Part shown: positions 1 to 64,000 of the stretch, one piece after another | Layout of the letters: every line of letters begins with the position of its first letter | Position numbering within the stretch: position 1 is the first letter of the stretch | Notes under the pieces: generated by a model | Told to the model about the DNA's origin: nothing | What the model saw: only the letters and a program-made list of their open reading frames with translations | Databases searched by the model: none | Program-made: the position numbers and the translations under genes | IMG/VR virus record: IMGVR_UViG_2698536687_000001 | Source: a virus | Taxonomy: Duplodnaviria > Heunggongvirae > Uroviricota > Caudoviricetes | Strand: one strand, 5' to 3' | Length of the DNA: 64,000 nucleotides

Positions 1-468
1 CTGACAGCGATCGCTATTTTCCATGAGTGAACGAACCTGGTCGAAATCAGTGCGTTCGAACGCCAGTGCCTGTTTTGCACGTTCACCGGCATCAACGTTT
101 TCTTTTCGGATCCGTCGCATGACCAGTGAAACAGCATTACTGTCACTTGGTCGTGGCAGCCCGGACCGACGATGAAGCATGTTTAGTTGGCCCAAATGTT
201 GCTGGATAGTTTTTACTGCCAGACCGCGCGCCTGAAGATATAGAAGATAATCGCGAACATCTTCAGGTTCTGCGGGAAACCATTTCCGGTTATTCAACTT
301 GCACCATGCCGCCCACGACCGGCAAACGGACAGAAGCATTTTCCAGGTATGCTCAGAAAACGCCTGGCGATCCCTGAACATGTCCATCAGGTTCTTGCGA
401 ACCTCATCACTCGTTGCATCGACCGGTAATGCAGGCAAATTTTGGTGTACGGTCAGTAAATTGGACAT
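1..468 (-). CDS. cre: Cre tyrosine site-specific recombinase, 5-prime part only (gene continues beyond window start)
   Basis: ATG at 466-468 on minus strand; minus-strand translation reads MSNLLTVHQNLPALPVDATSDEVRKNLMDMFRDRQAFSEHTWKMLL..., recognised from memory as the Cre N-terminus; no stop before position 1; loxP lies about 420 bp upstream. Confidence 0.9.
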   Translation of the reverse strand, partial: MSNLLTVHQNLPALPVDATSDEVRKNLMDMFRDRQAFSEHTWKMLLSVCRSWAAWCKLNNRKWFPAEPEDVRDYLLYLQARGLAVKTIQQHLGQLNMLHRRSGLPRPSDSNAVSLVMRRIRKENVDAGERAKQALAFERTDFDQVRSLMENSDRCQ

Positions 469-886
469 TTAACACTCAGATAATGGTTTTAAGTAAAGTG
501 TACAGGATCGGCTCTGCCTTTACCTGTTTATGGTTCTCGTCATAGAAACGCCAGCGACCGCGCGTGCGTTCTATTTTCTCTTCACCGCGCGATAATGACA
601 GTTGACAACTATCACGATCAAACCCTTTTGCCCGCCAGTAACCACGGTTTTTCTCAAGCTCAATATGAGTGGACACTTTAGCAGCTGAATATCCCATTTT
701 TCACCTCTGATTGATTGGTGGTGCTAAGTGCGCTACGCAAAATCTGGAGCACTAACACTGCCAACATTTCGCAGATTTTACGTAGCGCAACCTTGATCAA
801 ATGATCAAGTGATCACTATTTGACCTGATAAGGTATTGAACTGTATGGATTTACAGGTAAATTGATCATATTCAATAACCCTTAAG

Positions 887-920
887 ATAACTTCGTATAA
901 TGTATGCTATACGAAGTTAT
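887..920. other. loxP: loxP recombination site (13-bp inverted repeats around 8-bp spacer)
   Basis: Exact 34-mer ATAACTTCGTATA ATGTATGC TATACGAAGTTAT read directly in the sequence. Confidence 0.97.
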
Positions 921-963
921 CAGGTCCGAAGAGGAGTTTACGTCCAGCTGCGCACAAAAATCA

Positions 964-980
964 ATAATTATTAGAGCAAT
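964..980 (-). promoter_or_regulatory. C1 repressor operator-like 17-mer (Op99-type)
   Basis: ATAATTATTAGAGCAAT, 2 mismatches to reverse complement of recalled P1 C1 operator consensus ATTGCTCTAATAAATTT. Confidence 0.6.
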
Positions 981-1046
981 AAATTTTGAGAGAAAAATCC
1001 CACTCCACCAGCTAAAAACTGGATTGTTTTTCATAGTTGTTTGACA

Positions 1047-1063
1047 ATTGCTCTAATAAATTA
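1047..1063 (+). promoter_or_regulatory. C1 operator-like 17-mer overlapping a candidate sigma70 promoter upstream of coi
   Basis: ATTGCTCTAATAAATTA (1 mismatch) directly after TTGACA at 1041-1046 and followed by TATAGT at 1062-1067. Confidence 0.7.
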
Positions 1064-1301
1064 TAGTTTTGCCGCCGTTACGTAATACGACTTTGGATTC
1101 ACTATTTAATGTGTCTTCAGCGTTGTAGAGCGGCTCAGAAGGAAATGAGCAAACAGGGAAACCTTATACAACGGCATTACAGCTATGCATTGCTCATCTT
1201 ACACACAGCGCAATGTTGTTAGATTACCCCAGCATGGATCATGGGTGAAACAGTAGGTCAGAGCTTCAGGCTCTGTGTTGTCAATACAGTGAGGCATAAT
1301 T

Positions 1302-1511
1302 ATGGCTTTCATTCAACCAACCATCGACGACGTTAGACATTGCTCTAACGCTTTATCTGTAGACCCTGCCGAAACCGACGCTGCCCGCGCCATTGCTGAA
1401 CACTACTCAAAGATATCCAATCAGGAGTACCGCATCACCCAAGACGACCTGGATGACCTCACTGACACAATCGAATATCTCATGGCAACTAACCAGTTAG
1501 ACTCACAATAA
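1302..1511 (+). CDS. coi: Coi-like protein (C1 inactivator), 69 aa
   Basis: 69-aa ORF immediately upstream of c1 and downstream of operator-overlapped promoter; size and position match P1 coi as recalled. Confidence 0.75.
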   Translation: MAFIQPTIDDVRHCSNALSVDPAETDAARAIAEHYSKISNQEYRITQDDLDDLTDTIEYLMATNQLDSQ

Positions 1512-1527
1512 ATGCACTAATAAATCT
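1511..1527 (+). promoter_or_regulatory. Weak C1 operator-like site between coi and c1
   Basis: AATGCACTAATAAATCT, 3 mismatches to consensus. Confidence 0.35.
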
Positions 1528-1621
1528 ATTATTTTTGTTTGATCCCTCTATAATATAGGTCAGTAATGACCGGTTTTCTCAGCCGGGCGTTATTGACCAT
1601 GTCAATTCTGGAGGAGGATCA

Positions 1622-2473
1622 ATGATAAATTATGTCTACGGCGAACAACTGTACCAGGAGTTCGTCAGCTTCAGGGATCTCTTTCTAAAAAAAGCTGTTG
1701 CACGCGCCCAACACGTTGATACAGCCAGCGACGGTCGTCCTGTACGCCCGGTTGTCGTTCTACCGTTCAAAGAAACTGACAGCATTCAGGCTGAAATTGA
1801 TAAATGGACTTTAATGGCGCGGGAACTGGAACAGTACCCAGACCTCAATATCCCAAAGACTATTTTATATCCAGTGCCTAACATCCTTCGCGGTGTGCGC
1901 AAGGTTACAACTTATCAGACAGAAGCTGTGAACAGCGTCAACATGACCGCTGGCCGCATTATTCATCTGATTGATAAGGACATTCGCATCCAAAAAAGCG
2001 CGGGGATCAATGAGCACAGTGCGAAATACATAGAGAACCTGGAAGCAACAAAAGAGCTAATGAGGCAGTACCCGGAGGATGAAAAATTCCGTATGCGCGT
2101 ACACGGCTTTAGCGAAACAATGCTGCGCGTCCACTACATTTCCAGTAGCCCTAACTACAATGATGGTAAATCAGTTAGTTACCATGTGCCACTGTGTGGC
2201 GTGTTTATCTGCGATGAAACTCTCCGTGATGGAATTATCATCAACGGTGAATTCGAAAAAGCAAAATTTAGCCTTTATGACTCCATAGAACCGATCATCT
2301 GCGACCGCTGGCCGCAAGCAAAAATATATCGCCTGGCAGATATTGAAAATGTAAAAAAACAAATTGCCATCACTCGCGAAGAGAAAAAGGTTAAGTCAGC
2401 CGCATCAGTTACGCGCAGCCGTAAAACCAAGAAGGGGCAGCCAGTAAACGACAACCCCGAAAGCGCGCAATAA
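1622..2473 (+). CDS. c1: C1 master repressor of lysogeny, 283 aa
   Basis: 283-aa ORF with strong RBS GGAGGAGG; sequence MINYVYGEQLYQEFVSFRDLFLKK... recognised from memory as P1 C1; many C1 operator-like 17-mers across the window. Confidence 0.88.
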   Translation: MINYVYGEQLYQEFVSFRDLFLKKAVARAQHVDTASDGRPVRPVVVLPFKETDSIQAEIDKWTLMARELEQYPDLNIPKTILYPVPNILRGVRKVTTYQTEAVNSVNMTAGRIIHLIDKDIRIQKSAGINEHSAKYIENLEATKELMRQYPEDEKFRMRVHGFSETMLRVHYISSSPNYNDGKSVSYHVPLCGVFICDETLRDGIIINGEFEKAKFSLYDSIEPIICDRWPQAKIYRLADIENVKKQIAITREEKKVKSAASVTRSRKTKKGQPVNDNPESAQ

Positions 2474-2482
2474 ATTATGCCC

Positions 2483-2748
2483 NNNNNNNNNNNNNNNNNN
2501 NNNNNNNNNNNNNNNNNNNNNNNNNNNNNNNNNNNNNNNNNNNNNNNNNNNNNNNNNNNNNNNNNNNNNNNNNNNNNNNNNNNNNNNNNNNNNNNNNNNN
2601 NNNNNNNNNNNNNNNNNNNNNNNNNNNNNNNNNNNNNNNNNNNNNNNNNNNNNNNNNNNNNNNNNNNNNNNNNNNNNNNNNNNNNNNNNNNNNNNNNNNN
2701 NNNNNNNNNNNNNNNNNNNNNNNNNNNNNNNNNNNNNNNNNNNNNNNN
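2483..2748. other. Assembly gap (266 N)
   Basis: Run of n characters; flanked on both sides by sequence that is repeated 1.8 kb downstream. Confidence 1.
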
Positions 2749-3427
2749 CCGGTTGCTGTTCTTTTTGTCGGAAGTAGCTGTCTTCCAGTTTTTCAAAGAA
2801 TGCCCATGCCTGATCGGTTTCGAGCATTTTAGCGTGACGGGCAGCTCCTCGTTCTGTCCAGAGGATGAGAGAGCGCGCTTTGGGGGAGACTGGATTTTGT
2901 GAGTAGTTTAAAGCTACCCGCAAATTTTTCAGCTCATCGCCAATAACCTTGAAAAAGTGCTTCGCTTCAACAAAGCGTACTTTGTTCTCATGATGATTCT
3001 GGCGAATGCGAATCGCTTCTGTACCATACCCCTTAGCAAGAGTTTCGGTTGTTACGACACGCACTCCCTGCCACTCCAGAACGGGAATTTCATCCGGCTG
3101 ATTCTGAACAACCACCAGTTCCGATTCCTGAACTGAAGGTGCATAAATTTTTTCTGATTTAACGTTAGTTGCTTTCATTCTGTGTGCCTCCTTGCGTGCT
3201 TCGGCTGCGACGGTTGCGTAATTCAGATGACCCTGTTCGAGCAGGTATTCACGGATATCGGTTAGCAGAATGCGGTGAACCGCGTTTTTGTCCTTTCTCC
3301 GGTAAAGTTGTTTGGTGATCATGAAGTAGTTGGCAATAACGCCAGGTATATCCCTGGTACTGATACAGGCAGTGTGCTGTTCAATTGCCTCGATCATCTC
3401 TTCACGGGTAACTAACGATGTTCTCAT
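2749..3427 (-). CDS. Antirepressor-like protein, copy A, N-terminal 226 aa only; 3-prime part lost in gap
   Basis: ORF runs into the N-run; first 133 aa identical to copy B (4145-5257), central segment diverged. Confidence 0.6.
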
Positions 3428-3645
3428 AGTCCCTCCTGAGCAGAAGCGTTAACAGGGAGGCACCAGTAACTGAGAGAATTGCGTGAATCAGTGGAAAAAC
3501 GGGCAGAGAAAATACATGGGGCGTCAGGAAGCTGAGAACGGGCCTCATCTTCTGTCGGTGCAATAACGAAATGATAGTGACGTTTTTGGCAGGAGTAAAA
3601 GCGCCAGATAAATTCAGGATGAATTGGGGTAGGGACAGTAGCCAT
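3424..3645 (-). CDS. Icd-like small protein (host cell division inhibitor family), 73 aa, copy A
   Basis: 73-aa ORF with RBS AAGGAGG, overlapping start of downstream ant-like gene by 4 nt; three paralogs in window each upstream of an ant-like gene; family assignment from memory. Confidence 0.55.
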   Translation of the reverse strand: MATVPTPIHPEFIWRFYSCQKRHYHFVIAPTEDEARSQLPDAPCIFSARFSTDSRNSLSYWCLPVNASAQEGL

Positions 3646-3830
3646 AATGGCAGCCTCCTTTGACTAAGTTAAGGAGCTACCGCGTGAGGTCTCAATCTCA
3701 ATGGCGGTAGCACTGACTGGGTTGAGACTACCGGCGTCAAAGGGAACCGGCCTGCCTTTCGGCAGCCCAGCCAGCACTACCATTGATTTCGGAGCTAAAC
3801 GCTACGTATGGCTGTGCGATGGCATGACAC

Positions 3831-3975
3831 AAAAAAAGACGCTTTCGGCGTCTGTGTCGCCTTTGACATTATCCGGGGTCTCAATCCCGGCACCCGTTTT
3901 AATGAGGTGCCTGATAAGCATAAACCGAAAATGCCTCAAGGCGCAAGAGGTCAGGTTCAATGTAGCATCGGTAGT
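3831..3975 (-). ncRNA. Candidate C4-like antisense RNA (immI-type), copy A
   Basis: Lies between operator 3985-4001 and an intrinsic terminator (minus-strand hairpin AGACGC-CGAAA-GCGUCU at 3838-3853 followed by U7); contains hairpin CCGGG-AUUGAGAC-CCCGG whose loop is complementary to GUCUCAA at plus 3721-3728 in the icd leader. Confidence 0.4.
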
Positions 3976-3984
3976 TAAAAAACA

Positions 3985-4001
3985 CAATTTATTAGAGCAA
4001 G
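3985..4001 (-). promoter_or_regulatory. C1 operator-like 17-mer upstream of immI-like cassette A
   Basis: CAATTTATTAGAGCAAG, 2 mismatches to reverse-complement consensus. Confidence 0.6.
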
Positions 4002-4144
4002 TTTTTACTCATTAAGCCATGCCAGAGCTTCATCAACCTGCGCTTCGTCTTCGGCGCTAAGCACTTCATCCTGGGGAACATAATCCGCCAGCATAGCGAA
4101 ACCGCGCAATAAATTATGCCCGGCATCAACCGGGCATTCTTCCA

Positions 4145-5257
4145 TTATTCAGCCGCCACCGGTTTTAACAAGCCAGCATCGAGCAGTTTACGCGTCAACC
4201 ACTGCTGGCCTTTACCCGTTAATTGAGGCGTCAACCGTATCTGGTAGCCATCTTCATCATCCAGCACCACTTCTTTCACCGTGAAATACCCCGCGTTGAT
4301 GTACTGCTGGAACGGCACATTTTTACGTCCACCGGACGCTATCAGGATGCCGTTCTCCCGTAACCAGGCAAACAGCGCGTTTTGCTTAAGTCCAACAACC
4401 TTTGCAAAATTCCCAATCAGGATCCCTTTAGCTACTGATACCCGGTCGGCAAAATCGACTTTAGGAGCGGCGGCCACCAGCTGCTGATTTAGCTGGTGGG
4501 CTTTCTGTTCCAGAAGCTGCTTTTGTTCAGCCAGTTCGGCAGCCAGGCGCAGAGCTTCTGGAAGCGTCTGGGGGATTGCAACCGGTTGCTGTTCTTTTTG
4601 CCGGAAGTAGCTGTCTTCCAGTTTTTCAAAGAATGCCCATGCTTCATTTGTGTCCACGATCTTAGACATGCGTGCAGCGCCGCGCTCTGTCCAGAGTGTA
4701 AGGCTTCTGGCGTTCTTACCAACAGAGTAACTTCCGGTTACTCTGTTCTTAAATTCTCTTAATTTTAAACCAGTTAGAAGAAAGTAATGCTTACCTTCTT
4801 CAAAGCGGTCAAGGTTGCGAGACAAATTGTTGCGAATATTGGCTTCATCGACCCCATACCCTCTAGCAAGAGTTTCGGTTGTCACGACACGTACTCCCTG
4901 CCATTCCAGAACGGGAATTTCATCCGGCTGATTCTGAACAACCACCAGTTCCGATTCCTGAACTGAAGGTGCATAAATTTTTTCTGATTTAACGTTAGTT
5001 GCTTTCATTCTGTGTGCCTCCTTGCGTGCTTCGGCTGCGACGGTTGCGTAATTCAGATGACCCTGTTCGAGCAGGTATTCACGGATATCGGTTAGCAGAA
5101 TGCGGTGAACCGCGTTTTTGTCCTTTCTCCGGTAAAGTTGTTTGGTGATCATGAAGTAGTTGGCAATAACGCCCGGTATATCCCTGGTACTGATACAGGC
5201 AGTGTGCTGTTCAATTGCCTCGATCATCTCTTCACGGGTGACTAATGACGTTCTCAT
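4145..5257 (-). CDS. Antirepressor-like protein, copy B, 370 aa (N-terminal regulatory domain plus C-terminal KilAC/ANT-like domain)
   Basis: C-terminal segment [18 protein letters not shown]...PKVDFADRV...GYFTVKEV resembles phage antirepressor KilAC domain from memory; paralogs at 2749-3427, 49829-50629, 50794-51831. Confidence 0.65.
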
Positions 5258-5475
5258 AGTCCCTCCTGAGCAGAAGCGTTAACAGGGAGGCACCAGTAAC
5301 TGAGAGAATTGCGCGAATCGGTAGAAAAGCGGGCAGAGAAAATACAGGGAGCATCCGGAAGCTGAGAACGTGCCTCATCTTCTGTCGGTGCAATAACGAA
5401 GTGATAGTGACGTTTTTGGCAGGAGTAAAAGCGCCAGATAAATTCAGGATGAGCAGGGGTAGGGATAGTAGCCAC
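5254..5475 (-). CDS. Icd-like small protein, 73 aa, copy B
   Basis: Differs from copy A at 2 residues; same operon arrangement. Confidence 0.55.
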   Translation of the reverse strand: MATIPTPAHPEFIWRFYSCQKRHYHFVIAPTEDEARSQLPDAPCIFSARFSTDSRNSLSYWCLPVNASAQEGL

Positions 5476-5660
5476 AATGGCAGCCTCCTTTTGCTAATTT
5501 AAGGAGCTACCGCGTGAGGTCTCAATCTCAATGGCGGTAGCACTGACTGGGTTGAGACTACCGGCGCAAAAGGGAACCGGCCTGCCTTTCGGCAGCCCAG
5601 CCAGCACTACCATTGATCTCTGAGCTAAACGCTACGTATGGCTGTGCGATGGCATGACAC

Positions 5661-5805
5661 AAAAAAAGACGCTTTTGGCGTCTGTGTCGCCTTTTGCATT
5701 ATCCGGGGTCTCAATCCCGGCACCCGTTTTACTGAGGTGCCTGATAAGCATAAACCGAAAATGCCTCAAGGCGCAAGAGGTCAGGTTCAATGTAACATCG
5801 GTAGT
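5661..5805 (-). ncRNA. Candidate C4-like antisense RNA, copy B
   Basis: Same architecture as copy A: operator 5815-5831, CCGGGAUUGAGACCCCGG hairpin (plus 5703-5720), terminator hairpin 5668-5682 plus U-run. Confidence 0.4.
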
Positions 5806-5814
5806 TAAAAAACA

Positions 5815-5831
5815 CAATTTATTAGAGCAAA
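5815..5831 (-). promoter_or_regulatory. C1 operator-like 17-mer upstream of immI-like cassette B
   Basis: CAATTTATTAGAGCAAA, 2 mismatches. Confidence 0.6.
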
Positions 5832-5834
5832 TAT

Positions 5835-7319
5835 TCATTCATTAAGCCATGCCAGAGCTTCATCAACCTGCGCTTCGTCTTCGACGCTAAGCACTTCGTC
5901 CTGGGGAACATAATCCGCCAGCATAGCGAAACAATATGTATCCCAATGGTCTGGTGAGTGCAGGTTGAGTTTTTTCTTCATATCCTCCTTACTCATCACC
6001 TTCCATTGACCTGCGGAGTTAATCCCTACAGGGATTTTCGACGCTTCCTCAATAGTTTCATTACCCTTATCCAGTCTCATACGACCAGATTTTACGGCCT
6101 CTGCGGCTTGAACGTTGGCATAAGCACGTTTATCAAAGTACAGGCTCTTATCTTCACGGCTATGCATCTTTTTACCCCAGCGTATACGCTGTACGGTAAT
6201 ACCATAATACTCGTACATCAGATCCGCCGTTGCTTTACCCAGGCCATCGCCGTCTATCGCTATGGTGATATTGGGGAATCGCTCAGGATTACATTCTGCG
6301 AAAATTTTGGCGGCAAGCTGCGTTTCTGTAACGTCTGTGTATTCCAGCATTCGATAGTTGATTACACGGCGTTTATTTCGCTGGCCGGACACCATCATGA
6401 TATTGATAACGGACTTATCCCGTCCCGTACCACCAGCAACGTCCACACATGCAAGCCAGCCCCATCCTTTTGCAATCTTGACTTTCCGCCGCGTTGCACG
6501 TTCAACCTCATCACGTCCAAGAAGGAAGCCATCCTGTGATTTAGGGAATAGGCCGCGTACCTTAATCATGTACATAGGGTTATCACGCCCGCCGTACTCC
6601 GCCAGCTTCATTTTGATAAATGCTGGCGTTACCAACGGTGATTCCTCACTGTTAAGCGTGATCGCCGTATAAACGCCATCAGGGTTACCAGGACGCTTGG
6701 CCAGTTTATGGTGTGTATCGTAGAAATAGCCGCTTGGGCGTGTAGGCTGTGACAGCAATAAGATGCGGTTATCCTGTCCGGTAAGAGCACCGGTGATGAT
6801 ACCGAAAGCTCTATCACTGACACCGGAGGCTTCATCGATAATATACAGAAGATGATCTGCGTGTTCACCGGCGAGAGCTTCTTCACTTCCCAGACGAAAG
6901 CCCTTCGGTACTACAGTCCATACACCTTTACCAGTAACCTCATAGAAAGCGGTTTCTGTCAGAACAAAATAATCAGCAAGCCATGGAAAACGGCTGGTGG
7001 CAGTAGCCCAGTTTATCTTGATGTACTTGAATATACCGGTCATTACCTGCTGAATTTTGTTCGCAACGATAATGGCTCGGGCACCGGGATACATGATTAT
7101 GAACAACATGATCATGATAGAAGTCATGTCTGATTTCCCGGTACCGTGACCAGACGAAACAGATGTCTTGCTACCCTGTTCCTGCACAGACTCAATAATC
7201 AGATCCTGCTGCCAGGTAGGTGTTTTGCCGAACAAAACATCAGCGGCCGCAATCCAGTCATAACGATATAGCGCCACCAGCTCGCGCCAACGTGGATCCG
7301 TTACGCAACTTCTGGCCAT
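5835..7319 (-). CDS. pacB: Terminase large subunit PacB-like, 494 aa
   Basis: 494-aa ORF whose start overlaps pacA stop by 1 nt (ATGA); position downstream of pac-containing pacA; size matches P1 PacB as recalled. Confidence 0.8.
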
Positions 7320-8512
7320 TAATCATCATCCCCGTATAGCTTGCGGGTAACTTCTTCGTCTTCCTCCTCGTCTTCGTCCAGGTCTTGTTCCAGCCATGGG
7401 TCGTTTGATACACCTTCAGTATCAACATCTCCATAACCGCCTGTATCAACGATATCGGCGATTTCTTCCCTACGCTGCTCAATCCACAATGCGGCATCGG
7501 CGCGGCGGTTGGCGGCCCGTTCTCGCGCAACTTTGTCCAGATCTTCAAGAGAAGGGCCACCAACGGCTGTTTGCCTTTCCTCATCATCGGTATTGGTCTT
7601 AGGAGCACGCAGATCGGCTTTGATTTGCTCCAGCATCAGGGGCGGCACTTTCCCGCCATGCGCCTCGATGAATTCAGCTGCTTCCAGCACTGACCAGTTA
7701 TTTTCACGCTTTCGTTCGTATGCCAGCTTAACAATGCCAGCTTGCCCCATAGATAAAGCGTGCTTTTCCGCCTCCCGGCTTTCTTTTCGATAGTTATTCC
7801 GGATGCTGTAAATGGTGTTGATCAGGCTGCTTATCTGCGCGGAACAGCTGTTTAGCATGCTCGCGATACGGTATTCAGGCGGAGTACCTTCATCATCGTC
7901 TTTTTGCTGATCGCGCATTTCCTGCACCAGGCGAATACACGTATCCCTGGCGTTCTCCAGCATAAGGAGATGAGAAAGAGACTTTTCCAGAAGAGTGGTT
8001 TCCAGAACATCGGCCCCGGACCGACGCAACATAGCGCGCGCGGCCTTCCGCGCTTCAACGTTATCTATCAGGTAATCGCCAGCTTCGAATTCAAAGCGTT
8101 CACCATCATCATCCAGGGTGTCGCGTTCCAGGCGATCACGTAAGGTCCGGTGGGCGCGGGTGATCACGTCATGATCATCAGAACGATCATTTATGCGCTT
8201 ATTTTGGCGCTTCGCATTCTCGACTGCGGCACTGACAACGGCATTAACCCTTTGTTTTTCCGCTATTTCAGCCGCAATGTGATCACCTGCATGTTGATCA
8301 TTAGAGTGATCAATGATCATGCTTTTTAGTGGCTTCCTGACTGGCTTATTTGGCTTGCGGCTGTCCGCTGTCCTGGTGTCTTCTTTGAAGGCACGGAGAT
8401 AACGACGTGCAGTATTAGGGTTAAGATTAAACTCGGCGGCATACTGTGCGATGGTGTAACCACCATCTCGCGCCAGGCGAGCAAAATTCTTCTTGTGATC
8501 GTCCCAGGTCAC
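7319..8512 (-). CDS. pacA: Terminase small subunit/pacase PacA-like, 397 aa
   Basis: 397-aa ORF containing the clustered TGATCA hexamers of a pac site in its 5-prime part. Confidence 0.8.
8161..8319. other. pac: pac packaging site (two clusters of Dam-methylatable TGATCA hexamers)
   Basis: TGATCA at 8161, 8172 and CGATCA at 8185 on one side; TGATCA at 8280, 8295, 8307, 8314 on the other; 3+4 arrangement about 160 bp apart inside pacA as described for P1. Confidence 0.8.
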
Positions 8513-8597
8513 TTATGCTTCCTTTCGTAAAAACTCTTTTTGACGCGAGGGTAACGAAAGTCACATGTCAAAAGGCCCGGAACGGGCAAGCAATCAA

Positions 8598-9050
8598 TCA
8601 GATACGTACGGATGTGGCATTACCGTAATGACGGTGCTGACGGGCTACCTTATTGAAAAGTTGACGCGCCATTACCCAAGGCTGGTGTTCCCGGCGTTCC
8701 TTTTCGTCCTGCGTCATATAGAGTTCGTTCTGGAGTTTTTCATCAAACCGGCGCGGCGCGCGGCTGCGGCGAAAGAATTCAGGATTCAGAGAGTGGATCT
8801 GAAATCTACGTGGGCGTGTACTGTCATCAATCAAAACAGACGAATACTTAGACACAGCGATAGCCTTTAAGCGCAGATAAACGTCGCGCTTATCGACATC
8901 CAGATGCGGGTATTCCTTTTCAAGGATTGCTGCGAGTTCTTTCGCTGATAGAAGAGATTTGGTGCGGATCATGTAATCCGCAATCTCATACGATGTTATT
9001 CGTAAGTGATTTATTTCCATGAAGTGGCGTCCCTGCCAGTTAAGTAACAT
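8598..9050 (-). CDS. lpa: Late promoter activator Lpa-like, 150 aa
   Basis: 150-aa ORF immediately upstream of pacA and preceded by a C1 operator-like site, as for P1 lpa. Confidence 0.7.
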   Translation of the reverse strand: MLLNWQGRHFMEINHLRITSYEIADYMIRTKSLLSAKELAAILEKEYPHLDVDKRDVYLRLKAIAVSKYSSVLIDDSTRPRRFQIHSLNPEFFRRSRAPRRFDEKLQNELYMTQDEKERREHQPWVMARQLFNKVARQHRHYGNATSVRI

Positions 9051-9120
9051 CCTGTCACCTACTGATTAGCCCATGTCAACTAATCAACGTGGAATATAAT
9101 ACCCTAGATTAAATAAATAG

Positions 9121-9137
9121 CAATACATTAGAGCAAT
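9121..9137 (-). promoter_or_regulatory. C1 operator-like site upstream of lpa
   Basis: CAATACATTAGAGCAAT, core ATTAGAGCAAT intact, 3 flank mismatches. Confidence 0.5.
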
Positions 9138-9138
9138 T

Positions 9139-10182
9139 TTATCTAACGTTCGACGAGTGACTTGTGATAGCGCCGACTCCAAGCGCGTAATCAAAGAACA
9201 ATCGTTGATGCATCGCCAGCCTACCGTGCGTCTTCTCCCAATTATCGCGGTCACGCTCAATATCACGTTGGCATGACTGGCACAGAGGAATTGCGTAAAT
9301 GTCATGCGCGCATAATCGACTATGACGAACGATATAAGGCGTAATGTGAGCGCCAGCTCCCGCCGCTCCACACCCACAGCATGGACGGGAAGCAACAAAG
9401 TCCATGTACTCAGGTAATTTTAGCGATTGCAGTTTTGGGATTTTGAAATGCGCCATGCCAGGGTCGGAGTCAACATCCACAGGGCATACTTTTGCACGCA
9501 TCGGCGCGGCGCGTTCTTCCATCATCTGAACATATGCTGTAGCGCGATCGTCATACGGGCGAATATCCGCCTCTTTCAGAGGTCCGCTATCCTGCGTTGC
9601 GGCTTTCATCTTATTTATTGATATACGGCAAACTTCTTCCGGCATCAGGTGCATCATGTTGCGCATGAAAGCCCACCAGCACAGTTCCTGAATACTTAAA
9701 TCATGGCCATCTGAAAGCCCCATTTCCTGACGGGCGACATCCAGTATCCAGTTAACGCGATTATTATGCAGCGTTTCTTTCAGCTCATTAAAACCACGCA
9801 TCCGGTAATGGTTATCGTGATGCCAGCACAACAACACCGCGCTATTATCTCGTTCAGCGTGGACAATATGGTTGTCACACCAGCTACGATCTGCGGCCTG
9901 GCATCGCCCCTCTTTCCTGCGCAACCACGCCACCAGCGCGTCAATTCCACCAATACGACGAAACAGCTCATCGCTGTTAAAAAACGGCTGCAACGCCTCA
10001 TTTGTTGCCATGGTTTGCTCGGAAACAACGAGGCCGTCGTCCATGTGCTCGATTAACTCACGCGGCACCGGCTCCATAATAAATTTACGGCCAGCCTCCA
10101 CCAGCTTTCTGACTTCCTGATCCACTTTGAATGTGGCGACGCCAAGCTCTTTTTGTACAAAGGGAGTAATAATGGCTTTCAC
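9139..10182 (-). CDS. Hypothetical Cys/His-rich protein, 347 aa (post-doc operon position)
   Basis: Long ORF downstream of doc; C-terminal Cys cluster; no domain recognised. Confidence 0.5.
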
Positions 10183-10209
10183 ATCACACCTTTCATCACT
10201 GATTGGGCT

Positions 10210-10389
10210 TTATCTGCTGCCCGGCATTCTCTGTTTAAGCACAACCATTTCCTGACGGCATAACACAGCAATAGCGGTCCTGGCACCAATTTGCTTACCA
10301 ACCAGGTATTGCTTTACCTCGCGGCGACTCACGCCATCAAGAAGCATCTTTAACGCTTCACGGGACAACTTGTTGTATTTACGTGCCAT
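10210..10389 (-). CDS. Small hypothetical protein about 59 aa (post-doc position)
   Basis: ORF 10210-10410 overlaps doc 3-prime end; internal Met at 10389 assumed as start. Confidence 0.35.
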   Translation of the reverse strand: MARKYNKLSREALKMLLDGVSRREVKQYLVGKQIGARTAIAVLCRQEMVVLKQRMPGSR

Positions 10390-10393
10390 TAAT

Positions 10394-10774
10394 CTACTCC
10401 GCAGAACCATACAATCTACGTAACGTGTCGGCGACAGAAGATACAGATATCTCGCCAGTCGCAGCGCCTACAGTAAGGTCTGCCAGTTCAGGTGAATCAA
10501 ATACCTGCACCCCGTTACGGCGTAGAAATAACAGCGCACTGTTTAGCGCGGTACGCTTATTGGCATCATTGAATATATGCCCTCTCGCTGTAGCCACCAG
10601 GTAGGTGGCGGAGACTTCGAAAAGGTCGGTGATCTCTTCGTAGGCAACTCTGGCCTGAACTCTCCCGATAATGGCCTCTGCCCTACCCGGATCTGACATT
10701 CCCGGCAGGCCGCCGTAGCGGTTTATATTCGCATCATGAAGCGCAATAAGTTCTTCCGGTGATATATGCCTCAT
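10394..10774 (-). CDS. doc: Doc toxin (death on curing), 126 aa
   Basis: 126-aa [20 protein letters not shown]... recognised from memory as P1 Doc (Fic-fold kinase toxin); start overlaps phd stop. Confidence 0.9.
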
Positions 10775-10995
10775 TATCGGTTAACCAGTTCCTTGTTGGT
10801 GGAGTCCAGGGTGTCAAACAGGGATGCAAATTCAGCATCCAGCGCCGCTTTTTTGTAGGCTTCGAAAGTAGCCTTGCTGACAATTACTGCTGGCTCACGG
10901 CCTCTGCGGGTGATTTCAACCTCTTCCCCGGCCTCAACATTGTTGAGCACTTCAGAAAGGTTGCCGCGCGCGGTACGGAAGTTAATGGATTGCAT
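10774..10995 (-). CDS. phd: Phd antitoxin (prevent host death), 73 aa
   Basis: 73-aa ORF immediately upstream of doc with overlapping stop/start; size and context match Phd. Confidence 0.88.
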
Positions 10996-11002
10996 AAATA
11001 CC

Positions 11003-11025
11003 TCGTGTACTCGTTATGTGTACAC
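11003..11025 (-). promoter_or_regulatory. Candidate phd/doc operator palindromes
   Basis: GTGTAC at 11005-11010 and palindrome GTGTACAC at 11018-11025 just upstream of phd start. Confidence 0.4.
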
Positions 11026-11171
11026 AATTATAAACTTCACAGGCATAAAGCACCAGCACTTTGCGGCTTAACAAACCTCTAGGCAGGTCATTCGTAGCCT
11101 AATGTCCGAACTGCTAAAGCATCCAAGTTGCTGTAGAATCACCGCCAATTACATAAGCCTGAAATAAGTGG

Positions 11172-12734
11172 ATGAAAATGACAAGTATTCAACAACGTGC
11201 AGAGCTTCATCGTCAAATCTGGCAAATTGCTAACGATGTCAGGGGTTCGGTCGATGGATGGGATTTTAAGCAATACGTTCTGGGCGCACTTTTCTACCGT
11301 TTTATCAGCGAAAATTTTTCCAGTTATATTGAAGCCGGTGATGACAGTATCTGTTATGCGAAACTGGATGACAGCGTAATTACTGATGACATTAAAGACG
11401 ATGCCATCAAAACTAAAGGCTACTTCATCTACCCCAGTCAGCTTTTCTGCAACGTAGCTGCGAAAGCAAATACTAATGACAGACTGAATGCAGATTTAAA
11501 CAGCATCTTCGTTGCTATCGAAAGTTCTGCTTACGGTTATCCTTCAGAAGCTGACATCAAAGGTTTGTTTGCTGATTTCGATACCACCAGTAACCGCCTG
11601 GGTAACACCGTTAAAGATAAAAATGCCCGCCTAGCTGCGGTTCTGAAAGGGGTTGAAGGGTTAAAACTTGGTGACTTCAACGAACATCAGATTGACCTGT
11701 TCGGTGATGCCTATGAGTTCCTGATCTCTAACTATGCGGCAAATGCCGGTAAGTCAGGCGGCGAGTTCTTTACACCGCAGCACGTCTCTAAGCTGATTGC
11801 ACAACTGGCTATGCACGGGCAGACCCACGTTAACAAAATCTACGACCCGGCAGCAGGCTCCGGTTCGCTGTTGTTGCAGGCTAAAAAACAGTTTGATGAC
11901 CATATCATCGAAGAAGGTTTTTTTGGTCAGGAAATCAACCATACGACCTATAACCTGGCGCGTATGAACATGTTTTTGCACAACATCAACTACGACAAGT
12001 TTGATATCAAGCTGGGCAATACGCTGACTGAACCGCACTTCAGAGATGAAAAACCGTTTGATGCCATCGTTTCTAACCCGCCGTATTCGGTGAAATGGAT
12101 TGGCAGCGATGACCCGACGCTGATTAACGATGAACGTTTTGCCCCAGCTGGCGTTCTGGCCCCCAAATCCAAAGCTGACTTTGCGTTTGTATTACATGCG
12201 CTGAACTATCTTTCTGCCAAAGGTCGTGCTGCGATTGTTTGCTTCCCGGGTATTTTTTACCGTGGCGGTGCGGAGCAGAAAATCCGTCAGTATCTGGTCG
12301 ACAATAACTATGTCGAAACCGTGATTTCACTGGCACCGAATCTGTTCTTTGGCACCACCATTGCCGTCAATATTCTGGTGTTGTCTAAACATAAAACCGA
12401 TACCAACGTTCAGTTTATTGACGCCAGCGAGCTATTCAAAAAAGAGACTAATAACAACATCCTGACTGATGCCCATATCGAACAGATTATGCAGGTATTT
12501 TCCAGCAAGGAAGATGTTGCTCATCTGGCAAAATCTGTCACGTTTGAGGCCGTTGTCGCTAATGACTATAACCTGTCGGTAAGCAGCTATGTGGAAGCGA
12601 AAGATAACCGCGAAATTATCGATATCGGTGAGCTGAATGCTGAGCTGAAAACCACGGTCAGCAAAATCGACCAGTTGCGTAAAGATATTGATGCGATTGT
12701 GGCTGAAATTGAAGGCTGCGAGGTGCAGAAATGA
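11172..12734 (+). CDS. hsdM: Type I restriction-modification methyltransferase subunit HsdM (type IC-like), 520 aa
   Basis: N6-adenine MTase motifs ([14 protein letters not shown] at SNPPYS); 520 aa; stop overlaps hsdS start. Confidence 0.9.
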
Positions 12735-13981
12735 GCGAGATGAGTTATCTGGAAAAATTGCTGGATGGGGTTGAGGTTGAATGGAAAGCAGTGGGCGATA
12801 TCGCCGGGTATTCAACAACCAAAGTTGATGCTGATAAACTTGATGCCACTTCATTCGTTGGCGTTGATAATCTCCTTGCTGATAAAGGCGGTCGCATTGA
12901 TGCCACCTATCAGCCTAATACGGCACGTTTAACTGCCTATGAGCCAGGTGATATTCTTTTAGGTAATATTCGCCCATATTTAAAGAAAGTTTGGATGGCG
13001 GAGAATAATGGCGGGTGCAGTGGTGATGTCCTTGCTATACGCATTTTAGCAGACTGTAAAAAAATTATTAGTCCAGAATATCTCTACTATGCATTATCGT
13101 CGGATTCATTTTTTTCTTACAGTATGCAGCACGCTAAAGGGGCAAAGATGCCTCGAGGCAGTAAAGATGCAATTTTAAACTATCAAATACCCATCCCTTG
13201 TCCCAGCGCCCCGGGAAAATCCCTTGCCATCCAGTCTGAAATCGTTCGGATTCTGGATAAATTTACTGCACTTACCGCTGAACTTACCGCTGAGCTTACC
13301 GCTGAGCTTAACATGCGTAAAAAACAGTACAACTACTATCGCGACCAGTTGTTTAGTTTTAAAGAGAGTGAGGTTGAGTGGAAGACCTTAGGGGAAATTG
13401 GCCATTTTACCCGAGGTAAACGTTTTGTTAAAACAGATATGCTTTCTGAAGGTTATCCATGTATTCATTATGGAGAAATGTATACTTATTACAACGTATG
13501 GACAAATAAAACAAAGTCATTTGTTAGCCATGAACTGGCAAGTAAATTAAGAGTTTCAGAGTATGGTGATGTGATAATTGTTGCTGCCGGGGAAACAATT
13601 GAAGATATAGGAAAAGGAACAGCTTGGTTGGGTAAATCAAATGTTGTTTTTCATGATGCTTGCTTTTCATACAGATGCTTACTAAACCCTAAATATATTG
13701 CATACTTTACTCGAACAAAAATATTCCATGATCAAATAAAAAAACACATATCTTCAGGAAAGATATCAGCAATTAACGCAAATGGGTTATCCAAGGTAAA
13801 AATACCTATGCTTTCAGCGAAGGAACAAGCTCGCATTGTCGACATACTCGATAAATTCGACACCCTGACTAACTCTATCACTGAAGGTCTTCCGCGTGAA
13901 ATCGAGTTGCGCCAGAAACAATACGAGTACTATCGTGATTTACTGTTCAGTTTCCCAAAACCTGAAACTGTCAGTAATTAA
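12731..13981 (+). CDS. hsdS: Type I RM specificity subunit HsdS, 416 aa, with three central TAEL repeats
   Basis: Two target-recognition domains separated by central conserved region [13 protein letters not shown]; terminal conserved region [14 protein letters not shown]. Confidence 0.9.
13272..13307 (+). repeat. 3 x 12-bp direct repeat (CTTACCGCTGAR) encoding TAEL x3 in HsdS central spacer
   Basis: cttaccgctgaa cttaccgctgag cttaccgctgag read directly. Confidence 0.95.
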
Positions 13982-14102
13982 TTGACCATTGCTACCGACC
14001 GGGCCACCTTAACACCCGGTCAGTATATAGACTATTTTTTACACGCTGGAAGTCACAATTACCGCCCTTCCGGCCCTTGCCAGACGGCACAAAGGATGCG
14101 CT

Positions 14103-17100
14103 ATGACTCATCAAACACACACCATTGCTGAATCTAATAACTTTATCGTTCTTGATAAGTACATCAAAGCTGAGCAAACAAGCGACAGCTACCAGAGCGA
14201 ATCGGACCTGGAACGTGAACTGATTCAGGACCTGCGAAATCAGGGCTATGAATTTATATCCGTAAAATCACAGTCGGCAATGCTGGCCAATGTTCGGGAA
14301 CAGCTTCAGAACCTCAATGGTGTGGTGTTTAATGACAGCGAATGGAGGCGTTTCACGGAGCAGTATCTGGACAACCCGAGCGATGGCATTCTGGATAAGA
14401 CCCGTAAAATCCATATCGACTATATTTGCGACTTTATTTTTGATGACGAGCGTCTTGAGAATATCTATCTGATAGATAAAAAGAATCTCATGCGTAATAA
14501 GGTGCAGATTATCCAGCAGTTTGAACAGGCGGGTTCTCATGCTAACCGTTATGACGTCACGATCCTGGTTAATGGCTTACCACTGGTACAAATCGAACTG
14601 AAAAAGCGTGGTGTAGCGATTCGTGAGGCTTTCAACCAGATACATCGTTACAGTAAAGAGAGTTTTAACAGCGAAAATTCCCTGTTTAAGTATCTGCAGC
14701 TGTTCGTCATTTCCAACGGCACTGATACCCGTTATTTTGCCAACACCACAAAGCGCGATAAAAACAGTTTTGACTTCACCATGAACTGGGCTAAATCAGA
14801 CAATACACTGATTAAAGACCTCAAAGACTTTACCGCTACCTTTTTCCAGAAACATACTCTGCTTAATGTTCTGGTGAACTACAGCGTTTTTGACAGCAGT
14901 CAGACACTACTGGTAATGCGACCGTACCAGATTGCCGCCACCGAGCGCATTCTGTGGAAAATTAAGAGTTCCTTTACAGCGAAGAACTGGTCAAAACCGG
15001 AAAGCGGTGGGTATATCTGGCACACTACCGGTTCTGGTAAAACCCTCACCAGCTTTAAAGCCGCGCGTCTGGCAACAGAGCTGGACTTTATTGATAAAGT
15101 CTTCTTTGTGGTCGACAGGAAAGACCTCGATTACCAGACCATGAAGGAATATCAGCGTTTTTCGCCAGACAGCGTCAACGGCTCGGAAAATACCGCAGGC
15201 CTTAAACGAAATCTGGATAAGGACGATAACAAAATTATCGTCACTACTATTCAGAAACTTAATAACCTGATGAAAGCAGAAAGCGACCTGCCTGTATATA
15301 ATCAGCAAGTGGTGTTTATATTTGATGAATGCCACCGCAGCCAGTTTGGAGAAGCGCAGAAAAACCTGAAGAAGAAATTCAAACGCTATTATCAGTTTGG
15401 TTTTACCGGCACACCTATTTTCCCGGAAAACGCCTTAGGCTCAGAAACGACCGCCAGCGTATTTGGTCGTGAATTGCATTCGTATGTAATTACCGATGCG
15501 ATTCGTGATGAAAAAGTGCTCAAATTCAAGGTGGACTACAACGATGTGCGGCCACAGTTTAAGTCTTTAGAGACAGAAACTGACGAGAAAAAACTAAGTG
15601 CGGCTGAAAATCAGCAGGCGTTTCTTCATCCCATGCGTATTCAGGAAATCACGCAATATATCCTGAACAACTTCCGCCAGAAAACCCACCGTACCTTCCC
15701 AGGCTCCAAAGGCTTTAATGCCATGCTGGCAGTGAGCAGCGTGGATGCCGCGAAAGCCTATTACGCGACGTTTAAACGGTTACAAGAAGAAGCCGCTAAT
15801 AAATCGGCTACCTATAAACCGCTGCGTATTGCGACAATCTTCTCCTTTGCCGCCAATGAAGAACAAAATGCCATTGGTGAAATTTCCGATGAAACTTTTG
15901 ATACCAGCGCAATGGACAGCAGTGCTAAAGAGTTTCTGGACGCTGCAATTCGTGAATATAACAGCCATTTTAAAACTAACTTTAGCACCGACAGTAACGG
16001 TTTTCAGAACTACTATCGTGATTTAGCCCAGCGGGTTAAAAATCAGGATATCGATCTGCTAATTGTCGTGGGGATGTTTTTAACCGGCTTCGATGCTCCA
16101 ACATTGAACACGCTATTCGTCGATAAAAACTTGCGTTTTCACGGCCTGATGCAGGCATTTTCCCGCACCAACCGTATTTATGATGCAACTAAAACCTTCG
16201 GTAATATCGTCACTTTCCGGGATCTGGAACGCTCAACTATTGATGCCATAACGCTGTTTGGTGACAAAAACACCAAAAATGTGGTGTTAGAAAAGAGTTA
16301 TACAGAGTATATGGAAGGCTTTACTGATGCTGCTACAGGTGAAGCTAAACGCGGCTTCATGACAGTAGTTTCAGAACTGGAACAACGGTTCCCTGACCCT
16401 GCCAGTATTGAAAGTGAAAAAGAGAAGAAAGACTTCGTTAAACTGTTTGGCGAATACCTGCGTGCCGAGAACATCCTGCAAAACTATGATGAATTTGCCA
16501 CGCTAAAAGCCCTGCAACAAATCGATCTTAGCGATCCTGTTGCGGTAGAAAAATTCAAAGCAGAACATTATGTGGATGATGAAAAGTTCGCTGAATTGCA
16601 AACAATTCGTCTCCCTGCTGATCGCAAGATTCAGGATTATCGTTCTGCCTATAACGATATTCGCGACTGGCAGCGCCGTGAGAAAGAAGCTGAGAAAAAA
16701 GAGAAATCAACCACTGACTGGGATGACGTAGTTTTTGAGGTCGATTTGCTGAAGTCTCAGGAAATAAACCTGGATTATATCCTTGGACTGATTTTCGAAC
16801 ACAACAGACAAAATAAAGGCAAGGGCGAAATGATCGAAGAGGTCAAACGCTTAATTCGTTCAAGCCTGGGGAACCGAGCGAAAGAGGGCCTGGTGGTCGA
16901 TTTTATTCAGCAAACGAACCTGGATGATTTACCAGATAAAGCCAGTATCATTGAGGCATTCTTTACGTTTGCTCAACGCGAACAGCAACGTGAAGCAGAA
17001 GCATTGATAAAAGAAGAAAATCTCAATGAAGAAGCAGCAAAACGCTATATTCGCACGTCTTTAAAACGCGAATACGCCACCGAAAATGGCACAGAATTAA

Positions 17101-17219
17101 ACGAAACATTACCAAAACTTAGTCCATTGAATCCGCAATATAAAACGAAAAAACAGGCAGTTTTCCAGAAAATCGTCTCGTTTATTGAGAAGTTTAAAGG
17201 CGTAGGCGGAAAAATATAG
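14103..17219 (+). CDS. hsdR: Type I RM restriction endonuclease/translocase subunit HsdR, 1038 aa
   Basis: Separate ORF 120 bp downstream of hsdS; helicase motifs (TGSGKT Walker A, DECH box) and N-terminal nuclease region. Confidence 0.9.
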
Positions 17220-17298
17220 CCCAATTCGTGTTTTTCTTGCGGGTTCTTAATTAAACCCGCAAGAGACCGTGGGGTTCCAAATGGCTAATATACTCCCC

Positions 17299-17385
17299 TT
17301 ACCCATGCGCGACGATGCCGCCAAAAGTGATAGAGAACAGCCAGAAATAGATCGCGGTCATAATGATTTTGAATACCGTGTTCAT
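17299..17385 (-). CDS. Candidate small hydrophobic peptide, 28 aa (MNTVFKIIMTAIYFWLFSITFGGIVAHG)
   Basis: Short ORF with RBS-like AGGAGCTG, located just downstream of a C1 operator-like site; not in supplied ORF track (below length cutoff). Confidence 0.25.
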   Translation of the reverse strand: MNTVFKIIMTAIYFWLFSITFGGIVAHG

Positions 17386-17469
17386 ATCTTCAGCTCCTGT
17401 GATTGATTGGATATATGCCGCGCCCCTTGCGGCATGTTTTTATTTTCACTTTCTCTGTTTTAAAAAACA

Positions 17470-17486
17470 AGATTTATTAGAGCAGC
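17470..17486 (-). promoter_or_regulatory. C1 operator-like site
   Basis: AGATTTATTAGAGCAGC, 3 mismatches. Confidence 0.45.
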
Positions 17487-17992
17487 TATTGTTGATGGAG
17501 AAGCACGTTTTCATACTCCCTGACCATTAACGTAAGTACGCCGTGACTCCTGAAAACACGCGCTACTTCAATCTTATCTTCCAGCGCGAACGCAATTTTA
17601 CTTAGACCAATTTTCTTAAGGAGATTAATCTTTGCTGGACCATCATTTCTGTCATCGGTGGCAGGACGCATAGATAGCAAAGGCTCAGCCCCGTTTGTTA
17701 CGTGCTTACGCAACCAGGCTCGTGTTTTATCCCTGGCTATCTCACAGCGCCCGGTTACAAACCAGAGCGTGTAAATGCAGGACAACTGGCGCACCATATC
17801 AATAACTGGAGTTATGGGTGTATCGGTGTCACAGGCGAGATTAAACTCGTTCCAGTCCTTTGTTAATGCACCTTTGCCTGGTGGCGGAAGCAAATGCAGC
17901 CTGTCTTCAGTTGCTTCTGATATTGTTCCATCAATATCGACTACGACGATGTACGGACGTTCCAGGTGTGCCTGTTTGTTGAAAATACTCAA
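17486..17992 (-). CDS. HAD-superfamily phosphatase-like protein, 168 aa
   Basis: Motif VVDIDGT near N-terminus (HAD motif I DxDGT). Confidence 0.55.
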   Translation of the reverse strand: MSIFNKQAHLERPYIVVVDIDGTISEATEDRLHLLPPPGKGALTKDWNEFNLACDTDTPITPVIDMVRQLSCIYTLWFVTGRCEIARDKTRAWLRKHVTNGAEPLLSMRPATDDRNDGPAKINLLKKIGLSKIAFALEDKIEVARVFRSHGVLTLMVREYENVLLHQQ

Positions 17993-18064
17993 ATGCCCTC
18001 CTCATTGGACGAAAAAAATGCTGGTGGGCGCACTCCACCAGCATTAAAAGTGACACTGTAACTA

Positions 18065-19327
18065 TCAGCGAACGTAAATAGTACCGCCGTTCTCTTTTTC
18101 CCATGCATCGCTACGTGCATAGCAAACATCGAGAAGTCTTCTTGCCGCAGTTTCCTCTAAACCCAATTCAACAACCAACTGCTCATGACGGCGGGTAACT
18201 ACATCAAATAGGCTATGCAGCCCTTTATTGGCCAGTTCATCAATGAATTCCGGTTCGAACGGCAGCTCTGCCTCTGCCAACATAACCTCTTGCGCCCACT
18301 CAACTCGACGGACCAATTCCGGGCGGCGGCTTTCCATCTCTTTACAGATCAATTCATGGAAGAACTCTACCCAACCTTCCGGCTGGAACTCGCGGAAAAT
18401 TGCCAACGGCTGGAAGTTTGGCATCAACCATTCGTTGATTCGGATATCAATGGCATAGCCCATGTCGCAGCAGAACTGATAAGCAAAGTCCAGCTTAGAA
18501 ACGATATAAGGACGCTCGTTATTGAACTCTTTAGGCGATGAGATCCCATAAGCCAGGAGGCGCGGGAAGAAGGAGATTTGCCCTAACGTCGGATGAAGTT
18601 TGCTTGCAGGGAAACGGCGCTCAGTAATGCCATACATTTCCTTCTTGAGCGTCGCAAATTTGGCATTCTCATTAACCAGCGCGGTAACCTCTGCTTTTTT
18701 ATTAGCAAATGCCACGCGCGCTTCGCTTGCATCTTTAATAGTTTTTTTGAGCTGTTGGTTAAGGTCGGCGACCTGCTTACGCAGTTCCTGTCGCTCGCTT
18801 TTAGCTTTGTTATAGCGTTTCTCAAGGTTAAAAGGATCAAGTTTCATGATCTCTTTATATTGAGATTTTAGCGTTGAAATCTGTGAGTTCCGCAGTTCAA
18901 CCATCGCGGTCATTTCATTGAGTTTTGTTTCCAGCTCAATGCTTATACGTTCGGCATTATCAGCACGCTGGTTGGCGTCATGCGTCGCATCGTCGATCGC
19001 GTCCTGTTGCTGGCGTTTCAAATGTTCAATTTGTAGCTGAAGCTCTTCAATTTCTTTACCCTTCAGACCGAGATCCAACTGCATATTTTCAGCTGCATCT
19101 ACCAGGGAGTTATGGCTATCAGCTTCTGCGTTATAAACATCAATAAGCTGTGCGTGAAGCATCTCCGCTGACTGAACCGCATTATCAAAAAAACGCGCTG
19201 TGAGGTCATCACAACTAACGCGGCGTTGCGCGGCCCGGATGTTCTGGATAATGGCCGGGATACCGGCATTCAGGACGTCAGGGATAGATACATTTTCGAT
19301 TGATTGGTTTTGTGCTGAAGTGATCAT
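18065..19327 (-). CDS. Hypothetical coiled-coil protein, 420 aa
   Basis: Long heptad-rich central region (EELQLQIEHLKRQQQDAIDD...); no catalytic motif recognised. Confidence 0.5.
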   Translation of the reverse strand: MITSAQNQSIENVSIPDVLNAGIPAIIQNIRAAQRRVSCDDLTARFFDNAVQSAEMLHAQLIDVYNAEADSHNSLVDAAENMQLDLGLKGKEIEELQLQIEHLKRQQQDAIDDATHDANQRADNAERISIELETKLNEMTAMVELRNSQISTLKSQYKEIMKLDPFNLEKRYNKAKSERQELRKQVADLNQQLKKTIKDASEARVAFANKKAEVTALVNENAKFATLKKEMYGITERRFPASKLHPTLGQISFFPRLLAYGISSPKEFNNERPYIVSKLDFAYQFCCDMGYAIDIRINEWLMPNFQPLAIFREFQPEGWVEFFHELICKEMESRRPELVRRVEWAQEVMLAEAELPFEPEFIDELANKGLHSLFDVVTRRHEQLVVELGLEETAARRLLDVCYARSDAWEKENGGTIYVR

Positions 19328-19328
19328 T

Positions 19329-19547
19329 TCAAAGTTCCGTATTAGCTTGTGCTTCGGTCATTTTTCCTAAGTATGAAGGAGGAAGGACTACGCAATTTGT
19401 ATCCAGTCCCTCACCTATGGCAGCCTGTAAAATTCTGGCTAAGGTGAGTCTCTTGTTGCGATACCTGGTGATGACATGCCTGATACCGCCGGTCGGCGTA
19501 ACAAAGGCGATCAGCCAGTAGTGATATTTCCGTCGGAATGGCCACAT
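19329..19547 (-). CDS. Hypothetical protein, 72 aa
   Basis: ORF directly downstream of paired C1 operator-like sites; stop abuts next gene start. Confidence 0.4.
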   Translation of the reverse strand: MWPFRRKYHYWLIAFVTPTGGIRHVITRYRNKRLTLARILQAAIGEGLDTNCVVLPPSYLGKMTEAQANTEL

Positions 19548-19561
19548 AGTGCACCTTGTAG

Positions 19562-19578
19562 ATTGCTCTAATAAAAAA
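19562..19578 (+). promoter_or_regulatory. C1 operator-like site (one of a facing pair)
   Basis: ATTGCTCTAATAAAAAA, 3 mismatches at the 3-prime end. Confidence 0.5.
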
Positions 19579-19610
19579 CGTGATGAGTGTACATCACGTT
19601 TTAAAAATAT

Positions 19611-19627
19611 GGAATTATTAGAGCAAT
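19611..19627 (-). promoter_or_regulatory. C1 operator-like site (one of a facing pair)
   Basis: GGAATTATTAGAGCAAT, core intact, 3 flank mismatches. Confidence 0.5.
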
Positions 19628-19628
19628 A

Positions 19629-20330
19629 TTATTCTGATTCTCGCTCAAAAAATGAGCTGATAAGGGGAAGCCAATCCTCTGACACTTCGCGAGGTCGCGG
19701 TTTGCCGTGGAAAAAGATTATTCGGCAGTCTTTTGGTAATGCCCCATTCCCCCTGGAGTAACGCGCGCTCGCATATTTTGAACCAGGTTCCACAACATCG
19801 GCCTTGTAACTTACAAACCATCCTGGATACAGATCCTGAAATGCTGGTGTATCATCGCCCATAACCTTTCGTAAGAACCCCTGGTCACCCCAGCACTCAG
19901 TAGTGACACAACGAGAAATCCAACCTTCCGGATCTTGCCAGAATGAACTCCAGATATGCGCTTTAACACTATTTGGTATCCACAGGGCACCGCTGCCACG
20001 ATATTGTGGATGGTAAAAATCCCTAAGCATGGTGAAGCTGGTTGGTGGATGCTCTAGGATTGGGCGTATATCACCGGCAATAACCGTGTCCAAATCCAGA
20101 TAGAACAGATCATCGGTTATATCCGGTCGGAACAACTCGATTTTCGCCCACCAGCCACGGCACTTTTGCCACTGGTTGATCAATGGGATAACTTTGACGC
20201 CAGGTACATGTAAACACTTCAGGTCTGTCAGGCAAATAATTTCATAGTCTTTTGGCAGTTGATTAACCAGCCACTGCACATCGGAAGCGTTATAGTCACC
20301 ACCAGAGCGAAGAACTAAAGCAATCTTCAT
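19629..20330 (-). CDS. Hypothetical protein, 233 aa
   Basis: ORF starting 3 nt after upstream phosphatase stop; no domain recognised. Confidence 0.5.
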
Positions 20331-21019
20331 GCTGCACCATCACCTTTCACTTTCATCAATGTCAGGTTTCCGCAAAATACGGCACCAGTGTCGATATACT
20401 GCTGATTCCAGAATGTCTTCGGGCTTTTCACCGGAGTGTGACCAAAGATAAAACGATCTGCGCCCGAAATTTCGCCACCAATATCATCCATCGAATCACT
20501 GATACGCTCGCGCGCCCAGACAACGTTGAAAAGCGGTACCTCCTTACCGAATTGGTATTCATTATCCGGATAGTCGGCATGGGCTATAACGATAGTTTCT
20601 TGCCCGGTGTTCAACTCAATGATATAGGGCAGACGCTTTACCAGCTCCACCAGCGCCCAGGCTAATATTTCCTGATCAGTGTCCAGCATGAAGAACCATT
20701 GTCCGCCATTCATTAGCCAGTTATTCACGTTGCCATCTGGACTTAACGCATCAATCATCAGCCGCTCATGGTTCCCCATCACTGCCCTGAACCAGGGCAT
20801 CTGCAATAGTTCCAGACATTCGACATTTTCAGTACCGCGATCGATAAGGTCGCCGACCGATATCAGTAAATCCTGCGCCGGGTCAAAATCCACACGATGG
20901 AGTTCGGACATCAGTCTGGTGTAGCAACCATGCAGATCACCAACAACCCAGACATTCCTGTATTTGGTACCGTCGATACGGTGATAAATTGTGGGTGCCA
21001 TCATGTATTCTTCAGCCAT
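20327..21019 (-). CDS. Ser/Thr protein phosphatase (lambda PPase/PrpA-like metallophosphatase), 230 aa
   Basis: Metallophosphatase motifs GDLHG, GDLIDRG, GNHE read in translation. Confidence 0.8.
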
Positions 21020-21627
21020 TCTTTAAGAGTCATCTGCGGAATACCTCCCATTTTCCCGCATGAAACAACGTCAATCTGTTCACGCGCAGACTGGAATAAC
21101 AAAGGCAGGTGACTTAGATTTTTTGGCGTGCCGCCGGAGTGAACGCGTGGTTCTTGTGTAGCGTCAACGCCCACCAGGGCGACATGTTTGAATCCGATAT
21201 GGAAAGCCAGGTTCAGAGCGCCATATGCACTATTGCCGCTGGCAATTTCATTCTCATCTTCGCAAAGTCCGAAATGTGCGGACCAGCGCCACGCCCACCA
21301 CTCGGGAGAATTCGTATTTTTTGGCTCCATGCCACGTTCAGCCACACGACGGAAGCACAGAACGCCGTCTCTGACTTCACGTTCTTTAACATCGGGTAGT
21401 GCCATGCAATAACAAACACCACGGCGACGGCGGCCACGACCAACGCGCCGCATATTGTCTGGCGATGGATCAAGTGTGAAAAAATAAGAAGCGCGGTTCA
21501 GCCAGTCGATGGCCCCATTGACCGCTATAATCGGCACTCCGCGCGGCGCAACAAAGTTTGCGGCGCTTGGGCCACTGCCGACGATAATAACGCGATCACT
21601 GCCTCTAAATTTATTCTTGGGAAACAT
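21001..21627 (-). CDS. DUF115/MptE-like protein, paralog 1, 208 aa
   Basis: GSGPS ... IAVNGA motif pattern shared with the adjacent paralog; family assignment from memory, moderate. Confidence 0.5.
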
Positions 21628-34279: not shown

Positions 34280-35181
34280 TGCTTAGCCTCTCCACCAAGG
34301 GCATTTACCAGAGCATCAACCAGGCACGAAATTTCACTGGTCAACAGGAAGAAATCTGCGTCCAGTCGCTGCGCTACATCTTCACTATCAATATCAGAGT
34401 TCTGATCAAGCAATTCATCCGCAAATTTGACGCTGGTAAGGCTGAAGTTATGGTCCAGTGTAAATTTAATGCGGTTCTGCCAGTCGAGTGCCAACTTAGT
34501 GACGAGCTTGCCAGCTTCCAGGTGTGTGGAAATTTCATCGCTTCCCAAATCCTGCTTTTTCACTCGGGCAATACCGCCATCCTCAAGCACTGCCTTAAGT
34601 TCTGCCGCATCCCCCATTTGAAATCCCTGTGGAGCACTACCATCACGTACCCAGTCGGTCAGCGTTAATTCAATGGGATTTTCAACACCCAGGGGAACAA
34701 CAGGAAGAGAACCCAGAGACTTACGCATAAGCGCGAGCATATCCTCTGCCTGCCGCGCGCTGGCATTGATATAGATACGTTTAGTTGAACCGTCGTAGAT
34801 CGCCTGGATAACAGAAAACTTTGAAAAAGCCCGTGGCAGAAGAGAATGCAGAACTTCGTCTTTCAGGGAGTCCTTCTCTGTTTTCTTCAGTTTACGCGCT
34901 TGTTCTTGCTCAAGTTTTTCAATTTTTTCTTGAATAGCTCGCTGGATAACCGGCGGGGGAAGAATTTTTGTTTCGCGCTTTGCTTCAACAAGGATAAAAC
35001 CATTTCCATGCATAGCGATAACTTCGGAATTATCACCAAATGGAGATACAAAACCGAACTTGGCCATATCCTGACTACCGCATGGCGTGAAAAGGATCAT
35101 TTTCTTTTTATCTTCTAAGTCGGTCAGATCCGCCTCACGAGAAAGTTTATAAATAGTAATGTTTTTCCAGTGCTTAAACAT
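34276..35181 (-). CDS. hrdC: RdgC-like recombination-associated protein, 301 aa
   Basis: From internal ATG 35179-35181: [16 protein letters not shown]...[14 protein letters not shown]..., closely resembling E. coli RdgC as recalled; the ORF-track N-terminal extension is upstream read-through. Confidence 0.75.
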
Positions 35182-35458
35182 GTTGTAACCCTTGAATATC
35201 AACCACAGAAAGCTCGTCTTTGTAGAAAAAGGCCAGGTTGTGGCACCCCCTCGTTTGAGCGTATGAGCTGGGACCAATTTCGTTCTTCCAGACAAATGGC
35301 TTCAAATCCGTACGGCGAAGCATAAAAACGCGATTTGTTCCGCTCTGATTCCCAATGAGGCAAAAGCCTTCTTTCACCTTGATAGCCTGCAAGTTGTCGA
35401 GTTCACCGCTGGTTACACGGCTATCGAACTCTTTGCGGCTTATTAGCTCCATCTGCAT
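35174..35458 (-). CDS. Hypothetical protein upstream of rdgC homolog (start uncertain)
   Basis: ORF 35174-35530 begins inside the operator; internal Met at 35458 chosen. Confidence 0.35.
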
Positions 35459-35529
35459 CTGACGACTCCAAACAAATGCCCATTGAAGGGCGATGGCTGA
35501 ATGGTACCGAAAATACGACATAAAAAACA

Positions 35530-35546
35530 ATATTTATTAGAGCAAT
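35530..35546 (-). promoter_or_regulatory. C1 operator-like site, 1 mismatch
   Basis: ATATTTATTAGAGCAAT. Confidence 0.65.
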
Positions 35547-35627
35547 TTTGCAATAGTTGAACTCCATGTAGACCACAAACAACCTGAGTTAAAATAACGA
35601 AAATCAGAGCAAATAATTGGTGATGAC

Positions 35628-35912
35628 GTGGCAAGTATTGCAACAAAAGACAGCATTTGTTCGGGGCACGAAGGATTCCCATCCAGGCCTCCTGTAGAGA
35701 GTGAACCACTACTTAAAGTCAACGGCGTCGAAGTGTTAGTTGATGGTAAGCAATATGCACAGCATACCGATGGAAACAGTACGCACGGTGGGCAAGCTAT
35801 ATCAACCAGGGCATGGTTTACCGTCAATGGTAAAGGGATCGTATGCGTTGGTGACCCTGTTTCATGCGGATCTACCGTAGCGTCCGGAGACGGCCTGGTT
35901 CAGGTAAGTTAG
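35628..35912 (+). CDS. Hypothetical small Gly/Cys/His-rich protein, 94 aa (possibly PAAR-like)
   Basis: CSGHEG ... THGG ... GKGIVCVGDPVSCGS pattern reminiscent of PAAR repeats; weak. Confidence 0.3.
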   Translation: MASIATKDSICSGHEGFPSRPPVESEPLLKVNGVEVLVDGKQYAQHTDGNSTHGGQAISTRAWFTVNGKGIVCVGDPVSCGSTVASGDGLVQVS

Positions 35913-35920
35913 GAGATATC

Positions 35921-36709
35921 ATGCTGGAAAAAGACTACCAGTTATCCGCATATAAAAAATTGGCCGCCGCCGGTGGGATGAAAACACCTGGTGCCATAAC
36001 ATCGGCACGAAACAGTGCTAACACAGCAAAACTGCTTGCAGAAGAATTGACCGGATTAATTCTGGATACAATTGTCTATCCCGACACTATTACCAGCTAT
36101 GTTTCAACGATCAGAACAACCACAACCGGCTTAACGAACATTGGAGAACTGGCAACTAAGCACGCGGACCTGTTGGCTGGTTATGCAGATCTGTCAATGC
36201 TGCTTCAACTCGATATTGGTTGGGATGTTTACTGCCGTGCTAATGAGCGAGAAGTATCAGAACTGCCGATCTCTATTGCCATTGGTGATGTGACTATTAC
36301 TAAATCGCTTGAGGACGCTGTAAACGCGCTTAATACATCAAGTTTAGTCGCTGCTATGGGGGAGATTAACCAGACCCTTAACACTGGCTCAGGAAGCTCG
36401 TCAGGCTCTGGTTCAGGCGGCGGCACTGCCACTCCCCCACCAGCACTAACAGAAGAGCAAATTGAATCTCTGAAAGTAGCAACTGAACAGTTTGGGGTTG
36501 TTTTCAACCAGACAACAGCGCCCACAACTGCGTTACAACAGCAGTATGAACGAGCGAATGAAAGCGCCAATGTAGCCATAACTGCTTATAACCATGCTAT
36601 CGGTACTGCGCTTGCGGAAGCATCAGCAAATAAGGCCAGCACAGCCAGCGCAGTTGCTGCTTTGGTTCCTGATTCTGTTCTTGATGAATTAAACAAAGCG
36701 GCACAGTAA
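35921..36709 (+). CDS. Hypothetical protein, 262 aa, with Gly/Ser-rich linker
   Basis: ATG at 35921 preceded by AGGAGA RBS; GSGSSSGSGSGGG linker; ORF-track upstream extension lacks RBS. Confidence 0.45.
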   Translation: MLEKDYQLSAYKKLAAAGGMKTPGAITSARNSANTAKLLAEELTGLILDTIVYPDTITSYVSTIRTTTTGLTNIGELATKHADLLAGYADLSMLLQLDIGWDVYCRANEREVSELPISIAIGDVTITKSLEDAVNALNTSSLVAAMGEINQTLNTGSGSSSGSGSGGGTATPPPALTEEQIESLKVATEQFGVVFNQTTAPTTALQQQYERANESANVAITAYNHAIGTALAEASANKASTASAVAALVPDSVLDELNKAAQ

Positions 36710-36748
36710 CAAAGGACTTCATTGATAATTTTTCTTCAGGAGGAAGAC

Positions 36749-37171
36749 ATGTCATTCTTTTCTACGTTAAAAACAGCTTTGTCTTTGAAGGAGAAACTTG
36801 CTGCTACTGGTGTTCTTGTTCTGATTTGCGCACTTGTTGGTGCTGGGTTTGCATGGGAACGTCATCAGCTAAAGCAAGCCATGGAGAAAATTGGCAGTCT
36901 TGATCAGGCTGTTAAGGAACGTGATAAGTCAATAATGGATCTTAACCAGACCATTGAGACGATGAACAAAGCAGAGCAACATTTTCACAGCCAGGAAGTG
37001 AAAAATGAATCAGAACAAGCCAAATATGCTGACAGGCAAATGGAACGAAAAGCTGAAGTTCAGAAACAACTGGTTGCGGCGGGTAATGTTCGCCAGCGCA
37101 TTCCTGCTGACACTCAGCGGTTGCTCCGGGAGTCGATCAGCGAATTTAACGCCGACGCCGACAAAGGTTAA
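36749..37171 (+). CDS. Membrane-anchored coiled-coil protein, 140 aa (i-spanin-like)
   Basis: RBS AGGAGG; N-terminal TM segment LAATGVLVLICALVGAGFAW then coiled-coil region; 3-prime end overlapped in another frame by a lipoprotein ORF. Confidence 0.4.
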   Translation: MSFFSTLKTALSLKEKLAATGVLVLICALVGAGFAWERHQLKQAMEKIGSLDQAVKERDKSIMDLNQTIETMNKAEQHFHSQEVKNESEQAKYADRQMERKAEVQKQLVAAGNVRQRIPADTQRLLRESISEFNADADKG

Positions 37172-37337
37172 CCACCCTGCCCCCAAAAGTGCATTTATGT
37201 GCAGAATGCCAGAGTTTAGCAGTGAATATTTTGATGATCTGCCAGCGTATATCCTCGATACAGAAACGATGCTGATGGGGATTAACAGGAAGAATCGCAA
37301 CGTTAATGATTACAACCGCGCTATCAGCGGTAACTAA
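37086..37337 (+). CDS. Small lipoprotein, 83 aa (o-spanin-like), overlapping the preceding gene in another frame
   Basis: MFASAFLLTLSGC lipobox; Pro-rich mature region NLTPTPTKVNHPAPK; second Cys. Confidence 0.4.
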   Translation: MFASAFLLTLSGCSGSRSANLTPTPTKVNHPAPKSAFMCRMPEFSSEYFDDLPAYILDTETMLMGINRKNRNVNDYNRAISGN

Positions 37338-37348
37338 AAGGGATTTTT

Positions 37349-37741
37349 ATGTCTGATAAAGTAACAGTAAAGCAAACTATCAACAAAGCGACGTCAATCT
37401 ACAAAATTGAGCAAATCACTGTTGGCAAGCCAGGATCTGAACAATACCGTCATGCTTTCGAGCTTGCCGATCAGCTTGGTTTAAAACACCCGGATTGCAT
37501 TGAGCATGTATTTCCGACCTATGCTGATGAGCAATGTACTCATGTTCTTACCGAAGAGGATTTTTTCAGCACTGAAGAACGAGAAGGCGTTGATCGCTGC
37601 ATTGGTGTGATTTGCTCTTCAGTGAGTTATGAGTTATTCCCTAATGTCCATGAAAATGGTGGTATTGGATACCAATTCCTGTACGAAGGCGATGAGCTTA
37701 AATGTTATGAACATGGTCTTCTTATCGAAAGCGTAGAATAA
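37349..37741 (+). CDS. Hypothetical protein, 130 aa
   Basis: ORF immediately upstream of plasmid origin. Confidence 0.45.
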   Translation: MSDKVTVKQTINKATSIYKIEQITVGKPGSEQYRHAFELADQLGLKHPDCIEHVFPTYADEQCTHVLTEEDFFSTEEREGVDRCIGVICSSVSYELFPNVHENGGIGYQFLYEGDELKCYEHGLLIESVE

Positions 37742-37781
37742 TACCCTTACTTCCAACCGGCTATGTTGGCCGGTTTTTCAC

Positions 37782-37859
37782 TTATCCACATTATCCACTG
37801 GGTAGATCCAATAATTAGGTCCATACAGATCCCAATTAGATCCATATAGATCCCTGATC
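37782..37859. promoter_or_regulatory. oriR: Plasmid origin elements: tandem DnaA boxes and five GATC heptamers
   Basis: TTATCCACA at 37782-37790 and TTATCCACT at 37791-37799; GATC at 37805, 37828, 37839, 37849, 37856 in AGATCCA-type heptamers; further DnaA-like boxes at 38013-38040. Confidence 0.8.
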
Positions 37860-37898
37860 GTTGCAGGCCGCGCCACGTCTGGCTTAGAAGTGTATCGC

Positions 37899-38003
37899 GA
37901 TGTGTGCTGGAGGGAAAACGATGTGTGCTGGAGGGATAAAAATGTGTGCTGACGGGTTGCTAATGTGTGCTGGCGGGATATAGGATGTGTGCTGACGGGA
38001 AAG
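37899..38003 (+). repeat. Five 19-bp iterons upstream of repA (incC-type)
   Basis: GATGTGTGCTGGAGGGAAA-like repeats beginning 37899, 37921, 37942, 37963, 37985. Confidence 0.85.
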
Positions 38004-38058
38004 CCTGGGTAGTTATCACCACTTATAAAAACTATCCACATAATTCGGAAAAAGTAAT

Positions 38059-38919
38059 ATGAATCAATCATTTATCTCCGATATTCTTTACGCAGACATT
38101 GAAAGTAAGGCAAAAGAACTAACAGTTAATTCAAACAACACTGTGCAGCCTGTAGCGTTGATGCGCTTGGGGGTATTCGTTCCGAAGCCATCAAAGAGCA
38201 AAGGAGAAAGTAAAGAGATTGATGCCACCAAAGCGTTTTCCCAGCTGGAGATAGCTAAAGCCGAGGGTTACGATGATATTAAAATCACCGGTCCTCGACT
38301 CGATATGGATACTGATTTCAAAACGTGGATCGGTGTCATCTACGCGTTCAGCAAATACGGCTTGTCTTCAAACACCATCCAGTTATCGTTTCAGGAGTTC
38401 GCTAAAGCCTGTGGTTTCCCCTCAAAACGTCTGGATGCGAAACTGCGTTTAACCATTCATGAATCACTTGGACGCTTGCGTAACAAGGGTATCGCTTTTA
38501 AGCGCGGAAAAGATGCTAAAGGCGGCTATCAGACTGGTCTGCTGAAGGTCGGGCGTTTTGATGCTGACCTTGATCTGATAGAGCTGGAGGCCGATTCGAA
38601 GCTCTGGGAGCTGTTCCAGCTTGATTATCGCGTTCTGTTGCAACACCACGCCTTGCGTGCCCTTCCGAAGAAAGAAGCTGCACAAGCCATTTACACTTTC
38701 ATCGAAAGCCTTCCGCAGAACCCGTTGCCGCTATCGTTCGCGCGAATCCGTGAGCGCCTGGCTTTGCAGTCAGCTGTTGGCGAGCAAAACCGTATCATTA
38801 AGAAAGCGATAGAACAGCTTAAAACAATTGGCTATCTCGACTGTTCAATTGAGAAGAAAGGCCGGGAAAGTTTTGTAATCGTCCATTCTCGCAATCCAAA
38901 GCTGAAACTTCCCGAATAA
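38059..38919 (+). CDS. repA: Plasmid replication initiator RepA, 286 aa
   Basis: 286-aa ORF flanked by iteron arrays; N-terminus MNQSFISDILYADIESKAKELTVNSNN... recognised from memory as P1 RepA. Confidence 0.88.
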   Translation: MNQSFISDILYADIESKAKELTVNSNNTVQPVALMRLGVFVPKPSKSKGESKEIDATKAFSQLEIAKAEGYDDIKITGPRLDMDTDFKTWIGVIYAFSKYGLSSNTIQLSFQEFAKACGFPSKRLDAKLRLTIHESLGRLRNKGIAFKRGKDAKGGYQTGLLKVGRFDADLDLIELEADSKLWELFQLDYRVLLQHHALRALPKKEAAQAIYTFIESLPQNPLPLSFARIRERLALQSAVGEQNRIIKKAIEQLKTIGYLDCSIEKKGRESFVIVHSRNPKLKLPE

Positions 38920-39203
38920 GTGTGTGCTGGAGGGCAGCTGCATTTGAAAAATGTGCGCTGCCGGGAATGCCTGCCCATTTTCCTGTTTTTGGTGTGCGCT
39001 GGAGGGTTGCGCCACGCAGTTTGCCCAGACATTCCCTCCAGCACACATCTAACCATCCAAGTTTCCCTCCAGCGCACATCTAATCTTCTATCTTTCCCTT
39101 CAGCGCACATATTTGATACCAGCGATCCCTCCACAACACATAATTCAATGCGACTTCCCTCTATCGCACATTCTGGTCCTGCATCATCCCTCCAGCACAC
39201 ATC
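38919..39203. repeat. Nine iterons downstream of repA (incA-type copy-control locus), 3 direct + 6 inverted
   Basis: GTGTGTGCTGGAGGG-like repeats at 38921, 38951, 38990 then inverted CCCTCCAGCACACAT-like copies through 39203. Confidence 0.85.
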
Positions 39204-39312
39204 TAATAGCCTCATCGCCATTTCTTTACGTGCAATAATTTACGCACGAATCAAAATAAGTTGCACGTAGCAGAATCAAACGTACAATTCACTCATACGA
39301 AATGATAAGGAG

Positions 39313-40524
39313 ATGATGATGAAACGCGATTACGGCGGTGTCGGCACCATAGCTCTTCGTGCAAGCGCATTACTTAAGGCCATGAGTCAGGATATTGAAG
39401 ATCAGCGCAAAGAGTTCAATCAGACCGAGTATTATCAGACGTTCACTCGTAACGCTGTGGCAAAGTTGCCGAAGCTGAGCCGCCGCATTGTGGAGCAGGC
39501 CATCAAAGAGATGGAAGATGATGGGTACCAGTTCAACAAGAAACAGGTCGGTAACGTTGAACAGTACGCGCTGACCATCCAGAACGTCATTGATATCTAT
39601 GCCCACCGTAAGATCCCAAAATATCGCGACATTCACAAATCGCCTTACGTTATTTTTGTCGTAAACCTGAAGGGTGGCGTATCCAAAACGGTTTCCACAG
39701 TCACGTTGGCGCACGCTCTGCGTGTGCATCAGGATTTACTGCGTCACGATCTGCGCATTCTGGTAATTGACCTTGACCCTCAGGCATCCAGCACAATGTT
39801 CCTCGACCATACTCACAGTATTGGTTCCATCCTGGAAACTGCCGCGCAGGCGATGCTGAACGACCTGGACGCGGAGACGCTACGCAAAGAGGTGATTCGT
39901 CCGACCATCGTTCCTGGCGTAGACGTGATTCCAGCCTCTATCGACGATGGCTTTGTTGCCAGCCAATGGAAAGAGCTGGTTGAAGAGCATCTTCCCGGAC
40001 AAAATCAGTACGAAATCCTTCGACGCAATATCATTGATCGTGTTGCGGATGATTATGACTTTATCTTTATTGATACCGGTCCACACCTGGATCCGTTCCT
40101 GCTCAACGGTCTGGCGGCCAGCGATTTGCTGCTTACCCCTACCCCACCAGCCCAGGTTGACTTCCACTCAACACTGAAATATCTCACCCGTCTGCCAGAA
40201 ATGCTGGAGCAACTGGAGGAGGAAGGCGTAGAACCGCGTTTAAGCGCCAGCATTGGTTTTATGTCGAAGATGACCGGCAAGCGCGATCACGAGACATCAC
40301 ACAGCCTTGCGCGTGAGGTTTACGCCAGCAACATTCTGGACTCTTCTCTGCCTCGTCTGGATGGATTTGAGCGATGCGGCGAGTCTTTCGACACCGTAAT
40401 CAGTGCCAACCCGCAATCGTATCCAGGCAGTGCAGAGGCGCTGAAGAAGGCACGAACCGAGGCCGAGCGTTTCACTAAGGCTGTGTTTGATCGAATTGAG
40501 TTTGTTAGGGGTGAGGCGGCATGA
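39313..40524 (+). CDS. parA: Partition ATPase ParA (type Ia), 403 aa
   Basis: Deviant Walker A NLKGGVSKT; N-terminal extension typical of type Ia ParA; stop overlaps parB start. Confidence 0.88.
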   Translation: MMMKRDYGGVGTIALRASALLKAMSQDIEDQRKEFNQTEYYQTFTRNAVAKLPKLSRRIVEQAIKEMEDDGYQFNKKQVGNVEQYALTIQNVIDIYAHRKIPKYRDIHKSPYVIFVVNLKGGVSKTVSTVTLAHALRVHQDLLRHDLRILVIDLDPQASSTMFLDHTHSIGSILETAAQAMLNDLDAETLRKEVIRPTIVPGVDVIPASIDDGFVASQWKELVEEHLPGQNQYEILRRNIIDRVADDYDFIFIDTGPHLDPFLLNGLAASDLLLTPTPPAQVDFHSTLKYLTRLPEMLEQLEEEGVEPRLSASIGFMSKMTGKRDHETSHSLAREVYASNILDSSLPRLDGFERCGESFDTVISANPQSYPGSAEALKKARTEAERFTKAVFDRIEFVRGEAA

Positions 40525-41486
40525 AAAAAATAGTTTCCCGTGGACGAGTGCTGGGCAAGAATAGCTCCGAGTTTGCTCGCATGCTTGAAGGCAGTGAAGG
40601 CACCAAAACCTTTACCCTAAAATCTGGCCGCCAGGCTAAATTTTTGCTTACCGTTGTGCTGAGTGGTGAGATTGAGTCGCGCACGTTCGTTGACCCGGCA
40701 GTTAACGGCCGCGATCAGTCTCTGCTCACCCCTAAGTCGGTAAGCGATATTTCCCGCACCATTAAATTGCAACAGTTCTTCCCGGCTATCGGTCGTATGG
40801 TTGGGGAGCGCATTGAGGTATTGGACGGATCACGTCGCCGCGCTGCGTGTATCTTCAATGAAACGAAATTTGAGATTCTGGTGACGAAAGATGAGATCAG
40901 CCTGGCGGATGCACGCCAGCTGGCCATTGATATCCAGACAGCCCGCGAACACACCCTGCGCGAACTGGGTAAACGCTTCGAGGTTATGTATGGTAAGAGC
41001 ATGACCAAAGAAGAGATCGCCCGCGCTGAGAACATTTCAAAGGCTAAAGTTACGCGCGCGTTCCAGGCGGCAGCGGTGCCGGATGAGATGATTGCTGTCT
41101 TCCCTGTTGCCAGCGATCTCGCCCTGCCAGATTACCAGTTACTGCTCCAGATCTCCGAGGATGCCAACGCTAAAAGCGTGCCTATTGAAGAGCTGGTTGA
41201 TACGGTGCGCGAACGAATTGCAGAGACTGAGGGCGCGAAAGAGGATAAAGCGAAGATACTGGCTATCTTCAAAGCGGAAAGCAAAAGCCTGAAGCCCGCG
41301 CCGGTTAAATCTGTGGTGGTTGAGAAGCTGCGAGACTTCTCTGACCGTCGCCAATATGCTCGAAAGAAGTCCGATCCGAAAAAACGGGTTGTCGCCTACG
41401 AGTTCTCCAGACTCCCGTCTGAAGTGCAAACTGAAATTGACGAAGCAATAAAAAAAATCATTGGGAAAATGTCTGCTGGGGAATAA
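40521..41486 (+). CDS. parB: Partition protein ParB, 321 aa
   Basis: ORF translationally coupled to parA (ATGA overlap); followed by AT-rich centromere-like region. Confidence 0.8.
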   Translation: MKKIVSRGRVLGKNSSEFARMLEGSEGTKTFTLKSGRQAKFLLTVVLSGEIESRTFVDPAVNGRDQSLLTPKSVSDISRTIKLQQFFPAIGRMVGERIEVLDGSRRRAACIFNETKFEILVTKDEISLADARQLAIDIQTAREHTLRELGKRFEVMYGKSMTKEEIARAENISKAKVTRAFQAAAVPDEMIAVFPVASDLALPDYQLLLQISEDANAKSVPIEELVDTVRERIAETEGAKEDKAKILAIFKAESKSLKPAPVKSVVVEKLRDFSDRRQYARKKSDPKKRVVAYEFSRLPSEVQTEIDEAIKKIIGKMSAGE

Positions 41487-41720
41487 TCCCGCTGGTGGGA
41501 GGTGGTGTTAGCCCCTCCCCTTCCTAAAATGTCCCGCACCAATTTCATTACTAACCTTATGATTTGCATGTGTTTTTTAGGAGAATTTCAGACTGAAATT
41601 CCCACGATTTAACGCCTGCATTCACCGTCCACTTCCCCGCACAAAAAATTTAAAAAATTACTTTTCGCGAGAAAGTCAACAAGTGACTTTCAATAAAATC
41701 TCTTCCGAAAAGGGATTCAC
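41487..41720. other. parS: Candidate parS centromere region
   Basis: AT-rich non-coding region after parB with ATTTCA-type heptamer-like motifs (41531-41541, 41583-41614); differs from recalled P1 parS box sequences. Confidence 0.4.
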
Positions 41721-41750
41721 ACAAGTGCCTTGTGTTTAAGGAAGAGTAAA

Positions 41751-43457
41751 TTGAGTAACTTACGCGAATACCAGAATCGTATTGCAGATATCGCAAAACG
41801 CTCTAAAGCTGTGCTTGGCTGGGCAAGCACTGCGCAGTTCGGTACTGATAACCAATTCATTAAAGATGATGCCGCGCGTGCCGCATCTATCCTTGAAGCT
41901 GCACGTAAAGACCCGGTTTTTGCGGGTATCTCTGATAATGCCACCGCTCAAATCGCTACAGCGTGGGCAAGTGCACTGGCTGACTACGCCGCAGCACATA
42001 AATCTATGCCGCGTCCGGAAATTCTGGCCTCCTGCCACCAGACGCTGGAAAACTGCCTGATTGAGTCCACCCGCAATAGCATGGATGCCACTAATAAAGC
42101 GATGCTGGAATCCGTCGCAGCAGAGATGATGAGCGTTTCTGACGGTGTTATGCGTCTGCCTTTATTCCTCGCGATGATCCTGCCTGTTCAGTTGGGGGCA
42201 GCTACCGCTGATGCGTGTACCTTCATTCCGGTTACGCGTGACCAGTCCGACATCTATGAAGTCTTTAACGTGGCAGGCTCATCTTTTGGTTCTTATGCTG
42301 CTGGTGATGTTCTGGACATGCAATCCGTCGGTGTGTACAGCCAGTTACGTCGCCGCTATGTGCTGGTGGCAAGCTCCGATGGCACCAGCAAAACCGCAAC
42401 CTTCAAGATGGAAGACTTCGAAGGCCAGAATGTACCAATCCGAAAAGGTCGCACTAACATCTACGTTAACCGTATTAAGTCTGTTGTTGATAACGGTTCC
42501 GGCAGCCTACTTCACTCGTTTACTAATGCTGCTGGTGAGCAAATCACTGTTACCTGCTCTCTGAACTACAACATTGGTCAGATTGCCCTGTCGTTCTCCA
42601 AAGCGCCGGATAAAGGCACTGAGATCGCAATTGAGACGGAAATCAATATTGAAGCCGCTCCTGAGCTGATCCCGCTGATCAACCACGAAATGAAGAAATA
42701 CACCCTGTTCCCAAGTCAGTTCGTTATCGCGGCTGAGCACACGGTACAGGCGGCGTATGAAGCACAGCGTGAATTTGGTCTGGACCTGGGTTCCCTACAG
42801 TTCCGCACCCTGAAGGAATACCTGTCTCATGAACAGGATATGCTGCGTCTTCGCATCATGATCTGGCGCACTCTTGCGACCGACACCTTTGACATCGCTC
42901 TGCCGGTTAACCAGTCCTTTGATGTATGGGCAACCATCATTCGTGGCAAATTCCAGACTGTATATCGCGACATTATTGAGCGCGTTAAATCTTCTGGTGC
43001 GATGGGGATGTTTGCTGGTGCTGATGCAGCATCTTTCTTCAAACAGTTGCCGAAGGATTTCTTCCAGCCAGCAGAAGACTATATCCAGACTCCGTATGTT
43101 CACTACATCGGTACCCTGTTCGGTAACGTGAAAGTGTACGAAGTACCTGCTGGTATTTGTAAGAACTTAACGACAGAGAACATTCAGTTCAGCTCGATGG
43201 ATGTGCTGTGCTACGTCCGTGATGAAAATCCGGGTAAAGCAGGCTTCGTGACTGGTGATGCTGTCCCGGCTATCCCGTTCCAGCATCCGACCACTCCGGC
43301 GCTGGTCAACCGTACCACACTGTGGGGTTCGGCTATCAACGATATGCACCCACGCAACGGCGCTGATTACTTCACTCGTGTAACGCTGACAATGGCCAAA
43401 AAAGGCGGGCTTAACTTTATAAGCGGCGACACGATTGATGCCGGTGACTCTGAGTAA
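41751..43457 (+). CDS. Putative major capsid protein, about 568 aa, TTG start assumed
   Basis: RBS AAGGAAG at 41738-41744 with TTG at 41751 (MSNLREYQ...); first large gene of the structural operon after par. Confidence 0.45.
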   Translation: MSNLREYQNRIADIAKRSKAVLGWASTAQFGTDNQFIKDDAARAASILEAARKDPVFAGISDNATAQIATAWASALADYAAAHKSMPRPEILASCHQTLENCLIESTRNSMDATNKAMLESVAAEMMSVSDGVMRLPLFLAMILPVQLGAATADACTFIPVTRDQSDIYEVFNVAGSSFGSYAAGDVLDMQSVGVYSQLRRRYVLVASSDGTSKTATFKMEDFEGQNVPIRKGRTNIYVNRIKSVVDNGSGSLLHSFTNAAGEQITVTCSLNYNIGQIALSFSKAPDKGTEIAIETEINIEAAPELIPLINHEMKKYTLFPSQFVIAAEHTVQAAYEAQREFGLDLGSLQFRTLKEYLSHEQDMLRLRIMIWRTLATDTFDIALPVNQSFDVWATIIRGKFQTVYRDIIERVKSSGAMGMFAGADAASFFKQLPKDFFQPAEDYIQTPYVHYIGTLFGNVKVYEVPAGICKNLTTENIQFSSMDVLCYVRDENPGKAGFVTGDAVPAIPFQHPTTPALVNRTTLWGSAINDMHPRNGADYFTRVTLTMAKKGGLNFISGDTIDAGDSE

Positions 43458-43517
43458 TCAGGGGAAGTTCTCCGTTTAACATAGCGCCCCCGTGCGGGGC
43501 GCATAACAGGGAAAGTT

Positions 43518-45107
43518 ATGTCTCAATATTCAATTCAACAGTCATTAGGTAATGCATCCGGCGTCGCTGTTAGCCCGATCAATGCCGATGCGACGTTATC
43601 TACCGGTGTTGCATTAAATAGCAGCTTGTGGGCTGGTATTGGCGTATTTGCGCGTGGCAAGCCGTTTACTGTTCTTGCGGTTACTGAGTCCAATTACGAA
43701 GATGTTCTCGGCGAACCGCTGAAGCCGTCTTCCGGCTCACAGTTCGAACCAATTCGCCATGTGTACGAAGCTATTCAGCAAACGTCTGGTTATGTTGTCC
43801 GTGCTGTTCCGGATGATGCGAAGTTCCCGATTATTATGTTCGATGAATCAGGCGAACCGGCTTACAGTGCGTTGCCATACGGTTCTGAAATTGAACTTGA
43901 TAGCGGCGAAGCCTTTGCTATCTACGTTGATGATGGTGATCCGTGTATTTCACCTACCCGTGAGTTAACCATCGAAACGGCAACAGCGGACAGCGCGGGT
44001 AATGAACGCTTCCTCTTAAAACTGACCCAGACGACTTCGCTCGGTGTGGTAACGACCCTGGAGACACACACTGTGTCTTTGGCGGAAGAAGCGAAAGATG
44101 ACATGGGCCGCTTGTGTTATCTGCCTACGGCTCTGGAAGCCCGTTCTAAATATCTGCGCGCGGTTGTTAATGAAGAGCTGATTTCGACCGCGAAAGTAAC
44201 AAATAAAAAATCACTGGCGTTCACTGGCGGTACCAACGGCGATCAGTCGAAAATCTCCACCGAAGCCTACCTGCGTGCGGTTAAGGTGCTGAACAATGCG
44301 CCGTACATGTACACCGCTGTTCTCGGCCTGGGTTGCTATGACAATGCGGCGATCACCGCGTTAGGTAATATCTGTTCTGATCGCCTGATTGATGGCTTCT
44401 TTGATGTCAAACCGACATTGACGTATACGGAAGCGCTCTCTGCTGTTGAAGATACCGGTTTACTTGGTACCGATTATGTAAGCTGTGCTGTCTATCACTT
44501 CCCGTTCTCCTGCAAAGACAAATGGACCCAATCCCGTGTGGTCTTCGGTCTGTCTGGCGCGGCGTATGCGGCGAAAGCTCGTGGCGTCAAGAAAAACTCT
44601 GATGTCGGCGGTTGGCATTACTCACCGGCTGGTGAAGAACGTGCCGTCATTGCTCGTGCGTCAATTCAACCGCTGTATCCGGAAGATACCCCGGACGAAG
44701 AAGCAATGGTTAAGGGCCGCCTCAATAAAGTATCTGTTGGCACCTCTGGCCAGATGATCATCGACGATGCTTTAACTTGCTGCACGCAGGATAACTATCT
44801 GCACTTCCAGCACGTCCCATCCCTGATGAATGCAATCAGCCGTTTCTTTGTCCAGTTAGCCCGCCAGATGAAGCATAGCCCTGACGGTATTACTGCCGCT
44901 GGTCTGACTAAAGGGATGACCAAACTTTTGGATCGCTTTGTCGCCTCCGGCGCTCTGGTGGCTCCTCGTGATCCTGATGCTGACGGTACAGAACCGTATG
45001 TGCTGAAAGTTACGCAAGCGGAATTCGATAAATGGGAAGTAGTCTGGGCCTGCTGCCCGACTGGCGTAGCCCGTCGTATCCAGGGCGTACCGCTGCTTAT
45101 TAAGTAA
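43518..45107 (+). CDS. Putative contractile tail sheath protein, 529 aa
   Basis: Size and position before a tube-sized gene; identity not verified. Confidence 0.45.
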   Translation: MSQYSIQQSLGNASGVAVSPINADATLSTGVALNSSLWAGIGVFARGKPFTVLAVTESNYEDVLGEPLKPSSGSQFEPIRHVYEAIQQTSGYVVRAVPDDAKFPIIMFDESGEPAYSALPYGSEIELDSGEAFAIYVDDGDPCISPTRELTIETATADSAGNERFLLKLTQTTSLGVVTTLETHTVSLAEEAKDDMGRLCYLPTALEARSKYLRAVVNEELISTAKVTNKKSLAFTGGTNGDQSKISTEAYLRAVKVLNNAPYMYTAVLGLGCYDNAAITALGNICSDRLIDGFFDVKPTLTYTEALSAVEDTGLLGTDYVSCAVYHFPFSCKDKWTQSRVVFGLSGAAYAAKARGVKKNSDVGGWHYSPAGEERAVIARASIQPLYPEDTPDEEAMVKGRLNKVSVGTSGQMIIDDALTCCTQDNYLHFQHVPSLMNAISRFFVQLARQMKHSPDGITAAGLTKGMTKLLDRFVASGALVAPRDPDADGTEPYVLKVTQAEFDKWEVVWACCPTGVARRIQGVPLLIK

Positions 45108-45116
45108 GGGAATACA

Positions 45117-45932
45117 ATGAGCAAAAACTTTTTTCAATCCGGGGCATTTTTGGGGAATGGACTGTCCCGTTTCGCTTTGAACTCTGATCCTGTGCAGCTG
45201 ATGGAGTCTGCCCGAGCAAGCGCCGAACCGCCAACAGATCCGGTTATTAATAATAATCCGGAACCGGCGGCACAGACTAACGATAACGTTCCATCTGCCC
45301 CGGCTCCTGAGCAAATCCTGGAAGGAAAAGAAGGTAAAGAATGGACCGTCGAACAGGCGCACCAGATGATTCTGGAAGCTGCAAATCGAAGTGCTATGCA
45401 GAATGCGTTGAGTAATGCGGCCGATGCCGTTTTCGCCTGGGCTGATAGCGGTGATCTGACTTTCGACTCCCTTGATGGTTTCGTTCAGGCTATCGCTGGT
45501 ATCTCTGACGACGACGACACCGAAGTTACAGAAGAACAGGACGATGCCTATAACGAAGCATGGGCAAATGTTGCTGACTTCCTCGCAGCATGCGGTGTAG
45601 ATGATGACCTGATCGAAGCACTGGCCGACGATGAAGACGACGACGCAGCTGCTGATGTTGGTTCCGCTATCGCTGGTTTGGATAGCGACGACCGCGACGA
45701 ACTGGAAGCGGCGTTTGTTGTTGCTGGCACTTCTGATGAAATGCTGACTGAAGCATTTAAGAAGGTTGTTCGTAACGGTGAGATCAAACTCATCCGTAAA
45801 CGTCTGCGTAAAAAACGTCTGACTGCGGCTCAAAAATCGGCGCTGAAAAAAGCGCGTCGTAAAGCCCAGACCGGCGCGGCAAAACTGGCCCGCAAAAAGT
45901 CAATGAAACTGCGCCGTAAGCGCCTCGGCTAA
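45117..45932 (+). CDS. Hypothetical acidic protein with basic C-terminal tail, 271 aa
   Basis: Asp/Glu-rich core then KKRLTAAQKSALKKARRKAQ tail. Confidence 0.45.
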   Translation: MSKNFFQSGAFLGNGLSRFALNSDPVQLMESARASAEPPTDPVINNNPEPAAQTNDNVPSAPAPEQILEGKEGKEWTVEQAHQMILEAANRSAMQNALSNAADAVFAWADSGDLTFDSLDGFVQAIAGISDDDDTEVTEEQDDAYNEAWANVADFLAACGVDDDLIEALADDEDDDAAADVGSAIAGLDSDDRDELEAAFVVAGTSDEMLTEAFKKVVRNGEIKLIRKRLRKKRLTAAQKSALKKARRKAQTGAAKLARKKSMKLRRKRLG

Positions 45933-45967
45933 AGGAGGAGGCTGGAGAACTCCGGCCTTTAACTTGA

Positions 45968-46549
45968 ATGGCACCTATACCTTTTGGGGTTTACAGCCAG
46001 GCTGACGGTGTATCGCCATTTCTGAAAGTTACTTTAACGAACTCTCAGTACCAGGTTACCGGATATATCAGCCAGGGGGCGGCAATGAATCTGGCCCAGA
46101 ATTGGGAAGCGCCGTTTACCGGCATGTCTATGGGTTCTGTTGCTGGTGCATTTAGTGGTTTTGCGCAGGTTGGTACTGAAACAACGTCAGTTGCCCGTTG
46201 GAACAGCTTAATGGTTTGGGAAGGGGGGACACCGCCGACTTTCACGCTGCCAGTAACTTTCATTGCTTTGTTTAACCCATATACGGAAGTTTCAGGTGCT
46301 ATCGCCGCGTTGTCAGCAATGATTAGCCCGGAACTTAAAGACGCCAGTATTGGTGGTCGAATCCCGGAGCGTGTGACGCTAAACATTGGTCGCCGGATCA
46401 ACATCATTGATGTCGCTATCCAGGACCTAAGTTTCGATCTCGATGCCCCCAGGGATAGTAATGGGCATTTCCTGAAAAACACCGTCAACCTCCAGTTGAC
46501 CGGTTCATCGATATATAACAGTTCCGATATTGTTCGGGCCTTCCAGTAA
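45968..46549 (+). CDS. Putative tail tube protein, 193 aa
   Basis: Size (about 21 kDa) and position after sheath-like gene. Confidence 0.4.
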   Translation: MAPIPFGVYSQADGVSPFLKVTLTNSQYQVTGYISQGAAMNLAQNWEAPFTGMSMGSVAGAFSGFAQVGTETTSVARWNSLMVWEGGTPPTFTLPVTFIALFNPYTEVSGAIAALSAMISPELKDASIGGRIPERVTLNIGRRINIIDVAIQDLSFDLDAPRDSNGHFLKNTVNLQLTGSSIYNSSDIVRAFQ

Positions 46550-46560
46550 AAGGATTTTAT

Positions 46561-47070
46561 ATGGGGCACAATAACACTAAGGGAAACCGTAAATTTATTA
46601 AGGGCCGCTATACTGCCAACGCGGCCAAAGGCGAACGACTCGTATCTTCTGAATTCCAGCTCACTTTTGCAGGCCATGAAGATATCAGCGTACTGGTCCG
46701 CACGTCGCAGATCCCTGAAATGACCCGTGAGGATGTGGAGGACTATGGTCCGAATGGTGTGAAGTTCAACCAGCACGGTCCAATCCGTAACTCCGGGGAA
46801 ATCCAGGTCCAGTGCGTGGAGACTATCGAAGGCGATATTCTTCAGTTCATTAAAGATCGCATTGCGGCGAAGGACTATGTTGATATCACGATGGCTGCGA
46901 CCCCTGAATCCAAATCTTCCGGGGTTAACGCTGTGACAAAAGCTGCTACAACAATTGAAATGTTGGACTGCAAAATCTACAGTGATGCAATCGACTTTAG
47001 TACTGAAGATGTGACTGCCGCTGTGCGCCCGTCACTTCGTATCGTTTACAACTGGATTGAGTGGGATTAA
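46561..47070 (+). CDS. Hypothetical virion protein, 169 aa
   Basis: Last ORF of structural operon, followed by intrinsic terminator. Confidence 0.4.
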   Translation: MGHNNTKGNRKFIKGRYTANAAKGERLVSSEFQLTFAGHEDISVLVRTSQIPEMTREDVEDYGPNGVKFNQHGPIRNSGEIQVQCVETIEGDILQFIKDRIAAKDYVDITMAATPESKSSGVNAVTKAATTIEMLDCKIYSDAIDFSTEDVTAAVRPSLRIVYNWIEWD

Positions 47071-47091
47071 GAGTCATCCCTTGTATTTTAA

Positions 47092-47113
47092 AGCTCCTTC
47101 GGGAGCTTTTTTG
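47092..47113 (+). terminator. Intrinsic terminator
   Basis: Hairpin AGCTCC-TTCG-GGAGCT followed by TTTTTT. Confidence 0.75.
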
Positions 47114-47153
47114 TGCTTAAATTATGCCGGTATAGATAGATTTTGAGCATGTT

Positions 47154-47450
47154 ATGGAAATTGATTTTTCATACTCTCCTGAGACGATAGAAAGAAGATT
47201 CGAAATAATTGGATGCATAACTATTTCAGATGAGCATTATTGGGTTCTCTATGATGCCAATACATGGTTATGTGCCTTAGCAGAATGTCAGCCATCGTTA
47301 TGTGTAGGGGAGGGGGCTTTTCGACATAAGGTGCTGGCTACACTTGAAGTGAACACGTTACGATATTGGTGTGTAGAAATACTTAGTGATAACAAAGAAT
47401 TGCATTTATTATTGCTGAATAAGTGTGCTTCTCTGCGCAGAAAAGCATGA
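47154..47450 (+). CDS. Hypothetical protein, 98 aa (AT-rich island)
   Basis: ORF in low-GC segment between structural operon and repL. Confidence 0.4.
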   Translation: MEIDFSYSPETIERRFEIIGCITISDEHYWVLYDANTWLCALAECQPSLCVGEGAFRHKVLATLEVNTLRYWCVEILSDNKELHLLLLNKCASLRRKA

Positions 47451-47576
47451 GAAAACCCAACCGCTCTCCAGGAATTATCAGAAGAATATATGCGGAAAGT
47501 TATAGCTAGCTATTGAAAAGCTAAAGTAGATCGGTTAGATTTGACTTACTCATCTACCATGTGTAGAAAGAGCGAT

Positions 47577-47620
47577 CGAACCCGATACATAGCAATATGT
47601 GTCGGGTTCAGCTTTTTTAT
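47577..47620 (+). terminator. Hairpin terminator between convergent island genes
   Basis: GAACCCGA...TCGGGTTC stem followed by T-run 47613-47618. Confidence 0.5.
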
Positions 47621-48096
47621 GTCCCAAGTGCTCTTTTTCTGCTTTGTTTGAGTGTTCTGATTTTACTGTCATAGGTTACAACATAGGCTGTTTTGAGAAG
47701 CCAATAGTCTCTACGTGCGGATAGCACAACAACGTAGTTTTCACACTCATTCCAGATTACCCACTCTTCAGTTGGTCCTCGTCTTTCAGACCAACATGAT
47801 ATATCGCAATGGTTATAATTCCTTATCATATGCGCGATCCAGCGAATTCGCTTGCACCGTTCAAGATCGGGTATACGTTCTTCTTCTTTTTTTCCCTCTG
47901 ATACTAAATGCCAAAATCCGAACTCTTTCCCATCATATTCCGGTGAATAACGTAATCGAACAGGGAGACCCTTAAACGTTATATTAGAGATTAAAATGTC
48001 TTCTCTGACAATATCATATACATCGTCTATATACTCTTGCCAACTTCCATTGAAGTACAATAAATCTGGCATTTGAAGCATCAGCGAGCCTCCCAC
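47617..48096 (-). CDS. Hypothetical protein, 159 aa (AT-rich island, downstream gene of pair)
   Basis: Overlaps upstream gene by 16 nt; Cys/His/Trp-rich; no domain recognised. Confidence 0.5.
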   Translation of the reverse strand: MGGSLMLQMPDLLYFNGSWQEYIDDVYDIVREDILISNITFKGLPVRLRYSPEYDGKEFGFWHLVSEGKKEEERIPDLERCKRIRWIAHMIRNYNHCDISCWSERRGPTEEWVIWNECENYVVVLSARRDYWLLKTAYVVTYDSKIRTLKQSRKRALGT

Positions 48097-48785
48097 ACGA
48101 AAATATTAAATTTACTTTCTGTTGGAAGAGTGCTTTTTAGTAACTCCCTGTTTGTATGTGATTTTATCCTGTTTATGACTTGGATTTTTCCCGCGTTGCT
48201 ATTCATTCCTCGATGAACGTAGCCTAATGCACCAATGAAAAGATCCGTTAGCTGCAATTGTTGCACTTCATGAGATCGTATATGTTGAATTCTGTTTATC
48301 GACTCATGATTGTAATCATAGCGATCATTGTGAAGAACCCCTCTTAATTTCTCAATTTTTTCAATACCTAAAGTATCTTTTATATCTAGGTAGATATTGT
48401 ATGTGTTGTTACTTTCTATTATGTTTTTTAAGACATAAAAAAACATCTTATAATAGAAAGTATTATGATCTTGATGGAATCGAGCATGGTCCAGTTGCTC
48501 TTTATCAGGAACAACAACACCTCTAAAGCGCAATGCTGGGTTGCTGAAGAAGTAATCTACGACATCTAAGTAAAATTCAACTTTGGACGCAGATACTTTA
48601 GTCCACTTGATTTCGAAATCAGGTTTTAGATTGTGTTTTAATTTTAATTCCTTGATGTCTCTAGCAATTTTTTTTGTGATAGTGCCAGGACACCAAAGCG
48701 CACCCAATACCATGACTTTATTATGATCATTTAGTAGGTGACAGGATTCATCGCAGAATACATTAAATGTTCTTCGGTTCAACAT
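48081..48785 (-). CDS. Hypothetical protein, 234 aa, possibly DUF3800-like (AT-rich island, upstream gene of pair)
   Basis: N-terminal FNVFCDESCH resembles the conserved DES motif of DUF3800 from memory; unverified. Confidence 0.5.
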   Translation of the reverse strand: MLNRRTFNVFCDESCHLLNDHNKVMVLGALWCPGTITKKIARDIKELKLKHNLKPDFEIKWTKVSASKVEFYLDVVDYFFSNPALRFRGVVVPDKEQLDHARFHQDHNTFYYKMFFYVLKNIIESNNTYNIYLDIKDTLGIEKIEKLRGVLHNDRYDYNHESINRIQHIRSHEVQQLQLTDLFIGALGYVHRGMNSNAGKIQVINRIKSHTNRELLKSTLPTESKFNIFVWEAR

Positions 48786-48933
48786 GTTAACTCCACTTAT
48801 TGTTAGGTAGAATTGTCCGTTAGTTGTTTATTAATTGCAATAATGGGACGTTCTGATTTGCTAACTACGTCATCTTACCAGGACGCCTATGAGTTTTCCT
48901 CATGGCAAACTAGAGGTGTTGAAAGTATGCATG

Positions 48934-48950
48934 GTTATAATTAGAGCAAT
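48934..48950 (-). promoter_or_regulatory. Weak C1 operator-like site upstream of the island gene pair
   Basis: GTTATAATTAGAGCAAT: core ATTAGAGCAAT intact, 5 flank mismatches. Confidence 0.3.
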
Positions 48951-48953
48951 CTA

Positions 48954-49799
48954 TCACCCTCTGAATCCTACCGGTATACCCCATTGTTCGTTATCTTTAT
49001 TTTTGGCTAATACCGCATTAAGAGCTTCGTTTACCGTCATGCAATGCGGTAGATTATCGAAGTTTGATATCCAGCCAATATCAGGAGAACGCTTGTTCTT
49101 CAGGTAAGCATATTTCCGCGCTGCCGCCTCTACTTTCTGCTTGAACTCATGTTTTTGAGCGCGTTTTTTGGATAACCGCAGATTGTCAGCCTTTGCTTTT
49201 GCCTCAGTGATCCATGAAGTCAGTTTTTTGAGGCTGGTCGTTCCGGTACCGCCGGAAACTGATCTTTTTGTTTTTTTAATTTGTGACTTCTTATTCTTTA
49301 TTGCCACGTCATCCTGACAGGGGGAGGGGGTATCATTTTGACATGGGGGTGTGGATAAAAAATCAAATAAAGCCAATGTGTTAGCGAGAACAGCTTTAAC
49401 CTTGGTTGCCGCTGAAGAGATCTTTAATTTGCTTTCAATCAGCGCATTTTTGGCTTGTTGTGCGAAGGCCAAAAAGGATGGTGTAAACCGGTACAGGTTA
49501 GCGCGACGTTCACGGTGATCGCCGATAACAATCTCTACAGACAGGATTCCTTTGTTTACAGCTTCACGGAATGCACGAACGACGGTTGATTGGCTATAAC
49601 CAGTTTCTGCCGCGATCAGGCGGTGAGGCTTGTGAATGAAGTATTCACTGGTTGTTGCCGCGAGATTTGCACATTGCGACAGGATATGCCCGGCGCTACG
49701 GGATAGACCGGAGTGTGTTACAAAGCAGGCCAATTCATAGCCAGAAAAAGTAAAATCGCTCATCGTTATACAGCTCAGGAAAGTGACTTTAGCCAGCAT
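48954..49799 (-). CDS. repL: Lytic replication protein RepL, 281 aa
   Basis: 281-aa ORF downstream of a kilA-like gene and C1-operator-controlled promoter; organisation and size match P1 kilA-repL. Confidence 0.75.
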   Translation of the reverse strand: MLAKVTFLSCITMSDFTFSGYELACFVTHSGLSRSAGHILSQCANLAATTSEYFIHKPHRLIAAETGYSQSTVVRAFREAVNKGILSVEIVIGDHRERRANLYRFTPSFLAFAQQAKNALIESKLKISSAATKVKAVLANTLALFDFLSTPPCQNDTPSPCQDDVAIKNKKSQIKKTKRSVSGGTGTTSLKKLTSWITEAKAKADNLRLSKKRAQKHEFKQKVEAAARKYAYLKNKRSPDIGWISNFDNLPHCMTVNEALNAVLAKNKDNEQWGIPVGFRG

Positions 49800-49828
49800 T
49801 ACAATGCTGGTGGTTCTTACTACGTCTG

Positions 49829-50629
49829 TTAGCGCGTCGCCGCGACAGGCACCAGCACACCAGCATCAAGCAATCGCTTCATAAGCCACTGCTGACCTTT
49901 GCCGGTTATACGAGTCGTGAAAGAAATCCTGCTTCCATTGCTTGTATCGATCACGGTTTCTTTAAGGGTGAAATACCCACGGGATATGTATTCTTGTTTG
50001 GGGACGTTCCTGCGTTCACCGGTTGCGATCAGAATTCCGTTATCACGCAACCAGGTGAAGAGATAGTTTTGGCCCAGGCCGAGCACTTTGGCATAGTTGC
50101 CGATTAGAACCCCGCTGGCGGTAGCAACGCGTTCGGCGAATTCGACTTTAGGTGCATCCATAAGCATTTTTTGCTCCAGCCGTTGCTTTTGCTCTGCCAG
50201 GTCGGCAGCCAAACGGAGAGCTTCAGGGAGACTCTGCGGAATAGCAGGTTGTAATCTTCCAGCTCGATAGTCGATAAATGTCTGGTTTACCTTCAGCCGA
50301 AACGCGGGAGAAATCCAGCCTGCGTACTCCACAGCGAGCAATTCATGGGCAAAAGTGCCGCCGCCACGGCCTTCGAACGAAACTATGCAATTCTGCATAG
50401 TTTCTTTTTCAAGCTCTTCGATGAGCTGTTTGGCTGACAGCGTTCTTAGCCATTGAGCTGGCGCTTTATGGGCACCGAGTCCGCTCGCTCTGTGTAGAGC
50501 ATTAAGGTTGTAACGGCCAGCGCGGTCGGTCGTAATTTCAACACCACAAATAACAGGCAGAGTGGTTGAAGGATCGACATTTTGATGAAGGTTTGATATA
50601 TTCATATCCGCATTGAATGTTTGTTGCAT
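49829..50629 (-). CDS. kilA: KilA-like protein (KilA-N plus KilAC/ANT domains), 266 aa
   Basis: C-terminal [18 protein letters not shown]...PKVEFAERV...GYFTLKET paralogous to ant-like genes. Confidence 0.6.
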   Translation of the reverse strand: MQQTFNADMNISNLHQNVDPSTTLPVICGVEITTDRAGRYNLNALHRASGLGAHKAPAQWLRTLSAKQLIEELEKETMQNCIVSFEGRGGGTFAHELLAVEYAGWISPAFRLKVNQTFIDYRAGRLQPAIPQSLPEALRLAADLAEQKQRLEQKMLMDAPKVEFAERVATASGVLIGNYAKVLGLGQNYLFTWLRDNGILIATGERRNVPKQEYISRGYFTLKETVIDTSNGSRISFTTRITGKGQQWLMKRLLDAGVLVPVAATR

Positions 50630-50698
50630 TTTTTCTCCAAATTTGCATCAACCTTCAATCACCAGCTCGAAATGGTGATTCTTTGCACTTAGAAAACG

Positions 50699-50715
50699 AA
50701 ATTTATTAGAGCAAA
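50699..50715 (-). promoter_or_regulatory. C1 operator-like site upstream of kilA-repL
   Basis: AAATTTATTAGAGCAAA, 1 mismatch. Confidence 0.65.
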
Positions 50716-50793
50716 TTTTTCTGACTCGATCCAGATCGGGTTGGGCGATCTGCTCAGAAACCTGCCAGTTTGCTGGCAGGTTTTTTTCTTTTG

Positions 50794-51831
50794 TTAACCT
50801 ATTGCTACTGGTTTTAACAAACCAGCATCAAGTAGCTTGCGAGTTAACCACTGCTGGCCTTTACCCGTTAATTGGGGCGTCAGCCGTATCTGGTAGCCAT
50901 TTTCATCATCCAGCACCACTTCTTTCACCGTGAAATACCCGGCGTTAATGTACTGCTGGCGCGGTACGTTTTTGCGCGCACCAAAAGCCATGAGAATGCC
51001 GTTCTGGCGCAACCATGAGAAAAGGGCGTTTTGCTTAAGTCCAACGACCTTTGCAAAGTTACCGATCAGGATTCCATTAGCCACTGATACCCGGTCGGCA
51101 AAATCGACTTTAGGTGCTGCGGCCACCAGCTGTTGTTCCAGATGCATTTTCTGTTCTGCCAACTCGGCAGCCAGGCGTAGGGCTTCTGGTAATGTTTGGG
51201 GGATCGATGGGGTAGGGGAGTTTGCCTGCTGCAATTCTTCCAGTTTGTCGATCAGCGAACGGCGGACAGCTTTTGATTCGCGCGCGGCGACTCGCAGGGC
51301 TTGTTTGTAGGTCATGGTTATGACAAGCATTGATGTTTTGTTCATTTTTTCCACTACACTTTTTGTGTAGTGCTCACCATCAAGCTCATCGAGTATTTTT
51401 TCGATGAATTTGTTGTTCCGAACCTCTGGTTCCCCACATAACTTACGCGCTTCATTGACCATCTTTAACAGTGTCTGGCTGTCGATTGTGTCTCCAGTGT
51501 TGGAGATAACATTCACAGTTGGTGATGGCGTAGCTAAAGCAACAGGTGCTGGTTTTTCAACATTCAAATTATTACCGGTCATTCTGCGCGCCTCCTTTCT
51601 CATTTCTGCTGCCACCGTTGCGTAACGTAGACGTCCTTGTTCAATCAAATAATCCCTGATCTCGGCTATCAGTAGCCTGTTGATCACAGCCTTATCTGTT
51701 CGGGTATAAAAACGCCTGGTTATCATGAAATAGTTGGCAATTGCGCCGGGGATCTCCCGTGTCGGCATACAGGCAGTATGCAGGGCGATCGCTTCGGCTA
51801 TGTCATTACGGGTGACGAGAGGTTTTTTCAT
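50794..51831 (-). CDS. Antirepressor Ant-like protein, 345 aa
   Basis: KilAC/ANT-type C-terminus nearly identical to copy B; preceded by icd-like ORF and c4-like region. Confidence 0.65.
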   Translation of the reverse strand: MKKPLVTRNDIAEAIALHTACMPTREIPGAIANYFMITRRFYTRTDKAVINRLLIAEIRDYLIEQGRLRYATVAAEMRKEARRMTGNNLNVEKPAPVALATPSPTVNVISNTGDTIDSQTLLKMVNEARKLCGEPEVRNNKFIEKILDELDGEHYTKSVVEKMNKTSMLVITMTYKQALRVAARESKAVRRSLIDKLEELQQANSPTPSIPQTLPEALRLAAELAEQKMHLEQQLVAAAPKVDFADRVSVANGILIGNFAKVVGLKQNALFSWLRQNGILMAFGARKNVPRQQYINAGYFTVKEVVLDDENGYQIRLTPQLTGKGQQWLTRKLLDAGLLKPVAIG

Positions 51832-52049
51832 AAAACCTCCTGAACGTCGGCAGAGAAGGGGAGGTTCCAGTAACTAAGTGAATTGCGCGAGTTAGTTGAA
51901 AAACGGGCAGTAAAAATGCAGGGGCCATCAGGCAATTGAGAGCGTGCTTCGTCTTCAGTTGCTGCGATAACGAAGTGATAGTGGTGTTTTTTACAGGAAT
52001 AGAAACGCCAGATGAATTCTTGGCGTGCGCAAGGATTGGCATTAACCAT
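51828..52049 (-). CDS. Icd-like small protein, 73 aa, copy C
   Basis: Paralog of 3424-3645 (shared EFIWRFYSC...HYHFVIA...TEDEARSQLPD); overlaps ant start by 4 nt. Confidence 0.55.
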   Translation of the reverse strand: MVNANPCARQEFIWRFYSCKKHHYHFVIAATEDEARSQLPDGPCIFTARFSTNSRNSLSYWNLPFSADVQEVL

Positions 52050-52206
52050 AGTTACGGCCTCACAATCAGGTTTAACAACCTGCTACCCGCTGCTAAACAG
52101 GTGGCAGGACGTGACGGGGTTAGCAGACTGGCGATTGTGAAACCAGCAGGCCGAAGCCTCCCCATCACGCCCCACCATAATTTGGGCGTAACGCGGTTTT
52201 ACGGAC

Positions 52207-52355
52207 ACAAAAATACCGCAATATCGGATATCTGCGGCTGTCCGCACAATCATTCAGGCTGCTAAACCCGGTCGCAGAATTTGCTACGACGGCGGAACTA
52301 TAAGCCTGAACGATTAAAAGGTCAATATGATGCGAAAAGATAGCATTCGTGACTT
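52207..52355 (-). ncRNA. Candidate C4-like antisense RNA, copy C
   Basis: Between operator 52364-52380 and a hairpin plus U-run (plus 52207-52237); repeated GUUUAGCAGC motif on the minus-strand RNA. Confidence 0.3.
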
Positions 52356-52363
52356 AAAAATAC

Positions 52364-52380
52364 AAATTTATTAGAGCAGA
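52364..52380 (-). promoter_or_regulatory. C1 operator-like site upstream of immI-like cassette C
   Basis: AAATTTATTAGAGCAGA, 2 mismatches. Confidence 0.6.
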
Positions 52381-52661
52381 TTAGTGTCGTGCAATAGATA
52401 TATTATTTGTGATGAAAAATAATGCAGAGGGATATTGTAACTTTAAGATGGATATCAATAGTCGATACATAAATTAAGTTAGCAATAAACTATTAACTTA
52501 AGAAATAATGCAGATGGTGAACTTGTCTCTGACTTTTCAGCTATACACAATAAGTTAGGGATAGCTTATAAAAAGTTGATTAATTGATATAAGTCAATGG
52601 GAGTATTCTTGTTTACTTTCCGTTCTCGTGGTAACTTCTCGCCGGTTTTTGTTTTTCTGGG

Positions 52662-53183
52662 ATGATTCTTATGTCTAAAAAGTATACTTTATGCGCTCTT
52701 GTTGTATCTGCAATTCTTCTTTCTGGGTGTCAATCTAGCGGTGCTGATTATGCTGCCGATGTTTATGATACCGCTCAATTGAATTCGAAGCAGGAAACAA
52801 AGACAGTCAATATTATCTCTGTGCTTCCAGCTAAAGTGAAAGTTGATAATAAAGCTAATAAAGAAGCGGCACAGACATTTGGTGCGGTACTGGGAGCTGT
52901 TGCTGGGGGCGTTGCCGGTTATAATGTTAAAGGCACATCGACACTGGGTGCTGTAGCTGGCGGTACTGGTGGTGCGGCTCTTGGTGCAGCGGCTGGTTCT
53001 TTGGTTAGTGATAAAACAATTGTTGAAGGTGTTTCACTGACTTATAAAGAAGGAACTAAGGTGTTCACTTCAACTCAAGTTGGTAAAGCATGCCAGTTTA
53101 CAACGGGGCTTGCTGTGCTTATTTCAACTAAAGATAATGAAACTCGAATTCAGCCAAATGCTACTTGTCCAGAAAAGAAATAA
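52662..53183 (+). CDS. Lipoprotein with glycine-zipper region, 173 aa
   Basis: Signal peptide with lipobox LLSGC; GAVLGAVAGGVAG...GAVAGGTGGAALGAAAG. Confidence 0.55.
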   Translation: MILMSKKYTLCALVVSAILLSGCQSSGADYAADVYDTAQLNSKQETKTVNIISVLPAKVKVDNKANKEAAQTFGAVLGAVAGGVAGYNVKGTSTLGAVAGGTGGAALGAAAGSLVSDKTIVEGVSLTYKEGTKVFTSTQVGKACQFTTGLAVLISTKDNETRIQPNATCPEKK

Positions 53184-53186
53184 TTT

Positions 53187-53726
53187 ATGAATAAAATTAT
53201 TTTATTTCTAATCTTTTCTACGTTTAGTGTAGGCACTGCCTTGGCTAACTCGTTGCAAAGTCAAATTGCTGCTATTGCTCAAGCGGAAAATGAAGGGCGA
53301 GCTAAAGAGCAGCAAGCTGAGGATGCCAGAAAAGAACTTATTCGCCAACAAGCACAAGCTGAACGTATTAGAAGAGAAAAAGCAGCATCTGCCGCTGCTG
53401 CACGCGAAAAACAGCGTGTTGCTGCAGAAAATGAACGTAGAGCGAAACGAGAAGCCGAGCTAGCAAATGACAAGAAGCGAGATCAAGCTTATGAGGATGA
53501 GCTTCGCAAGCTGCAACTCGAAAGCATGAAACTCGAACTGCAAGCAAAAGCGGCTCGTGTCCAGCGAGAAAACGATTTTATAGAGCAGGAGTTGAAGGAG
53601 AGAGCAGCTAAGACAGATGTAATTCAGTCTGAGGCTGATGCAAATAGAAATATTTCTACAGGAAGTAAAGATTTACTGCAAAGCGAAGGAAAAGCTAGAG
53701 AGAAGAAAGCTAGCAGTTGGTGGTAG
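53187..53726 (+). CDS. Secreted charged coiled-coil protein, 179 aa
   Basis: Signal peptide MNKIILFLIFSTFSVGTALA; Ala/Glu/Arg/Lys-rich helical region. Confidence 0.55.
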   Translation: MNKIILFLIFSTFSVGTALANSLQSQIAAIAQAENEGRAKEQQAEDARKELIRQQAQAERIRREKAASAAAAREKQRVAAENERRAKREAELANDKKRDQAYEDELRKLQLESMKLELQAKAARVQRENDFIEQELKERAAKTDVIQSEADANRNISTGSKDLLQSEGKAREKKASSWW

Positions 53727-53782
53727 TAATCGCTACGATTGCGAGCATACTGTCACAAATGACTACTCGTAGAATCGGGTAA

Positions 53783-54373
<591 letters not shown>

Positions 54374-54383
54374 GGGGGCTGAT

Positions 54384-54995
54384 ATGGGGCTTAATGTTGC
54401 TTCAGTAAAGTCTTATGTATCTTCGGCATTAACGACGACATTATTTGGCTCCGGCGTTGGTGAGCGGGAAGTTGGTAAGCTGACGTCAATCATCATGAAC
54501 AAAATGCTGTTCGCGCAAGGATGGCAGTTCTCTGTCGAAGTTGATGGTCTGGAGGGGGCAGACTTCTTTGCTAAAGACATTACCTACCACGATTACAGCA
54601 TCGAATATGAAACGATTAAAATCGGCGGAGGGAATATCCTTCAGCCAACGGAGCGTTCGCCTGGGCAGATAACAATGATGGTCAGGGATACCGTTGATGG
54701 CCTCGTTTTGGACTGGTTTAAGACGGCAAAAGGTCGGGTGATCAATCCGGACGGTACCGGGAATATACCGTCTAAATATTTGCTCAATGTGCGTATTTAT
54801 CGGTTGCTGTCCTCCGGTTTAACCAAACTGGAAAATGAGATGACGGTATTCCCGGTCACTACCGGCGATGTCACCTATGCGCGGGATCAGGTTACGGAAT
54901 TTAAGTCATTCCCAATGACCTTCGCATTGCACAGCACGTTTAATCAATCCTCAAGTTCTTTAGCTTCCCTTCTGGGCTTTAGTTTTTCTCTTTGA
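54384..54995 (+). CDS. Hypothetical protein, 203 aa
   Basis: ORF in array. Confidence 0.4.
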   Translation: MGLNVASVKSYVSSALTTTLFGSGVGEREVGKLTSIIMNKMLFAQGWQFSVEVDGLEGADFFAKDITYHDYSIEYETIKIGGGNILQPTERSPGQITMMVRDTVDGLVLDWFKTAKGRVINPDGTGNIPSKYLLNVRIYRLLSSGLTKLENEMTVFPVTTGDVTYARDQVTEFKSFPMTFALHSTFNQSSSSLASLLGFSFSL

Positions 54996-55009
54996 ATTAA
55001 GGAGCAAGG

Positions 55010-55891
55010 ATGCTTTTACCTCTTTTCCCGCTACCATCGCGGCCAACTGAATTGATCCAGTTCCGTCAGCCAAATATTGCTGATGCGATGCGTTTCAACT
55101 CGATAACACCGGAGGAACAAGAACAACAGACAACGGCGTATTTAAAAGCCTTGCTGGCTGAACCCGCGAAATATGATCCCCTGACATGGACGGCGCAGGA
55201 CCGGATTACCGCGTTATGGTGGATATTTACTGGCTCCCGTGAAACACCGGTCGAGACATTCACCTACACCTGTAAACATTGCGGTAAAGAGCATTATTAC
55301 GATTGCGATATGAATGCTCTGGCTGAAGATATCCAGGTCCTGGAAGTGGAACCGTTCATTGACGATATTGAGGTGTCTGTAGAGGGCGTGCCTTATCAAT
55401 GGCGTATCGTGCCGCTTGATGGTTGGGCAATGGAAATGCTGGAGATGCGCCGTGCAGCATTGCCACCTGAAGACGACGCGGAATTCAAAGAAGCGATCGT
55501 TGATTTGCGTTTTTGGGAATTCGCTTATCAGTGTGAACTTTATAACGATGTTAGCGGTACTCGTGAAGAGCAGGCTGAGCGTCGTTATGAAACGATCAAA
55601 CGGATGGCCATTGATACTGAATTTATGAAGCTGGCGGCACACATCCGGCTGGCTCATGAAAAGCTCGAACATGGTTTACCGTGCTACATCGATAAAGGCG
55701 AAATGCGTCTTCGTCTCCCGCCGCACAAATGCCCAAACCAGGATACAAAGGAGTCCACAGAGGGTGCGTATACCCGTCTGTGGGTGCCCTTTCGGGCTAC
55801 CGACTTCATTCCACAGGTGGGGATTGAAAAGCTATCAGACCTTAGTGTCCAACCTGGTTTTGTATGGGGGTATACCGATTCAGGACGCTGA
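55010..55891 (+). CDS. Hypothetical protein, 293 aa
   Basis: ORF in array. Confidence 0.4.
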   Translation: MLLPLFPLPSRPTELIQFRQPNIADAMRFNSITPEEQEQQTTAYLKALLAEPAKYDPLTWTAQDRITALWWIFTGSRETPVETFTYTCKHCGKEHYYDCDMNALAEDIQVLEVEPFIDDIEVSVEGVPYQWRIVPLDGWAMEMLEMRRAALPPEDDAEFKEAIVDLRFWEFAYQCELYNDVSGTREEQAERRYETIKRMAIDTEFMKLAAHIRLAHEKLEHGLPCYIDKGEMRLRLPPHKCPNQDTKESTEGAYTRLWVPFRATDFIPQVGIEKLSDLSVQPGFVWGYTDSGR

Positions 55892-55972
55892 AAGGCTCAC
55901 TGAATCCTATGCGTTTTTCCTGTTGGAGAAACTGGAAGAAAAACTTAAACCAAAGCGGTAGGCGATAAGATC

Positions 55973-58900
55973 ATGGAAAGAAAAAACGCCAACATTGACG
56001 ATGTGATAAGGACGGTTGAAACCGCCAGCGCAAAAGAGCTGGAAGAGCTTGCAGGTATTCGGGAAGCTGTTGAAGATTTGAAAGGGGGGCGAGTTGATAC
56101 TGTTGATCCTGTCTCTCGCAGCGTGTCGGCATTAAATCGCACAATCGAAAATTCCCGGCCTGACTTTGTGGCCAAAGCGCCATCCGTAGACCCTATTGTT
56201 GACGCAATGAAACGGCTTAATTTAGGGGACGTTTCTCGTGTAGTTCAGGAAGATGTTGCTCAACAGGAACAGCGGGCCAAATCAACCACACCAAAGGGTA
56301 AAAAACGACGCAGGAAGGCTATACCAGAGGATGTAAAGGCACAACGGACCGAAGCAGCCGAACACGCTCGCGAAATGTTCGGTCAAAAAGGCGGTGCGCA
56401 AAAAAGCCAAAACCAACGCGATGCGCGTGGTCGTTTTATTGGAAAGTCAGGGAGTAAGGCCGCAGCGGAAGATGCCCGCGCTGAACGAGCAGAAAAGGCC
56501 AGGCGAAAAGAGGATGATGAGCGTCTAAATGCTGAATCAGGTTTATTAAAAAAACTGTCAAAAGTAGCTGAAGGCATAGGTAACCCTTCAGAGACTCGTG
56601 CCGTCGATGCGTTAGGTTATGCCGTTGCTGGTCCATTGTGGGCAGCAGGGAAGGAGCTTGGCGGGATATCAAAAGAAGTTGGTGGATCGCTTAATGGTGC
56701 CAGAAAGTCTATTGCCGATGTGATTCGTGGCAATGACGATAACAGCCGTAGAAAAGGTTTTTTTAGGCGTAAATCGCAAAATAGTGCCGATGTCGTTCAG
56801 GTTAACACCCAAAAACGGACGGTTCAGGAACTTCAGGAGCAGACCAGCGAAATTAAAGAGGGCAATGACAAGATTCTCAGCGCCCTTGATCAGATTGCCA
56901 AAAACACCGGGAAAAAGAAGGGTGGCTTGCTGTCCAAACTATTTAGCCTGTTAGGGAAGGGGGCCGGTGGCGTCGCGTCGTTGTTAATGGGGCGTGGCAT
57001 GCTGAAAAAAGCTGGAGCACTCGCTTTTGGCGCTCTGGGGGCAAAGAAACTTGTAGGAATGCTACGCGGTGGTGGCAAGAAGACTCTCGCTCATGAAGGC
57101 GGAGATTTGGCTGCCCGGGCAGCAGGTAAACTTGGATTAAAGGCAGTTGGTAAAGGGGCGTTACGCGCAATTCCCCTAGTCGGCACAGTGGCTGGAGGTA
57201 TTTATGATGCGGTAACCGGTTGGAATGATACAGAAGCGCAACGTCGAGCGTTTGGGCTTAAATCAGGACAAGATCCATCATTCCAGCAAAAAGCCGCTTA
57301 TACGTTAGCCAATGTTCTTGATTTGGGGGGACTGGTATCTGGTATTAGCAGTGCTATTGGTGATGTTCTCAAATCACTTGGATTTGAGGATATCGGCAAT
57401 ATGTTGCAATCATTTTCGACGGAAAGTATTGCCCAGGCCATTGATAGCGGGGTTACCAACTTAGAAACATATATTTCTAACCTTGGCGACACCATTTCTA
57501 CCAAGTTCGATGATTACACAGCAAAGATTGGTGATGCTGTTTCAGCATGGTTTAGCGATACATCTAATAAGTTGCTTGAAAAGCTGGATGCCATAAAAGA
57601 CTTCTTTACTGTCGATAACCTGAAACAGGTTTTCAGTGATGCAATTGATAGTGCAATTGACTTCATTAAGAACCCAGGGAAACACATTAAAGAGGCGGCT
57701 GGTAATATTTGGGATGGGGTTAAAAATTTACCCGGTAAAGCATTAGATGCAGCGGTTGATGCCGTTAAAAATACCCCTGCGGCAATGATTGTATCAAAAA
57801 TACCCAATCCGATCGGCGAGGCTAATGCAAAAGAAATCACTCCAGAGTTAAAAGCTCCGGTTAATAGCCACCAGGAGACATCTGATTCTAAAACTGAATC
57901 CGATGCTAAACAGACTAATATTGCTACCCGCGTGATAAATGCGGCACTGGACACGGCGAAAGATAGCAATAAAACAGTTAAAGAAACTGCCAATCAGATT
58001 ATCAATGCAAATGCCGTAGAAACGGGCAATAGCGCGGTGCGGAAAATTGATTCAGCTATTGGACAAAATAGCTCGTCATCATCGTCGCGTAATACCACCG
58101 GCACTGGGAATGACATTCAGAAAGCTGCTGATACCTACAATAATGGCAACTTAGATGTAAAAGTCGGAAGCCTTGGCGCTGAAGGTAAGGCAAATCTCGA
58201 TAAGTTAGCTCCGTATTTTGCTGAACTAGAGAATAAGTATGGTCTTCCTGAAGGCACTCTTTACGCGATTGCTGCAACTGAATCTGGTGGTAATCCGTAC
58301 GCAAAATCCCAAACTGGTGCTCTAGGAATGTTTCAGTTCACGGGCATTGCTCGTGAAGAGACTGGCTTAGCTGAAGGTGAATCGTTTGATCCTGTGAAAT
58401 CGGCAGAAGCTGCGGCTCTTCTCATGAGCAAGTATCTGAAGCAAGCCAATGGAGACTTAAACGAGGCCATCACTGCATATAACGCTGGGTTTGGCACTAT
58501 TAATAAGTGGAAAAAAGGCACCGGTGACTTATCGAAGGAAAACCGTGAGTACGCGATCAAGGTCAATACTCATCGTGCTCGCTATTTAGGTGGTGAAATC
58601 TATACACCTGGGGCAGGAGCACAGGGTGGGGCGCAATATGGAGTGAGGGGACCACTGCCTGATAACGCTGTTATCGATCAGTCTACTGGCCTGGCGTTTA
58701 CCCCTGGTGATAGCCCGTTTGAGAAAGGCGGTCTGGTAGACAAAATTGGCAATGCTGTTGGCGTTAACGATCTGGTCAACAAATTCATGAATGGCCGGGG
58801 TATGCGTCGGGAAGTCGTTCAGGGAACGCTCGAAGAACGTGCACGAGGGAAGGGGACCGCAACAGCAGCTGGCAATGTGTATGTTGATACTCCGATGCCA

Positions 58901-59365
58901 GTTGAAGAGGCGCGTCCGGTGGCCAGCAACTCAAGTTACTTTGACCAACTCGGCGCACAAATGGGGATTGATGGACTATTCGATAAACTCCGCAACTCGC
59001 CGGGGATGCGGAAAAATAATGCGCCTGAACCAGCCTCCACGTCCCAGGTGACGACTGCCGCCAACGATTTGCAGCAACCAACCGGTCGTATGCAGATAGA
59101 CGGACAGGTTATTAGTGACCTTGGCGGCTCCGGTGCCAAGCCGACAATGCAGTTGGCTGATAATACCGTTTCACTTGATGGTGAAACGAAGCGGCTGTTT
59201 GCGCAGATGACCTCATTGCTTGCCAGGATTGAAGAGCACACTAAAGACTCGGCGAAAGGCCAGGGAACTGTCGTAAAGGTCAGCACGCCTCAACCGGGCG
59301 TTATGCGCACGGTGCCACTGTCAATTGATGATCCGTTGATGAATGACTACGCGAGAGTTGATTGA
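55973..59365 (+). CDS. sit: Large virion protein with soluble lytic transglycosylase domain (Sit-like), 1130 aa
   Basis: SLT motifs ATESGGNPYAKSQTGALGMFQF ... AYNAG; size close to P1 Sit as recalled. Confidence 0.7.
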   Translation: MERKNANIDDVIRTVETASAKELEELAGIREAVEDLKGGRVDTVDPVSRSVSALNRTIENSRPDFVAKAPSVDPIVDAMKRLNLGDVSRVVQEDVAQQEQRAKSTTPKGKKRRRKAIPEDVKAQRTEAAEHAREMFGQKGGAQKSQNQRDARGRFIGKSGSKAAAEDARAERAEKARRKEDDERLNAESGLLKKLSKVAEGIGNPSETRAVDALGYAVAGPLWAAGKELGGISKEVGGSLNGARKSIADVIRGNDDNSRRKGFFRRKSQNSADVVQVNTQKRTVQELQEQTSEIKEGNDKILSALDQIAKNTGKKKGGLLSKLFSLLGKGAGGVASLLMGRGMLKKAGALAFGALGAKKLVGMLRGGGKKTLAHEGGDLAARAAGKLGLKAVGKGALRAIPLVGTVAGGIYDAVTGWNDTEAQRRAFGLKSGQDPSFQQKAAYTLANVLDLGGLVSGISSAIGDVLKSLGFEDIGNMLQSFSTESIAQAIDSGVTNLETYISNLGDTISTKFDDYTAKIGDAVSAWFSDTSNKLLEKLDAIKDFFTVDNLKQVFSDAIDSAIDFIKNPGKHIKEAAGNIWDGVKNLPGKALDAAVDAVKNTPAAMIVSKIPNPIGEANAKEITPELKAPVNSHQETSDSKTESDAKQTNIATRVINAALDTAKDSNKTVKETANQIINANAVETGNSAVRKIDSAIGQNSSSSSSRNTTGTGNDIQKAADTYNNGNLDVKVGSLGAEGKANLDKLAPYFAELENKYGLPEGTLYAIAATESGGNPYAKSQTGALGMFQFTGIAREETGLAEGESFDPVKSAEAAALLMSKYLKQANGDLNEAITAYNAGFGTINKWKKGTGDLSKENREYAIKVNTHRARYLGGEIYTPGAGAQGGAQYGVRGPLPDNAVIDQSTGLAFTPGDSPFEKGGLVDKIGNAVGVNDLVNKFMNGRGMRREVVQGTLEERARGKGTATAAGNVYVDTPMPVEEARPVASNSSYFDQLGAQMGIDGLFDKLRNSPGMRKNNAPEPASTSQVTTAANDLQQPTGRMQIDGQVISDLGGSGAKPTMQLADNTVSLDGETKRLFAQMTSLLARIEEHTKDSAKGQGTVVKVSTPQPGVMRTVPLSIDDPLMNDYARVD

Positions 59366-59721
59366 TGGCCAACAATAATGAAATTGATCCTTTACTGACG
59401 CTGGAGTTATCCGGCGTAAAAACGTATGAGTCCCAGGAGGAGGCCTGGGGCGCTCGTTTATATGAGTGGCTAAACACTTATCAGGGTGAGGTATACGGAG
59501 ATCCGTCATGGGGCAATGTTTTACCGCAGTTTAAACACGAACCGACCAACTTGTCGCATGTTCAAATTGCGGTTGAGGCAATGCTGTTGCAAAAACTGAC
59601 GGTAGATTTACCTGACATACCGATTTCTGGCTTGTCAGTAGCCGAGGGAGATGCTTTTGATAAGTTGAAAATATCCATTCGTATCAGGGATATAACTATC
59701 ACACAGGACGTGGTGCTATGA
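59362..59721 (+). CDS. Hypothetical baseplate/tail protein, 119 aa
   Basis: Translationally coupled ORF after sit. Confidence 0.4.
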   Translation: MMANNNEIDPLLTLELSGVKTYESQEEAWGARLYEWLNTYQGEVYGDPSWGNVLPQFKHEPTNLSHVQIAVEAMLLQKLTVDLPDIPISGLSVAEGDAFDKLKISIRIRDITITQDVVL

Positions 59722-61151
59722 GTAAAACAACACCGACTAAAGACAGTATTCGTGCAGAGTTTGAAGAGCTTGTCGAGAAAGATTCATTCTGGTCGAAGTT
59801 TGTCGGCTCTCAATTTGTCTCGATGCTGACATTGTTTATTACCCAGATTGTCTACAGGTGCTTTCAGTATGCCGATGCGGCGCTGGCTGAAGGCTTTATA
59901 TCGACCGCGACGCGGCGTTCCTCTATCCTGGCAGCGGCAGAAACGAATAGTTACGTTGGTACCAAGCCAACACCGTCATCGGGGATGATTGAGATCACCG
60001 CCACAAGTGAAGATGCCCCAGCGGTAATCCCCAAAAACATGCCTTTAATATCTGACGACCAGTACCCTTACATGACTATGGATGTATGCAGGTTGGTTGA
60101 CGGCACCGGTACGGTAGAAGTGGCACAGTTGGAAATCCAGGAGGTGACATATACCGTTACGGCAGCCAAAGAATTTCTGGAAGTCGTGTTATCAAAGGCT
60201 CTCACTGCTGTCTGCTATAAGCTGGAAGTATTCGTGACGACCGATGGTAAGACCACGCAGTGGTCTTCCAGCACTATGTTCCGGTTAGCCGGTAGTAAAA
60301 GCCAGGTCTACGTTGAGTTTTATAAACCATCCGAGCAGTTGGGGGTTCGATTCGGCGATGGGCTAATTGGGCAAATACCGCCAGAAGGCTCGACAATTAC
60401 GCTTAAGGTATGGTGCACCAACGGCGATATAACCCTGGTTGCTGGCCAAAACCTGACGCCTGTCGATTCTGCGGCTAATTTAGCTAATTTGATTTCAGTT
60501 AAGACAACGACACCTATAACCGCAGGTACCGATGCCGAAACAACGGAGATCACACGTAACCGTGCACAATATTACCTTGCCTATGATGATCAGGTCGTAT
60601 GGGGCGGGGACTATACGTATTTTCTGGTGCGTAACATCCCGGGACTGTCCTGGGTAAAGGCATGGGGCGAGGGTCAGCAAGAAAAATTAGATGGTGCTTA
60701 TAATGTTCAGAATATCAATAAGATATTTATTTCAGGATGGCATCCAAACAAAAGCCAGTCAGAGCTTGAAGAAATGATCTTGGCTGCCTTTAAGAAGGTG
60801 CCGAATGAGTTGAACAAGAAATTCTCGTATAAAGAGGTCAGAAAACTACCCTTTAAGATCACCATCACCGGGCGGATATCGGCAAGCCTGACCATTGAGA
60901 ACGTGACTGATGAGCTGAAGTCGGCACTGGAAACAAAATTTGGGCGTGACTCAACTTTCTTTGATCCGAACCGTGTCGGCAAGTACATCCTAATCAAGAA
61001 AAAAGACGTTTGGGCATTTATCGAAACGCTGGGTTATTTCCGCGACTTTTATCTGGAATTTGTCGAGTGGAATGAGTCCAACGGCTTTTACGATTTCGTT
61101 TATCTGGATACAGAAAACTCCACCTTTAATATTTTGTATGAGGAGGAGTGA
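59718..61151 (+). CDS. Putative baseplate protein, 477 aa
   Basis: Coupled ORF in tail module. Confidence 0.4.
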   Translation: MSKTTPTKDSIRAEFEELVEKDSFWSKFVGSQFVSMLTLFITQIVYRCFQYADAALAEGFISTATRRSSILAAAETNSYVGTKPTPSSGMIEITATSEDAPAVIPKNMPLISDDQYPYMTMDVCRLVDGTGTVEVAQLEIQEVTYTVTAAKEFLEVVLSKALTAVCYKLEVFVTTDGKTTQWSSSTMFRLAGSKSQVYVEFYKPSEQLGVRFGDGLIGQIPPEGSTITLKVWCTNGDITLVAGQNLTPVDSAANLANLISVKTTTPITAGTDAETTEITRNRAQYYLAYDDQVVWGGDYTYFLVRNIPGLSWVKAWGEGQQEKLDGAYNVQNINKIFISGWHPNKSQSELEEMILAAFKKVPNELNKKFSYKEVRKLPFKITITGRISASLTIENVTDELKSALETKFGRDSTFFDPNRVGKYILIKKKDVWAFIETLGYFRDFYLEFVEWNESNGFYDFVYLDTENSTFNILYEEE

Positions 61152-61987
61152 TGCAGCGTTCCTGGTTTAATAACCGGCTTACATCAGCTAAGCAAAAGTC
61201 ATTGCTCTATAAATCATTGGCTGATTTGGTTCAGTCAATGATGGATACCTTTGTTGACCCATGGTTGGAGCGAATTACCAACCGGAAGTCTATTTTTTCC
61301 ATGAGCAAGGAGGATCTGGAGACCAGGACAAATGAACTTGGCCAGTTCTTTACTATTAGAACGTCGAACTCATCTTCCGTTCCGATGTTGTTACAACAGC
61401 GTCTTGATGAGATTCACTTTAAGGGGACTGAACGCCCTATAAACCAGACAATTTACCGCGAATTTAACGGTATTTCTGTTTTATGGGATCCGATATATGC
61501 ACCGGTGGATCTTGAGCGTCATCCCTATGGCACGGTTCTAATACCAGAAAGCACACTGGAGACTACCGGCGGCACATTCGGCGAGATGTTTCTGACTTCC
61601 AGAGGGATGATCAGTATTCCCATAAACGACCTGGCCCGGACAATGGGGATTACTGGCACGATAGATCAGTCCGCAATTACAGAAGAAATTCTCAGAAAGT
61701 TTAATCAGTTCGTAAAGCCTCTACTGCCACTGCATATAGTGTTTGATGGGCTTACGCTCTATTTGTCGGTTGTTGTAAATGAACAGGCCGACATGATCAC
61801 TTTGAACGAGATTTCTGATACCGAAAAAGCGTACTGCTGGTTTGAAACTTCGGATACAACTTCGCTTACTGGAGTTACGTCGATTAGCGCTCCGATCACT
61901 GCAACGCCGGGCGGCACTATTGTGAAAGCAACGCCTACGTTTGATCGCACCCGCGCAGATGATTTGCTGCTGGATAGCGATGCCTGA
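61148..61987 (+). CDS. Putative baseplate/tail protein, 279 aa
   Basis: Coupled ORF in tail module. Confidence 0.4.
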   Translation: MMQRSWFNNRLTSAKQKSLLYKSLADLVQSMMDTFVDPWLERITNRKSIFSMSKEDLETRTNELGQFFTIRTSNSSSVPMLLQQRLDEIHFKGTERPINQTIYREFNGISVLWDPIYAPVDLERHPYGTVLIPESTLETTGGTFGEMFLTSRGMISIPINDLARTMGITGTIDQSAITEEILRKFNQFVKPLLPLHIVFDGLTLYLSVVVNEQADMITLNEISDTEKAYCWFETSDTTSLTGVTSISAPITATPGGTIVKATPTFDRTRADDLLLDSDA

Positions 61988-62065
61988 CAATCACCCCGTC
62001 CGTAGGGCGGGGTGACAAGTTACTTCTCTTACAATGAGGCTTCACAACATTGATTAGGGAAAATC

Positions 62066-62500
62066 ATGTCTGACGTCTCAACAAACCTCTATAAGAGTCA
62101 GTTGTTGGACTATTACTATCAGCGGCGCGCTGAATCGTCCATTAACAAAGGCTCTCGATTTTTAATCAGCAAGGCCGTTTTCGGTACCAGTTCGCTGGTT
62201 ACCAAGAAAGGAGATGGCACTTATGAGATTGGAGAACTGCCAAAGGCTTTCGATCTGGCAGAACTGACCAGTCAATTTTGCACCATCAACCTCGTGCCAA
62301 CCTACTCAGGTGGGATAATTACTGTCCGAATGGACCTTGATCAAAGCCAGTTGCAGGAAGGGAAAAACTACCCATTCAACACTCTGGTTGTTCTGGATAA
62401 CGAGAACAAGCCAATCGCCATTATTTGTGTCCAGGAAGACTCGCTGTATGTGGGCAAAACATATACCGCAGTTATGGCCATAAACACGACTACAGCATAA
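62066..62500 (+). CDS. Hypothetical tail protein, 144 aa
   Basis: ORF immediately upstream of tail-fibre gene. Confidence 0.4.
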   Translation: MSDVSTNLYKSQLLDYYYQRRAESSINKGSRFLISKAVFGTSSLVTKKGDGTYEIGELPKAFDLAELTSQFCTINLVPTYSGGIITVRMDLDQSQLQEGKNYPFNTLVVLDNENKPIAIICVQEDSLYVGKTYTAVMAINTTTA

Positions 62501-62511
62501 GGATATGCTTG

Positions 62512-64000
62512 ATGAATGACGTTACAGTTGTCACATCGGTTACTTACCCATCACCCGAGTCGTTGGCTCTGGTGGCTGATGTGCAATACCACGAACCATA
62601 TCTGTCAGCCGCGCTAAACCGAAAATTCAGGGGGATTGTTGACCCGGGATTTTATGCCGGTTTCTTACCTAAGCCTGGCGGTGGGATGAACCTGTTAATC
62701 ACCTCAGTGGATGGTGATAAAACCGCAGGCGCGGCGTCGGTGGATATTGGTGAATTCTACCAGGTAACTATTCAGCAACGTAAGGATATTTCTCTTGCAC
62801 TTAGTGCAGGCAAGAAATATGCAATTGTGCTGAAGGGAAGATACCTCCTTGGAGAAGATACCTATCAGGTGAATACCGCGTCACATATTCATGCGGCTGA
62901 ATTTGTTGCCAGAACCTATACCGATTCATATCAGTTAGGAGATGGGGAGCTGCTTGTTTGTACGGTGAATATCCCTGCTGGTGTATCTGCCATTACCCAG
63001 GAGATGATTGATACATCCGAGCGTATCAACCGCACGATCGGCATTGATATTTCAGACTCTGTAACCAGTAGCAGAAGTGATGTTGCTGCAAGTTCGCTGG
63101 CAGTTAAAAAAGCTTACGATCTGGCGAAAAGTAAGTATACGGCGCAGGATGCAAGCACAACGCAAAAGGGATTAGTTCAGCTCAGTAGCGAAACTAACAG
63201 CGACAGCGAAACAATGGCGGCTACCCCTAAAGCCGTTAAGTCTGTAAAAGATCTTGCTGATACCAAAGCGCCAATAGAAAGCCCGAGTCTGACAGGAACG
63301 CCAACCGCGCCGACGGCAGCGCAAGGTACAAATAGCACGCAGATCGCAAATACAGCCTTTGTTAAGGCAGCTATAACGGCACTTATCAACGGTGCACCTG
63401 GCACACTGGATACGCTTAAAGAAATAGCTGCTGCGATCAATAACGACCCGAATTTCAGCACAACTATCAACAATGCTCTGGCTCTTAAAGCTCCTTTAGC
63501 AAGTCCTGCATTAACGGGAATACCTACTGCGCCTACCGCTGCACAGGGTACGAATAACACGCAGATTGCTACGACCGCTTATGTAAGAGCTGCCATATCC
63601 GCATTGGTTGGTTCATCACCAGAAGCTCTTGATACCCTGAATGAGCTTGCCGCAGCACTTGGTAATGACCCGAACTTTGCGACAACAATGACAAATGCGC
63701 TGGCAGGCAAACAGCCTCTGGATGCAACTTTAACCGCGCTCGCTGGCCTTGCGACTGGTGCAAACAAACTGCCTTATTTCACCGGTAAGGATACGGTAGC
63801 GCAGACTGATTTAACGTCAGTCGGTCGCGATATTCTGGCTAAAACAAGCACACTGGCCGTTATCCAATACCTTGGTTTAAGAGAACTCGGTACCAGCGGT
63901 GAAAAGATCCCCCTGTTGAGTACGGCTAACACATGGAGTGCGCGCCAGACTTTCAACGGCGGGATCACCGGGGCGCTGACAGGGAACGCCGACACCGCGA
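62512..64000 (+). CDS. Tail fibre protein, 5-prime part (open to window end)
   Basis: ATG at 62512; no stop to position 64000; contains tandem repeat SPSLTGTPTAPTAAQGTNSTQIANTAFVKAAI / SPALTGIPTAPTAAQGTNNTQIATTAYVRAAI typical of tail-fibre shafts. Confidence 0.7.
   Translation, partial: MNDVTVVTSVTYPSPESLALVADVQYHEPYLSAALNRKFRGIVDPGFYAGFLPKPGGGMNLLITSVDGDKTAGAASVDIGEFYQVTIQQRKDISLALSAGKKYAIVLKGRYLLGEDTYQVNTASHIHAAEFVARTYTDSYQLGDGELLVCTVNIPAGVSAITQEMIDTSERINRTIGIDISDSVTSSRSDVAASSLAVKKAYDLAKSKYTAQDASTTQKGLVQLSSETNSDSETMAATPKAVKSVKDLADTKAPIESPSLTGTPTAPTAAQGTNSTQIANTAFVKAAITALINGAPGTLDTLKEIAAAINNDPNFSTTINNALALKAPLASPALTGIPTAPTAAQGTNNTQIATTAYVRAAISALVGSSPEALDTLNELAAALGNDPNFATTMTNALAGKQPLDATLTALAGLATGANKLPYFTGKDTVAQTDLTSVGRDILAKTSTLAVIQYLGLRELGTSGEKIPLLSTANTWSARQTFNGGITGALTGNADTA

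Follow-up and report, generated by a model that had tools for sequence, protein, structure and literature searches.

In the immI operon of phages P1 and P7 (c4-icd-ant1/2), the C4 RNA carries the segments a' and b', with an a1/b1 site upstream and an a2/b2 site over the icd ribosome-binding site. The icd gene overlaps the start of ant, a C1 operator lies at the promoter, and the specificity alleles differ by few bases.

The roles of C1, C4, Icd and Ant in P1 have been summarised, and P1/P7 heteroimmunity is attributed to minor immI differences (PMC8201110, PMC6906374), while the antisense immunity of immI was described by Citron & Schuster 1990, Riedel et al. 1993 and Heisig et al. 1989 (as cited in PMC8201110). 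The RCS47/pTZ20_1P-type locus was reported as an inserted ant gene in the pacB-c1 interval (Venturini et al. 2019, PMC6906374). In Gifsy-1 isrK-orf45-anrP of Salmonella, antirepressor translation depends on a small upstream ORF (Hershko-Shalev et al. 2016, PMC4825925), and the mechanism is in-trans activation by short IsrK (PMC4825925).

The whole stretch analysed here (the window, 64,000 nt) is most of a P1-type phage-plasmid of E. coli G27, and its source is scaffold LOOY01000014.1 of a short-read scaffolded draft of this strain. As to the cassette site between c1 and pacB, RCS47 (NC_042128) is 95.5% identical and JL22 98.2%. Generally, a single cassette occupies the c1-pacB site, as in 267 PLSDB plasmids with at least 80% query coverage. 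The heteroallelic tandem of this known antisense-RNA-controlled antirepressor cassette in the window probably reflects a genuine rearrangement peculiar to this strain; both the tandem arrangement and its junction were found in LOOY01000014.1 only.

Two antirepressor cassettes between c1 and pacB

Two units of 1,830 bp lie in the interval from c1 to pacB. Both begin with a C1 operator-like site and an isrK-like leader, followed by a C4 antisense RNA and then by an icd-like ORF and ant:

1622-2473, + strand: c1 repressor gene (immC); NCBIfam phage_rep_C1 equivalog, 612 bits (cut-off 500)
2749-3427, - strand: 5' part of ant allele A as far as visible (226 codons); Pfam ORF6N 1.4e-19 and conserved N-terminus
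3424-3645, - strand: icd-like ORF A, 73 aa; NCBIfam phage_ICD_like (NF033153), 49.8 bits (cut-off 25)
3657-3695, - strand: a2/b2 target sites A; a2 3689-3695 (UUGAGAC), b2 3657-3664 (GUCAAAGG)
3700-3787, - strand: C4 antisense RNA A; Rfam RF01695, full length, 75.4 bits (gathering score 45)
3832-3910, - strand: isrK-like leader A; Rfam RF01394, 60.2 bits (gathering score 50)
3985-4001, - strand: C1 operator-like site A; 15/17 match to ATTGCTCTAATAAATTT
4145-5257, - strand: ant allele B, 370 aa; Pfam ORF6N 2.4e-18, ANT/KilAC 1.5e-31
5254-5475, - strand: icd-like ORF B, 73 aa; NCBIfam phage_ICD_like, 49.8 bits
5487-5525, - strand: a2/b2 target sites B; a2 5519-5525, b2 5487-5494 (GCAAAAGG)
5530-5617, - strand: C4 antisense RNA B; Rfam RF01695, 75.0 bits; b' loop 5566-5573 (CCUUUUGC)
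5662-5740, - strand: isrK-like leader B; Rfam RF01394, 58.2 bits
5815-5831, - strand: C1 operator-like site B, at the head of cassette B; sequence match
5835-7319, - strand: complete pacB, large terminase subunit; 494-aa ORF, convergent with c1

The c1 counterpart in related plasmids is annotated C1, and that of pacB is annotated pacB or terminase in P1, P7, RCS47 and plasmids. The window has 15 C1 operator-like sites of this kind where 0.44 would be expected. In leader A lie a1 (3878-3884), b1 (3860-3867) and, at 3837-3853, an intrinsic terminator (terminator scan); leader B contains a1, b1 (5690-5697) and a terminator (5667-5683). In C4-A, a' lies at 3722-3728 (GUCUCAA) and the b' loop at 3736-3743 (CCUUUGAC). 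The b2 site of cassette A overlaps the icd Shine-Dalgarno, the stop of icd-like ORF A overlaps the ant A start, and ant B is composed of a conserved N-terminus, an ORF6N domain and a KilAC domain. The first-pass annotation had already described two units of operator, C4, icd and ant, which the Rfam, NCBIfam, Pfam and operator matches in both units bear out; its term "immI-like cassette" suits them well, since each combines a C1 operator, icd and ant with C4 and the complementary a1/b1 and a2/b2 sites.

If the cassettes work like P1 immI, transcription would start from a promoter overlapped by the C1 operator and pass through a1/b1 in the terminated isrK-like leader and then C4. The released C4 would pair via a' and b' with a2/b2 across the icd ribosome-binding site and block icd translation, which would also stop ant via the overlapping stop and start codons. 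When C4 control fails, Ant would be produced and C1 inactivated.

The units align between 3024-4102 and 4854-5932 with 96.1% identity (42 mismatches, no gaps), collinear over 1,079 bp at an exact 1830-bp offset with zero indels; a second block (2749-2863 against 4582-4696) shows 83-85% identity. No other allelic duplicates were found in the 64 kb. AntA and AntB have an identical N-terminus of 131 aa, slightly shorter than the 133 aa first proposed. The visible AntA is identical (226/226) to the start of the 371-aa Ant from single-cassette plasmids. A C-terminus shared with copy B had also been ascribed to copy A; in the window a gap follows residue 226, and the statement is true of the natural A-type Ant, which matches AntB at every one of its last 145 residues (145/145, 100%), so that the region called R below is expected to be a repeat. 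Cassette A is 99.8% identical to single-copy cassettes in other plasmids, and cassette B (4122-5834) is 99.8% identical to the single cassettes of CP054193 and CP057803. Because each matches single cassettes elsewhere, pre-existing alleles were combined and there was no divergence in place. The exact icd-A protein occurs in 261 blocks of the public collection, and 10 of 10 listed places hold a single cassette between pacB and c1.

The two alleles share a', and the C4 b' loop differs by 2 nt, fully compensated in b1 and b2. The b2-A duplex reaches -12.7 kcal/mol with the C4-A loop versus -6.8 with C4-B, and b2-B reaches -12.4 kcal/mol with C4-B versus -6.5 with C4-A; over all b'/target duplexes, cognate values are -12.4 to -13.4 kcal/mol versus -5.9 to -7.3 for A-by-B crosses. 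Among natural alleles, b1 and b2 fit b' in all informative cases (41/41), a2 fits a' in 40 of 40 scored and a1 in 37 of 37 readable. Since the 2-nt change is compensated in the targets, each C4 should mainly control its own cassette, and judged by sequence A and B are probably separate immunity specificities. At about 52 kb the element also carries its canonical immI:

50794-52380, - strand: canonical immI (Rfam, ORFs, NCBIfam)
52364-52380, - strand: its operator
52251-52303, - strand: c4-a1b1 (Rfam)
52097-52182, - strand: C4 (Rfam)
51828-52049, - strand: icd (ORF, NCBIfam)
50794-51831, - strand: ant (ORF)

Duplex energies gave no cross-pairing of this C4 with A or B, and it would represent a third specificity unrelated to them. 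If the A/B specificities hold, the element including its canonical immI would have three C4 specificities.

The pacB'/c1' junction and the scaffold gap

The features at the borders of the two units are as follows:

2464-2482, + strand: 19-mer at the c1 end; last 19 nt ahead of the gap and first 19 nt of R
2483-2748, no strand: scaffold gap, 266 N; N-run present in NCBI record LOOY01000014.1
4005-4102, - strand: pacB' fragment, stop codon plus last 32 pacB codons, joined to cassette A
4005-4145, - strand: 46-aa chimeric ORF across the junction, used as a probe only, no function claimed
4097-4108, no strand: novel junction 4102/4103, pacB ...GCGAAAC / CGCGCAAT... c1
4103-4600, no strand: repeat R, 498 bp; c1' 19-mer, shared terminator hairpin and ant 3' part

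At the junction, uninterrupted sequence without Ns runs from the last 98 nt of pacB straight into the final 9 nt of c1, and a 5-nt CGAAA near-microhomology lies one base off the join. The pacB' fragment (4005-4102), which forms the end of the far longer repeated stretch 3024-4102, aligns to 5835-5932, with 2 mismatches (4054, 4068) across the 92 nt of 4011-4102; the recurrence of the pacB 3' end had been noticed before, at coordinates a few bases off. All other c1 ends (54/54) read CGAAAG/CGCGC and all other pacB genes (47/47) read CGAAAC/AATATG, and because both differ there the junction is non-homologous. The junction 33-mer was not found in GTDB representatives, IMG/VR or JGI metagenomes, and neither PLSDB nor 5,426 complete E. 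coli genomes had it as one contiguous stretch; the gene-position index gave no assembly with the junction besides the source scaffold. The exact 46-aa chimeric product is on one contig only, LOOY01000014.1. There was no tandem cassette pair among the finished plasmids inspected, and in the one two-copy plasmid record examined the copies are more than 7 kb apart.

The 266-N run, the only one within the window, is a real scaffold gap in place of the interior of repeat R; it lies at the ant A 3' part, just where copy A had been said to continue. The corresponding interval in natural A-type plasmids is 460 nt against 266 N here, and the expected content is the c1/ant terminator and the last 145 codons of ant A. 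The same scaffold contains another such run, of 61 N, so the gap sizes are estimates. R at 4103-4600 is 99.4% identical to the matching interval of the A-type plasmid CP116983 and includes the shared c1/ant terminator hairpin (4116-4137; terminator scan). This would be the placed copy of R, and the gap the other copy.

The edges of the gap agree with this. The 19-mer CGCGCAATAAATTATGCCC has exactly two copies in the 64 kb (chance expectation 0), at 2464-2482 and 4103-4121, the latter 3 nt from the 4100-4118 given originally, and the 20-mer ending at 2482 is unique in the window. At the right edge, 2749-2767 (19 nt) repeats the sequence of 4582-4600, and A and B first differ at 2768. Thus the left contig stops 19 nt past the last c1/pacB' difference and the right one opens with the 19 nt that precede this first difference between A and B; both edge 19-mers are exactly two-copy and the corresponding 20-mers are unique. 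From this geometry we infer a k=20 assembly-graph signature, including the assembler and the k value themselves. As both edges are exactly 19 nt inside R, the graph branch would need junction-containing reads: an R with two entries (c1, pacB') and two exits (A, B) gives the k=20 break seen, whereas a plain mix of two single-cassette plasmids has one entry to R and no break at 2482. The 266-N run would then be a second R copy that the short-read assembler left unplaced, not missing biology. The order c1-A-B is based on the scaffolder's read-pair links, with one R copy lacking sequence.

Origin of the tandem arrangement

A real heteroallelic tandem duplication by illegitimate recombination of two P1-like elements is the most likely explanation, with a probability of about 0.6. 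Two P1-like elements with alleles A and B would have been co-resident in one cell, and an illegitimate crossover next to the CGAAA near-microhomology would have joined the A-element pacB, 98 nt from its 3' end, to the B-element c1, 9 nt from its 3' end. The dimer would then have been resolved by homologous or Cre/loxP recombination to the monomer c1-R-A-pacB'/c1'-R-B-pacB. The best backbone matches in the flank comparison are only about 98%, and the two parents were not identified. Against the tandem stands the expectation that a recA+ host would not stably maintain a direct repeat with presumed identity over about 500 bp.

The first-pass annotation had offered a real tandem with domain shuffling or two alleles concatenated by the assembler; the tandem is the better supported, through the contiguous non-homologous junction and the 19-nt gap edges, and concatenation is disfavoured. 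We consider it unlikely, though worth serious attention, that two single-cassette elements or a polymorphic population led to an assembly or scaffolding artefact with an allele-A bubble contig misplaced beside B. A bubble contig would rejoin the shared pacB with Ns between, whereas here the contig passes from pacB' to c1' without Ns over a join without a shared k-mer. In favour of an artefact, the record is a gapped draft scaffold, the A and B alleles are normally single at this same locus and the junction is unique to this one assembly, yet the left contig break 19 nt into R needs a second R entry, that is, junction k-mers in the reads. The only similar case, the independent IMG/VR scaffold L012 (IMGVR_UViG_2698536372_000019), also sets two alleles in tandem beside pacB and breaks at the same CGGTTGCTGTTCTTTTTG boundary, so the locus does yield bubble-like contigs; its join passes through a single N and therefore gives no junction evidence. 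Co-resident P1-like genomes usually differ by 1-3% throughout, but the 64 kb show no further bubble or gap.

It is rather improbable that the junction is real and the scaffold order wrong or only partly right, with a main plasmid c1-R-B-pacB and R-A-pacB' present as a 1.83-kb circle, a higher-order array or minority molecules from recombination between R copies. With two entries and two exits, a repeat can be resolved in two valid ways, neither favoured by the sequence alone, tandem units each holding R (identity inferred) are expected to recombine, and the gap-size estimate is about 194 nt off; however, the scaffolder did connect c1 with cassette A, and a circle without a replication function persists only if the tandem keeps producing it, which makes this largely a sub-case of the illegitimate tandem duplication.

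Duplication of a single cassette in place, after which one ant copy diverged or had its domains shuffled, would suit the collinear, indel-free units but is effectively refuted, since the 42 differences and the diverged ORF6N segment match existing alleles at 99.8-100% identity and include coordinated b', b1 and b2 changes, and independent re-creation of both natural alleles is not credible. The domain shuffling suggested earlier is dropped for the same reason: the cassettes are existing alleles (99.8%) and AntA is 100% identical to the natural A-type Ant.

Comparison with known systems

The cassettes share with P1/P7 immI the C4/target layout, the icd-ant overlap, the C1 operator and specificity alleles of few bases. 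They differ in position, adjoining immC, whereas P1/P7 immI sits upstream of kilA-repL; in the upstream target region, which is of the Rfam isrK type instead of c4-a1b1; and in an Ant with an ORF6N central domain and the absence of sim genes. Besides, the element keeps its canonical immI in addition to the c1-pacB cassettes.

The likeness to Gifsy-1 is an isrK-type terminated leader running into a small ORF and an antirepressor gene. Unlike Gifsy-1, the cassettes have a C4 RNA between leader and small ORF, the small ORF is Icd-like (73 aa) instead of orf45, and there is no adjacent antQ.

L012 has two direct-tandem cassettes beside pacB with a repeated pacB 3' fragment, and as in the window its copies are identical for a stretch (859 nt) and then diverge in the ant central segment; its contig ends at the boundary that also marks the gap edge in the window. 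Its period is 1,566 bp against 1830, the join is within ant, and the scaffold has other small N-runs.

RCS47/pTZ20_1P has a single cassette at this site, in the same orientation and with the same genes (an icd-like ORF and an "ash" call, both short, plus ant), and its published description leaves the C4 RNA, its targets and the operator unmentioned (PMC6906374). Compared with it, the window contains a tandem of two different alleles, with a pacB'/c1' join seen nowhere else.

The element and its doubled cassette

An exact-protein match placed the window in scaffold LOOY01000014.1 (92,570 bp) of the NCBI draft assembly GCA_001576035.1. The strain is E. coli G27 from Belgium according to the only paper citing LOOY01, which gives the strain name and country and not the assembly method. 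The gene content identifies a P1-type phage-plasmid, because loxP, cre, coi, c1, pacB and pacA are present and the canonical immI-kilA-repL region is complete (48.9-52.4 kb of the window). The landmarks at the locus are as follows.

885-918, loxP site
1622-2473, c1 (NCBIfam C1 equivalog, 612 bits)
5835-7319, pacB, convergent with c1

Between c1 and pacB lie two immI-like units, cassettes A and B, arranged as a 1,830-bp direct repeat whose ends are the copies of the c1-end 19-mer and of the pacB end. The 19-mer reported as duplicated by the first-pass annotation does occur exactly twice, at 2464-2482 and at 4103-4121, the second copy lying 3 nt from where it had been placed. The claimed recurrence of the pacB 3' end is also found: the last 98 nt (5835-5932) appear again at 4005-4102, with 2 mismatches in the 92 nt of 4011-4102. 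Segment 4854-5932 aligns with 3024-4102 without gaps at 96.1% identity; a diverged block of about 160 nt comes next, and beyond it 2749-2863 and 4582-4696 share 83-85% identity.

Each unit holds the immI-like content ascribed to it, namely a C1-operator match, an isrK-like leader with an intrinsic terminator, a full-length C4, an Icd-like ORF and an ant gene. The operator matches (15/17) stand at the head of each cassette, where a simple sigma-70 scan called no promoter. Both C4 RNAs match Rfam family RF01695 over its full length (75.4 and 75.0 bits; gathering score, 45), and both icd ORFs are assigned as Icd-like by NCBIfam. The icd stop lies over the ant start in each case (icd 3424-3645 with ant start 3427; icd 5254-5475 with ant start 5257), and we infer translational coupling from icd to ant. 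In the public annotation a 39-aa CDS with a weak Pfam Phage_ASH match largely covers the C4 RNA gene; a CDS there is probably spurious.

Window 3744-3863 and 5574-5693 equivalents, on the source scaffold (L004) 8533-8652 and 10363-10482, 'ash family protein' CDS (public annotation)

The two ant alleles have the identical N-terminus and diverged centre described earlier, with the identity covering the first 131 residues and not 133. The differences fall inside the ORF6N domain and the sequences have reconverged by residue 206. AntB carries ORF6N and KilAC (PF03374), while the visible part of AntA carries ORF6N; past residue 226 AntA runs into the single stretch of Ns in the window (2483-2748), so that its C-terminus is not visible there and its KilAC part would fall in the gap. 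P1 ant has nested starts for Ant1 and Ant2, and similarly codon 84 of both window genes is an internal ATG with GGAGG before it (3176-3191 and 5006-5021, minus strand), which may give a shorter Ant without the conserved N-terminal 83 residues.

The gap, the junction and the order of the two units

The assembly gap had been noted exactly where copy A should continue, and this N-run stands in the deposited NCBI record, so a database mask was rejected. Since the Ns are in the deposited record and the scaffold holds a second N-run of different length, the runs were read as estimated scaffold gaps. Outside the window, a 61-N run at 19427-19487 of the source scaffold lies in proline-rich repeats, between an ORF with a Pfam AC_1 match and one with an Autotransporter match; its flanks share the 16-mer ACTCCGAACCCGGACC, and for this reason we regard it as another repeat-induced scaffold gap.

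The left contig ends exactly 19 nt past the last base separating c1 from the pacB end copy (2463 versus 4102), and the right contig starts exactly 19 nt ahead of the first mismatch between A and B (2768 versus 4601). Each terminal 19-mer has exactly two copies, and extended to 20 nt each is unique. Such geometry is characteristic of a k=20 de Bruijn graph with two paths into a 498-bp repeat, R (4103-4600), one from c1 and one from the pacB end copy, and two paths out of it, into A and into B. The assembler placed R once, and its other copy turned into the gap, which is an assembly consequence of the repeat. Natural A-type plasmids indicate that the true gap length should be 460 nt, and by our own reasoning an underestimate would be expected when only the longest inserts span.

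We give a real heteroallelic tandem a probability of roughly 60% from these sequence features. Its strongest competitor, which we consider clearly less probable, is a mixture of single-cassette plasmids joined wrongly by the scaffolder. Such a mixture gives R one entry, so no break at 2482 is expected from it, whereas the observed break requires a second entry; nor does the mixture agree with the absence of any other allelic duplicate within the 64 kb. Besides, the join of ...GCGAAAC to CGCGCAAT... shares no k-mer with either parent, and at the junction position it differs from all 54 other c1 ends and from all 47 other pacB genes; hence reads containing the junction must exist. It is a new junction in contiguous sequence that neither homology nor k-mer overlap explains.

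What speaks for the mixture is that the junction is absent from every collection searched outside the source. The junction 33-mer was absent in an exact scan of GTDB representatives, IMG/VR and JGI metagenomes, BLAST against PLSDB and complete E. coli genomes did not find it, and the exact proteins of both junction-spanning ORFs matched only the source contig. One of the ORFs made by the junction, of 46 aa (4005-4145, minus strand), has its ATG overlapping the antB stop and its last 32 residues equal to the PacB C-terminus; it is probably meaningless, yet a unique marker of the rearrangement. Twenty PLSDB matches at '100% coverage' turned out not to be the junction but two separate pieces within 532 bp, where c1 and pacB flank a short remnant with KilAC. 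The mixture is also favoured by an IMG/VR locus (L012, IMGVR_UViG_2698536372_000019, 2119-4965), which shows that the c1-pacB locus can give bubble-like contigs.

At L012 two cassettes stand in direct tandem beside pacB with a period of 1,566 bp, identical for 859 nt and then diverging in the centre of ant. One N, at 3684, links the copies, the end of the contig falls at the CGGTTGCTGTTCTTTTTG boundary, which equals the gap edge of the window, and the scaffold has two further C4 units (L077 and L082), each near small N-runs. Because the join runs through an N, L012 was not accepted as an independent tandem.

A real junction with a wrong or heterogeneous order of the units seems improbable. The order of the units depends on the read-pair links of the scaffolder, and one R copy is the 266-N gap.

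Among the finished plasmids inspected there was no tandem pair. One of them (H201) has two leader copies, which are not in tandem, and the extra 1.1 kb of an E. albertii match (H54) is not a duplication but an insertion with a 395-aa ORF, transposase-like by eye. In a search for a second assembly of the same strain, the exact icd-A protein was matched, among the contigs shown, only in other strains, each with a single cassette. The c1-pacB interval holds one cassette at every other locus seen with both flanks, and here it holds two. The arrangement is probably a real, strain-specific, two-allele tandem version of a known and common cassette.

C4 specificities and the origin of the two alleles

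In P1 immI, C4 blocks the translation of icd and hence that of ant, and Ant counteracts C1; finer details of this C4 control are reportedly covered by Citron and Schuster in 1990 and in later work. By analogy, C4 of the window would be processed out of the operon transcript and then repress ant, whose product would inactivate C1. PMC8201110 summarises what C1, C4, Icd and Ant do in P1.

In RNA sense, each transcript has the isrK-like leader with a1 (UUGAGAC) and b1, then C4 with a' (GUCUCAA) and the b' loop, then a2 and b2. As read from the sequence, a' and b' are complementary to a1/b1 upstream and a2/b2 downstream, and b2 covers the icd ribosome-binding site AAGGAGG in both cassettes. The b' element is CCUUUGAC in A and CCUUUUGC in B, with matching changes in b1 and b2. 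Computed duplex energies are -12.4 to -13.4 kcal/mol for cognate pairs and -5.9 to -7.3 kcal/mol for A-by-B crosses, and they gave no pairing of either b' with the targets of canonical immI. The element would express three C4 specificities, and the added ones might broaden its immunity; since a' is common to both, A and B may show some cross-talk. This clean compensated difference in C4 specificity between the units is the most interesting part of the locus.

Natural alleles keep the same correspondence: b', b1 and b2 agree in 41/41, a' agrees with a2 in 40/40 scored and a1 in 37/37 where readable. They comprise two b' types and two a' types. Among IMG/VR loci L005-L083, the a' types GUCUCAA and GUUCCAA occur with the b' types UUUGAC and UUUUGC in all four combinations, with a1/a2 and b1/b2 matching. 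Such alleles suggest a modular specificity code that is reshuffled by recombination.

At 99.8% identity, cassette A matches CP116983 and CP059290 and cassette B matches CP054193 and CP057803, each of these with one cassette. In the natural A-type Ant (371 aa), 226/226 residues match visible AntA and the last 145 match AntB (145/145). The proposal that domain shuffling arose from the duplication therefore fails: both 'mosaic' ant genes match alleles from single-cassette plasmids and, on these matches, represent standing variation at the c1-pacB locus. Divergence in place after a duplication can in practice be ruled out, A and B being pre-existing alleles at 99.8%.

As the most likely route, an illegitimate crossover would have joined pacB of an A-type element to c1 of a B-type element in the same cell, next to the near-microhomology CGAAA, and the dimer might then have been resolved by homologous or Cre/loxP recombination. 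The flanks do not identify the parental backbones: the best match of the left flank is an A-type plasmid (99.7%), with B-type plasmids reaching 99.6% in the BLAST comparison, and the best matches of the right flank are only about 98%.

A more tentative proposal, which we would rather doubt than accept, is that the tandem pair is real and selected, its second allele captured from a superinfecting relative by illegitimate recombination at a hot spot ('immunity stacking'). If it holds, three orthogonal C4 RNAs (A, B and canonical) could silence the antirepressors of three incoming P1-like phage classes, and a' and b' would act as a modular 2-by-2 specificity code.

Single cassettes elsewhere and known systems

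A single cassette between c1 and pacB is present in phages RCS47, JL22 and vB_EcoM-673R5 and in 267 PLSDB plasmids, while P1, P7 and SJ46 have none there. All 50 IMG/VR loci with both flanks visible have the same layout, one cassette between convergent c1 and pacB transcribed towards c1, and the exact icd-A protein lies in a single cassette in 10/10 contigs shown. Venturini et al. (2019) described two short ORFs and ant inserted between pacB and c1, 'as in RCS47' (PMC6906374).

Several variants were also seen. A KilAC-domain ant remnant of about 370 bp is the sole cassette part between c1 and pacB in 20 PLSDB records (H71-H90) and 12 complete-genome records (E. coli H111-H122; e.g. NZ_CP080123.1, 79946-80477), two lists that partly overlap; it resembles what a deletion of C4, icd and the 5' part of ant would leave of the cassette. 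In several plasmids with A-type icd or cassette, a 110-aa KilAC ORF alone is called in place of the 371-aa ant, which suggests that part of the natural population has a disrupted ant.

L002 3563-3895, 110-aa KilAC ORF
L086 and L091 4002-4334, 110-aa KilAC ORF
L084 5525-5857, 110-aa KilAC ORF

E. albertii pEA4_97 (NZ_CP117679.1; L001 4032-5126) has a 1.1-kb insertion, with a 395-aa ORF that is transposase-like by eye, which separates the isrK-like leader from the operator and promoter region and presumably frees the cassette from control by C1. On one IMG/VR contig (L069), two canonical-type units with c4-a1b1 and C4 (508-714 and 2226-2432) are inverted about 1.6 kb apart, so several C4 units per element occur in other arrangements too.

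The single-cassette state is common and already described, and the wider significance of the locus is limited accordingly. In P1-like plasmids the c1-pacB interval is polymorphic and poorly handled by short-read assemblers, so gaps and apparent duplications there need checking before interpretation. If the tandem is real, it shows a way for phage-plasmids to collect several antisense immunity specificities, namely unequal recombination with relatives, and the locus is a natural construct for asking whether 2-nt changes in C4 b' make immunity orthogonal, as in P1 versus P7.

Among known systems, the cassettes would work like immI of P1 and P7, and they have the C4, the a/b targets and the icd-ant overlap of that module. 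The locus belongs to the RCS47-type group of c1-pacB cassettes, except that it is doubled. With the isrK-orf45-anrP region of Gifsy-1 the cassettes have only the leader type in common (isrK model, 60.2 and 58.2 bits versus 50): in Gifsy-1, orf45 and anrP follow isrK directly and antQ lies upstream, whereas in the cassettes C4 and the Icd-like ORF come in between, and pacB or the copy of its end is the neighbour upstream.

Follow-up and report, generated by a model that had tools for sequence, protein, structure and literature searches.

In phages P1 and P7, the C4 RNA is processed by RNase P to about 77 nt and represses icd and ant in trans; reportedly, it is cut by this enzyme from the operon transcript itself. 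Pairing of C4 with the a2 and b2 sites blocks icd translation, so that expression of the coupled ant gene is lost and transcription terminates prematurely. For P1, translational repression of icd is said to lead to Rho-dependent termination before ant is reached. Unless it is repressed, Ant inactivates C1, and P1 and P7 are heteroimmune because their a and b elements differ. A related logic is known from P4, which is without icd and ant and whose CI RNA terminates transcription of the replication genes.

A further described arrangement is the isrK-orf45-anrP locus of the Salmonella prophage Gifsy-1 (RF01394; Hershko-Shalev et al. 2016, PMC4825925). Some transcripts of this locus end at the IsrK terminator, and the read-through mRNA is translationally silent; the short terminated form, which binds Hfq, base-pairs in trans with part of the read-through transcript farther downstream and thereby switches on orf45-anrP translation, a pairing proven by compensatory mutations (PMC4825925). 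STnc1160, a stable processed RNA derived from the read-through transcript, is complementary to IsrK, and orf45 is conserved in its nucleotide sequence, not in its amino-acid sequence (PMC4825925). The IsrK authors did not propose a simple decoy but described pairing in trans alongside alternative structures in cis, and they compared the locus with P4 CI, not with P1 C4 (PMC4825925); within the literature we searched, no mechanistic link between IsrK and C4 was found in the two papers naming both. On P1-like plasmids, the RCS47-type insertion between pacB and c1 has been described only as an antirepressor and two short hypothetical orfs (Venturini et al. 2019, PMC6906374), and the RCS47 record itself annotates only 'ant' at this cassette and no RNA.

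The window analyzed here, a stretch of 64,000 nt from the IMG/VR record IMGVR_UViG_2698536687_000001, comes from a P1/P7-type (Punavirus) phage-plasmid with a backbone 97-98% identical to P1, RCS47 and JL22. It very likely carries three immI-type antirepressor cassettes under C4 control, one with the specificity of P7 (cassette C) and two (A and B) that correspond to an RCS47-like extra cassette doubled in tandem. In each of them the C1 operator, the a1/b1 leader, C4, a2, b2, icd and ant follow one another in this order, all on the minus strand. Cassette C, located at 52 kb and with kilA and repL downstream of its ant gene, is the canonical immI locus of the window. Cassettes A and B are placed between pacB and c1, whereas immI of P1 lies at the sim-kilA locus. 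The genes that bracket the A and B pair are:

8512-7319, minus strand: pacA, upstream of cassette B
7319-5835, minus strand: pacB, upstream of cassette B
1622-2473, convergent to cassette A: c1, accompanied by coi

The window contains 15 C1-operator-like sites, compared to 0.44 expected by chance. In the three cassettes, the sites each have two mismatches to the P1 consensus ATTGCTCTAATAAATTT, and the three operator-like sites listed in the initial annotation of this DNA were all recovered:

3985-4001, minus strand: C1 operator of cassette A, CTTGCTCTAATAAATTG, two mismatches to the P1 operator consensus
5815-5831, minus strand: C1 operator of cassette B, two mismatches, directly after the pacB stop
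52364-52380, minus strand: C1 operator of cassette C, two mismatches, identical to P7 Op(c4)

The position of the cassette A operator is equivalent to that of P1 Op51/Oc4. The icd-like ORF and ant gene that had been proposed downstream were likewise borne out, by matches to NF033153 and PF03374:

3424-3645, minus strand: icd-like ORF of cassette A, 73 aa (NF033153, Icd-like, 49.8 bits)
5254-5475, minus strand: icd-like ORF of cassette B, 73 aa, GTG start (NF033153)
51828-52049, minus strand: icd of cassette C (NF033153)
2749-3427, minus strand: 5' two thirds of ant in cassette A (PF10543, ORF6N), the 3' part lying behind a run of N
4145-5257, minus strand: ant of cassette B, 370 aa (PF10543, ORF6N, and PF03374, ANT/KilAC)
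50794-51831, minus strand: ant1/2 of cassette C (ANT/KilAC domain)

All three Icd ORFs matched NCBIfam (NF033153) and none of them matched Pfam. According to the ORF list, the icd stop and the ant start overlap as ATGA, and the two genes are of the translationally coupled type. The ANT/KilAC domain (PF03374) was found in ant B and ant C, and the C-terminus of ant A is masked by 266 N (2483-2748). With a C1 operator upstream, icd, and a coupled antirepressor downstream, the cassettes thus have the composition of immI, the C-terminus of ant A being hidden by the N run.

Searching the whole window with Rfam covariance models yielded six matches at or above the curated gathering scores (45 bits for C4, RF01695; 50 bits for isrK, RF01394; 46.7 bits for c4-a1b1, RF03163), all on the minus strand. 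An Infernal search with the Rfam C4 model had been proposed in the initial annotation; it was positive at three loci, each of them elsewhere than the hairpin named there, and these matches uphold the broader proposal of P1-immI-like cassettes with C4-type antisense control. The C4 model was matched over its full length at all three loci (positions 1-87 of 87), with E values of about 1e-11 to 1e-13:

3700-3787, minus strand: C4 RNA of cassette A (RF01695, 75.4 bits, E 6.6e-13)
5530-5617, minus strand: C4 RNA of cassette B (RF01695, 75.0 bits)
52097-52182, minus strand: C4 RNA of cassette C (RF01695, 69.6 bits)

Consensus alignment and independent minimum free energy (MFE) folds gave the same architecture, a long closing stem around two hairpins, with b' in the loop of hairpin 2 and a' in a single-stranded junction. 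The MFE folds of the three RNAs were stable, with z-scores of -5.1 to -5.6 (cassette A: -46.5 kcal/mol, z -5.3; cassette B: z -5.6), and left a' and b' unpaired. In keeping with the C4 class, a' and b' are complementary to downstream a2 and b2 sites, of which b2 lies over the ribosome-binding site (RBS) of the next ORF.

A 39-aa ORF that overlaps the C4 gene is named 'ash family protein' by RefSeq/PGAP in relatives. An NCBIfam search with this ORF gave no match at E <= 0.01, and it seems to result from translating the C4 RNA gene.

The remaining covariance-model matches fell on the leaders upstream of C4, which contain the a1 and b1 sites:

3832-3910, minus strand: a1/b1 leader of cassette A, isrK type (60.2 bits, full model)
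3878-3884, minus strand: a1 of cassette A, UUGAGAC, in the loop of the hairpin at 3873-3890
3860-3867, minus strand: b1 of cassette A, GUCAAAGG, single-stranded
3837-3853, minus strand: intrinsic terminator of the cassette A leader (terminator scan)
5662-5740, minus strand: a1/b1 leader of cassette B, isrK type (58.2 bits)
5708-5714, minus strand: a1 of cassette B
5690-5697, minus strand: b1 of cassette B, GCAAAAGG
5667-5683, minus strand: intrinsic terminator of the cassette B leader (terminator scan)
52209-52303, minus strand: a1/b1 leader of cassette C (c4-a1b1, RF03163, 55.5 bits at 52251-52303)
52259-52266, minus strand: a1 of cassette C, UUUAGCAG
52245-52251, minus strand: b1 of cassette C, GAUUGUG

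The isrK threshold, on a model that includes the 3' Rho-independent terminator, was passed by the leaders of A and B, and the cassette C leader stayed below it with 43.7 bits against the full-length model. The c4-a1b1 threshold was reached by copy C only (22.3 bits, E 0.002 for the cassette A leader, with B also below), and we therefore file the A and B leaders under isrK and not under c4-a1b1. In both models the element covered is a1/b1, and the A/B and C leaders cross-match to both, from which it follows that two Rfam families describe one element; the IsrK sRNA of Salmonella and the a1/b1 leader of P1 and P7 appear to be the same thing. The hairpin reported earlier, CCGGG-AUUGAGAC-CCCGG, is present in the leaders of A (3873-3890) and B (5703-5720), and its loop in A, UUGAGAC at 3878-3884, is indeed complementary to GUCUCAA at 3722-3728. 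Intrinsic terminators had been claimed for all three copies and were found in A and B, a simple terminator scan of copy C giving none. The terminators had also been described as the end of the non-coding stretch, which does not hold: a further 190 nt or so, with the entire C4 gene among them, remain before icd.

Cassette C has a promoter whose sequence is identical to that of the mapped P1 promoter:

52297-52325, minus strand: promoter TTGACC-17-TATAGT of cassette C, equivalent to P1 P1c4 (formerly P51b)

No sigma-70 promoter passed a standard or a lenient scan in cassettes A and B. The best candidates there, each scoring 7/12, were TTGTGT-17-TACATT, which is homologous to P1 P2c4, and TTGCGC-18-TATGCT, which is rightly placed for the isrK 5' end.

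We assigned the recognition and target sites by mapping the order of the curated P1 record, Op-a1-b1-c4-a2-b2-icd, onto the cassettes, and the positions of a1, b1, c4, a2 and b2 agree with the P1 annotation:

3722-3728, minus strand: a' of cassette A, GUCUCAA, in the unpaired junction of C4
3736-3743, minus strand: b' of cassette A, CCUUUGAC, in the loop of C4 hairpin 2
3689-3695, minus strand: a2 target of cassette A, UUGAGAC, directly 3' of C4 and in the same place as the annotated a2 of P1, covarying with a'
3657-3664, minus strand: b2 target of cassette A, GUCAAAGG, overlapping the icd Shine-Dalgarno sequence (SD) AAGGAGG (3654-3660), analogous to P1 b2
5552-5558, minus strand: a' of cassette B, GUCUCAA, within C4
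5566-5573, minus strand: b' of cassette B, CCUUUUGC, within C4
5519-5525, minus strand: a2 target of cassette B, UUGAGAC
5487-5494, minus strand: b2 target of cassette B, GCAAAAGG, overlapping the SD (5484-5490)
52120-52126, minus strand: a' of cassette C, CUGCUAA, within C4
52133-52139, minus strand: b' of cassette C, CACAAUC, within C4
52090-52097, minus strand: a2 of cassette C (P1/P7 annotation)
52061-52067, minus strand: b2 of cassette C, overlapping the SD GUGAGG (52058-52063)

These positions reverse the roles given to the parts in the initial annotation. The hairpin RNA at 3831-3975, taken there for a C4-like repressor, is the a1/b1 leader, and GUCUCAA, taken for its target in the icd leader, is a' inside the C4 RNA at 3700-3787. 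The same-sense repeat said to lie near the icd RBS does exist as UUGAGAC at 3689-3695; its distance to the SD downstream is 29 nt, which places it away from the RBS, and it is the true a2 target rather than a competitor. The base-pairing that had been recognized, between a1 of the leader and a' of C4, was therefore the right one, but repressor and target had been swapped. Missed at that stage was the b element, comprising b' in the C4 hairpin loop, b1 and b2; it is b2 that covers the icd SD, and it is b that separates A from B.

The a element is common to cassettes A and B (UUGAGAC/GUCUCAA), and b differs, being GUCAAAGG/CCUUUGAC in A and GCAAAAGG/CCUUUUGC in B. From operator to icd the two cassettes show few differences, including three mutually compensating dinucleotide changes from A to B, UC to CA in b1, GA to UG in b' and UC to CA in b2. 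Duplex energies were strongest for the cognate pairs (-20 to -23 kcal/mol), intermediate for A paired with B (about -16 kcal/mol) because the a element is shared, and weaker for other combinations.

Among described systems, P7 immI (AF503408; Op(c4)-a1 b1-c4-a2 b2-icd-ant1/2) is the same operon as cassette C. The 77-nt core of its C4 is identical to the annotated P7 c4, the operator, leader, a2/b2 targets and icd start are identical too, and we saw no notable difference at the RNA level; the flanks are also shared, with the Upf50.5 lipoprotein upstream and kilA-repL downstream. The distinct immunity specificity suggested earlier for copy C is thus exactly that of P7 c4. Compared with P1 immI (NC_005856; RF01695), the window cassettes have the same order of parts, the same fold and the same two-element logic with upstream and downstream copies of the targets, and also a b2 site over the icd RBS, icd-ant coupling and an upstream C1 operator. 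The recognition sequences of P1 are UUGACAG (a) and GUUAGUG (b), whereas A combines UUGAGAC with GUCAAAGG and B combines it with GCAAAAGG. Cassettes A and B further differ from P1 in their isrK-type leader with a strong intrinsic terminator and in an Ant with an ORF6N middle domain.

The regulatory region of cassette A is 100% identical to that of RCS47 (FO818745) over 267 nt, and the pacB-c1 insertions of RCS47, JL22 and pTZ20_1P match cassette A in position and gene content. RCS47-like elements have one such cassette, whereas in the window there are two, arranged in tandem and with b alleles that differ. The cassette B allele was found in 74 PLSDB plasmid records at 99% identity or more, nearly always once per record, and A and B are Rfam-detectable members of a class found in hundreds of public plasmids. 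Their likeness to the Gifsy-1 locus begins with leaders that pass the full isrK model, terminator included, and extends to the gene order, in which a complementary stable-RNA region comes after the leader, and a small ORF with its coupled antirepressor after that (PMC4825925). The Gifsy-1 system differs in belonging to a lambdoid prophage, in that orf45 overlaps the complementary RNA region, and in its output, which is AntQ-mediated antitermination (PMC4825925). The same architecture with a third specificity is present in the Stx2 phage F039, in the record of which isrK and C4 are already annotated next to each other, and plasmid pP136-6 carries two cassettes of the A/B class, one at the canonical immI site, which have b in common and differ in a.

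Using a degenerate C4 pattern in which b' and a' were left free, we recovered 72 cassettes from IMG/VR contigs. For the a element they contain two alleles (UUGAGAC and UUGGAAC), for the b element likewise two, and every one of the four combinations occurs; a1/a'/a2 and b1/b'/b2 agree at all six sites in 71 of the 72, the exception (L045) having a mismatch at a1 only. In the 33 distinct cassettes, a sample of closely related sequences with two alleles per element and hence few independent events, all cells (100%) retained C4/target pairing and 99.8% retained leader/C4 pairing, with four compensated pairs in each case; this level was reached by none of 500 shuffles, and slid controls gave 28-57%. 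Because the order of the six sites on the RNA is interleaved (a1-b1-b'-a'-a2-b2), single crossovers would be unable to preserve their concordance. All four haplotypes are present, each matched, at one and the same pacB-proximal position, which argues for selection on pairing, including that of a1 and b1. For the same reason we rejected the idea that allele type is set by genome position. Bare motif triplets are only moderately unlikely, with some 7-mer triplet arising in 6% of shuffles and an 8-mer triplet in 0.5%; as these are not rare enough, motif statistics were rejected as the main evidence, and it is the covariance-model matches together with the covariation that place the finding beyond chance.

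Building on the family membership, folds, site positions, six-site covariation and gene content observed here, we propose that cassettes A and B work much as their studied homologues do. By homology with P1 and P7, C4 would be cut from the same transcript that bears its targets, and its a' and b' elements would pair with a2 and b2, blocking icd translation; with icd blocked, Ant would be off, the C1 repressor would stay active and lysogeny would be kept. The P1 annotation labels its a1 and b1 sites only as putative targets. The leader RNA of A and B, short and terminated, may act as a target mimic that pairs with C4 and counteracts it, as suggested by IsrK in Gifsy-1, and the presence of several cassettes may broaden immunity.

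Translational repression of this kind and control of the P4 type are not mutually exclusive, because icd repression in P1 reportedly leads in turn to Rho-dependent termination. Under P4-type control, the C4-like RNA would mainly cause premature transcription termination via a1/b1 and a2/b2 on the nascent transcript, as CI does with seqA and seqC, and a1/b1 pairing would set passage of the leader terminator. P4 CI (seqA/seqB/seqC) is also a processed RNA with complementary sites up- and downstream on its own transcript, the P4 cI region is 75% identical over 140 nt to the C4 half of cassette A, a strong intrinsic terminator stands right after a1/b1 in A and B, and the IsrK authors raised the analogy themselves (PMC4825925). 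We nevertheless consider this unlikely to be the main mode of control: the b2 site overlaps the icd SD as in P1, suggesting that the primary step is occlusion of translation, and co-expression of the downstream RNA left the effect of IsrK undiminished (PMC4825925). The assignment made initially, with the RNA upstream of the terminator (3831-3975) as the antisense repressor of GUCUCAA and the downstream UUGAGAC as competitor, is far less probable still and can almost be set aside. Its complementarity is real and kept by covariation, and the isrK match and the terminator make a short terminated RNA plausible. However, the C4 covariance model matches 3700-3787 and not the hairpin region, GUCUCAA sits in the unpaired junction of the C4 structure, and the upstream sites of P1 are annotated as a1/b1 target copies, with c4 between them and a2/b2. 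Moreover, the short leader RNA of the studied homologue activates downstream translation (PMC4825925), and the b element, the one over the SD, is ignored altogether.

The doubling of the cassette calls for a similar weighing. Alignment of units A and B delimits the region where they meet:

4005-4102, minus strand: duplicated 3' end of pacB, 98 nt, heading unit A
4116-4137, minus strand: terminator-like hairpin after ant B, between the two transcription units

The tandem joint at 4102/4103, where the side of the ant B terminator hairpin meets the last 98 nt of pacB, is novel. Neither the junction string nor a 301-nt junction query was found in PLSDB, 5,426 complete E. coli genomes, GTDB species genomes, IMG/VR or JGI metagenomes. 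Twenty plasmids with 82% junction coverage were rejected as tandems, being deletion derivatives of the cassette, as was plasmid H109, which was hit in two places and has its second cassette at the canonical immI locus. The products of ant A and ant B are nearly identical over the N-terminal 135 aa and divergent in the middle domain. Since unit A has a pacB fragment of its own, and the middle domain of its ant is divergent, its probable origin is illegitimate recombination with another phage, and not a recent self-duplication. Alternatively, two co-resident P1-like plasmids could have been joined in a chimeric assembly, or the tandem could be a duplicate in decay, with a single pacB-proximal cassette being functional. 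A junction unique to the window across the collections searched would fit such an origin, as would the interruption of ant A by the N run and the existence of deletion derivatives in about 20 plasmids. We judge it quite improbable, given that the joint is novel with almost no shared homology, of a kind that assemblers do not invent, and that both regulatory regions are intact, each identical or nearly so to a widespread functional allele. The features that point to a different phage as the source of unit A speak against it as well, and another plasmid also has two cassettes of the class with different specificities.

The system is a known one, and the principle of C4 control is unchanged by these results. 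What is modestly new is the heterospecific tandem, the two-by-two allele system with its six-site concordance, and the recognition of IsrK as the a1/b1 leader. The last of these links two separate literatures, on Salmonella IsrK and on the P1/P7 leader, and suggests a target-mimic role for a1/b1. For annotation, the three RNA genes and their leaders can now be placed exactly. A wider reading is possible, which we put forward only tentatively, namely that the a and b elements form a two-part combinatorial immunity code in which alleles reassort and the six sites stay matched. Such phage-plasmids would then stack cassettes against several heteroimmune relatives, and the terminated leader would serve as an anti-antisense RNA that sets the induction threshold. 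If this were true, the window would be an example of stacking, with a P7-type cassette and two isrK-type cassettes differing only in b, and pP136-6 another, with a pair differing only in a; the a1 and b1 sites would also be given a function. Which related phages can induce a resident P1-like prophage, or live alongside it, depends on C4 specificity. In E. coli and Salmonella, P1-like phage-plasmids commonly carry resistance genes. With three specificities, a prophage should be protected from induction by a larger number of related phages.

In relatives of this phage-plasmid, the C4 antisense RNA gene coincides exactly with a 39-aa open reading frame (ORF) annotated by RefSeq/PGAP as an 'ash family protein', and the same frame is present in the tandem cassettes A and B:

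Window 3664-3783, minus strand, 39-aa ORF over C4 in cassette A
Window 5494-5613, minus strand, 39-aa ORF over C4 in cassette B
L076 4519-4638 and L079 4569-4688 (plasmid pP136-6), 39-aa ORF over C4 in relatives, RefSeq/PGAP 'ash family protein'

The window's ORF had no NCBIfam match, and the annotated protein looks like a translated C4 RNA gene. At cassette C, the C4 gene is overlapped by weak, sub-threshold Rfam matches to mir-1231 and small SRP (window 52098-52180 and 52049-52148), which are chance hits on a long GC-rich hairpin.

Downstream, icd starts with GTG in cassette B (window 5473-5475) as opposed to ATG in cassette A (3643-3645); GTG starts are common in natural alleles, with 13 of 47 distinct regions having one. 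In cassette A, 266 consecutive Ns (window 2483-2748) fall within the antirepressor gene. Spacing between c1 and the icd of this cassette is ~194 nt less than the equivalent in the P1-like phage-plasmid RCS47, meaning that either ant A is shorter than its counterparts in relatives or the 266 Ns do not reflect the true length of the gap. The tandem joint itself produces a chimeric 46-aa ORF (window 4005-4145, minus strand), probably meaningless, that begins at the ant B stop, crosses the terminator hairpin and continues into the duplicated C terminus of pacB.

Outside the cassettes, about a third of window 8000-32000 was covered by none of P1, RCS47 or the P1-like JL22. This portion was matched by phage vB_EcoM-673R5, with features there including HsdR and restriction subunit S, and it resembles a cargo region for type I restriction-modification.

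Among other plasmids, the pacB-c1 cassette was found as deletion derivatives in NZ_CP080123.1 (L078 2500-3035) and about 19 others, in which the last ~450 nt of ant directly adjoin the 3' end of pacB; the missing part comprises operator, leader, C4, icd and the 5' half of ant. Plasmid pP136-6 (NZ_CP080229.1; L079 4400-6000, L076) carries both a pacB-proximal cassette and an isrK-type cassette at the canonical immI locus, with kilA-repL downstream; the two share a b allele and differ in their a alleles. Only one natural cassette, from IMG/VR record 2778261639_000014 (L045 5021-5305), was mismatched among the six sites (a1 and b1 in the leader, b' and a' in C4, and the targets a2 and b2), with an a1 of UUGAGAC against an a' and a2 of the GGAAC type. 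This exception suggests that a1 is less constrained than a2.

Follow-up and report, generated by a model that had tools for sequence, protein, structure and literature searches.

The 64,000-nucleotide stretch of viral DNA analysed here (the window) very probably carries a complete type IC (EcoR124-family) restriction-modification system, borne by a P1-like (IncY-type) phage-plasmid and placed in the known variable slot between phd/doc and pap. The open reading frame list contains three intact hsd genes, all on the plus strand and in the order M-S-R, with the lengths and strand that a first-pass annotation of the same DNA had given (Table 1). A PADLOC scan assigned the three genes to type I restriction-modification and to nothing else, and an Rfam scan of positions 9000-19800 at E <= 0.1 produced no match. 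The span previously proposed for the locus, 11040-17290, agrees closely with the non-P1 cassette as mapped here. We infer from the encoded subunits that the system both methylates and restricts DNA.

As a discovery the locus carries little weight, since its family and its genomic context are both of textbook kind and it is very common. It is nonetheless a clean example of P1-like phage-plasmids carrying and exchanging defence cargo at a fixed slot. A modestly new point, as far as the sequences go, is that its hsdS allele belongs to a natural series with one, two and three repeat units that parallels EcoR124I/II.

Table 1. Features of the hsd cassette and its flanks, in window coordinates.
Feature	Position	Strand	Basis
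doc, P1 addiction toxin, 126 aa	10394-10774	-	Fic/DOC Pfam; TIGR01550 DOC_P1, 133 bits
phd, antitoxin, 73 aa	10774-10995	-	PhdYeFM_antitox, TIGR01552; P1 homology
phd promoter/operator region, P1-derived	10996-11071	-	P1 annotation transfer, junction alignment
Type IC hsd cassette, 6223 bp, 43.4% G+C (flanks 47-49%)	11072-17294	+	BLAST map and junction alignment against P1
hsdM leader, 100 bp, presumed hsdMS promoter region	11072-11171	+	Inferred only
hsdM, N6-adenine methyltransferase subunit, 520 aa	11172-12734	+	TIGR00497, 649 bits
hsdS, specificity subunit, 416 aa	12731-13981	+	Methylase_S (Pfam), two stretches
Target-recognition domain 1, ~aa 19-152	12785-13186 (approximate)	+	Unlike EcoR124I, alignment to 7bst_A
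12-bp tandem repeat, 3.8 copies	13266-13310	+	Tandem Repeats Finder
Target-recognition domain 2, ~aa 221-361	13391-13813 (approximate)	+	Unlike EcoR124I, 33% G+C
Stable hairpin just past hsdS stop, T run ~10 nt on	13993-14025	+	-14.7 kcal/mol, z = -3.35
Sigma-70-like hexamers TTAACA-18-TATTTT, candidate hsdR promoter	14009-14038	+	9/12 consensus matches, weak given shuffle excess
hsdR, translocase/endonuclease subunit, 1038 aa	14103-17219	+	TIGR00348, 771 bits; EcoR124_C, 241 bits
G+C-rich hairpin, 11-12 bp, right past hsdR stop	17235-17264		-26.8 (+) / -26.0 (-) kcal/mol, z ~ -4
28-codon hydrophobic ORF (MNTVFKIIMTAIYFWLFSITFGGIVAHG), P1-derived, downstream of Op88/PpmgT	17302-17388	-	Terminates within a few bp of the junction
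Intrinsic-terminator-like hairpin and T run, in P1-derived DNA	17413-17437	+	-15.7 kcal/mol, z = -4.0
C1 operator Op88/OpmgT (GCTGCTCTAATAAATCT; P1: ATTGCTCTAATAAATCT)	17470-17486	-	14/17 to consensus
pap, 168 aa, last gene of Op86-controlled pmgR-pmgS-pap, convergent with hsdR	17486-17992	-	HAD_PNKP, P1 annotation

HsdM and HsdR as EcoR124-family subunits

The alignment to EcoR124 that had been suggested as a check bears out the family assignment. HsdM is identical to EcoR124 HsdM (PDB code 7bst_D) at 515 of 520 residues, leaving five differences, and HsdR aligns over its full length with that of EcoR124I (2w00_A; residues 1-1038 on 1-1038, 2294.8 bits), with only a handful of visible substitutions. 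Chance is ruled out as the source of these matches, which are full-length and have E = 0 against solved subunits. The subunits carry all the catalytic motifs, those of the methyltransferase, the nuclease and the ATPase: HsdM has motif I, DPAAGSG, at 225 and motif IV, NPPY, at 302, and HsdR has the nuclease residues D151...E165-x-K167 followed by QxxxY at 179, GSGKT at 310 and DECH at 408. The Pfam domains of HsdR are HSDR_N, SWI2_SNF2, T1R_D3-like and EcoR124_C.

The term 'type IC-like' in the first-pass annotation was therefore correct as to EcoR124-family membership but too weak in its wording, since HsdM and HsdR are in essence those of EcoR124 and the divergence is limited to the recognition domains of HsdS; judged by its sequence, the system is a true type IC member. 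The family was originally defined by subunit complementation and antibody cross-reaction with EcoR124 (PMC3874165), and with ~99% identity in both HsdM and HsdR it is very likely that the window subunits would complement EcoR124. The likeness to the prototype EcoR124I/II systems (plasmids R124 and R124/3) extends to the M-S-R order and to the conserved regions and TAEL repeats of HsdS. The carriers differ, however, in that EcoR124 resides on a conjugative plasmid with P1 remnants, whereas the window has an apparently complete P1-like phage-plasmid backbone.

It is exceedingly improbable that the locus represents another type I family (IA, IB, ID or IE), or a locus of the prr type, which harbours an anticodon nuclease, a reading that could draw on the presence of generic type I domains and on nothing more. 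A better fit to type IA or IB had been named beforehand as the outcome that would count against type IC, but HsdM scores 1157.6 bits against EcoR124 HsdM and 66.8 bits against that of type IA EcoKI, and EcoR124 is the sole HsdR under E = 0.001 in a search of the PDB. Types IA and IB (EcoKI, EcoAI) were thus rejected, their HsdM and HsdR matches being weak or absent and their gene order, hsdR-hsdM-hsdS, differing from M-S-R. In the prr locus prrC lies between hsdS and hsdR; the window has no prrC, and the 121-bp gap between its hsdS and hsdR leaves no room for one.

Replacement of a P1 gene block at a known slot

Homology to P1 around the locus is confined in the BLAST map to 8001-11071 and 17295-20100, placing the junctions with P1 DNA at 11071/11072 and 17294/17295; exact matching to P1-type plasmids likewise starts at 17295. 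Both junctions coincide with points at which the P1 GenBank record notes homology to the DNA flanking the EcoDXXI and R124/3 hsd loci, and by the note in that record the P1-derived downstream flank of EcoR124 (R124/3) begins at the same position as that of the window. From phd to pap, the flanks of P1 (NC_005856) are 97.4-97.7% identical to those of the window, including doc, phd, Pphd, Op88/PpmgT, pap and pmgS. Between them, where the window has hsdMSR, P1 has on the opposite strand a block of 3487 bp, humD-lxr-hot-upfO/N/M-pmgV-pmgU-pmgT, described as 'variable region 8' of P1-like phage-plasmids (PMC9603915). None of the genes from humD to pmgT occurs anywhere in the window or in any part of the related plasmid pRHB14-C22_4, ruling out a simple insertion. 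The cassette, earlier described as inserted, is thus a replacement relative to P1.

On the left, phd and doc form one operon behind Pphd, whose -10 and -35 elements fall at ~11027-11032 and ~11050-11055 by transfer of the P1 annotation, with the palindromic operator elements GTGTAC / GTGTACAC at ~11005-11030. This flank, promoter region included, is 97.7% identical to P1. The P1 annotation and the junction alignment place the divergent hsd genes just past the phd promoter/operator region, as had been noted. The proximity of an addiction module to a restriction system, previously singled out, is equally real but not peculiar to the window, being the canonical context of enterobacterial type IC loci. 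Type IC loci flanked by P1 DNA were described by Tyndall et al. (1997), as cited in PMC12707154. EcoDXXI and EcoprrI are the other classical type IC systems with P1-homologous flanks; phd/doc lies upstream of them and, by the P1 record notes on the EcoDXXI locus, the downstream P1 DNA starts where it does in the window. The architecture beside phd/doc has therefore been known in P1-derived DNA since 1997.

The slot is frequently occupied in this way. Among PLSDB plasmids the phd|hsdM junction was counted 713 times and the P1-type phd|humD junction 453 times, and type IC hsdS-like DNA is found in 1303 of 5426 complete E. coli genomes. Two records in the phage collection have the cassette: in phi456, a plaque-forming phage (PMC10967188), an IS5-type transposase interrupts hsdS, and in 673R5 the annotations of hsdM and hsdR are in fragments. 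The broken hsdS and the fragmentary gene annotations make these records uninformative on restriction-modification function. The cassette looks damaged in both, and selection for intactness cannot be assumed in every carrier.

Specificity and repeat number of the hsdS allele

As in type IC HsdS generally, where the start and end of the protein lie in a conserved dimerisation region and a central conserved region bears the TAEL repeats (PMC3874165), the N-terminal, central and C-terminal regions match HsdS of EcoR124 (7bst_A, 251 bits). Both recognition domains, in contrast, align poorly and are unlike their EcoR124I counterparts, and half-sites other than the GAA/RTCG of that enzyme are accordingly predicted. 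Matches of the recognition domains to solved S subunits are weak (7vru_C, E = 3e-7). The window HsdS is a rare, uncharacterised allele. Its first recognition domain recurs with other partner domains in Klebsiella and Raoultella plasmids (query 1-655/669, 95-97%). Database names attached to the HsdS matches are generic.

Three TAEL repeats, as earlier reported, are read directly at residues 182-193 (nucleotides 13274-13309), in the first coiled-coil helix of HsdS. The first-pass annotation also stated correctly the rule known from EcoR124I/II, namely that the number of TAEL repeats in type IC HsdS fixes the gap in the target, N6 versus N7, hybrids acting as predicted (PMC3874165). Three repeats are likewise present in EcoR124II and in the classical type IC systems EcoDXXI and EcoprrI (PMC3874165).

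The same allele occurs with other repeat numbers. The 12-bp units number three in the window, two in the E. coli IncY P1-like plasmid pRHB14-C22_4 (CP057799.1) and one in an E. coli draft contig (ABBMWO010000031.1, L005; assembly GCA_019367825.1), the last two having the position, the neighbours and the HsdS recognition domains of the window. Across these three P1-like backbones a tract from ~12681 to 14042 that spans hsdS contains not a single substitution, the unit count being the sole difference, while the adjacent hsdM and hsdR, as well as the P1 backbone, diverge by ~2-7%. We take hsdS to be an exchangeable module, moving by recombination in the conserved 3' region of hsdM and 5' region of hsdR, with a repeat number that changes faster than point mutations build up. 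By the EcoR124I/II rule the half-sites recognised by the window enzyme would be those of the two-repeat pRHB14-C22_4 allele, with 1 bp more between them. It is conceivable, though improbable, that the 12-bp TAEL tract serves as a fast-switching contingency locus through which sibling P1-like plasmids shift target spacing among one, two and three units. The hallmarks of phase-variable type I systems (a recombinase alongside spare, silent copies of hsdS, or an extended simple-sequence tract in hsdS or hsdM) were not encountered in the 64-kb window, which has a single hsdS and only the in-frame 12-bp repeat of 3.8 copies. The series offers a neat test set for coiled-coil length against the spacing of a bipartite target.

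The third unit might instead be an artefact of assembly or consensus, or reflect a mixed population, the true allele being the common two-repeat form. The difference does amount to one unit of a short tandem repeat within an otherwise identical 1.4-kb tract, and the exact three-repeat allele was not met again in PLSDB, the complete E. coli genomes or a 15-billion-protein collection. Nor does that collection contain the exact HsdM or HsdS of the window, leaving the allele without independent confirmation, whereas HsdR has exact matches among other isolates in public data. Against an artefact, a repeat of 36-45 bp is far below any sequencing read length, a change of this kind gave rise to EcoR124I and II (PMC3874165), and the one-, two- and three-unit forms each lie on a different backbone, so that the tract truly varies in nature. 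We consider an artefact very unlikely, and three units the genuine state of the window allele.

Proposed working and expression of the cassette

By analogy with the family, hsdM and hsdS, which overlap by 4 bp (ATGA), would be translationally coupled, and their products would assemble into an M2S1 methyltransferase, placing an N6-methyl group on one adenine of either half-site in a bipartite, asymmetric target. Addition of HsdR would give an R2M2S1 complex which, on meeting unmodified targets, would translocate DNA at the expense of ATP and cleave at a distance. In a lysogen such a system would be expected to restrict incoming phage and plasmid DNA while marking the DNA of host and prophage.

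It is unlikely, though less so than an artefact in the repeat, that the genes are intact and the system nevertheless restriction-inactive or confined to modification, for example because three TAEL units are a poor fit for these two recognition domains or because expression is silenced. Two repeats dominate among the closest HsdS relatives (84 of 121 scored matches, a biased sample, against two with three repeats), and both this rarity and the failure to find the three-repeat form of the allele in the large protein collection, PLSDB or the complete E. coli genomes lend such a view some support, as do the disrupted copies in related phage records. The three reading frames, however, are full-length with every catalytic motif in place, and the exact HsdR recurs in other isolates. 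Moreover, three repeats go with activity in EcoR124II, EcoDXXI and EcoprrI, and hybrids engineered to have two repeats work, as do those with three (PMC3874165). An active restriction-modification system thus remains the preferred reading.

Transcription signals are less distinct than the genes. A consensus promoter scan gave fewer matches across the region than in its shuffles and no promoter-like site in the leader of hsdM; the hsdM and hsdR promoters are accordingly presumed ones. In EcoR124, hsdR has its own promoter and is transcribed apart from hsdMS. The hairpin just past the hsdS stop is a possible end of the hsdMS transcript, and together with the weak promoter-like match that overlaps it suggests that separate transcription of hsdR, which the first-pass annotation had assumed, is plausible in the window also. 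The C1 operator scan returned 15 sites, compared with 0.44 expected, none of them inside 11072-17294, and expression of the cassette should therefore be independent of the P1 immunity repressor.

On the right, what had been taken for the start of a C1-controlled operon proves to be the 3' end of pmgR-pmgS-pap, whose Op86 operators lie at 19562-19578 and 19611-19627, together with an orphaned Op88/PpmgT. The operon once served by the latter, from pmgT onward, belongs to the part replaced; only the 28-codon ORF is left downstream, a reading frame intact yet unannotated in P1, where it lies upstream of pmgT. The predicted PpmgT promoters at ~17442-17485 are orphaned like Op88 and face hsdR, and no obvious minus-strand terminator was seen between PpmgT and the 3' end of hsdR. 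This arrangement might couple restriction to the prophage switch: Op88/PpmgT would be silent in the lysogen, and on induction would yield the 28-codon ORF and an hsdR antisense transcript, with less restriction during phage replication. We regard this coupling as improbable, about as much so as an inactive system. The G+C-rich hairpin right past the hsdR stop has no U tail on either strand. Farther on, the terminator-like hairpin in P1-derived DNA would, on the hsd strand, stop hsdR read-through ahead of pap.

The hsd cassette and the EcoR124 family

By its sequence, the cassette is a genuine type IC restriction-modification system. Three hsd reading frames on the forward strand had been described in the first-pass annotation and were found intact at the sizes then given (see table), hsdM and hsdS overlapping by ATGA and a gap of 121 bp separating hsdS from hsdR. 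Family membership was assessed through comparison of HsdR and HsdM with all PDB chains. HsdR matched EcoR124I HsdR (2w00_A) end to end with 2294.8 bits and only scattered substitutions, and the PDB search returned no match at E = 0.001 other than EcoR124 entries. HsdM scored 1157.6 bits against EcoR124 HsdM (7bst_D), differing at 5 of 520 residues, whereas the type IA HsdM of EcoKI gave 66.8 bits, so that the subunits do not align better to type IA or IB. The earlier placement of the locus near EcoR124 thus holds, although the term 'IC-like' understates the membership. All catalytic motifs are present in both HsdM (DPAAGSG at 225, NPPY at 302) and HsdR (nuclease D151...E165-x-K167, QxxxY at 179, GSGKT at 310, DECH at 408).

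Features of the hsd cassette and its flanks (window coordinates)
Feature	Position	Strand	Remarks
Olpa, C1 operator	9121-9137		consensus scan
doc	10394-10774	-	left of cassette; then pdcA, pdcB (DUF968), lpa
phd	10774-10995	-	left of cassette, opposite strand to hsd
hsdM	11172-12734	+	intact, 520 aa; N6_Mtase, HsdM_N, TIGR00497 649 bits (Pfam, NCBIfam)
hsdS	12731-13981	+	intact, 416 aa; two Methylase_S stretches (Pfam)
Hairpin	13993-14025		support for separate hsdMS transcript
Weak promoter-like site	14009-14038		candidate for hsdR transcript
hsdR	14103-17219	+	intact, 1038 aa; HSDR_N, SWI2_SNF2, T1R_D3-like, EcoR124_C, TIGR00348 771 bits
28-codon hydrophobic ORF	17302-17388	-	MNTVFKIIMTAIYFWLFSITFGGIVAHG; directly downstream of Op88/PpmgT
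Terminator-like hairpin, canonical	17413-17437	hsd strand	within P1-derived DNA
Op88/OpmgT, C1 operator	17470-17486	-	consensus scan
pap	17486-17992	-	right of cassette
pmgS	18065-19327	-	right of cassette
Op86b, C1 operator	19562-19578		consensus scan
Op86a, C1 operator	19611-19627		consensus scan

From what is known of the family, HsdM and HsdS would form an M2S1 methyltransferase and, with HsdR, an R2M2S1 translocating endonuclease; a lysogen would be protected against unmodified DNA, and hsd expression would be constitutive and independent of C1. The hairpin and weak promoter-like site between hsdS and hsdR suggest that hsdMS and hsdR may be separate transcripts.

Replacement of a P1 segment

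The window is, on sequence grounds, a P1-like phage-plasmid, collinear with the E. coli IncY plasmid pRHB14-C22_4 (CP057799.1) through cre, c1, pacAB, the hsd region, tail genes, dmt and repA/parAB and onward. Homology to P1 covers 8001-11071 (97.7% identical) and 17295-20100 (97.4%), with no match between. The cassette (6223 bp, 11072-17294) stands in place of 3487 bp of P1 holding humD, lxr, hot, upfO, upfN, upfM, pmgV, pmgU and pmgT, none of which blastn or tblastn detected anywhere in the window or in the complete pRHB14-C22_4 sequence; what had been called an insertion is instead a replacement. The left junction is the humD stop codon, 16 bp past the Pphd -35 box (positions transferred from the P1 annotation), and the right junction falls within the pmgT ribosome-binding site, about 5 bp upstream of the start codon. 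The G+C content is 43.4% in the cassette and 47-49% in the flanks.

Scanning the window with the C1 operator consensus gave 15 sites where 0.44 would be expected; four are near the cassette, which itself contains none. The right-hand neighbour, previously taken for a C1-controlled operon, consists instead of the 3' end of pmgR-pmgS-pap, a unit under Op86 control, plus an orphaned Op88/PpmgT, the operon that it served being exactly the part replaced. In P1 the 28-codon ORF is likewise intact (MNTAFKIIMAAIYFWLFSITFGGIVAHG) though unannotated, and its stop codon overlaps with the ribosome-binding site of pmgT. In the window the stop of this ORF is directly followed by the hsd/P1 junction and then, encoded on the other strand, by the 3' end of hsdR; a strong hairpin lacking a U tail sits just 3' of the hsdR stop. 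The first two positions of Op88 are GC, against AT in P1, a change that also turns the pap stop from TAA to TAG; the predicted P2pmgT -35 box reads TTGCTC in P1 and CTGCTC in the window.

Neither the architecture nor its tie to phd/doc and P1 is new, and both are very common. Enterobacterial type IC hsd loci flanked by P1 DNA were reportedly described by Tyndall et al. in 1997. Notes in the P1 GenBank record give the doc-phd-Pphd segment as 98% identical to "sequence upstream of EcoDXXI hsd locus", and the segment immediately before pmgT as 96-98% identical to DNA that follows the hsd loci of EcoDXXI and R124/3; the limits annotated there coincide with the cassette junctions mapped here. The phd/hsdM junction (352-bp probe) was at least 80% covered in 713 PLSDB plasmids and the P1-type phd/humD junction in 453; the whole 7.3-kb region reached this coverage in 483 PLSDB plasmids and the hsdR/P1 junction in 258 plasmids. 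In P1-type records matching starts exactly at window 17295. Type IC hsdS-like DNA occurs in 1303 of 5426 complete E. coli genomes. At most, the novelty lies in an allele that joins three repeats to a rare pair of recognition domains.

HsdS and its TAEL repeats

High-confidence alignment of HsdS with its EcoR124 counterpart (7bst_A, 404 aa) is confined to the first 18 residues, a central stretch (residues ~153-220) and the last ~55. Both recognition domains (~19-152 and ~221-361) align poorly, so half-sites other than those of EcoR124I are expected. The central helix is encoded by a tract of 3.8 copies of a 12-bp unit (13266-13310), bearing out the three TAEL repeats noted at first pass. Also correct was the first-pass statement that repeat number sets spacer length in the EcoR124I/II pair: EcoR124I has two repeats and recognises GAA N6 RTCG, EcoR124II has three and recognises GAA N7 RTCG, three are also found in EcoDXXI and EcoprrI, and the gap of engineered hybrids shifts exactly as predicted from the repeats (PMC3874165).

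The recognition-domain pair is rare. None of the 5426 complete E. coli genomes covers at least 80% of the window hsdS, and only two PLSDB records do so, each an E. coli plasmid of 97,994 bp that comes from pooled pig faeces. A collection of 15 billion proteins lacks the exact 416-aa protein but has a 412-aa form (30 contigs) and a 408-aa form (one contig); the sole difference among the three is the number of TAEL repeats, 3, 2 and 1 respectively. From ~12681 to 14042 the window, pRHB14-C22_4 and the E. coli draft contig ABBMWO010000031.1 show zero substitutions and differ only by deletion of one or two 12-bp units. The adjoining hsdM and hsdR differ pairwise by roughly 2-7%. Together these comparisons argue that repeats are gained or lost more quickly than bases are substituted, and that homologous recombination moves hsdS as a module into hsdM and hsdR contexts that have diverged. 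Among the top matches, 4 of 69 recognition-domain groups have more than one repeat number, and only the window's group has three states. This natural 3/2/1 series parallels EcoR124I/II and is what known biology would lead one to expect; no earlier description of it was found. By analogy with the family, the window allele would share its half-sites with the two-repeat allele, the gap between them being widened by 1 bp.

The first ATG of hsdM (11172-11174; MKMTS..., as in EcoR124 HsdM) is AAG in pRHB14-C22_4, so that HsdM is annotated there as a 518-aa protein starting at the second ATG.

Other carriers and other loci

Two phage-collection records with the cassette were not counted as evidence for restriction-modification function. 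In phi456 (OR339795.1, 3932-6369) hsdS is interrupted by the gene for an IS5-type DDE transposase, labelled 'putative baseplate hub protein' in the record; in vB_EcoM-673R5 the annotated hsdM and hsdR are fragmentary. phi456 makes plaques (PMC10967188) and does show that infectious particles can be produced by a P1-like element without the humD-pmgT segment.

Elsewhere in the window, a 1095-aa ORF (30992-34279, -) resembles a fusion of Dam-type (D12) and C5 DNA methyltransferases like P1 Dmt, with Hint, LAGLIDADG_3 and Intein_splicing matches at ~aa 77-418; it looks like an intein-interrupted phage methyltransferase. The homologue in pRHB14-C22_4, of 1013 aa, is likewise long. Some 2.4 kb (27914-30292) have no megablast match to pRHB14-C22_4, which has ban (dnaB) and tciA-like genes there, and may be another variable cargo slot. 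Of the four ORFs in this stretch (28169-28501 +, 28555-29265 +, 29228-29698 -, 29847-30266 -), none has a Pfam family and one has a marginal PADLOC match to LeoBC (E = 1.7e-4). A further ~3.5 kb (59526-63068), likewise without megablast match to pRHB14-C22_4, contain ORFs without Pfam matches (61148-61987, 62066-62500) and a baseplate-J/gp6-like ORF (59718-61151), and are probably a divergent module of baseplate or tail-fibre genes.

Follow-up and report, generated by a model that had tools for sequence, protein, structure and literature searches.

In the 64,000-nt stretch of DNA analysed here (the window) we found two overlapping genes beside a plasmid replicon which, judged by sequence comparison, are ppfA and mlp of a P1-like plasmid prophage, and which very probably encode the two-component spanin of a P1-like phage-plasmid, diverged from but of the same overlapped type as LysB/LysC of phage P2. 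An overlapped i-spanin/o-spanin pair outside a lysis cassette had been proposed before from the letters of the sequence, and this proposal is supported by sequence features, homology and literature. The underlying observation was confirmed in part, as the features and the frame stood, but the start codon, the proline content and the distance to oriR did not. The spanin reading is correct but already known, both from a published assignment, which is itself a prediction, and from RefSeq annotation, where the P1 record labels mlp 'Rz-like spanin'. The two genes and their main sites are as follows.

36738-36743, plus strand: Shine-Dalgarno sequence AGGAGG of ppfA, seen in the sequence and the same site as in Kongari 2018 Table S1
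36749-37171, plus strand: ppfA, predicted i-spanin of 140 aa (ORF, phrog_89, AF2, heptad pattern)
37005-37337, plus strand: mlp, predicted o-spanin, the precursor of an outer-membrane lipoprotein, with 110 aa counted from the annotated ATG and a mature part of 71 aa
37113-37124, plus strand: lipobox L-S-G-C of mlp, seen in the sequence, its Cys encoded at 37122-37124 and followed by Ser

Comparison with phage records showed that the window matches P1/P7-like phage-plasmids throughout and is itself such an element. Using megablast, positions 36500-38100 are 98.3% identical to Escherichia phage P1 (OP279344), 97.7% to P7 and 97.3% to the P1 reference NC_005856, and the P1 features lying under this match are ppfA, mlp, upfA, upfB, oriR and repA. 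The order of the window is that of the P1 map reversed, running from cre to the tail-fibre gene S, and compared to reference P1 the element is a P1/P7 mosaic and not reference P1 itself. The gene pair shows only strain-level substitutions against that of P1: PpfA is 99% identical to P1 PpfA (gp064) with one differing residue (M44 versus I44 in the reference), Mlp differs from P1 Mlp (gp063) at two residues (N7 versus S7 and A32 versus V32), and the gene order with the neighbours upfB, upfA, oriR and repA is the same.

According to Summer 2007 and Kongari 2018 an i-spanin possesses a single N-terminal transmembrane domain and a mostly helical periplasmic domain, and PpfA shows this architecture by prediction. 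The ORF at 36749-37171 encodes the 140-aa protein with one N-terminal membrane helix that had been described, and this helix is located at about residues 17-35 (nt 36797-36853), which form a 19-residue hydropathy peak of 2.35 and the sole membrane-helix-like stretch of the protein by hydropathy. The predicted periplasmic domain is helical and carries no cysteine. In an AlphaFold2 (AF2) model built on 20 family members (mean pLDDT 71) a long helix spans residues 13-110, followed by a break at AGNVRQRIP and a second helix at 120-139. Furthermore, at residues ~48-75 L, I, V or M occupies 7/8 of the heptad a/d positions, which was reached by 0.6% of shuffles. The periplasmic part, which had been called coiled-coil, can thus be described as helical in AF2 and partly coiled-coil by its heptad pattern.

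The mlp frame lies at +1 relative to ppfA and is an open frame between 37002 and its stop at 37337, as expected from the earlier description of a lipoprotein ORF lying in another frame over the 3' end of the 140-aa gene, past which it extends by 166 nt. Depending on the start codon the overlap of the two genes amounts to 167 nt (ATG 37005), 98 nt (TTG 37074) or 86 nt (ATG 37086). This is a gene layout typical of spanins, where the o-spanin gene is embedded in the i-spanin gene, overlaps it or is the next one on the same strand. We could also find the lipobox LTLSGC that the sequence-only reading had named, with FASAFLLTLSG/C as the stretch around the predicted cleavage site (slash) and a Ser following the Cys. 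An o-spanin carries a lipobox Cys without the inner-membrane retention residue Asp at +2, and with its Ser at this position Mlp fits this definition. The term 'Pro-rich' describes Mlp only in so far as there is a moderate enrichment, 6 of the 71 mature residues being proline, four of them within the first 25.

Using the PHROGs collection both proteins were assigned to spanin families, with PpfA matching phrog_89 (1.2e-25) and Mlp matching phrog_30284 (2.2e-77) and, more weakly, phrog_456 (4e-5), all three being annotated as 'Rz-like spanin'. The lysis proteins of P2 fall into the same families, as LysB matches phrog_89 (5.8e-61) and LysC matches phrog_456 (1.7e-31) and also phrog_30284. Over an alignment of 68 residues Mlp is 37% identical to P2 LysC (E 5e-8), and the alignment includes a Pro-rich stretch and a conserved Cys after it. 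Sub-threshold hits in NCBIfam were phage_LysB (TIGR03495; 1.3e-3, 19 bits versus a cutoff of 92.75) and P2_Rz1 (NF038368; 0.033, 14.3 bits versus a cutoff of 27). When the PpfA family was compared directly with P2 LysB at profile level (hhalign), the match did not reach significance. The Pfam families Rz and Rz1 gave no match at E <= 1 for either PpfA or Mlp; in that scan PpfA had only coiled-coil noise below threshold, and Mlp had no hit at all. At the level of sequence, Mlp is recognisably homologous to LysC, and PpfA is linked to LysB only through profile families, that is, by common PHROG membership.

The resemblance to P2 LysB/LysC is also one of arrangement, namely a type II membrane protein of ~140 aa overlapped at the 3' end of its gene, in the +1 frame, by a lipoprotein gene of ~100 aa (141 and 96 aa with a 146-nt overlap in P2). 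In contrast to the P1 pair, which lies beside the plasmid replicon, P2 lysB/lysC are part of the lysis cassette and come straight after holin Y, endolysin K and lysA. With lambda Rz/Rz1 the pair shares the predicted topology and the presumed mechanism, involving an inner-membrane helical protein and, encoded in the +1 frame, a Pro-rich lipoprotein of the outer membrane, but lambda Rz1 is wholly embedded in Rz whereas the window mlp runs past ppfA, and no sequence similarity to the Pfam families Rz or Rz1 could be detected. In lambda, Rz molecules are joined by disulfides between their periplasmic cysteines. The cysteines of the window pair differ from this, with none in the periplasmic part of PpfA and one in Mlp.

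The published record leads to the same assignment. In Table S1 of Kongari et al. 2018 (PMC6139136) gp064/gp063 of P1 (NC_005856) are listed as an overlapped ('ovl') two-component spanin, the i-spanin gp064 with 140 aa, a 104-residue periplasmic domain and no periplasmic Cys, and the o-spanin gp063 with 110 aa, 71 mature residues, a 39-residue signal, one periplasmic Cys and a LipoP cleavage site at position 39. Bednarek et al. 2022 (PMC9025707) refer to ppfA and mlp as the P1 spanin genes 'in yet another unlinked operon' and quote Summer 2007 for their identification. The introduction of the same paper (PMC9025707) swaps the labels and names ppfA as o-spanin and mlp as i-spanin. From the predicted features of the proteins PpfA is the i-spanin and Mlp the o-spanin, the reverse of that sentence. 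A whole-word search of literature text for 'ppfA' returned unrelated acronyms only.

To the collection of P1-type sequences we could add four diverged relatives (L003-L006) from Cronobacter, Klebsiella aerogenes, Salmonella and a metagenome run, whose PpfA is 59-63% identical. The 589-nt ppfA/mlp pair is free of indels in six sequences down to 59% protein identity, and the +1 ORF and the lipobox Cys are kept in 4/4 relatives, the lipoboxes being LSAC, LNAC, LNGC and LSAC. Downstream of the ppfA stop the synonymous and non-synonymous changed codons in the lipoprotein frame number 13:11, 24:9, 19:10 and 15:13 in the four relatives, while the other two frames of this non-overlapped stretch of mlp give 1-4 : 23-34; inside the overlap nearly all changes are non-synonymous in the mlp frame. 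As judged from these substitution patterns, both the ppfA and the mlp frame are under purifying selection. For the lipoprotein gene, the codon-change pattern together with the invariant C-terminal motif INRKNRNVN.YNR of Mlp argues for selection at the protein level, and it is therefore not a chance ORF. That the lipoprotein ORF could be an accidentally open frame over the ppfA end and not a gene, as one might think from gene callers often missing or shortening mlp (many database entries are fragments of 46-65 aa) and from the non-synonymous changes inside the overlap, has next to no probability left and is effectively refuted by the codon-substitution pattern, as synonymous changes dominate in the mlp frame only, downstream of ppfA, the frame stays open without indel in six sequences down to ~60% identity, the lipobox Cys is as invariant as the C-terminal motif, and Mlp is homologous to P2 LysC. 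In a survey of P1-like phage-plasmids (PMC9603915) both mlp and ppfA belong to a set of 21 genes described as 'extremely conserved'. A separate observation concerns L004 and L005 (~5365-5376), where the lipobox has an Asn at -2 (LNAC, LNGC), outside the usual consensus, and where the substitution leaves the amino acid of the overlapping ppfA frame unchanged (CAG to CAA).

Three start codons have to be considered for mlp, together with one possible ribosome binding site.

36993-36998, plus strand: Shine-Dalgarno-like site AGGAAG, 6 nt 5' of ATG 37005, AGGAGG in the diverged relatives
37074-37076, plus strand: alternative mlp start TTG (87 aa), ATG in the relatives and aligned with LysC Met1
37086-37088, plus strand: ATG taken as mlp start in the sequence-only reading (83 aa), unlikely to be the real start

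The 83-aa lipoprotein could not be upheld, because its start ATG 37086 is not conserved, being CTT/CTC/CTG in the diverged relatives, and because it would leave a short signal of 12 residues without any basic residue. ATG 37005 (110 aa) is the start used by the P1 annotation and by the survey of Kongari 2018, whose Table S1 flags the resulting 39-residue signal of P1 Mlp as 'Too long signal sequence' (PMC6139136). Starting at TTG 37074 gives a canonical 16-residue lipoprotein signal, (M)RRVMFASAFLLTLSG/C. This codon aligns exactly with Met1 of P2 LysC and is ATG in 4/4 diverged relatives (L003-L006, ~5326-5328) and TTG in P1-type sequences; inspection of the sequence upstream of it revealed no Shine-Dalgarno site. 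By a manual residue count on aligned translations, ~30% of the mlp-frame residues upstream of TTG 37074 and ~70% downstream of it are common to the two lineages. These comparisons make ATG 37005 or TTG 37074 a likelier mlp start than ATG 37086, and they suggest that the annotated 110-aa Mlp may be over-extended or that two starts may be present.

The neighbourhood of the pair comprises the following features.

35530-35546, minus strand: C1 repressor operator with 1 mismatch to ATTGCTCTAATAAATTT, the counterpart of P1 Odmt/Op68
35628-35912, plus strand: upfC, PAAR-like (phrog_281 3.4e-30; NCBIfam PAAR 2.5e-9, below cutoff; P1 annotation)
35864-36709, plus strand: upfB, unknown-function family phrog_1559 (2.6e-138; P1 annotation), with a 39-nt gap before ppfA
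37349-37741, plus strand: upfA, unknown-function gene (phrog_1453), 11 nt 3' of mlp
37755-37775, plus strand: terminator-like hairpin of 9 pairs followed by a T run, closing the upfC-upfA string before oriR
37899-38002, plus strand: incC iterons of oriR, five 19-bp RepA sites (P1 annotation)
38059-38919, plus strand: repA, after the incC iterons (ORF list)

Within this region ppfA and mlp are the third and fourth genes of the tightly packed, co-oriented string upfC-upfB-ppfA-mlp-upfA, and the C1 operator sits in the divergent intergenic region between uhr and upfC. The first gene, upfC, overlaps upfB by 49 nt and, as the P1 record states, is a relative of T4 gp5.4, so that a PAAR-like, probable virion-tip gene heads the same string as the predicted spanin pair beside the replicon. 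The pair had been placed directly upstream of the plasmid origin; it is near oriR but not adjoining it, because upfA and the terminator-like hairpin lie between, and from this layout it appears to be transcriptionally insulated from oriR. Its position outside a lysis cassette was seen correctly, as the neighbours are upfB, upfA and oriR-repA with no holin or endolysin adjoining. Most spanin genes are found in a lysis cassette, which is the usual but not an obligatory place, and ppfA/mlp are not. On the P1 map lyz is located at 20.3 kb, lydAB at 30.4 kb and ppfA at 63.5 kb, and the clusters lyz-lydD-lydE and lydA-lydB at 20-31 kb of this map fall outside the 64-kb window.

The synteny dmt, hrdC, uhr, upfC-upfB-ppfA-mlp, variable slot, repA-parA-parB is kept in 4/4 diverged relatives and, from this comparison, this group of phages had the pair beside the replicon ancestrally. 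Between mlp and oriR the gene content varies, with upfA in the window, a Phage_gp49_66-family gene in L005 and L006, both of these genes in L003 and no gene in L004. The gene upfA has been listed as a variable region, and in phage JL22 it is interrupted by a blaCTX-M-55 insertion (PMC9603915).

The P1 record predicts two promoters for ppfA, both of the sigma-70 type. From the annotated P1 promoters LPlyz and LPdar we derived the late-promoter pattern AAGTNAYTT-N4-TANNNT, which has no match anywhere in 24999-41645, and a sigma-70 scan gave promoter-like sites no more commonly than in shuffled sequence. Neither ppfA nor mlp appears in the P1 transcriptome papers. It might be that the P1-type pair is unusually regulated and translated, with its expression uncoupled from lyz/lydAB or even lysogenic and with the o-spanin made from TTG as an 87-aa protein. 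The uncoupling may follow because a C1 operator adjoins, only sigma-70 promoters are predicted and the Lpa late-promoter motif is missing, but as a whole we consider this proposal unlikely.

Several points speak against the spanin reading: the long annotated signal, LNAC and LNGC in two relatives, PpfA lacking a periplasmic Cys, the non-essential score by CRISPRi, an assay in which spanin defects frequently stay mild, the pair having neither holin nor endolysin beside it and no late-promoter motif, the missing Pfam Rz/Rz1 match and the PpfA-LysB profile comparison that was not significant. In the CRISPRi screen of Piya et al. 2023 (PMC10695390) the efficiency of plating (EOP) was 1.3/1.2 for ppfA and 0.24/0.19 for mlp, and both genes were scored non-essential for P1 plaque formation, while lyz was scored essential in the same screen (PMC10695390). 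One could conclude from this, and from the physical and perhaps also transcriptional uncoupling of the pair from lyz and lydAB, that ppfA/mlp are a spanin homologue which is dispensable or redundant in P1 and that the outer membrane is disrupted by another route. We regard this as quite improbable, as ppfA and the non-overlapped part of mlp show clear purifying selection, both genes are full-length across P1-like phage-plasmids, the knock-down does not silence the genes completely and, under laboratory conditions, plaque assays hardly respond to the loss of a spanin (PMC9025707).

Another explanation would be that the pair encodes envelope proteins for the prophage-plasmid state, serving superinfection exclusion, surface modification or maintenance and made from sigma-70 promoters beside the replicon. 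It would agree with the repA, parA, parB neighbourhood in every relative examined, with sigma-70 promoters being the only ones that the P1 record predicts for ppfA, with the absence of the late-promoter motif upstream and with both genes being scored non-essential for plaque formation. Nevertheless it is very improbable, as PpfA and Mlp have their homologues in the lysis pair LysB/LysC of P2, a membrane-protein gene overlapped by a lipoprotein gene is the signature of spanins, the gene string starts with a PAAR-like and probably virion gene, a terminator separates the string from oriR, and models of defence systems (PADLOC) gave no match for any gene of the upfC-upfA string.

For the spanin reading, which we thus prefer, a mechanism can be proposed by analogy with the lambda Rz/Rz1 spanin model, which is well established (reviewed in PMC6139136) and from which we infer lipidation, complex formation, membrane disruption and expression timing of PpfA and Mlp. 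PpfA would insert into the inner membrane by its N-terminal helix, with the helical domain in the periplasm. Mlp would be lipidated at Cys40 and cut by signal peptidase II and, having Ser and not Asp after the lipobox Cys, would be sorted to the outer membrane. Both proteins would then bind each other across the periplasm through the peptidoglycan mesh, and once the SAR-endolysin Lyz removes the wall the PpfA/Mlp complexes might complete lysis by fusing the inner with the outer membrane or by disrupting both.

Some further features were noticed in the window. An ORF of 170-173 aa at 52662-53183 (plus strand) has a strong lipoprotein signal (MSKKYTLCALVVSAILLSG/C) and corresponds to P7 upf50.5, an 'outer membrane lipoprotein of unknown function'; the next gene in P7 encodes a DUF5384 membrane protein. 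The ORF stands where P1 has its sim region, adjoining c4/icd/ant, and its PHROG and RefSeq label 'DNA methyltransferase' looks like a mislabel. A type I restriction-modification cluster (methylase, S subunit, HsdR) is located at ~9500-15500 between phd/doc and pmgS; it matches phage vB_EcoM-673R5 and not reference P1, and in the record of that phage HsdR is split into several ORFs. In the region 1-25000 some part is matched at 80-90% identity by 127 records of Stx-converting and other lambdoid phages, which suggests a module in common with lambdoid phages, possibly Roi/antirepressor or Icd-like genes.

In summary, as this pair shows, the genes for a spanin need not lie close to the rest of the lysis genes and may be located beside a plasmid replicon. 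If its expression were indeed uncoupled and the TTG start used, the last step of lysis would be timed differently from that of phages with cassette-encoded spanins. The finding matters mainly for correct annotation, and the overlapped lipoprotein gene is one that gene callers still miss or cut short.

What the first reader, a model, noticed from the sequence alone, without database searches (positions are those of the whole stretch)
47114..48950. AT-rich three-gene accessory island between the tail operon and repL: candidate novel defence or abortive-infection module
Between the terminator that ends the structural operon (47092-47113) and repL lies a visibly low-GC segment. It holds a 98-aa plus-strand ORF and a convergent minus-strand pair: a 234-aa protein with an N-terminal DES-containing motif (FNVFCDESCH, possibly DUF3800-like) and a 159-aa Cys/His/Trp-rich protein, overlapping by 16 nt. 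A degenerate C1 operator-like core sits just upstream of the pair. The composition, the position at a module boundary and the absence of any recognisable phage function are typical of horizontally acquired anti-phage cargo.
Basis: partly seen in the sequence, partly recalled or inferred. Interest (0 to 1): 0.7.

Follow-up and report, generated by a model that had tools for sequence, protein, structure and literature searches.

The report
P1/P7 rlfAB defence-candidate cargo cassette
The low-GC segment is the already annotated pmgF-rlfB-rlfA region of phage P7/P1, a swappable cargo slot whose rlfA-rlfB pair (an RNase H-like enzyme plus a small obligate partner) belongs to a catalogued but still untested anti-phage defence candidate (PADLOC PDC-M04), not to the replication machinery its name suggests.

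Summary
The window is phage P7 (99.6% identity). The three ORFs are P7 upf52.1/rapB/rapA, which are P1 pmgF/rlfB/rlfA. RlfB is 154 aa (ATG at 48081) and overlaps the rlfA stop by 1 nt, not 16. The "degenerate" operator is the annotated C1 operator Op55/Op(rap), with an exact 11-nt core.

The segment 47113-48939 has the lowest GC in the window (0.372 against 0.470). It is a replaceable slot: only 98 of 681 P1-like plasmids carry it, and the others hold hokD, Lom and other cargo.

Both proteins match PADLOC PDC-M04, one of 145 untested candidates. CRISPRi shows all three genes are dispensable for P1 plaque formation.

Verdict: an accessory cassette that is probably defensive. It is already annotated and catalogued, and its function is unproven. 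pmgF is a separate unit. Interest is moderate.

The parts
47090..47113 (+). Intrinsic terminator after bplB. This is the left boundary of the replaceable slot.
   Evidence: Hairpin of 8 pairs plus a T-run. Homology with hok-type and SJ46-type P1 relatives ends exactly after the T-run, at 47112.
47113..48939 (.). Replaceable low-GC cargo segment, holding pmgF and the rlfAB cassette.
   Evidence: GC 0.372, the lowest in the window. Present in 98 of 681 P1-like plasmids and in 121 of 5426 complete E. coli genomes. Replaced by hokD, Lom or other genes elsewhere.
47154..47450 (+). pmgF (P7 upf52.1), 98 aa. Function unknown. A separate unit from rlfAB.
   Evidence: Annotated in P1 and P7. No Pfam, NCBIfam or PADLOC hit; matches phrog_7349, function unknown. 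Residues 3-67 are 45% identical to the N-terminus of 198-210-aa proteins in alternative cargo versions. Dispensable for plaques, EOP 1.2.
47578..47619 (+). Hairpin terminator (14 pairs plus a T-run) between the convergent pmgF and rlfB genes. Its T-run overlaps the rlfB stop codon.
   Evidence: sequence read.
47617..48081 (-). rlfB (P7 rapB), 154 aa. PDC-M04B family. Obligate partner of RlfA, with a weak BECR/RelE-like RNase fold signal.
48081..48785 (-). rlfA (P7 rapA), 234 aa. DUF3800, PDC-M04A. RNase H2/HII-like nuclease fold.
48812..48840 (-). Promoter-like block carried by the cassette: TTGCAA, 17 nt, GACAAT. This equals the PrlfA promoter predicted in P1.
   Evidence: Annotated as a predicted promoter in P1. 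The same TTGMAM-N17-GAMAMT block is conserved in register upstream of rlfA homologues in Citrobacter, Cronobacter, Biostraticola and Scandinavium, where the flanks are unrelated; the fifth locus compared, L011, does not show it.
48935..48950 (-). C1 repressor operator Op55/Orlf/Op(rap). A backbone feature at the right boundary of the slot.
   Evidence: Annotated in P1 and P7. Exact 11-nt core. The core is retained in the hok-type variant, where the cargo diverges immediately after it. It lies about 95 bp upstream of the cassette promoter block.
48954..49799 (-). repL, the lytic replication initiator that contains oriL. Context only, not part of the cassette.
   Evidence: Annotated in P1 and P7. 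Retained in P1-like plasmids that lack rlfAB.

Best explanation
The segment is accessory cargo sitting in a replaceable slot of the P1/P7 backbone. The slot is bounded by the bplB terminator on one side and the C1 operator next to repL on the other.

The functional core is rlfA-rlfB, a self-contained two-gene cassette with its own conserved promoter block and translationally coupled genes (TGATG). It moves between phages, satellites, genomic islands and restriction-modification loci across many bacterial phyla.

RlfA is an RNase H2/HII-like nuclease of the DUF3800 family with an intact, invariant carboxylate set (D12-E13, D134, D137, Q178xxD181). RlfB is a small obligate partner with an invariant His and three Arg residues, and possibly a RelE/colicin-D-type (BECR) RNase core.

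The cassette most likely acts as an anti-phage or anti-mobile-element defence of the nucleic-acid-targeting, abortive-infection type. In this model RlfA recognises or cleaves a nucleic-acid structure produced by an invader (inferred: an RNA:DNA hybrid or structured RNA), and RlfB acts as a ribonuclease effector or specificity subunit.

Shown here: the anatomy, the mobility, the strict A-B linkage, the folds, residue conservation, the association with R-M/DISARM loci, and dispensability for P1 plaque formation. Inferred: the defence phenotype, the substrates, and which protein senses and which kills. pmgF is an unrelated neighbour of unknown function.
For: 1. Both proteins match PADLOC PDC-M04A/B (1e-95 and 5.8e-53). 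No validated system matches.
2. RlfB lies immediately downstream of an RlfA-type gene or domain on the same strand in 34/34 testable genome loci, 6/6 loci found by look-up, and 17/17 non-P1 viral contigs.
3. Context is defence-like and mobile. Among 96 ORFs (the two nearest on each side of the pair in 27 loci), type I R-M subunits are the commonest families: MTase_I 8, Specificity_I 5, REase_I 5. In L022, L025, L032 and L034 the ORF sizes and order place the pair beside or inside a type I R-M operon. One locus has a DrmMI (DISARM) methylase fused to an RlfA domain, followed by RlfB and lying next to Cas13a genes. Other copies sit in a P4-like satellite, an integrase island, and a prophage end next to ssrA.
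4. In Citrobacter the pair sits next to a RhuM-domain gene. PDC-S05, which the authors describe as carrying a RhuM domain, gave phage protection in bioRxiv 10.1101/2024.09.26.614923.
5. The slot is variable. Only 98 of 681 P1-like plasmids carry the segment, and most others carry the hokD toxin gene there.
6. The segment has the lowest GC in the window.
7. rlfA, rlfB and pmgF are dispensable for P1 plaques, with EOP 1.3, 0.88 and 1.2 (PMC10695390).
9. The promoter block is conserved with the cassette rather than with the P1 backbone.
10. DUF3800 recurs in other immune contexts: retron type VII (PMC7736814), Cas12a2/a3 loci (PMC10910872, PMC13594972) and Cas13 CASK loci (bioRxiv 10.64898/2026.08.25.746378).
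Against: - No experiment has tested PDC-M04 or rlfAB. The searchable literature has no paper containing "PDC-M04", and the source preprint calls the 145 PDCs untested.
- Other PDCs gave mixed results: 4 of 8 positive in one study and 0 of 2 in another.
- In P1/P7 a genuine C1 operator lies upstream. rlfA/B are grouped and co-regulated with repL during P1vir infection (bioRxiv 10.64898/2025.12.28.696737). That fits lytic-phase expression better than classical lysogen-expressed defence.
- About two thirds of the sampled loci have ordinary housekeeping neighbours.
- No DUF3800 protein has a demonstrated biochemical activity in the papers read.
Confidence: 0.55

Rival explanations
1. Toxin-antitoxin or addiction module. 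RlfB is a RelE/colicin-D-like RNase toxin held in check by RlfA. The cassette's main role is to stabilise the P1 plasmid prophage, or any element carrying it, by post-segregational killing, with no dedicated anti-phage function.
For: - The same slot holds the type I toxin gene hokD/mok in most P1-like plasmids.
- The genes are tightly coupled in a two-gene operon.
- Natural decay looks asymmetric. RlfA intact with RlfB truncated occurs in L049, in L067/L068 and in NZ_CP173116.1. The reverse occurs only in L027, a long-read MAG.
- SymE toxin genes lie nearby in Citrobacter.
Against: - RlfA is a 234-aa enzyme with an invariant active-site-like residue set. It is not a small DNA-binding antitoxin, and no HTH, RHH or Phd-like domain was found.
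- Chromosomal copies embedded in R-M operons have nothing to stabilise.
- P1 already carries phd-doc (established knowledge of P1).
- The fold evidence for a toxin is weak.
- The decay sample is tiny. The model also overlaps with abortive-infection defence rather than excluding it.
Confidence: 0.15
2. Lytic-replication accessory, which is the original reason for the name rlf/rap. RlfA is an RNase H that processes the transcription-dependent R-loop or primer at oriL inside repL, with RlfB as a cofactor, and the genes are expressed with repL once C1 repression is lifted.
For: - The genes lie directly downstream of repL/oriL on the same strand, behind a C1 operator.
- RlfA has an RNase H2-like fold.
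- The genes are co-regulated with repL in P1vir RNA-seq.
Against: - 583 of 681 P1-like plasmids keep repL but lack rlfAB.
- Knock-down does not reduce plaque formation.
- The same pair occurs in 57 loci outside P1-like elements with no RepL nearby, across phyla with unrelated replicons.
- The cassette brings its own promoter, and the operator belongs to the backbone.
Confidence: 0.1
3. Counter-defence or inter-element competition factor used by the phage during lytic growth. For example, it could degrade host RNA:DNA signalling or guide molecules (retron msDNA, CRISPR R-loops), or attack co-infecting phages and satellites.
For: - C1-operator control and lytic-phase expression.
- An RNase H-like enzyme could in principle destroy RNA:DNA hybrids used by host immunity (inference).
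- The pair is carried by many phages and prophages: 31 IMG/VR contigs.
Against: - Many copies are chromosomal and embedded within host R-M/DISARM operons. That is where defence genes sit, not anti-defence genes.
- The pair is also carried by a P4-like satellite and an integrase island.
- It has no similarity to known anti-defence proteins in the scans run.
Confidence: 0.1

Closest known systems
PADLOC phage defence candidate PDC-M04 (Payne et al., bioRxiv 10.1101/2024.01.29.577857)
   Same: Both proteins hit the A and B models over nearly their full length (1e-95 and 5.8e-53). The two genes are adjacent on the same strand. The embedding in type I R-M and DISARM loci that defined the candidate was reproduced here independently.
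   Different: Nothing structural differs; this is a member. PDC-M04 is a prediction only, with no phenotype, mechanism or name. Here it is carried by a phage-plasmid behind a C1 repressor operator.
P1 rlfA/rlfB and P7 rapA/rapB (GenBank NC_005856, AF503408)
   Same: The same genes, at 97.4% and 99.6% DNA identity.
   Different: The published label ("replication-linked" or "replication-associated") rests on position alone. The distribution, dispensability and context found here argue against it.
RNase H2 / RNase HII / RNase HIII enzymes
   Different: There is no sequence-level membership: only DUF3800 is hit, with no RNase_HII Pfam match. RlfA has extra invariant Cys, His, Lys and Gln residues (C11, C15, H16, C32, K60, Q178). 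It needs a dedicated partner protein. Its substrate is unknown.
Other DUF3800-containing immune modules: retron type VII, TPR-DUF3800 with Cas12a2/a3, and Csx32 of Cas13 CASK loci
   Same: The same domain, with the N-terminal DE and C-terminal QxxD motifs, in a defence context (PMC7736814, PMC10910872, PMC13594972, bioRxiv 10.64898/2026.08.25.746378).
   Different: There is no reverse transcriptase, ncRNA, TPR domain, kinase or Cas gene here. The partner is RlfB instead. No function for DUF3800 has been established in those systems either. None of the DUF3800-associated RNA motifs in Rfam is present.
BECR-fold RNase toxins (RelE, HigB, YafQ, colicin D tRNase, CdiA-CT, T4 RegB)
   Same: These are RlfB's best structural neighbours. 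RlfB has a helix-helix-four-strand core and invariant His/Arg residues typical of metal-independent RNases.
hok/sok-type cargo in the same P1 slot
   Same: It occupies exactly the same position between the bplB terminator and the Op55 core, in the same orientation.
   Different: It is an unrelated type I membrane toxin with an antisense RNA.

Membership tests
PADLOC PDC-M04 (candidate two-gene defence system) | Protein A matches a PDC-M04A HMM | tested here: met
   PDLC04353, E 1e-95, residues 5-233 of 234.
PADLOC PDC-M04 (candidate two-gene defence system) | Protein B matches a PDC-M04B HMM | tested here: met
   PDLC04355, E 5.8e-53, plus 11 further M04B models.
PADLOC PDC-M04 (candidate two-gene defence system) | A and B are adjacent on the same strand | tested here: met
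   1-nt overlap (TGATG) at 48081. The same order holds in 57/57 other testable loci.
PADLOC PDC-M04 (candidate two-gene defence system) | Found embedded in or next to BREX, DISARM or type I R-M systems (the criterion used to nominate it) | tested here: met
   Type I R-M subunits are the commonest families among 96 ORFs flanking the pair in 27 loci, and gene order in L022, L025, L032 and L034 places the pair beside or inside such operons. One locus has a DrmMI-RlfA fusion. The P7 copy itself is not embedded.
Anti-phage defence system (functional class) | Reduces phage infection when present | not testable with these tools
   No published test of PDC-M04 or rlfAB was found.
DUF3800 (Pfam PF12686) | HMM score above the gathering threshold | tested here: met
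   54.2 bits against 21, profile positions 1-148 of 149.
DUF3800 (Pfam PF12686) | N-terminal DE motif and C-terminal QxxD motif (as described in PMC7736814) | tested here: met
   D12-E13 and Q178-L-T-D181. E13, Q178 and D181 are invariant in 53/53 relatives and D12 in 52/53.
RNase H2/HII-type ribonuclease | RNase H-like fold | tested here: met
RNase H2/HII-type ribonuclease | Four active-site carboxylates in the canonical spatial arrangement | tested here: inconclusive
   Conserved D12, E13, D134 and D181 lie at the end of strand 1, the end of a later strand, and in a helix, as expected. Model coordinates could not be superposed.
RNase H2/HII-type ribonuclease | Sequence membership and cleavage of RNA:DNA hybrids | tested here: not met
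   No RNase_HII or RNase_H Pfam hit at E <= 0.1. Enzymatic activity cannot be tested here.
BECR/RelE-superfamily RNase toxin (for RlfB) | Significant fold similarity | tested here: inconclusive
BECR/RelE-superfamily RNase toxin (for RlfB) | Sequence-profile match to a known toxin family | tested here: not met
   No Pfam or NCBIfam hit for RlfB or 28 relatives. A profile search against PDB sequences found nothing below E 0.8.
Type II toxin-antitoxin system | Small antitoxin with a DNA-binding or neutralising domain, encoded next to the toxin | tested here: not met
   The partner is a 234-aa enzyme-like protein with invariant catalytic-type residues and no HTH, RHH or Phd domain.
P1 lytic replicon (kilA-repL-oriL) | Co-inherited with repL and needed for lytic growth | tested here: not met
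   Only 98 of 681 repL-flank-bearing plasmids carry it. CRISPRi EOP is 0.88-1.3.
C1-repressed P1 operon | C1 operator match | tested here: met
   Exact 11-nt core at 48940-48950 (-), annotated as Op55.
C1-repressed P1 operon | The operator overlaps the promoter that drives the genes, and C1 represses it in vivo | tested here: inconclusive
   The conserved promoter block lies about 95 bp downstream of the operator. Only an 8/12 sigma-70-like match (my own reading of the sequence) overlaps the operator, and the scan tool reported none. Repression in vivo cannot be tested here.

The most novel reading that the evidence does not exclude
RlfAB would be the founding, experimentally tractable example of a new immune mechanism. 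A DUF3800 RNase H2-like protein senses RNA:DNA hybrids or another replication or transcription intermediate of an invader. It then licenses a dedicated BECR-type ribonuclease (RlfB) to shut down translation.

This would give the first function for DUF3800. It would also explain why the domain recurs with retron RTs, Cas12a2/a3, Cas13 kinase modules, DISARM methylases and eleven different orphan ncRNA motifs. In P1 the cassette would be a C1-gated weapon, used when the prophage is threatened or induced.
Probability: 0.15. Interest if true: 0.75.

Novelty: already known. Interest (0 to 1): 0.35.

Why it matters
P1 is one of the most widely used phages in genetics, yet rlfA and rlfB still carry a "replication-linked" label that rests only on their position. 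The evidence here points to a mobile, R-M-associated two-gene cassette instead.

DUF3800 has been an unexplained domain since at least 2017. It turns up with retrons, Cas12a2/a3 and Cas13 accessory genes, and many orphan RNA motifs, and no activity has been shown for it.

The P1/P7 copy is native to E. coli, dispensable for phage growth, small (1.2 kb) and carries its own promoter. That makes it a convenient system for testing the PDC-M04 prediction and for giving DUF3800 a first function. The slot itself, running from the bplB terminator to the Op55 core, is also a defined site where P1-like phage-plasmids exchange toxin and defence cargo.

Tried and rejected
- **DUF3800-associated RNA motifs.** A permissive Rfam scan of 46500-50000 found nothing at E <= 1. 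A gathering-threshold scan of four related loci found only tmRNA and tRNA-Sec.
- **Leader RNA.** The 168-nt rlfA leader does not fold unusually well (z = -1.7).
- **Family searches.** Pfam and NCBIfam gave nothing for RlfB or PmgF. PDB sequence searches with a single sequence and with a profile gave nothing significant; a YefM antitoxin hit at E about 1 was dismissed as noise.
- **Fold searches.** Foldseek against PDB was not significant for RlfB. The afdb50 library was unavailable.
- **Source paper.** The P1 genome paper (PMC523184), which would give the original rationale for the name rlf, is not held.
- **Locus retrieval.** The wide RlfB alignment A5 was too diverse for locus retrieval, so A1 was used instead.
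- **"Oxidoreductase" label.** NCBI's name for RlfB homologues has no domain support and was rejected.
- **Fusion variants.** Four longer RlfB-family proteins (188-255 aa: P0189, P0242, P0253, P0296) had no Pfam domains.
- **Natural gene decay as a toxin-antitoxin test.** The pattern is suggestive (RlfB is lost while RlfA is kept, at least three times), but there are too few cases and one counter-example comes from a long-read MAG.
- **Retron type VII membership.** Rejected: no reverse transcriptase ORF lies nearby.
Full report
**Identity of the region**

Megablast of window 46500-49900 against phage genomes gives phage P7 (AF503408) at 99.6% over the full length, and P1 at 97.4%. In those records the three ORFs of the finding are already annotated:
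- 47154-47450 (+) is P7 upf52.1, equal to P1 pmgF ("putative morphogenetic function").
- 47617-48081 (-) is rapB, equal to rlfB.
- The operator-like site at 48935-48950 (-) is the annotated monovalent C1 operator Op(rap)/Orlf/Op55.
- Downstream lie repL, kilA and ant. Upstream lies the tail/baseplate operon ending in bplB.

**Observation check**

The ORFs exist as described. The terminator after bplB is at 47090-47109 plus a T-run. GC of 47113-48939 is 0.372 against 0.470 for the window, the lowest of all same-size windows. Third-position GC is 0.31-0.34 against 0.44-0.53 in neighbouring genes.

There are three corrections.
- RlfB homologues are 154 aa, so the gene starts at the ATG at 48081 and overlaps the rlfA stop by one base (TGATG). 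The 159-aa, 16-nt-overlap version comes from taking the longest possible ORF.
- The operator core ATTGCTCTAAT is an exact match. It is one of 13 such sites in the window against 1.8 expected by chance, so it is not degenerate.
- pmgF does not belong with the pair (see below).

**A replaceable slot**

BLAST against P1-like genomes that lack the segment puts the breakpoints at 47112|47113, directly after the T-run of the bplB terminator, and at 48939|48940, directly after the operator core. The core stays with the repL flank.

In PLSDB, 681 records match the flanks but only 98 carry at least 80% of the query. Most of the others have hokD/mok in the slot. Some have Lom/Ail, IS elements, TnpB, or a 198-210-aa protein plus a small membrane protein. 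One has a CNF1 toxin gene after a truncated rlfA. Among 5426 complete E. coli genomes, 121 carry the segment, nearly always on plasmids.

The published literature already lists rlfA-rlfB-pmgF as a low-GC variable region of P1-like phage-plasmids (PMC9603915; PMC6906374).

PmgF residues 3-67 are 45% identical to the N-terminus of the longer proteins found in alternative cargo versions. None of the bacterial rlfAB loci sampled has a pmgF. pmgF is therefore a separate unit of unknown function.

**The rlfA-rlfB cassette**

RlfA matches Pfam DUF3800 (3.5e-14) and PADLOC PDC-M04A (1e-95). RlfB has no Pfam or NCBIfam family but matches PDC-M04B (5.8e-53). Its PHROG label, "replication protein", merely echoes the P1 annotation.

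An exhaustive profile search finds 1757 representative clusters of RlfB relatives, nearly all standalone proteins of 150-190 aa.

The linkage between the two genes is absolute in the sample. An RlfA-type gene or domain lies immediately upstream on the same strand in 34 of 34 testable species-genome loci, in 6 of 6 loci obtained by exact look-up, and in 17 of 17 non-P1 viral contigs. These span Gammaproteobacteria, Saccharibacteria, Planctomycetota, Verrucomicrobiota, Chloroflexota and Acidobacteriota.

A promoter-like block (TTGMAM, 17 nt, GAMAMT) sits in the same register upstream of rlfA in P7 (48840-48812). It equals the PrlfA promoter predicted in P1. The same block is present in four enterobacterial chromosomal copies whose flanks are otherwise unrelated; the fifth locus in the alignment, the L011 prophage-end copy, does not show it. 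The cassette therefore appears to carry its own promoter, while the C1 operator, about 95 bp further upstream, is a feature of the P1 backbone.

**Context elsewhere**

The pair occurs in several kinds of place:
- In Citrobacter, next to a RhuM-domain gene and SymE: once beside tRNA-Sec and once inside a P4-like satellite.
- At the edge of an integrase island in Cronobacter.
- At a prophage end beside ssrA.
- After a DISARM-type DrmMI methylase whose C-terminus is an RlfA-like domain (35% identity), in a cluster with DrmD/DpdE-like helicases and two Cas13a genes.

I scanned 96 ORFs: the two nearest neighbours on each side of the pair in 27 loci. Type I R-M subunits were the most frequent families (MTase_I 8, Specificity_I 5, REase_I 5, HSDR_N 5), together with mads, MmeI-type IIG and Schlafen-like helicase hits. 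Gene sizes and order place the pair beside or inside a type I R-M operon in L022, L025, L032 and L034. This independently reproduces the "guilt-by-embedding" criterion by which Payne et al. nominated PDC-M04.

That preprint states that the 145 PDCs are untested. I found no paper mentioning PDC-M04. Other PDCs have given 4 of 8 and 0 of 2 positives. One positive was PDC-S05, which the authors describe as carrying a Virulence_RhuM domain, the same Pfam domain as the gene beside the pair in Citrobacter.

**Structure and residues**

Across 53 non-identical relatives, conservation is as follows:
- D12 and D134 are each conserved in 52.
- E13, D137, Q178, D181, H16, E58 and K60 are conserved in all 53.
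- The single D12N/D134E exception is the DrmMI fusion.

H58, R75 and W81 are invariant in 54 of 54 sequences, and R69 and R78 in 53 of 54. That pattern suits a metal-independent RNase or a nucleic-acid-binding surface. I treat the RNase assignment as a lead, at roughly even odds.

**Function**

P1 CRISPRi gives EOP 1.3, 0.88 and 1.2 for rlfA, rlfB and pmgF, so all three are non-essential (PMC10695390). It also weakens the "replication-linked" label.

The best-supported reading is a mobile defence-type cassette (PDC-M04). I put this at about 0.55. Within that reading, the specific model of RlfA as a nucleic-acid sensor or nuclease and RlfB as an RNase effector or specificity subunit is much less certain, at about 0.2.

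Evidence that cuts the other way:
- The upstream C1 operator is genuine.
- rlfA/B are co-regulated with repL in P1vir infection.
- There is no phenotype at all.

The rivals are a toxin-antitoxin/addiction role, a true replication accessory, and a lytic-phase counter-defence or competition factor. For the toxin-antitoxin role, the slot usually carries hok, and natural variants lose RlfB while keeping RlfA in at least three lineages. The replication accessory rival fits the position and the RNase H fold but is contradicted by the distribution.

**Novelty and verdict**

The genes, the variable region and the candidate-system family are all on record, so the feature is already known.

What this analysis adds:
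- The link between P1/P7 rlfAB and PDC-M04.
- The exact slot boundaries.
- The cassette-borne promoter as distinct from the backbone operator.
- The strict A-B linkage across phyla.
- The invariant residue sets.
- The tentative RNase-like fold of RlfB.

Interest is moderate. The finding is not surprising to a specialist, but it offers a convenient E. coli-native handle on the unresolved function of DUF3800.

Noticed in passing
window 800-3400: A second low-GC stretch (1827-bp windows at or below 0.40) carrying three C1-operator cores at 970-980 (-), 1047-1057 (+) and 1339-1349 (+). It may be another regulatory or accessory region of the phage.
   Followed up: no
window 52300-52600: A sharp GC trough (0.287 in a 300-bp window) a few hundred bases beyond the 345-aa ant1-like ORF (50794-51831).
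   Followed up: no
L010:1-20471 (metagenome contig ERZ25070167): A DISARM-like cluster. Its DrmMI methylase (1556 aa) is fused at the C-terminus to an RlfA-like DUF3800 domain with D12N and D134E substitutions. An RlfB homologue with all conserved residues follows, and two Cas13a genes lie alongside.
   Followed up: partly
L005:7774-11319 and L007:6920-11328 (Citrobacter): A RhuM-domain gene, the rlfAB homologues and a SymE toxin gene travel together as a block. It lies once beside tRNA-Sec and once after the primase gene of a P4-like satellite (Psu, Ogr/Delta, AlpA, D5-type primase). PADLOC candidate PDC-S05, described by its testers as carrying a RhuM domain, was reported protective in a 2025 preprint.
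   Followed up: partly
L003:2114-2806; L015:772-2868; L082:3001-6426: The same P1 slot carries hokD/mok in most P1-like plasmids. In one E. coli assembly it carries a CNF1-type toxin gene after a truncated rlfA. The slot seems to collect toxin-type cargo.
   Followed up: partly
window 47154-47450; L014:943-1536; L004:2207-2836: PmgF (98 aa) looks like a short version of the 198-210-aa proteins that occupy the left side of the slot in other P1-like elements (45% identity over residues 3-67). None has a recognisable domain.
   Followed up: partly
proteins P0002, P0007, P0008, P0012, P0016 (RlfB homologues): NCBI names these "oxidoreductase". No Pfam, NCBIfam or structural evidence supports that name, so it is probably a propagated misannotation.
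   Followed up: yes
L008:7718-9306 (Cronobacter): About 1.6 kb with no called gene between fis and the rlfA homologue, at the edge of an integrase island. The Rfam gathering-threshold scan found nothing there.
   Followed up: partly
L049:7983-8219; L067 and L068:6007-6246; NZ_CP173116.1 (hit H86): Natural variants keep an intact rlfA but have a truncated or interrupted rlfB. The reverse state was seen only in a long-read MAG (L027). This may hint that RlfB is the costly component.
   Followed up: partly
window 47578-47619: The strong hairpin terminator of pmgF has a T-run that overlaps the rlfB stop codon, so the two convergent units share one terminator region.
   Followed up: no

Follow-up and report, generated by a model that had tools for sequence, protein, structure and literature searches.

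A P7-type allele of the sim slot of P1-family phage-plasmids carries the envelope gene pair yfgH-yfgI

We identify the two genes at 52381-53726 of the 64-kb window (the 64,000-nucleotide stretch of viral DNA that was analysed) as phage-carried copies of bacterial YfgH and its helical periplasmic partner YfgI. The source element of the window is a P1/P7-type phage-plasmid, that is, a plasmid prophage, and the gene pair represents the P7-type allele of a variable locus in P1-family phage-plasmids, the 'sim slot'. We propose that it is probably a lysogenic-conversion envelope module, in which SlyB-like rings in the outer membrane (OM) would be joined by a periplasmic helical partner. Envelope 'morons' are frequent in phages, so the cassette is unsurprising in kind, and both open reading frames are real genes that have been annotated in P7 since 2003: in a DNA comparison the region matches upf50.5 and upf50.0 of phage P7 with 99.9% identity.

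The locus and its gene products

The left neighbour of the cassette is the minus-strand c4-icd-ant1/2 operon. Its c4 antisense RNA (52097..52182, minus strand; Rfam RF01695, 69.6 bits against a gathering cutoff of 45) occupies the position at which c4 is annotated in P7, and it is accompanied by the Rfam match to the a1b1 target of C4 RNA (52251-52303, minus strand) and by the adjoining operator Op(c4); the neighbouring region, previously called 'immI-like' from its sequence, is thus a genuine immI. The C1 operator Op(c4)/Op51 (52364..52380, minus strand, two mismatches from the consensus), also annotated in P7 as a protein_bind feature, forms the left cassette boundary, and DNA homology between P1 and P7-type elements stops at ~52378, where the P1 megablast match ends at query position 79. 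At the right boundary stands the late promoter LPsit (53756..53775, plus strand, mapped from the P7 annotation; -10 TAGAAT at 53770-53775), which drives pmgC/tubA-tub-pmgB-sit. It is overlapped by a strong RNA hairpin, an 11-bp stem followed by GUUU (53766..53800, plus strand), within a stretch, 53715-53812, that folds at -35.1 kcal/mol (z -4.57). A consensus scan gave no canonical terminator call at this hairpin, which may serve as a partial terminator against cassette read-through. The two genes themselves are co-directional, both on the plus strand with a 3-nt gap, so that the 'divergent' transcription ascribed to them exists relative to the minus-strand c4-icd-ant (immI) operon only, and not within the pair.

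The first gene (upf50.5; 52671..53183, plus strand) encodes an outer-membrane lipoprotein of 170 aa with a YfgH/SlyB-family glycine zipper; an alternative upstream ATG at 52662, the start in the P7 annotation, would lengthen it to 173 aa. The N-terminus reads as a classical signal peptide and lipobox, MSKKYTLCALVVSAILL-S-G-C-Q, with the lipobox Cys codon at 52728-52730 and, at +2, Gln, which is no inner-membrane retention residue; Cys20 is present in each of 51 homologues. The glycine-zipper lipoprotein of the sequence-only reading is therefore borne out by the lipobox, by a Gly/Ala-rich zipper at residues 71-110 and by a profile match to SlyB. Identity to E. coli YfgH, recognised as the chromosomal gene between yfgG and guaA, is 68% over 167 aa, and 31/31 invariant columns of the chromosomal-family alignment A2 are kept in the phage protein. 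Judged by profile comparison, the lipoprotein is a full-length SlyB homologue: its family profile aligns with SlyB 7ojf along its whole length (positions 9-162, E 1.7e-9), and Foldseek with the lipoprotein model returned SlyB 7ojf_A as the single significant PDB match (E 2e-6, TM 0.71). The Pfam glycine-zipper matches, taken singly, fell under their cutoffs, and the phrog_1277 label 'DNA methyltransferase' was judged a mis-annotation. The AF2 model has two helices (61-85 and 92-111) flanked by strands, a predicted transmembrane hairpin in the 150-aa mature protein. Because this model is poor (pLDDT 57), we argue for ring formation by the phage lipoprotein from homology.

The second gene (upf50.0; 53187..53726, plus strand) encodes a Sec-exported helical protein of 179 aa that belongs to DUF5384/YfgI (Pfam PF17358, 147.8 bits against a cutoff of 25, residues 39-179) and shares 47% identity with E. 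coli YfgI. A signal peptide had been assigned to this protein, and one is indeed readable: 20 aa, cleavable, with an h-region of 12-13 residues and an AXA site at …GTALA|NS. The mature protein is ~41% charged and free of Pro, and AF2 models it as a single helix over residues 3-178 (pLDDT 88, ~24 nm); a fold search with this single-helix model gave zero matches, as expected. The earlier description of a charged 'coiled coil' stands as to charge and as to helicity, which runs throughout, and fails for residues 46-92: there the helix has neither heptad nor amphipathic periodicity and resembles a spacer or charged single helix.

The closest known system is the chromosomal pair YfgH-YfgI of E. coli (srgI-srgL in Salmonella Typhi), which has the same gene order, similar sizes (~170 and 179 aa), the same lipobox, glycine zipper and two conserved Cys residues, and a tightly spaced DUF5384 partner. 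The cassette differs from it in lying on a phage-plasmid and in belonging to a separate mobile clade. Neither this homology nor the prior P7 annotation had been picked up by the sequence-only reading. YfgH is an OM-stabilising, stress-induced lipoprotein for which SlyB-like rings are predicted (bioRxiv 10.64898/2025.12.22.696046; PMC3219608); the chromosomal copy is the one for which the stabilising phenotype has been shown experimentally, YfgH and SlyB do not cross-complement, and the preprint makes no mention of yfgI (bioRxiv 10.64898/2025.12.22.696046). SlyB (7OJF/7OJG), an OM lipoprotein under PhoP control, assembles into rings that enclose OMPs and lipid. It is homologous over its full length to the phage lipoprotein, with a common fold order of strand, glycine-zipper helical hairpin and beta domain, but identity is only ~24% and SlyB has no DUF5384 partner gene.

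The leader and its elements

The AT-rich leader recognised by the sequence-only reading is confirmed by the composition profile, which delimits 289 nt (52382..52670, plus strand) of 30-36% GC against ~49% in the flanks. It contains no ORF of at least 30 aa, and a structured RNA or riboswitch was rejected as an explanation, with a folding z of -0.4 and no Rfam match within the leader. The consensus scan yielded one candidate sigma-70-like promoter, TAGATA-17-AATAAT (52395..52423, plus strand, 9/12 positions), with its -10 inside the first of two repeats. Although this is the only consensus-type promoter match, we give it little weight because the count of promoter-like sites in the region is not above that of shuffled sequences.

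The repeats, AAATAATGCAGAGGG (52417..52431, plus strand) and AAATAATGCAGATGG (52503..52517, plus strand), were located by motif search; the first lies where it had been reported, and the second sits one base to the left of the 52504-52518 given for it. They are the sole two matches in 64 kb even with two mismatches allowed, against 0.29 expected. Conservation of both repeats is limited to near-identical copies: repeat 1 is kept in all near-identical P7-type cassettes and missing in variants of 83-93% identity. In the 83-84% identical variants, repeat 2 aligns with CATATAATGTCGA (alignment A4), and because that sequence holds a perfect TATAAT the repeat may be a -10 element; just ATAATG and GCAGATG survive of it in phage variants of 83-93% identity. 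Two further interpretations of the repeats were rejected. They are not a conserved family element, being missing both upstream of chromosomal yfgH and in the 83-93% phage variants, and they are not C1 operators, as neither comes within three mismatches of the operator consensus and Op(c4) is the sole operator nearby.

The best-conserved non-coding block of the leader is a palindrome, TTGATATAAGTCAA (52584..52597, plus strand), one mismatch from the FNR/CRP-family box TTGAT-N4-ATCAA. Its counterpart is the perfect TTGATATACATCAA in cassette L017 and the symmetrically changed TTGACATTTGTCAA in L010, and the distance from palindrome to start codon is equal in all three. An FNR-like box with at most one mismatch occurs in 3/72 family upstream regions, against 1.9 expected by chance; the palindrome is restricted to phage-borne cassettes and was rejected as a family-wide feature. 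Since no -10 lies at class II distance from it, we put forward FNR control only as a conjecture. Inspection by eye for a PhoP box found one good half-site, TGTTTA at ~52611, whose partner is poor and whose distance to every -10 is wrong. The leader as a whole is unrelated to that of the chromosomal genes, which have neither the repeats nor the FNR-like palindrome upstream, and regulation of the cassette probably differs from that of chromosomal yfgHI. Chromosomal yfgH is induced by OM stress (bioRxiv 10.64898/2025.12.22.696046). The Typhi copy, srgI-srgL, is induced by SdiA/AHL.

Slot position, distribution and selection

The cassette fills the interval between Op(c4) and LPsit, exactly the position of simABC in P1, in the same orientation and likewise with exported products. 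This slot is a recognised variable region of P1-like elements (PMC9603915), and its alleles are exchanged between otherwise near-identical backbones. All alternative alleles examined encode Sec-exported proteins with signal peptides, and a third allele carries a mimic of residues 875-969 of the Sit injection protein (E 2e-9). The full cassette was found in 163 records from 162/5,426 complete E. coli genomes (~3%), against 127 for the P1 sim type; it also occurs in an E. albertii P1-like element, on a 102-kb Salmonella plasmid and beside P2-type tail genes. IMG/VR 'viral' matches of ~69% identity were rejected as phage cargo, nearly all of them lying 10-510 nt from a contig end, and are taken to be chromosomal yfgH at the borders of predicted prophages.

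The position directly upstream of pmgC/tub/pmgB/sit, together with a phi456 record that labels both genes 'minor tail protein / tail tip protein', could suggest that the products are virion structural or assembly proteins of the following tail module. LPsit is downstream of the pair, which places the pair outside the late operon; each protein has a Sec signal peptide or lipobox, P1 lacks both genes and has sim instead, and the homologues are chromosomal envelope proteins. This alternative is barely credible and can be set aside.

The two genes form a near-obligate pair: of 80 genomes taken at species level, from Enterobacterales, Pasteurellaceae, Pseudomonas, Vibrio and other groups, 78 have a DUF5384 ORF directly downstream of the lipoprotein gene on the same strand. 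P1-family copies group with one from a 248-kb, IS-rich E. coli contig in a clade of their own, apart from the chromosomal orthologues. Among phage-borne variants dN/dS is 0.04-0.10 for both genes with synonymous sites saturated, and the phage-borne copies are under strong purifying selection. [quoted passage not shown] We consider this highly improbable: neither ORF is disrupted in any copy seen, the low dN/dS extends across deeply diverged phage variants, and 163 complete E. coli replicons carry the cassette, which also recurs in other mobile contexts.

Candidate functions of the cassette

The reading that we favour, a lysogenic-conversion envelope module, takes the cassette to be an operon of two genes, low in GC and acquired horizontally, that encodes phage-lineage paralogues of the conserved proteobacterial envelope pair YfgH-YfgI. 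By homology, the lipoprotein, with Gln at +2 and no Lol-avoidance signal, would be sorted to the outer membrane, where its glycine-zipper helical hairpin would insert and the protein would oligomerise into SlyB-like rings that may keep OMPs and lipid in stabilised nanodomains. On the same grounds the partner would be secreted, shed its 20-residue signal peptide and present a helix of ~24 nm, about the width of the periplasm, with conserved N- and C-terminal segments flanking a variable charged spacer; it may cooperate with the overlying ring and serve, for instance, as its strut, tether or ruler. The genomic context suggests expression from the pair's own promoter or promoters in the AT-rich leader and not from the late promoter, and such expression would mean that the pair acts on the envelope of the prophage-carrying cell as a lysogenic-conversion 'envelope barrier'.

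A role in lytic growth, either as an OM stabiliser that sets the time of lysis or shields the infected cell, or as a two-component spanin-like pair, has two points in its favour. The cassette has a superficial likeness to Rz/Rz1, which share its plan of an OM lipoprotein with a long periplasmic helical protein, and Op(c4), the one C1 operator nearby, is 290 nt upstream, so that a promoter beside it, like the predicted PsimA in P1, could be C1-repressed. The resemblance does not extend to the parts. The short h-region and AXA site of the helical protein make for a cleavable signal peptide in place of the uncleaved membrane anchor of Rz; o-spanins are small, but the lipoprotein is large and has a transmembrane hairpin; and the lipoprotein gene comes first, the reverse of the Rz/Rz1 order. 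The pair lies outside the lysis cassette, upstream of the late promoter rather than behind it, and is conserved in 78/80 bacterial chromosomes free of phage context. By anchor, o-spanin size and location it falls outside the two-component spanins, and we regard a lytic function as very unlikely.

Superinfection exclusion or receptor masking by envelope proteins encoded beside immunity genes had been suggested from the sequence as a candidate role, and our analysis supports it in part and indirectly. The cassette is a reasonable exclusion candidate because it is located where P1 keeps its superinfection-exclusion genes, and the alternative slot alleles examined likewise encode exported proteins. 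As a point against, Sim reportedly (Devlin, 1982) excludes from multicopy clones only. As a determinant of superinfection exclusion sim is documented (Kliem & Dreiseikelmann 1989, as cited in PMC8546580). The P1 genes simA, simB and simC are non-essential for lytic growth; SimC is a soluble periplasmic protein, in place of which the cassette has a lipoprotein, and BLASTP of the cassette proteins against SimC found no similarity (E 0.04 or worse). Counting against the exclusion idea, the proteins are plain homologues of a chromosomal housekeeping or stress pair, and neither matches any PADLOC-DB defence model at E <= 0.1.

TraT, the surface-exclusion protein of F-like plasmids (9FS5, 9FSM, 9E2V), offers a precedent, as a mobile-element OM lipoprotein of chromosomal ancestry whose ring has a two-helix membrane hairpin; TraT is a chromosomal OM ring lipoprotein co-opted by plasmids for exclusion (PMC11733297). 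The hairpin and adjacent strands are homologous to the phage lipoprotein family, distantly so (hhalign probability 90%, E 1.5e-6, 73 columns). The match to TraT Pfam PF05818 scored 23.1 bits (E 6.9e-5), below the gathering cutoff of 31, and Foldseek against 9fs5, 9fsm and 9e2v gave a poor whole-chain match (E ~0.3-0.5, TM 0.15-0.27). The phage lipoprotein lacks the LptE-like core and beta-hairpin of TraT, and TraT lacks a helical partner.

A narrower form of the exclusion idea holds that the cassette is a dedicated exclusion or receptor-masking factor that binds one component, such as Sit, the tail tip or an OM receptor, in the manner of Sim, Llp, Cor or Ltp. Besides the TraT precedent, it draws on the slot shared with simABC, on allele swapping and synonymous saturation, a pattern typical of defence hot spots, on the Sit mimic of the third allele and on the distinctness of the phage clade from chromosomal orthologues. 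Yet all invariant residues of the chromosomal family are kept, and the uniformly low dN/dS values give no hint of diversifying selection. Among the Pfam and PHROG matches there is no family of the Cor or Llp type, the proteins are dissimilar to SimC, and the LPS core, which is the P1 receptor, is unlikely to be maskable by a lipoprotein. We find a dedicated factor of this kind unlikely.

For the envelope module that we favour, two payoffs come into question. The reinforced envelope may impede superinfecting phages, P1-like or other, in penetration or DNA delivery, the cassette thereby replacing Sim in function, a prospect that we place not far below even. Alternatively, the benefit could be general robustness of the lysogen's OM to detergent, bile, complement and antibiotics with no effect on phages, a reading to which we give somewhat less credence; a second copy for generic stabilisation looks partly redundant because E. 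coli hosts already carry yfgHI. More tentatively, and as a rather doubtful proposition, SlyB/YfgH-type rings with their periplasm-spanning partner YfgI may be an unrecognised class of phage superinfection exclusion, and the chromosomal pair may also be a two-component machine with an anti-phage side. Such a class would be swappable with Sim in an immunity-adjacent slot, would parallel the co-option of TraT by conjugative plasmids, and would act mechanically, sealing or reorganising OM and periplasm against penetrating tails and the delivery of DNA.

E. coli commonly carries P1/P7-type phage-plasmids, and these elements spread resistance genes. If the cassette hardens the OM, lysogens could tolerate detergents, bile, complement, large antibiotics and other phages, which would matter for phage therapy and for how these plasmids persist. 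YfgH has been characterised only recently, and its near-universal partner YfgI, present in 78/80 genomes, has been overlooked. A compact phage version of the pair, lodged in an exclusion-gene slot, offers a handle on the function of YfgH-YfgI.

Gene content and setting of the cassette

We identify the cassette at 52381-53726 as a phage-lineage YfgH-YfgI pair occupying the sim slot, the variable interval between Op(c4)/Op51 and LPsit. Its lipoprotein gene (upf50.5 in P7; plus strand, 52671..53183, alternative ATG at 52662) and DUF5384 gene (upf50.0 in P7; plus strand, 53187..53726) are separated by 3 nt. The sequence-only reading described them as divergently transcribed, but they are co-directional and diverge only from minus-strand neighbours. 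What it termed an immI-like region is a genuine immI operon to the left of the cassette, with minus-strand Rfam matches to the C4 RNA (52097-52182) and its a1b1 target (52251-52303), and the C1 operator Op(c4) lies at 52364-52380. Following the C4 region, also on the minus strand, are icd-ant1/2, kilA and repL. To the right, LPsit (53756-53775, from the P7 annotation) precedes the tail genes pmgC/tubA, tub, pmgB and sit. Rfam also scores the Salmonella Hfq-binding sRNA IsrK below its gathering threshold (43.7 bits versus 50, E 1.4e-7) at 52209-52290 on the minus strand, where it overlaps the a1b1 target of immI.

As a whole, the window represents a mosaic phage-plasmid of the P1 family rather than P7 itself. 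Sites resembling the C1 operator are spread between 964 and 52380 (15 matches versus 0.44 expected), and the first 25 kb are 96-98% identical to Punavirus records. The best match to 1-25000 is phage vB_EcoM-673R5 rather than P7 (96.6% identity over 95% of the query), and this left part therefore marks the element as a mosaic of P1-family modules. Going by the annotation of vB_EcoM-673R5, this left part of the window contains genes for type I restriction-modification (HsdR, S subunit). Around the cassette, 52300-53800 is 99.9% identical to P7, where upf50.5 is labelled 'outer membrane lipoprotein of unknown function'. P1-P7 homology stops at 52378, and P1 holds simA-simB-simC in the equivalent Op51-LPsit interval; P1-like phage-plasmids have eight variable regions of low GC, and simABC is listed among them (PMC9603915).

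The two genes form a unit. Retrieval with the lipoprotein gave 80 species-level genomes, and in 78 of them a DUF5384 ORF comes directly after its gene on the same strand. The genomes belong to several orders of Proteobacteria and include Enterobacterales, Pasteurellaceae, Pseudomonas, Vibrio, Aeromonadales and a few others. Xenorhabdus retains the pair in another neighbourhood, between plsY and tsaD. The orthologous operon in Salmonella Typhi, srgIL, is SdiA/AHL-induced (PMC11619404); yfgI is not mentioned anywhere in the recent YfgH preprint (bioRxiv 10.64898/2025.12.22.696046). About 60 IMG/VR 'viral' contigs terminate 9 nt ahead of a chromosomal-type yfgH (~69% identity), which suggests either a recurrent prophage boundary at E. 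coli yfgH-yfgI or systematic prophage over-extension.

A SlyB-type lipoprotein and its helical partner

The lipoprotein begins with a textbook signal (MSKKYTLCALVVSAILL-SGC-Q) bearing Gln at +2, and should therefore be sorted to the outer membrane; a Gly/Ala zipper is also present, in agreement with its earlier description as a glycine-zipper lipoprotein. Hundreds of homologues share 58-89% identity, and the abundant E. coli one (68%) is YfgH because it sits between yfgG and guaA. With the family profile, a full-length match to SlyB (7OJF) was obtained (E 1.7e-9). The AF2 model, of low confidence (pLDDT 57), has its elements ordered as in SlyB, its only significant PDB match (E 2e-6, TM 0.71). 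YfgH stabilises the outer membrane under stress and is needed for OMP stability, is induced by knock-down of LptD, BamA or LpxC, and was predicted by AF3 to form SlyB-like rings (bioRxiv 10.64898/2025.12.22.696046). BFVD matches to the model (mf34b4d4e9974) place a SlyB/YMGG-type glycine-zipper fold in proteins of other phages, including Pseudomonas jumbo phage Phabio (E 2.7e-4) and several unnamed entries.

Two existing labels conflict with the lipobox and the SlyB/YfgH homology. PHROG 1277, the lipoprotein family, is called 'DNA methyltransferase', a label passed to upf50.5 homologues in RefSeq phage records (NC_050152, NC_031129, NC_042128). In the record of phage phi456 the two genes appear as 'minor tail protein / tail tip protein'; we consider a virion component unlikely.

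The Pfam TraT match is sub-threshold, and hhalign of the lipoprotein family against F-plasmid TraT (query confirmed by 100% identity to annotated traT genes) returned 90% probability and E 1.5e-6 over 73 columns, comprising the glycine-zipper hairpin and adjacent strands. The lipoprotein is not a TraT, because the whole-chain structural match is poor and the TraT core domain differs (PMC12658005). TraT is nonetheless a useful precedent: it is an outer-membrane lipoprotein that forms rings and has a chromosomal origin, and plasmids have repeatedly co-opted it for exclusion (PMC11733297).

The second protein carries a cleavable Sec signal (MNKIILFLIFSTFSVGTALA|NS) and, when mature, is ~41% charged and devoid of proline. 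It belongs to DUF5384 (147.8 bits; 47% identity to E. coli YfgI), a small family of 223 clusters among 1.84 billion representatives. AF2 predicts a single uninterrupted helix (residues 3-178, pLDDT 88), and the ~159 mature residues would, as a straight rod, reach ~24 nm, about as far as the periplasm is wide. Conservation is concentrated in an N-terminal motif and the C-terminal 85 residues. Residues 46-92 vary in length and lack heptad periodicity, so of the earlier description as a secreted, charged coiled-coil protein the Sec signal, charge and helicity stand and 'coiled-coil' is only partly justified. By homology, we propose as most likely a mechanism in which the lipoprotein would form a SlyB-like ring in the outer membrane and the long periplasmic helical partner would act with it on the envelope of the prophage-carrying cell.

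Leader and regulation

The 289-nt leader is AT-rich (30-36% GC versus ~49% in the flanks). Both 15-mer repeats reported in it exist, copy 1 at 52417-52431 and copy 2 at 52503-52517, one base left of its original placement, and they are the only two matches in the window even with 2 mismatches allowed. They are invariant in near-identical cassettes and absent from diverged variants. Because copy 2 aligns with a perfect TATAAT in the 83-84% variants and copy 1 includes the -10 of the sole consensus-type promoter match (TAGATA-17-AATAAT), the repeats may supply the -10 elements of promoters arranged in tandem. Conservation outside the coding sequence is highest at the palindrome TTGATATAAGTCAA (52584-52597). 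At the corresponding site, one variant has a perfect FNR-type box and another carries symmetrical changes; the palindrome was not found upstream of chromosomal orthologues, and no -10 was found at canonical distance from it. Read-through into the tail operon could be attenuated by a strong hairpin (53766-53800, z -4.6) that overlaps LPsit.

Selection, sim slot alleles and exclusion

P1-family variants form a clade separate from chromosomal orthologues; besides the window copy, it comprises an E. albertii element, two 83-84% variants and one copy from a 248-kb E. coli contig rich in IS elements. The best chromosomal match to the window protein (~77-80%) comes from Kluyvera and Pantoea rather than E. 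coli. Comparison of the variants shows saturation at synonymous sites (pS 0.58-0.77) yet a dN/dS of 0.04-0.10 in both genes, and backbones around the P7-type cassette are nearly identical, as in the P7 match. These data fit an old, selected lineage with alleles swapped from a diverse pool and retained by selection. They do not fit decaying cargo, and neutral cargo is likewise unlikely. Of 5,426 complete E. coli genomes, 162 carry the complete P7-type cassette, on 163 replicons in all; the P1 sim type is complete in 127. Further copies of the pair adjoin P2-type tail genes in the vicinity of the tor locus in an E. coli genome (L012 5001-10519) and a Rep3 replication gene on a 102-kb Salmonella plasmid (L014 5001-6067); the pair has therefore been mobilised more than once. 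The E. albertii P1-like element (L010 4032-8298) has an expanded slot, with a 107-aa hydrophobic protein upstream of the pair and, between the pair and pmgC, a 118-aa protein, a YfjT-family protein and a 389-aa SH3_3-domain protein.

Every slot allele examined encodes exported proteins. SimB and SimC have signal peptides, as do both proteins (215 and 158 aa) of a third allele (NZ_CP027590.1 16269-17454, equivalent to window 52381-53750); a fourth, in vB_EcoM-673R5, comprises short Sim-like genes. The 215-aa protein contains a 105-residue stretch resembling residues 875-969 of Sit, the tape-measure/injection protein (36% identity, E 2e-9; core motif GMRxxxVQGTLEERARGxGT), and may act in the periplasm as a decoy for the injection machinery. 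sim is dispensable in lytic growth (PMC10695390). Superinfection exclusion through a DNA-entry block is attributed to sim in PMC8546580, on the authority of Devlin 1982 and Kliem & Dreiseikelmann 1989. For the YfgH-YfgI pair itself, we regard a specific receptor or injection blocker as unlikely, and a lytic or spanin-like role as unlikely too.

This slot context is the main support for the original proposal of superinfection exclusion or receptor masking. Exclusion of superinfecting phage is a credible payoff, which we place somewhat short of an even chance, and general envelope robustness is a candidate only slightly less likely. Annotations for these genes existed before, and the family is a known one. 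The new element is a connection among three things: the recently characterised function of YfgH, its near-obligate partnership with YfgI and the allelic relation of the pair to sim.
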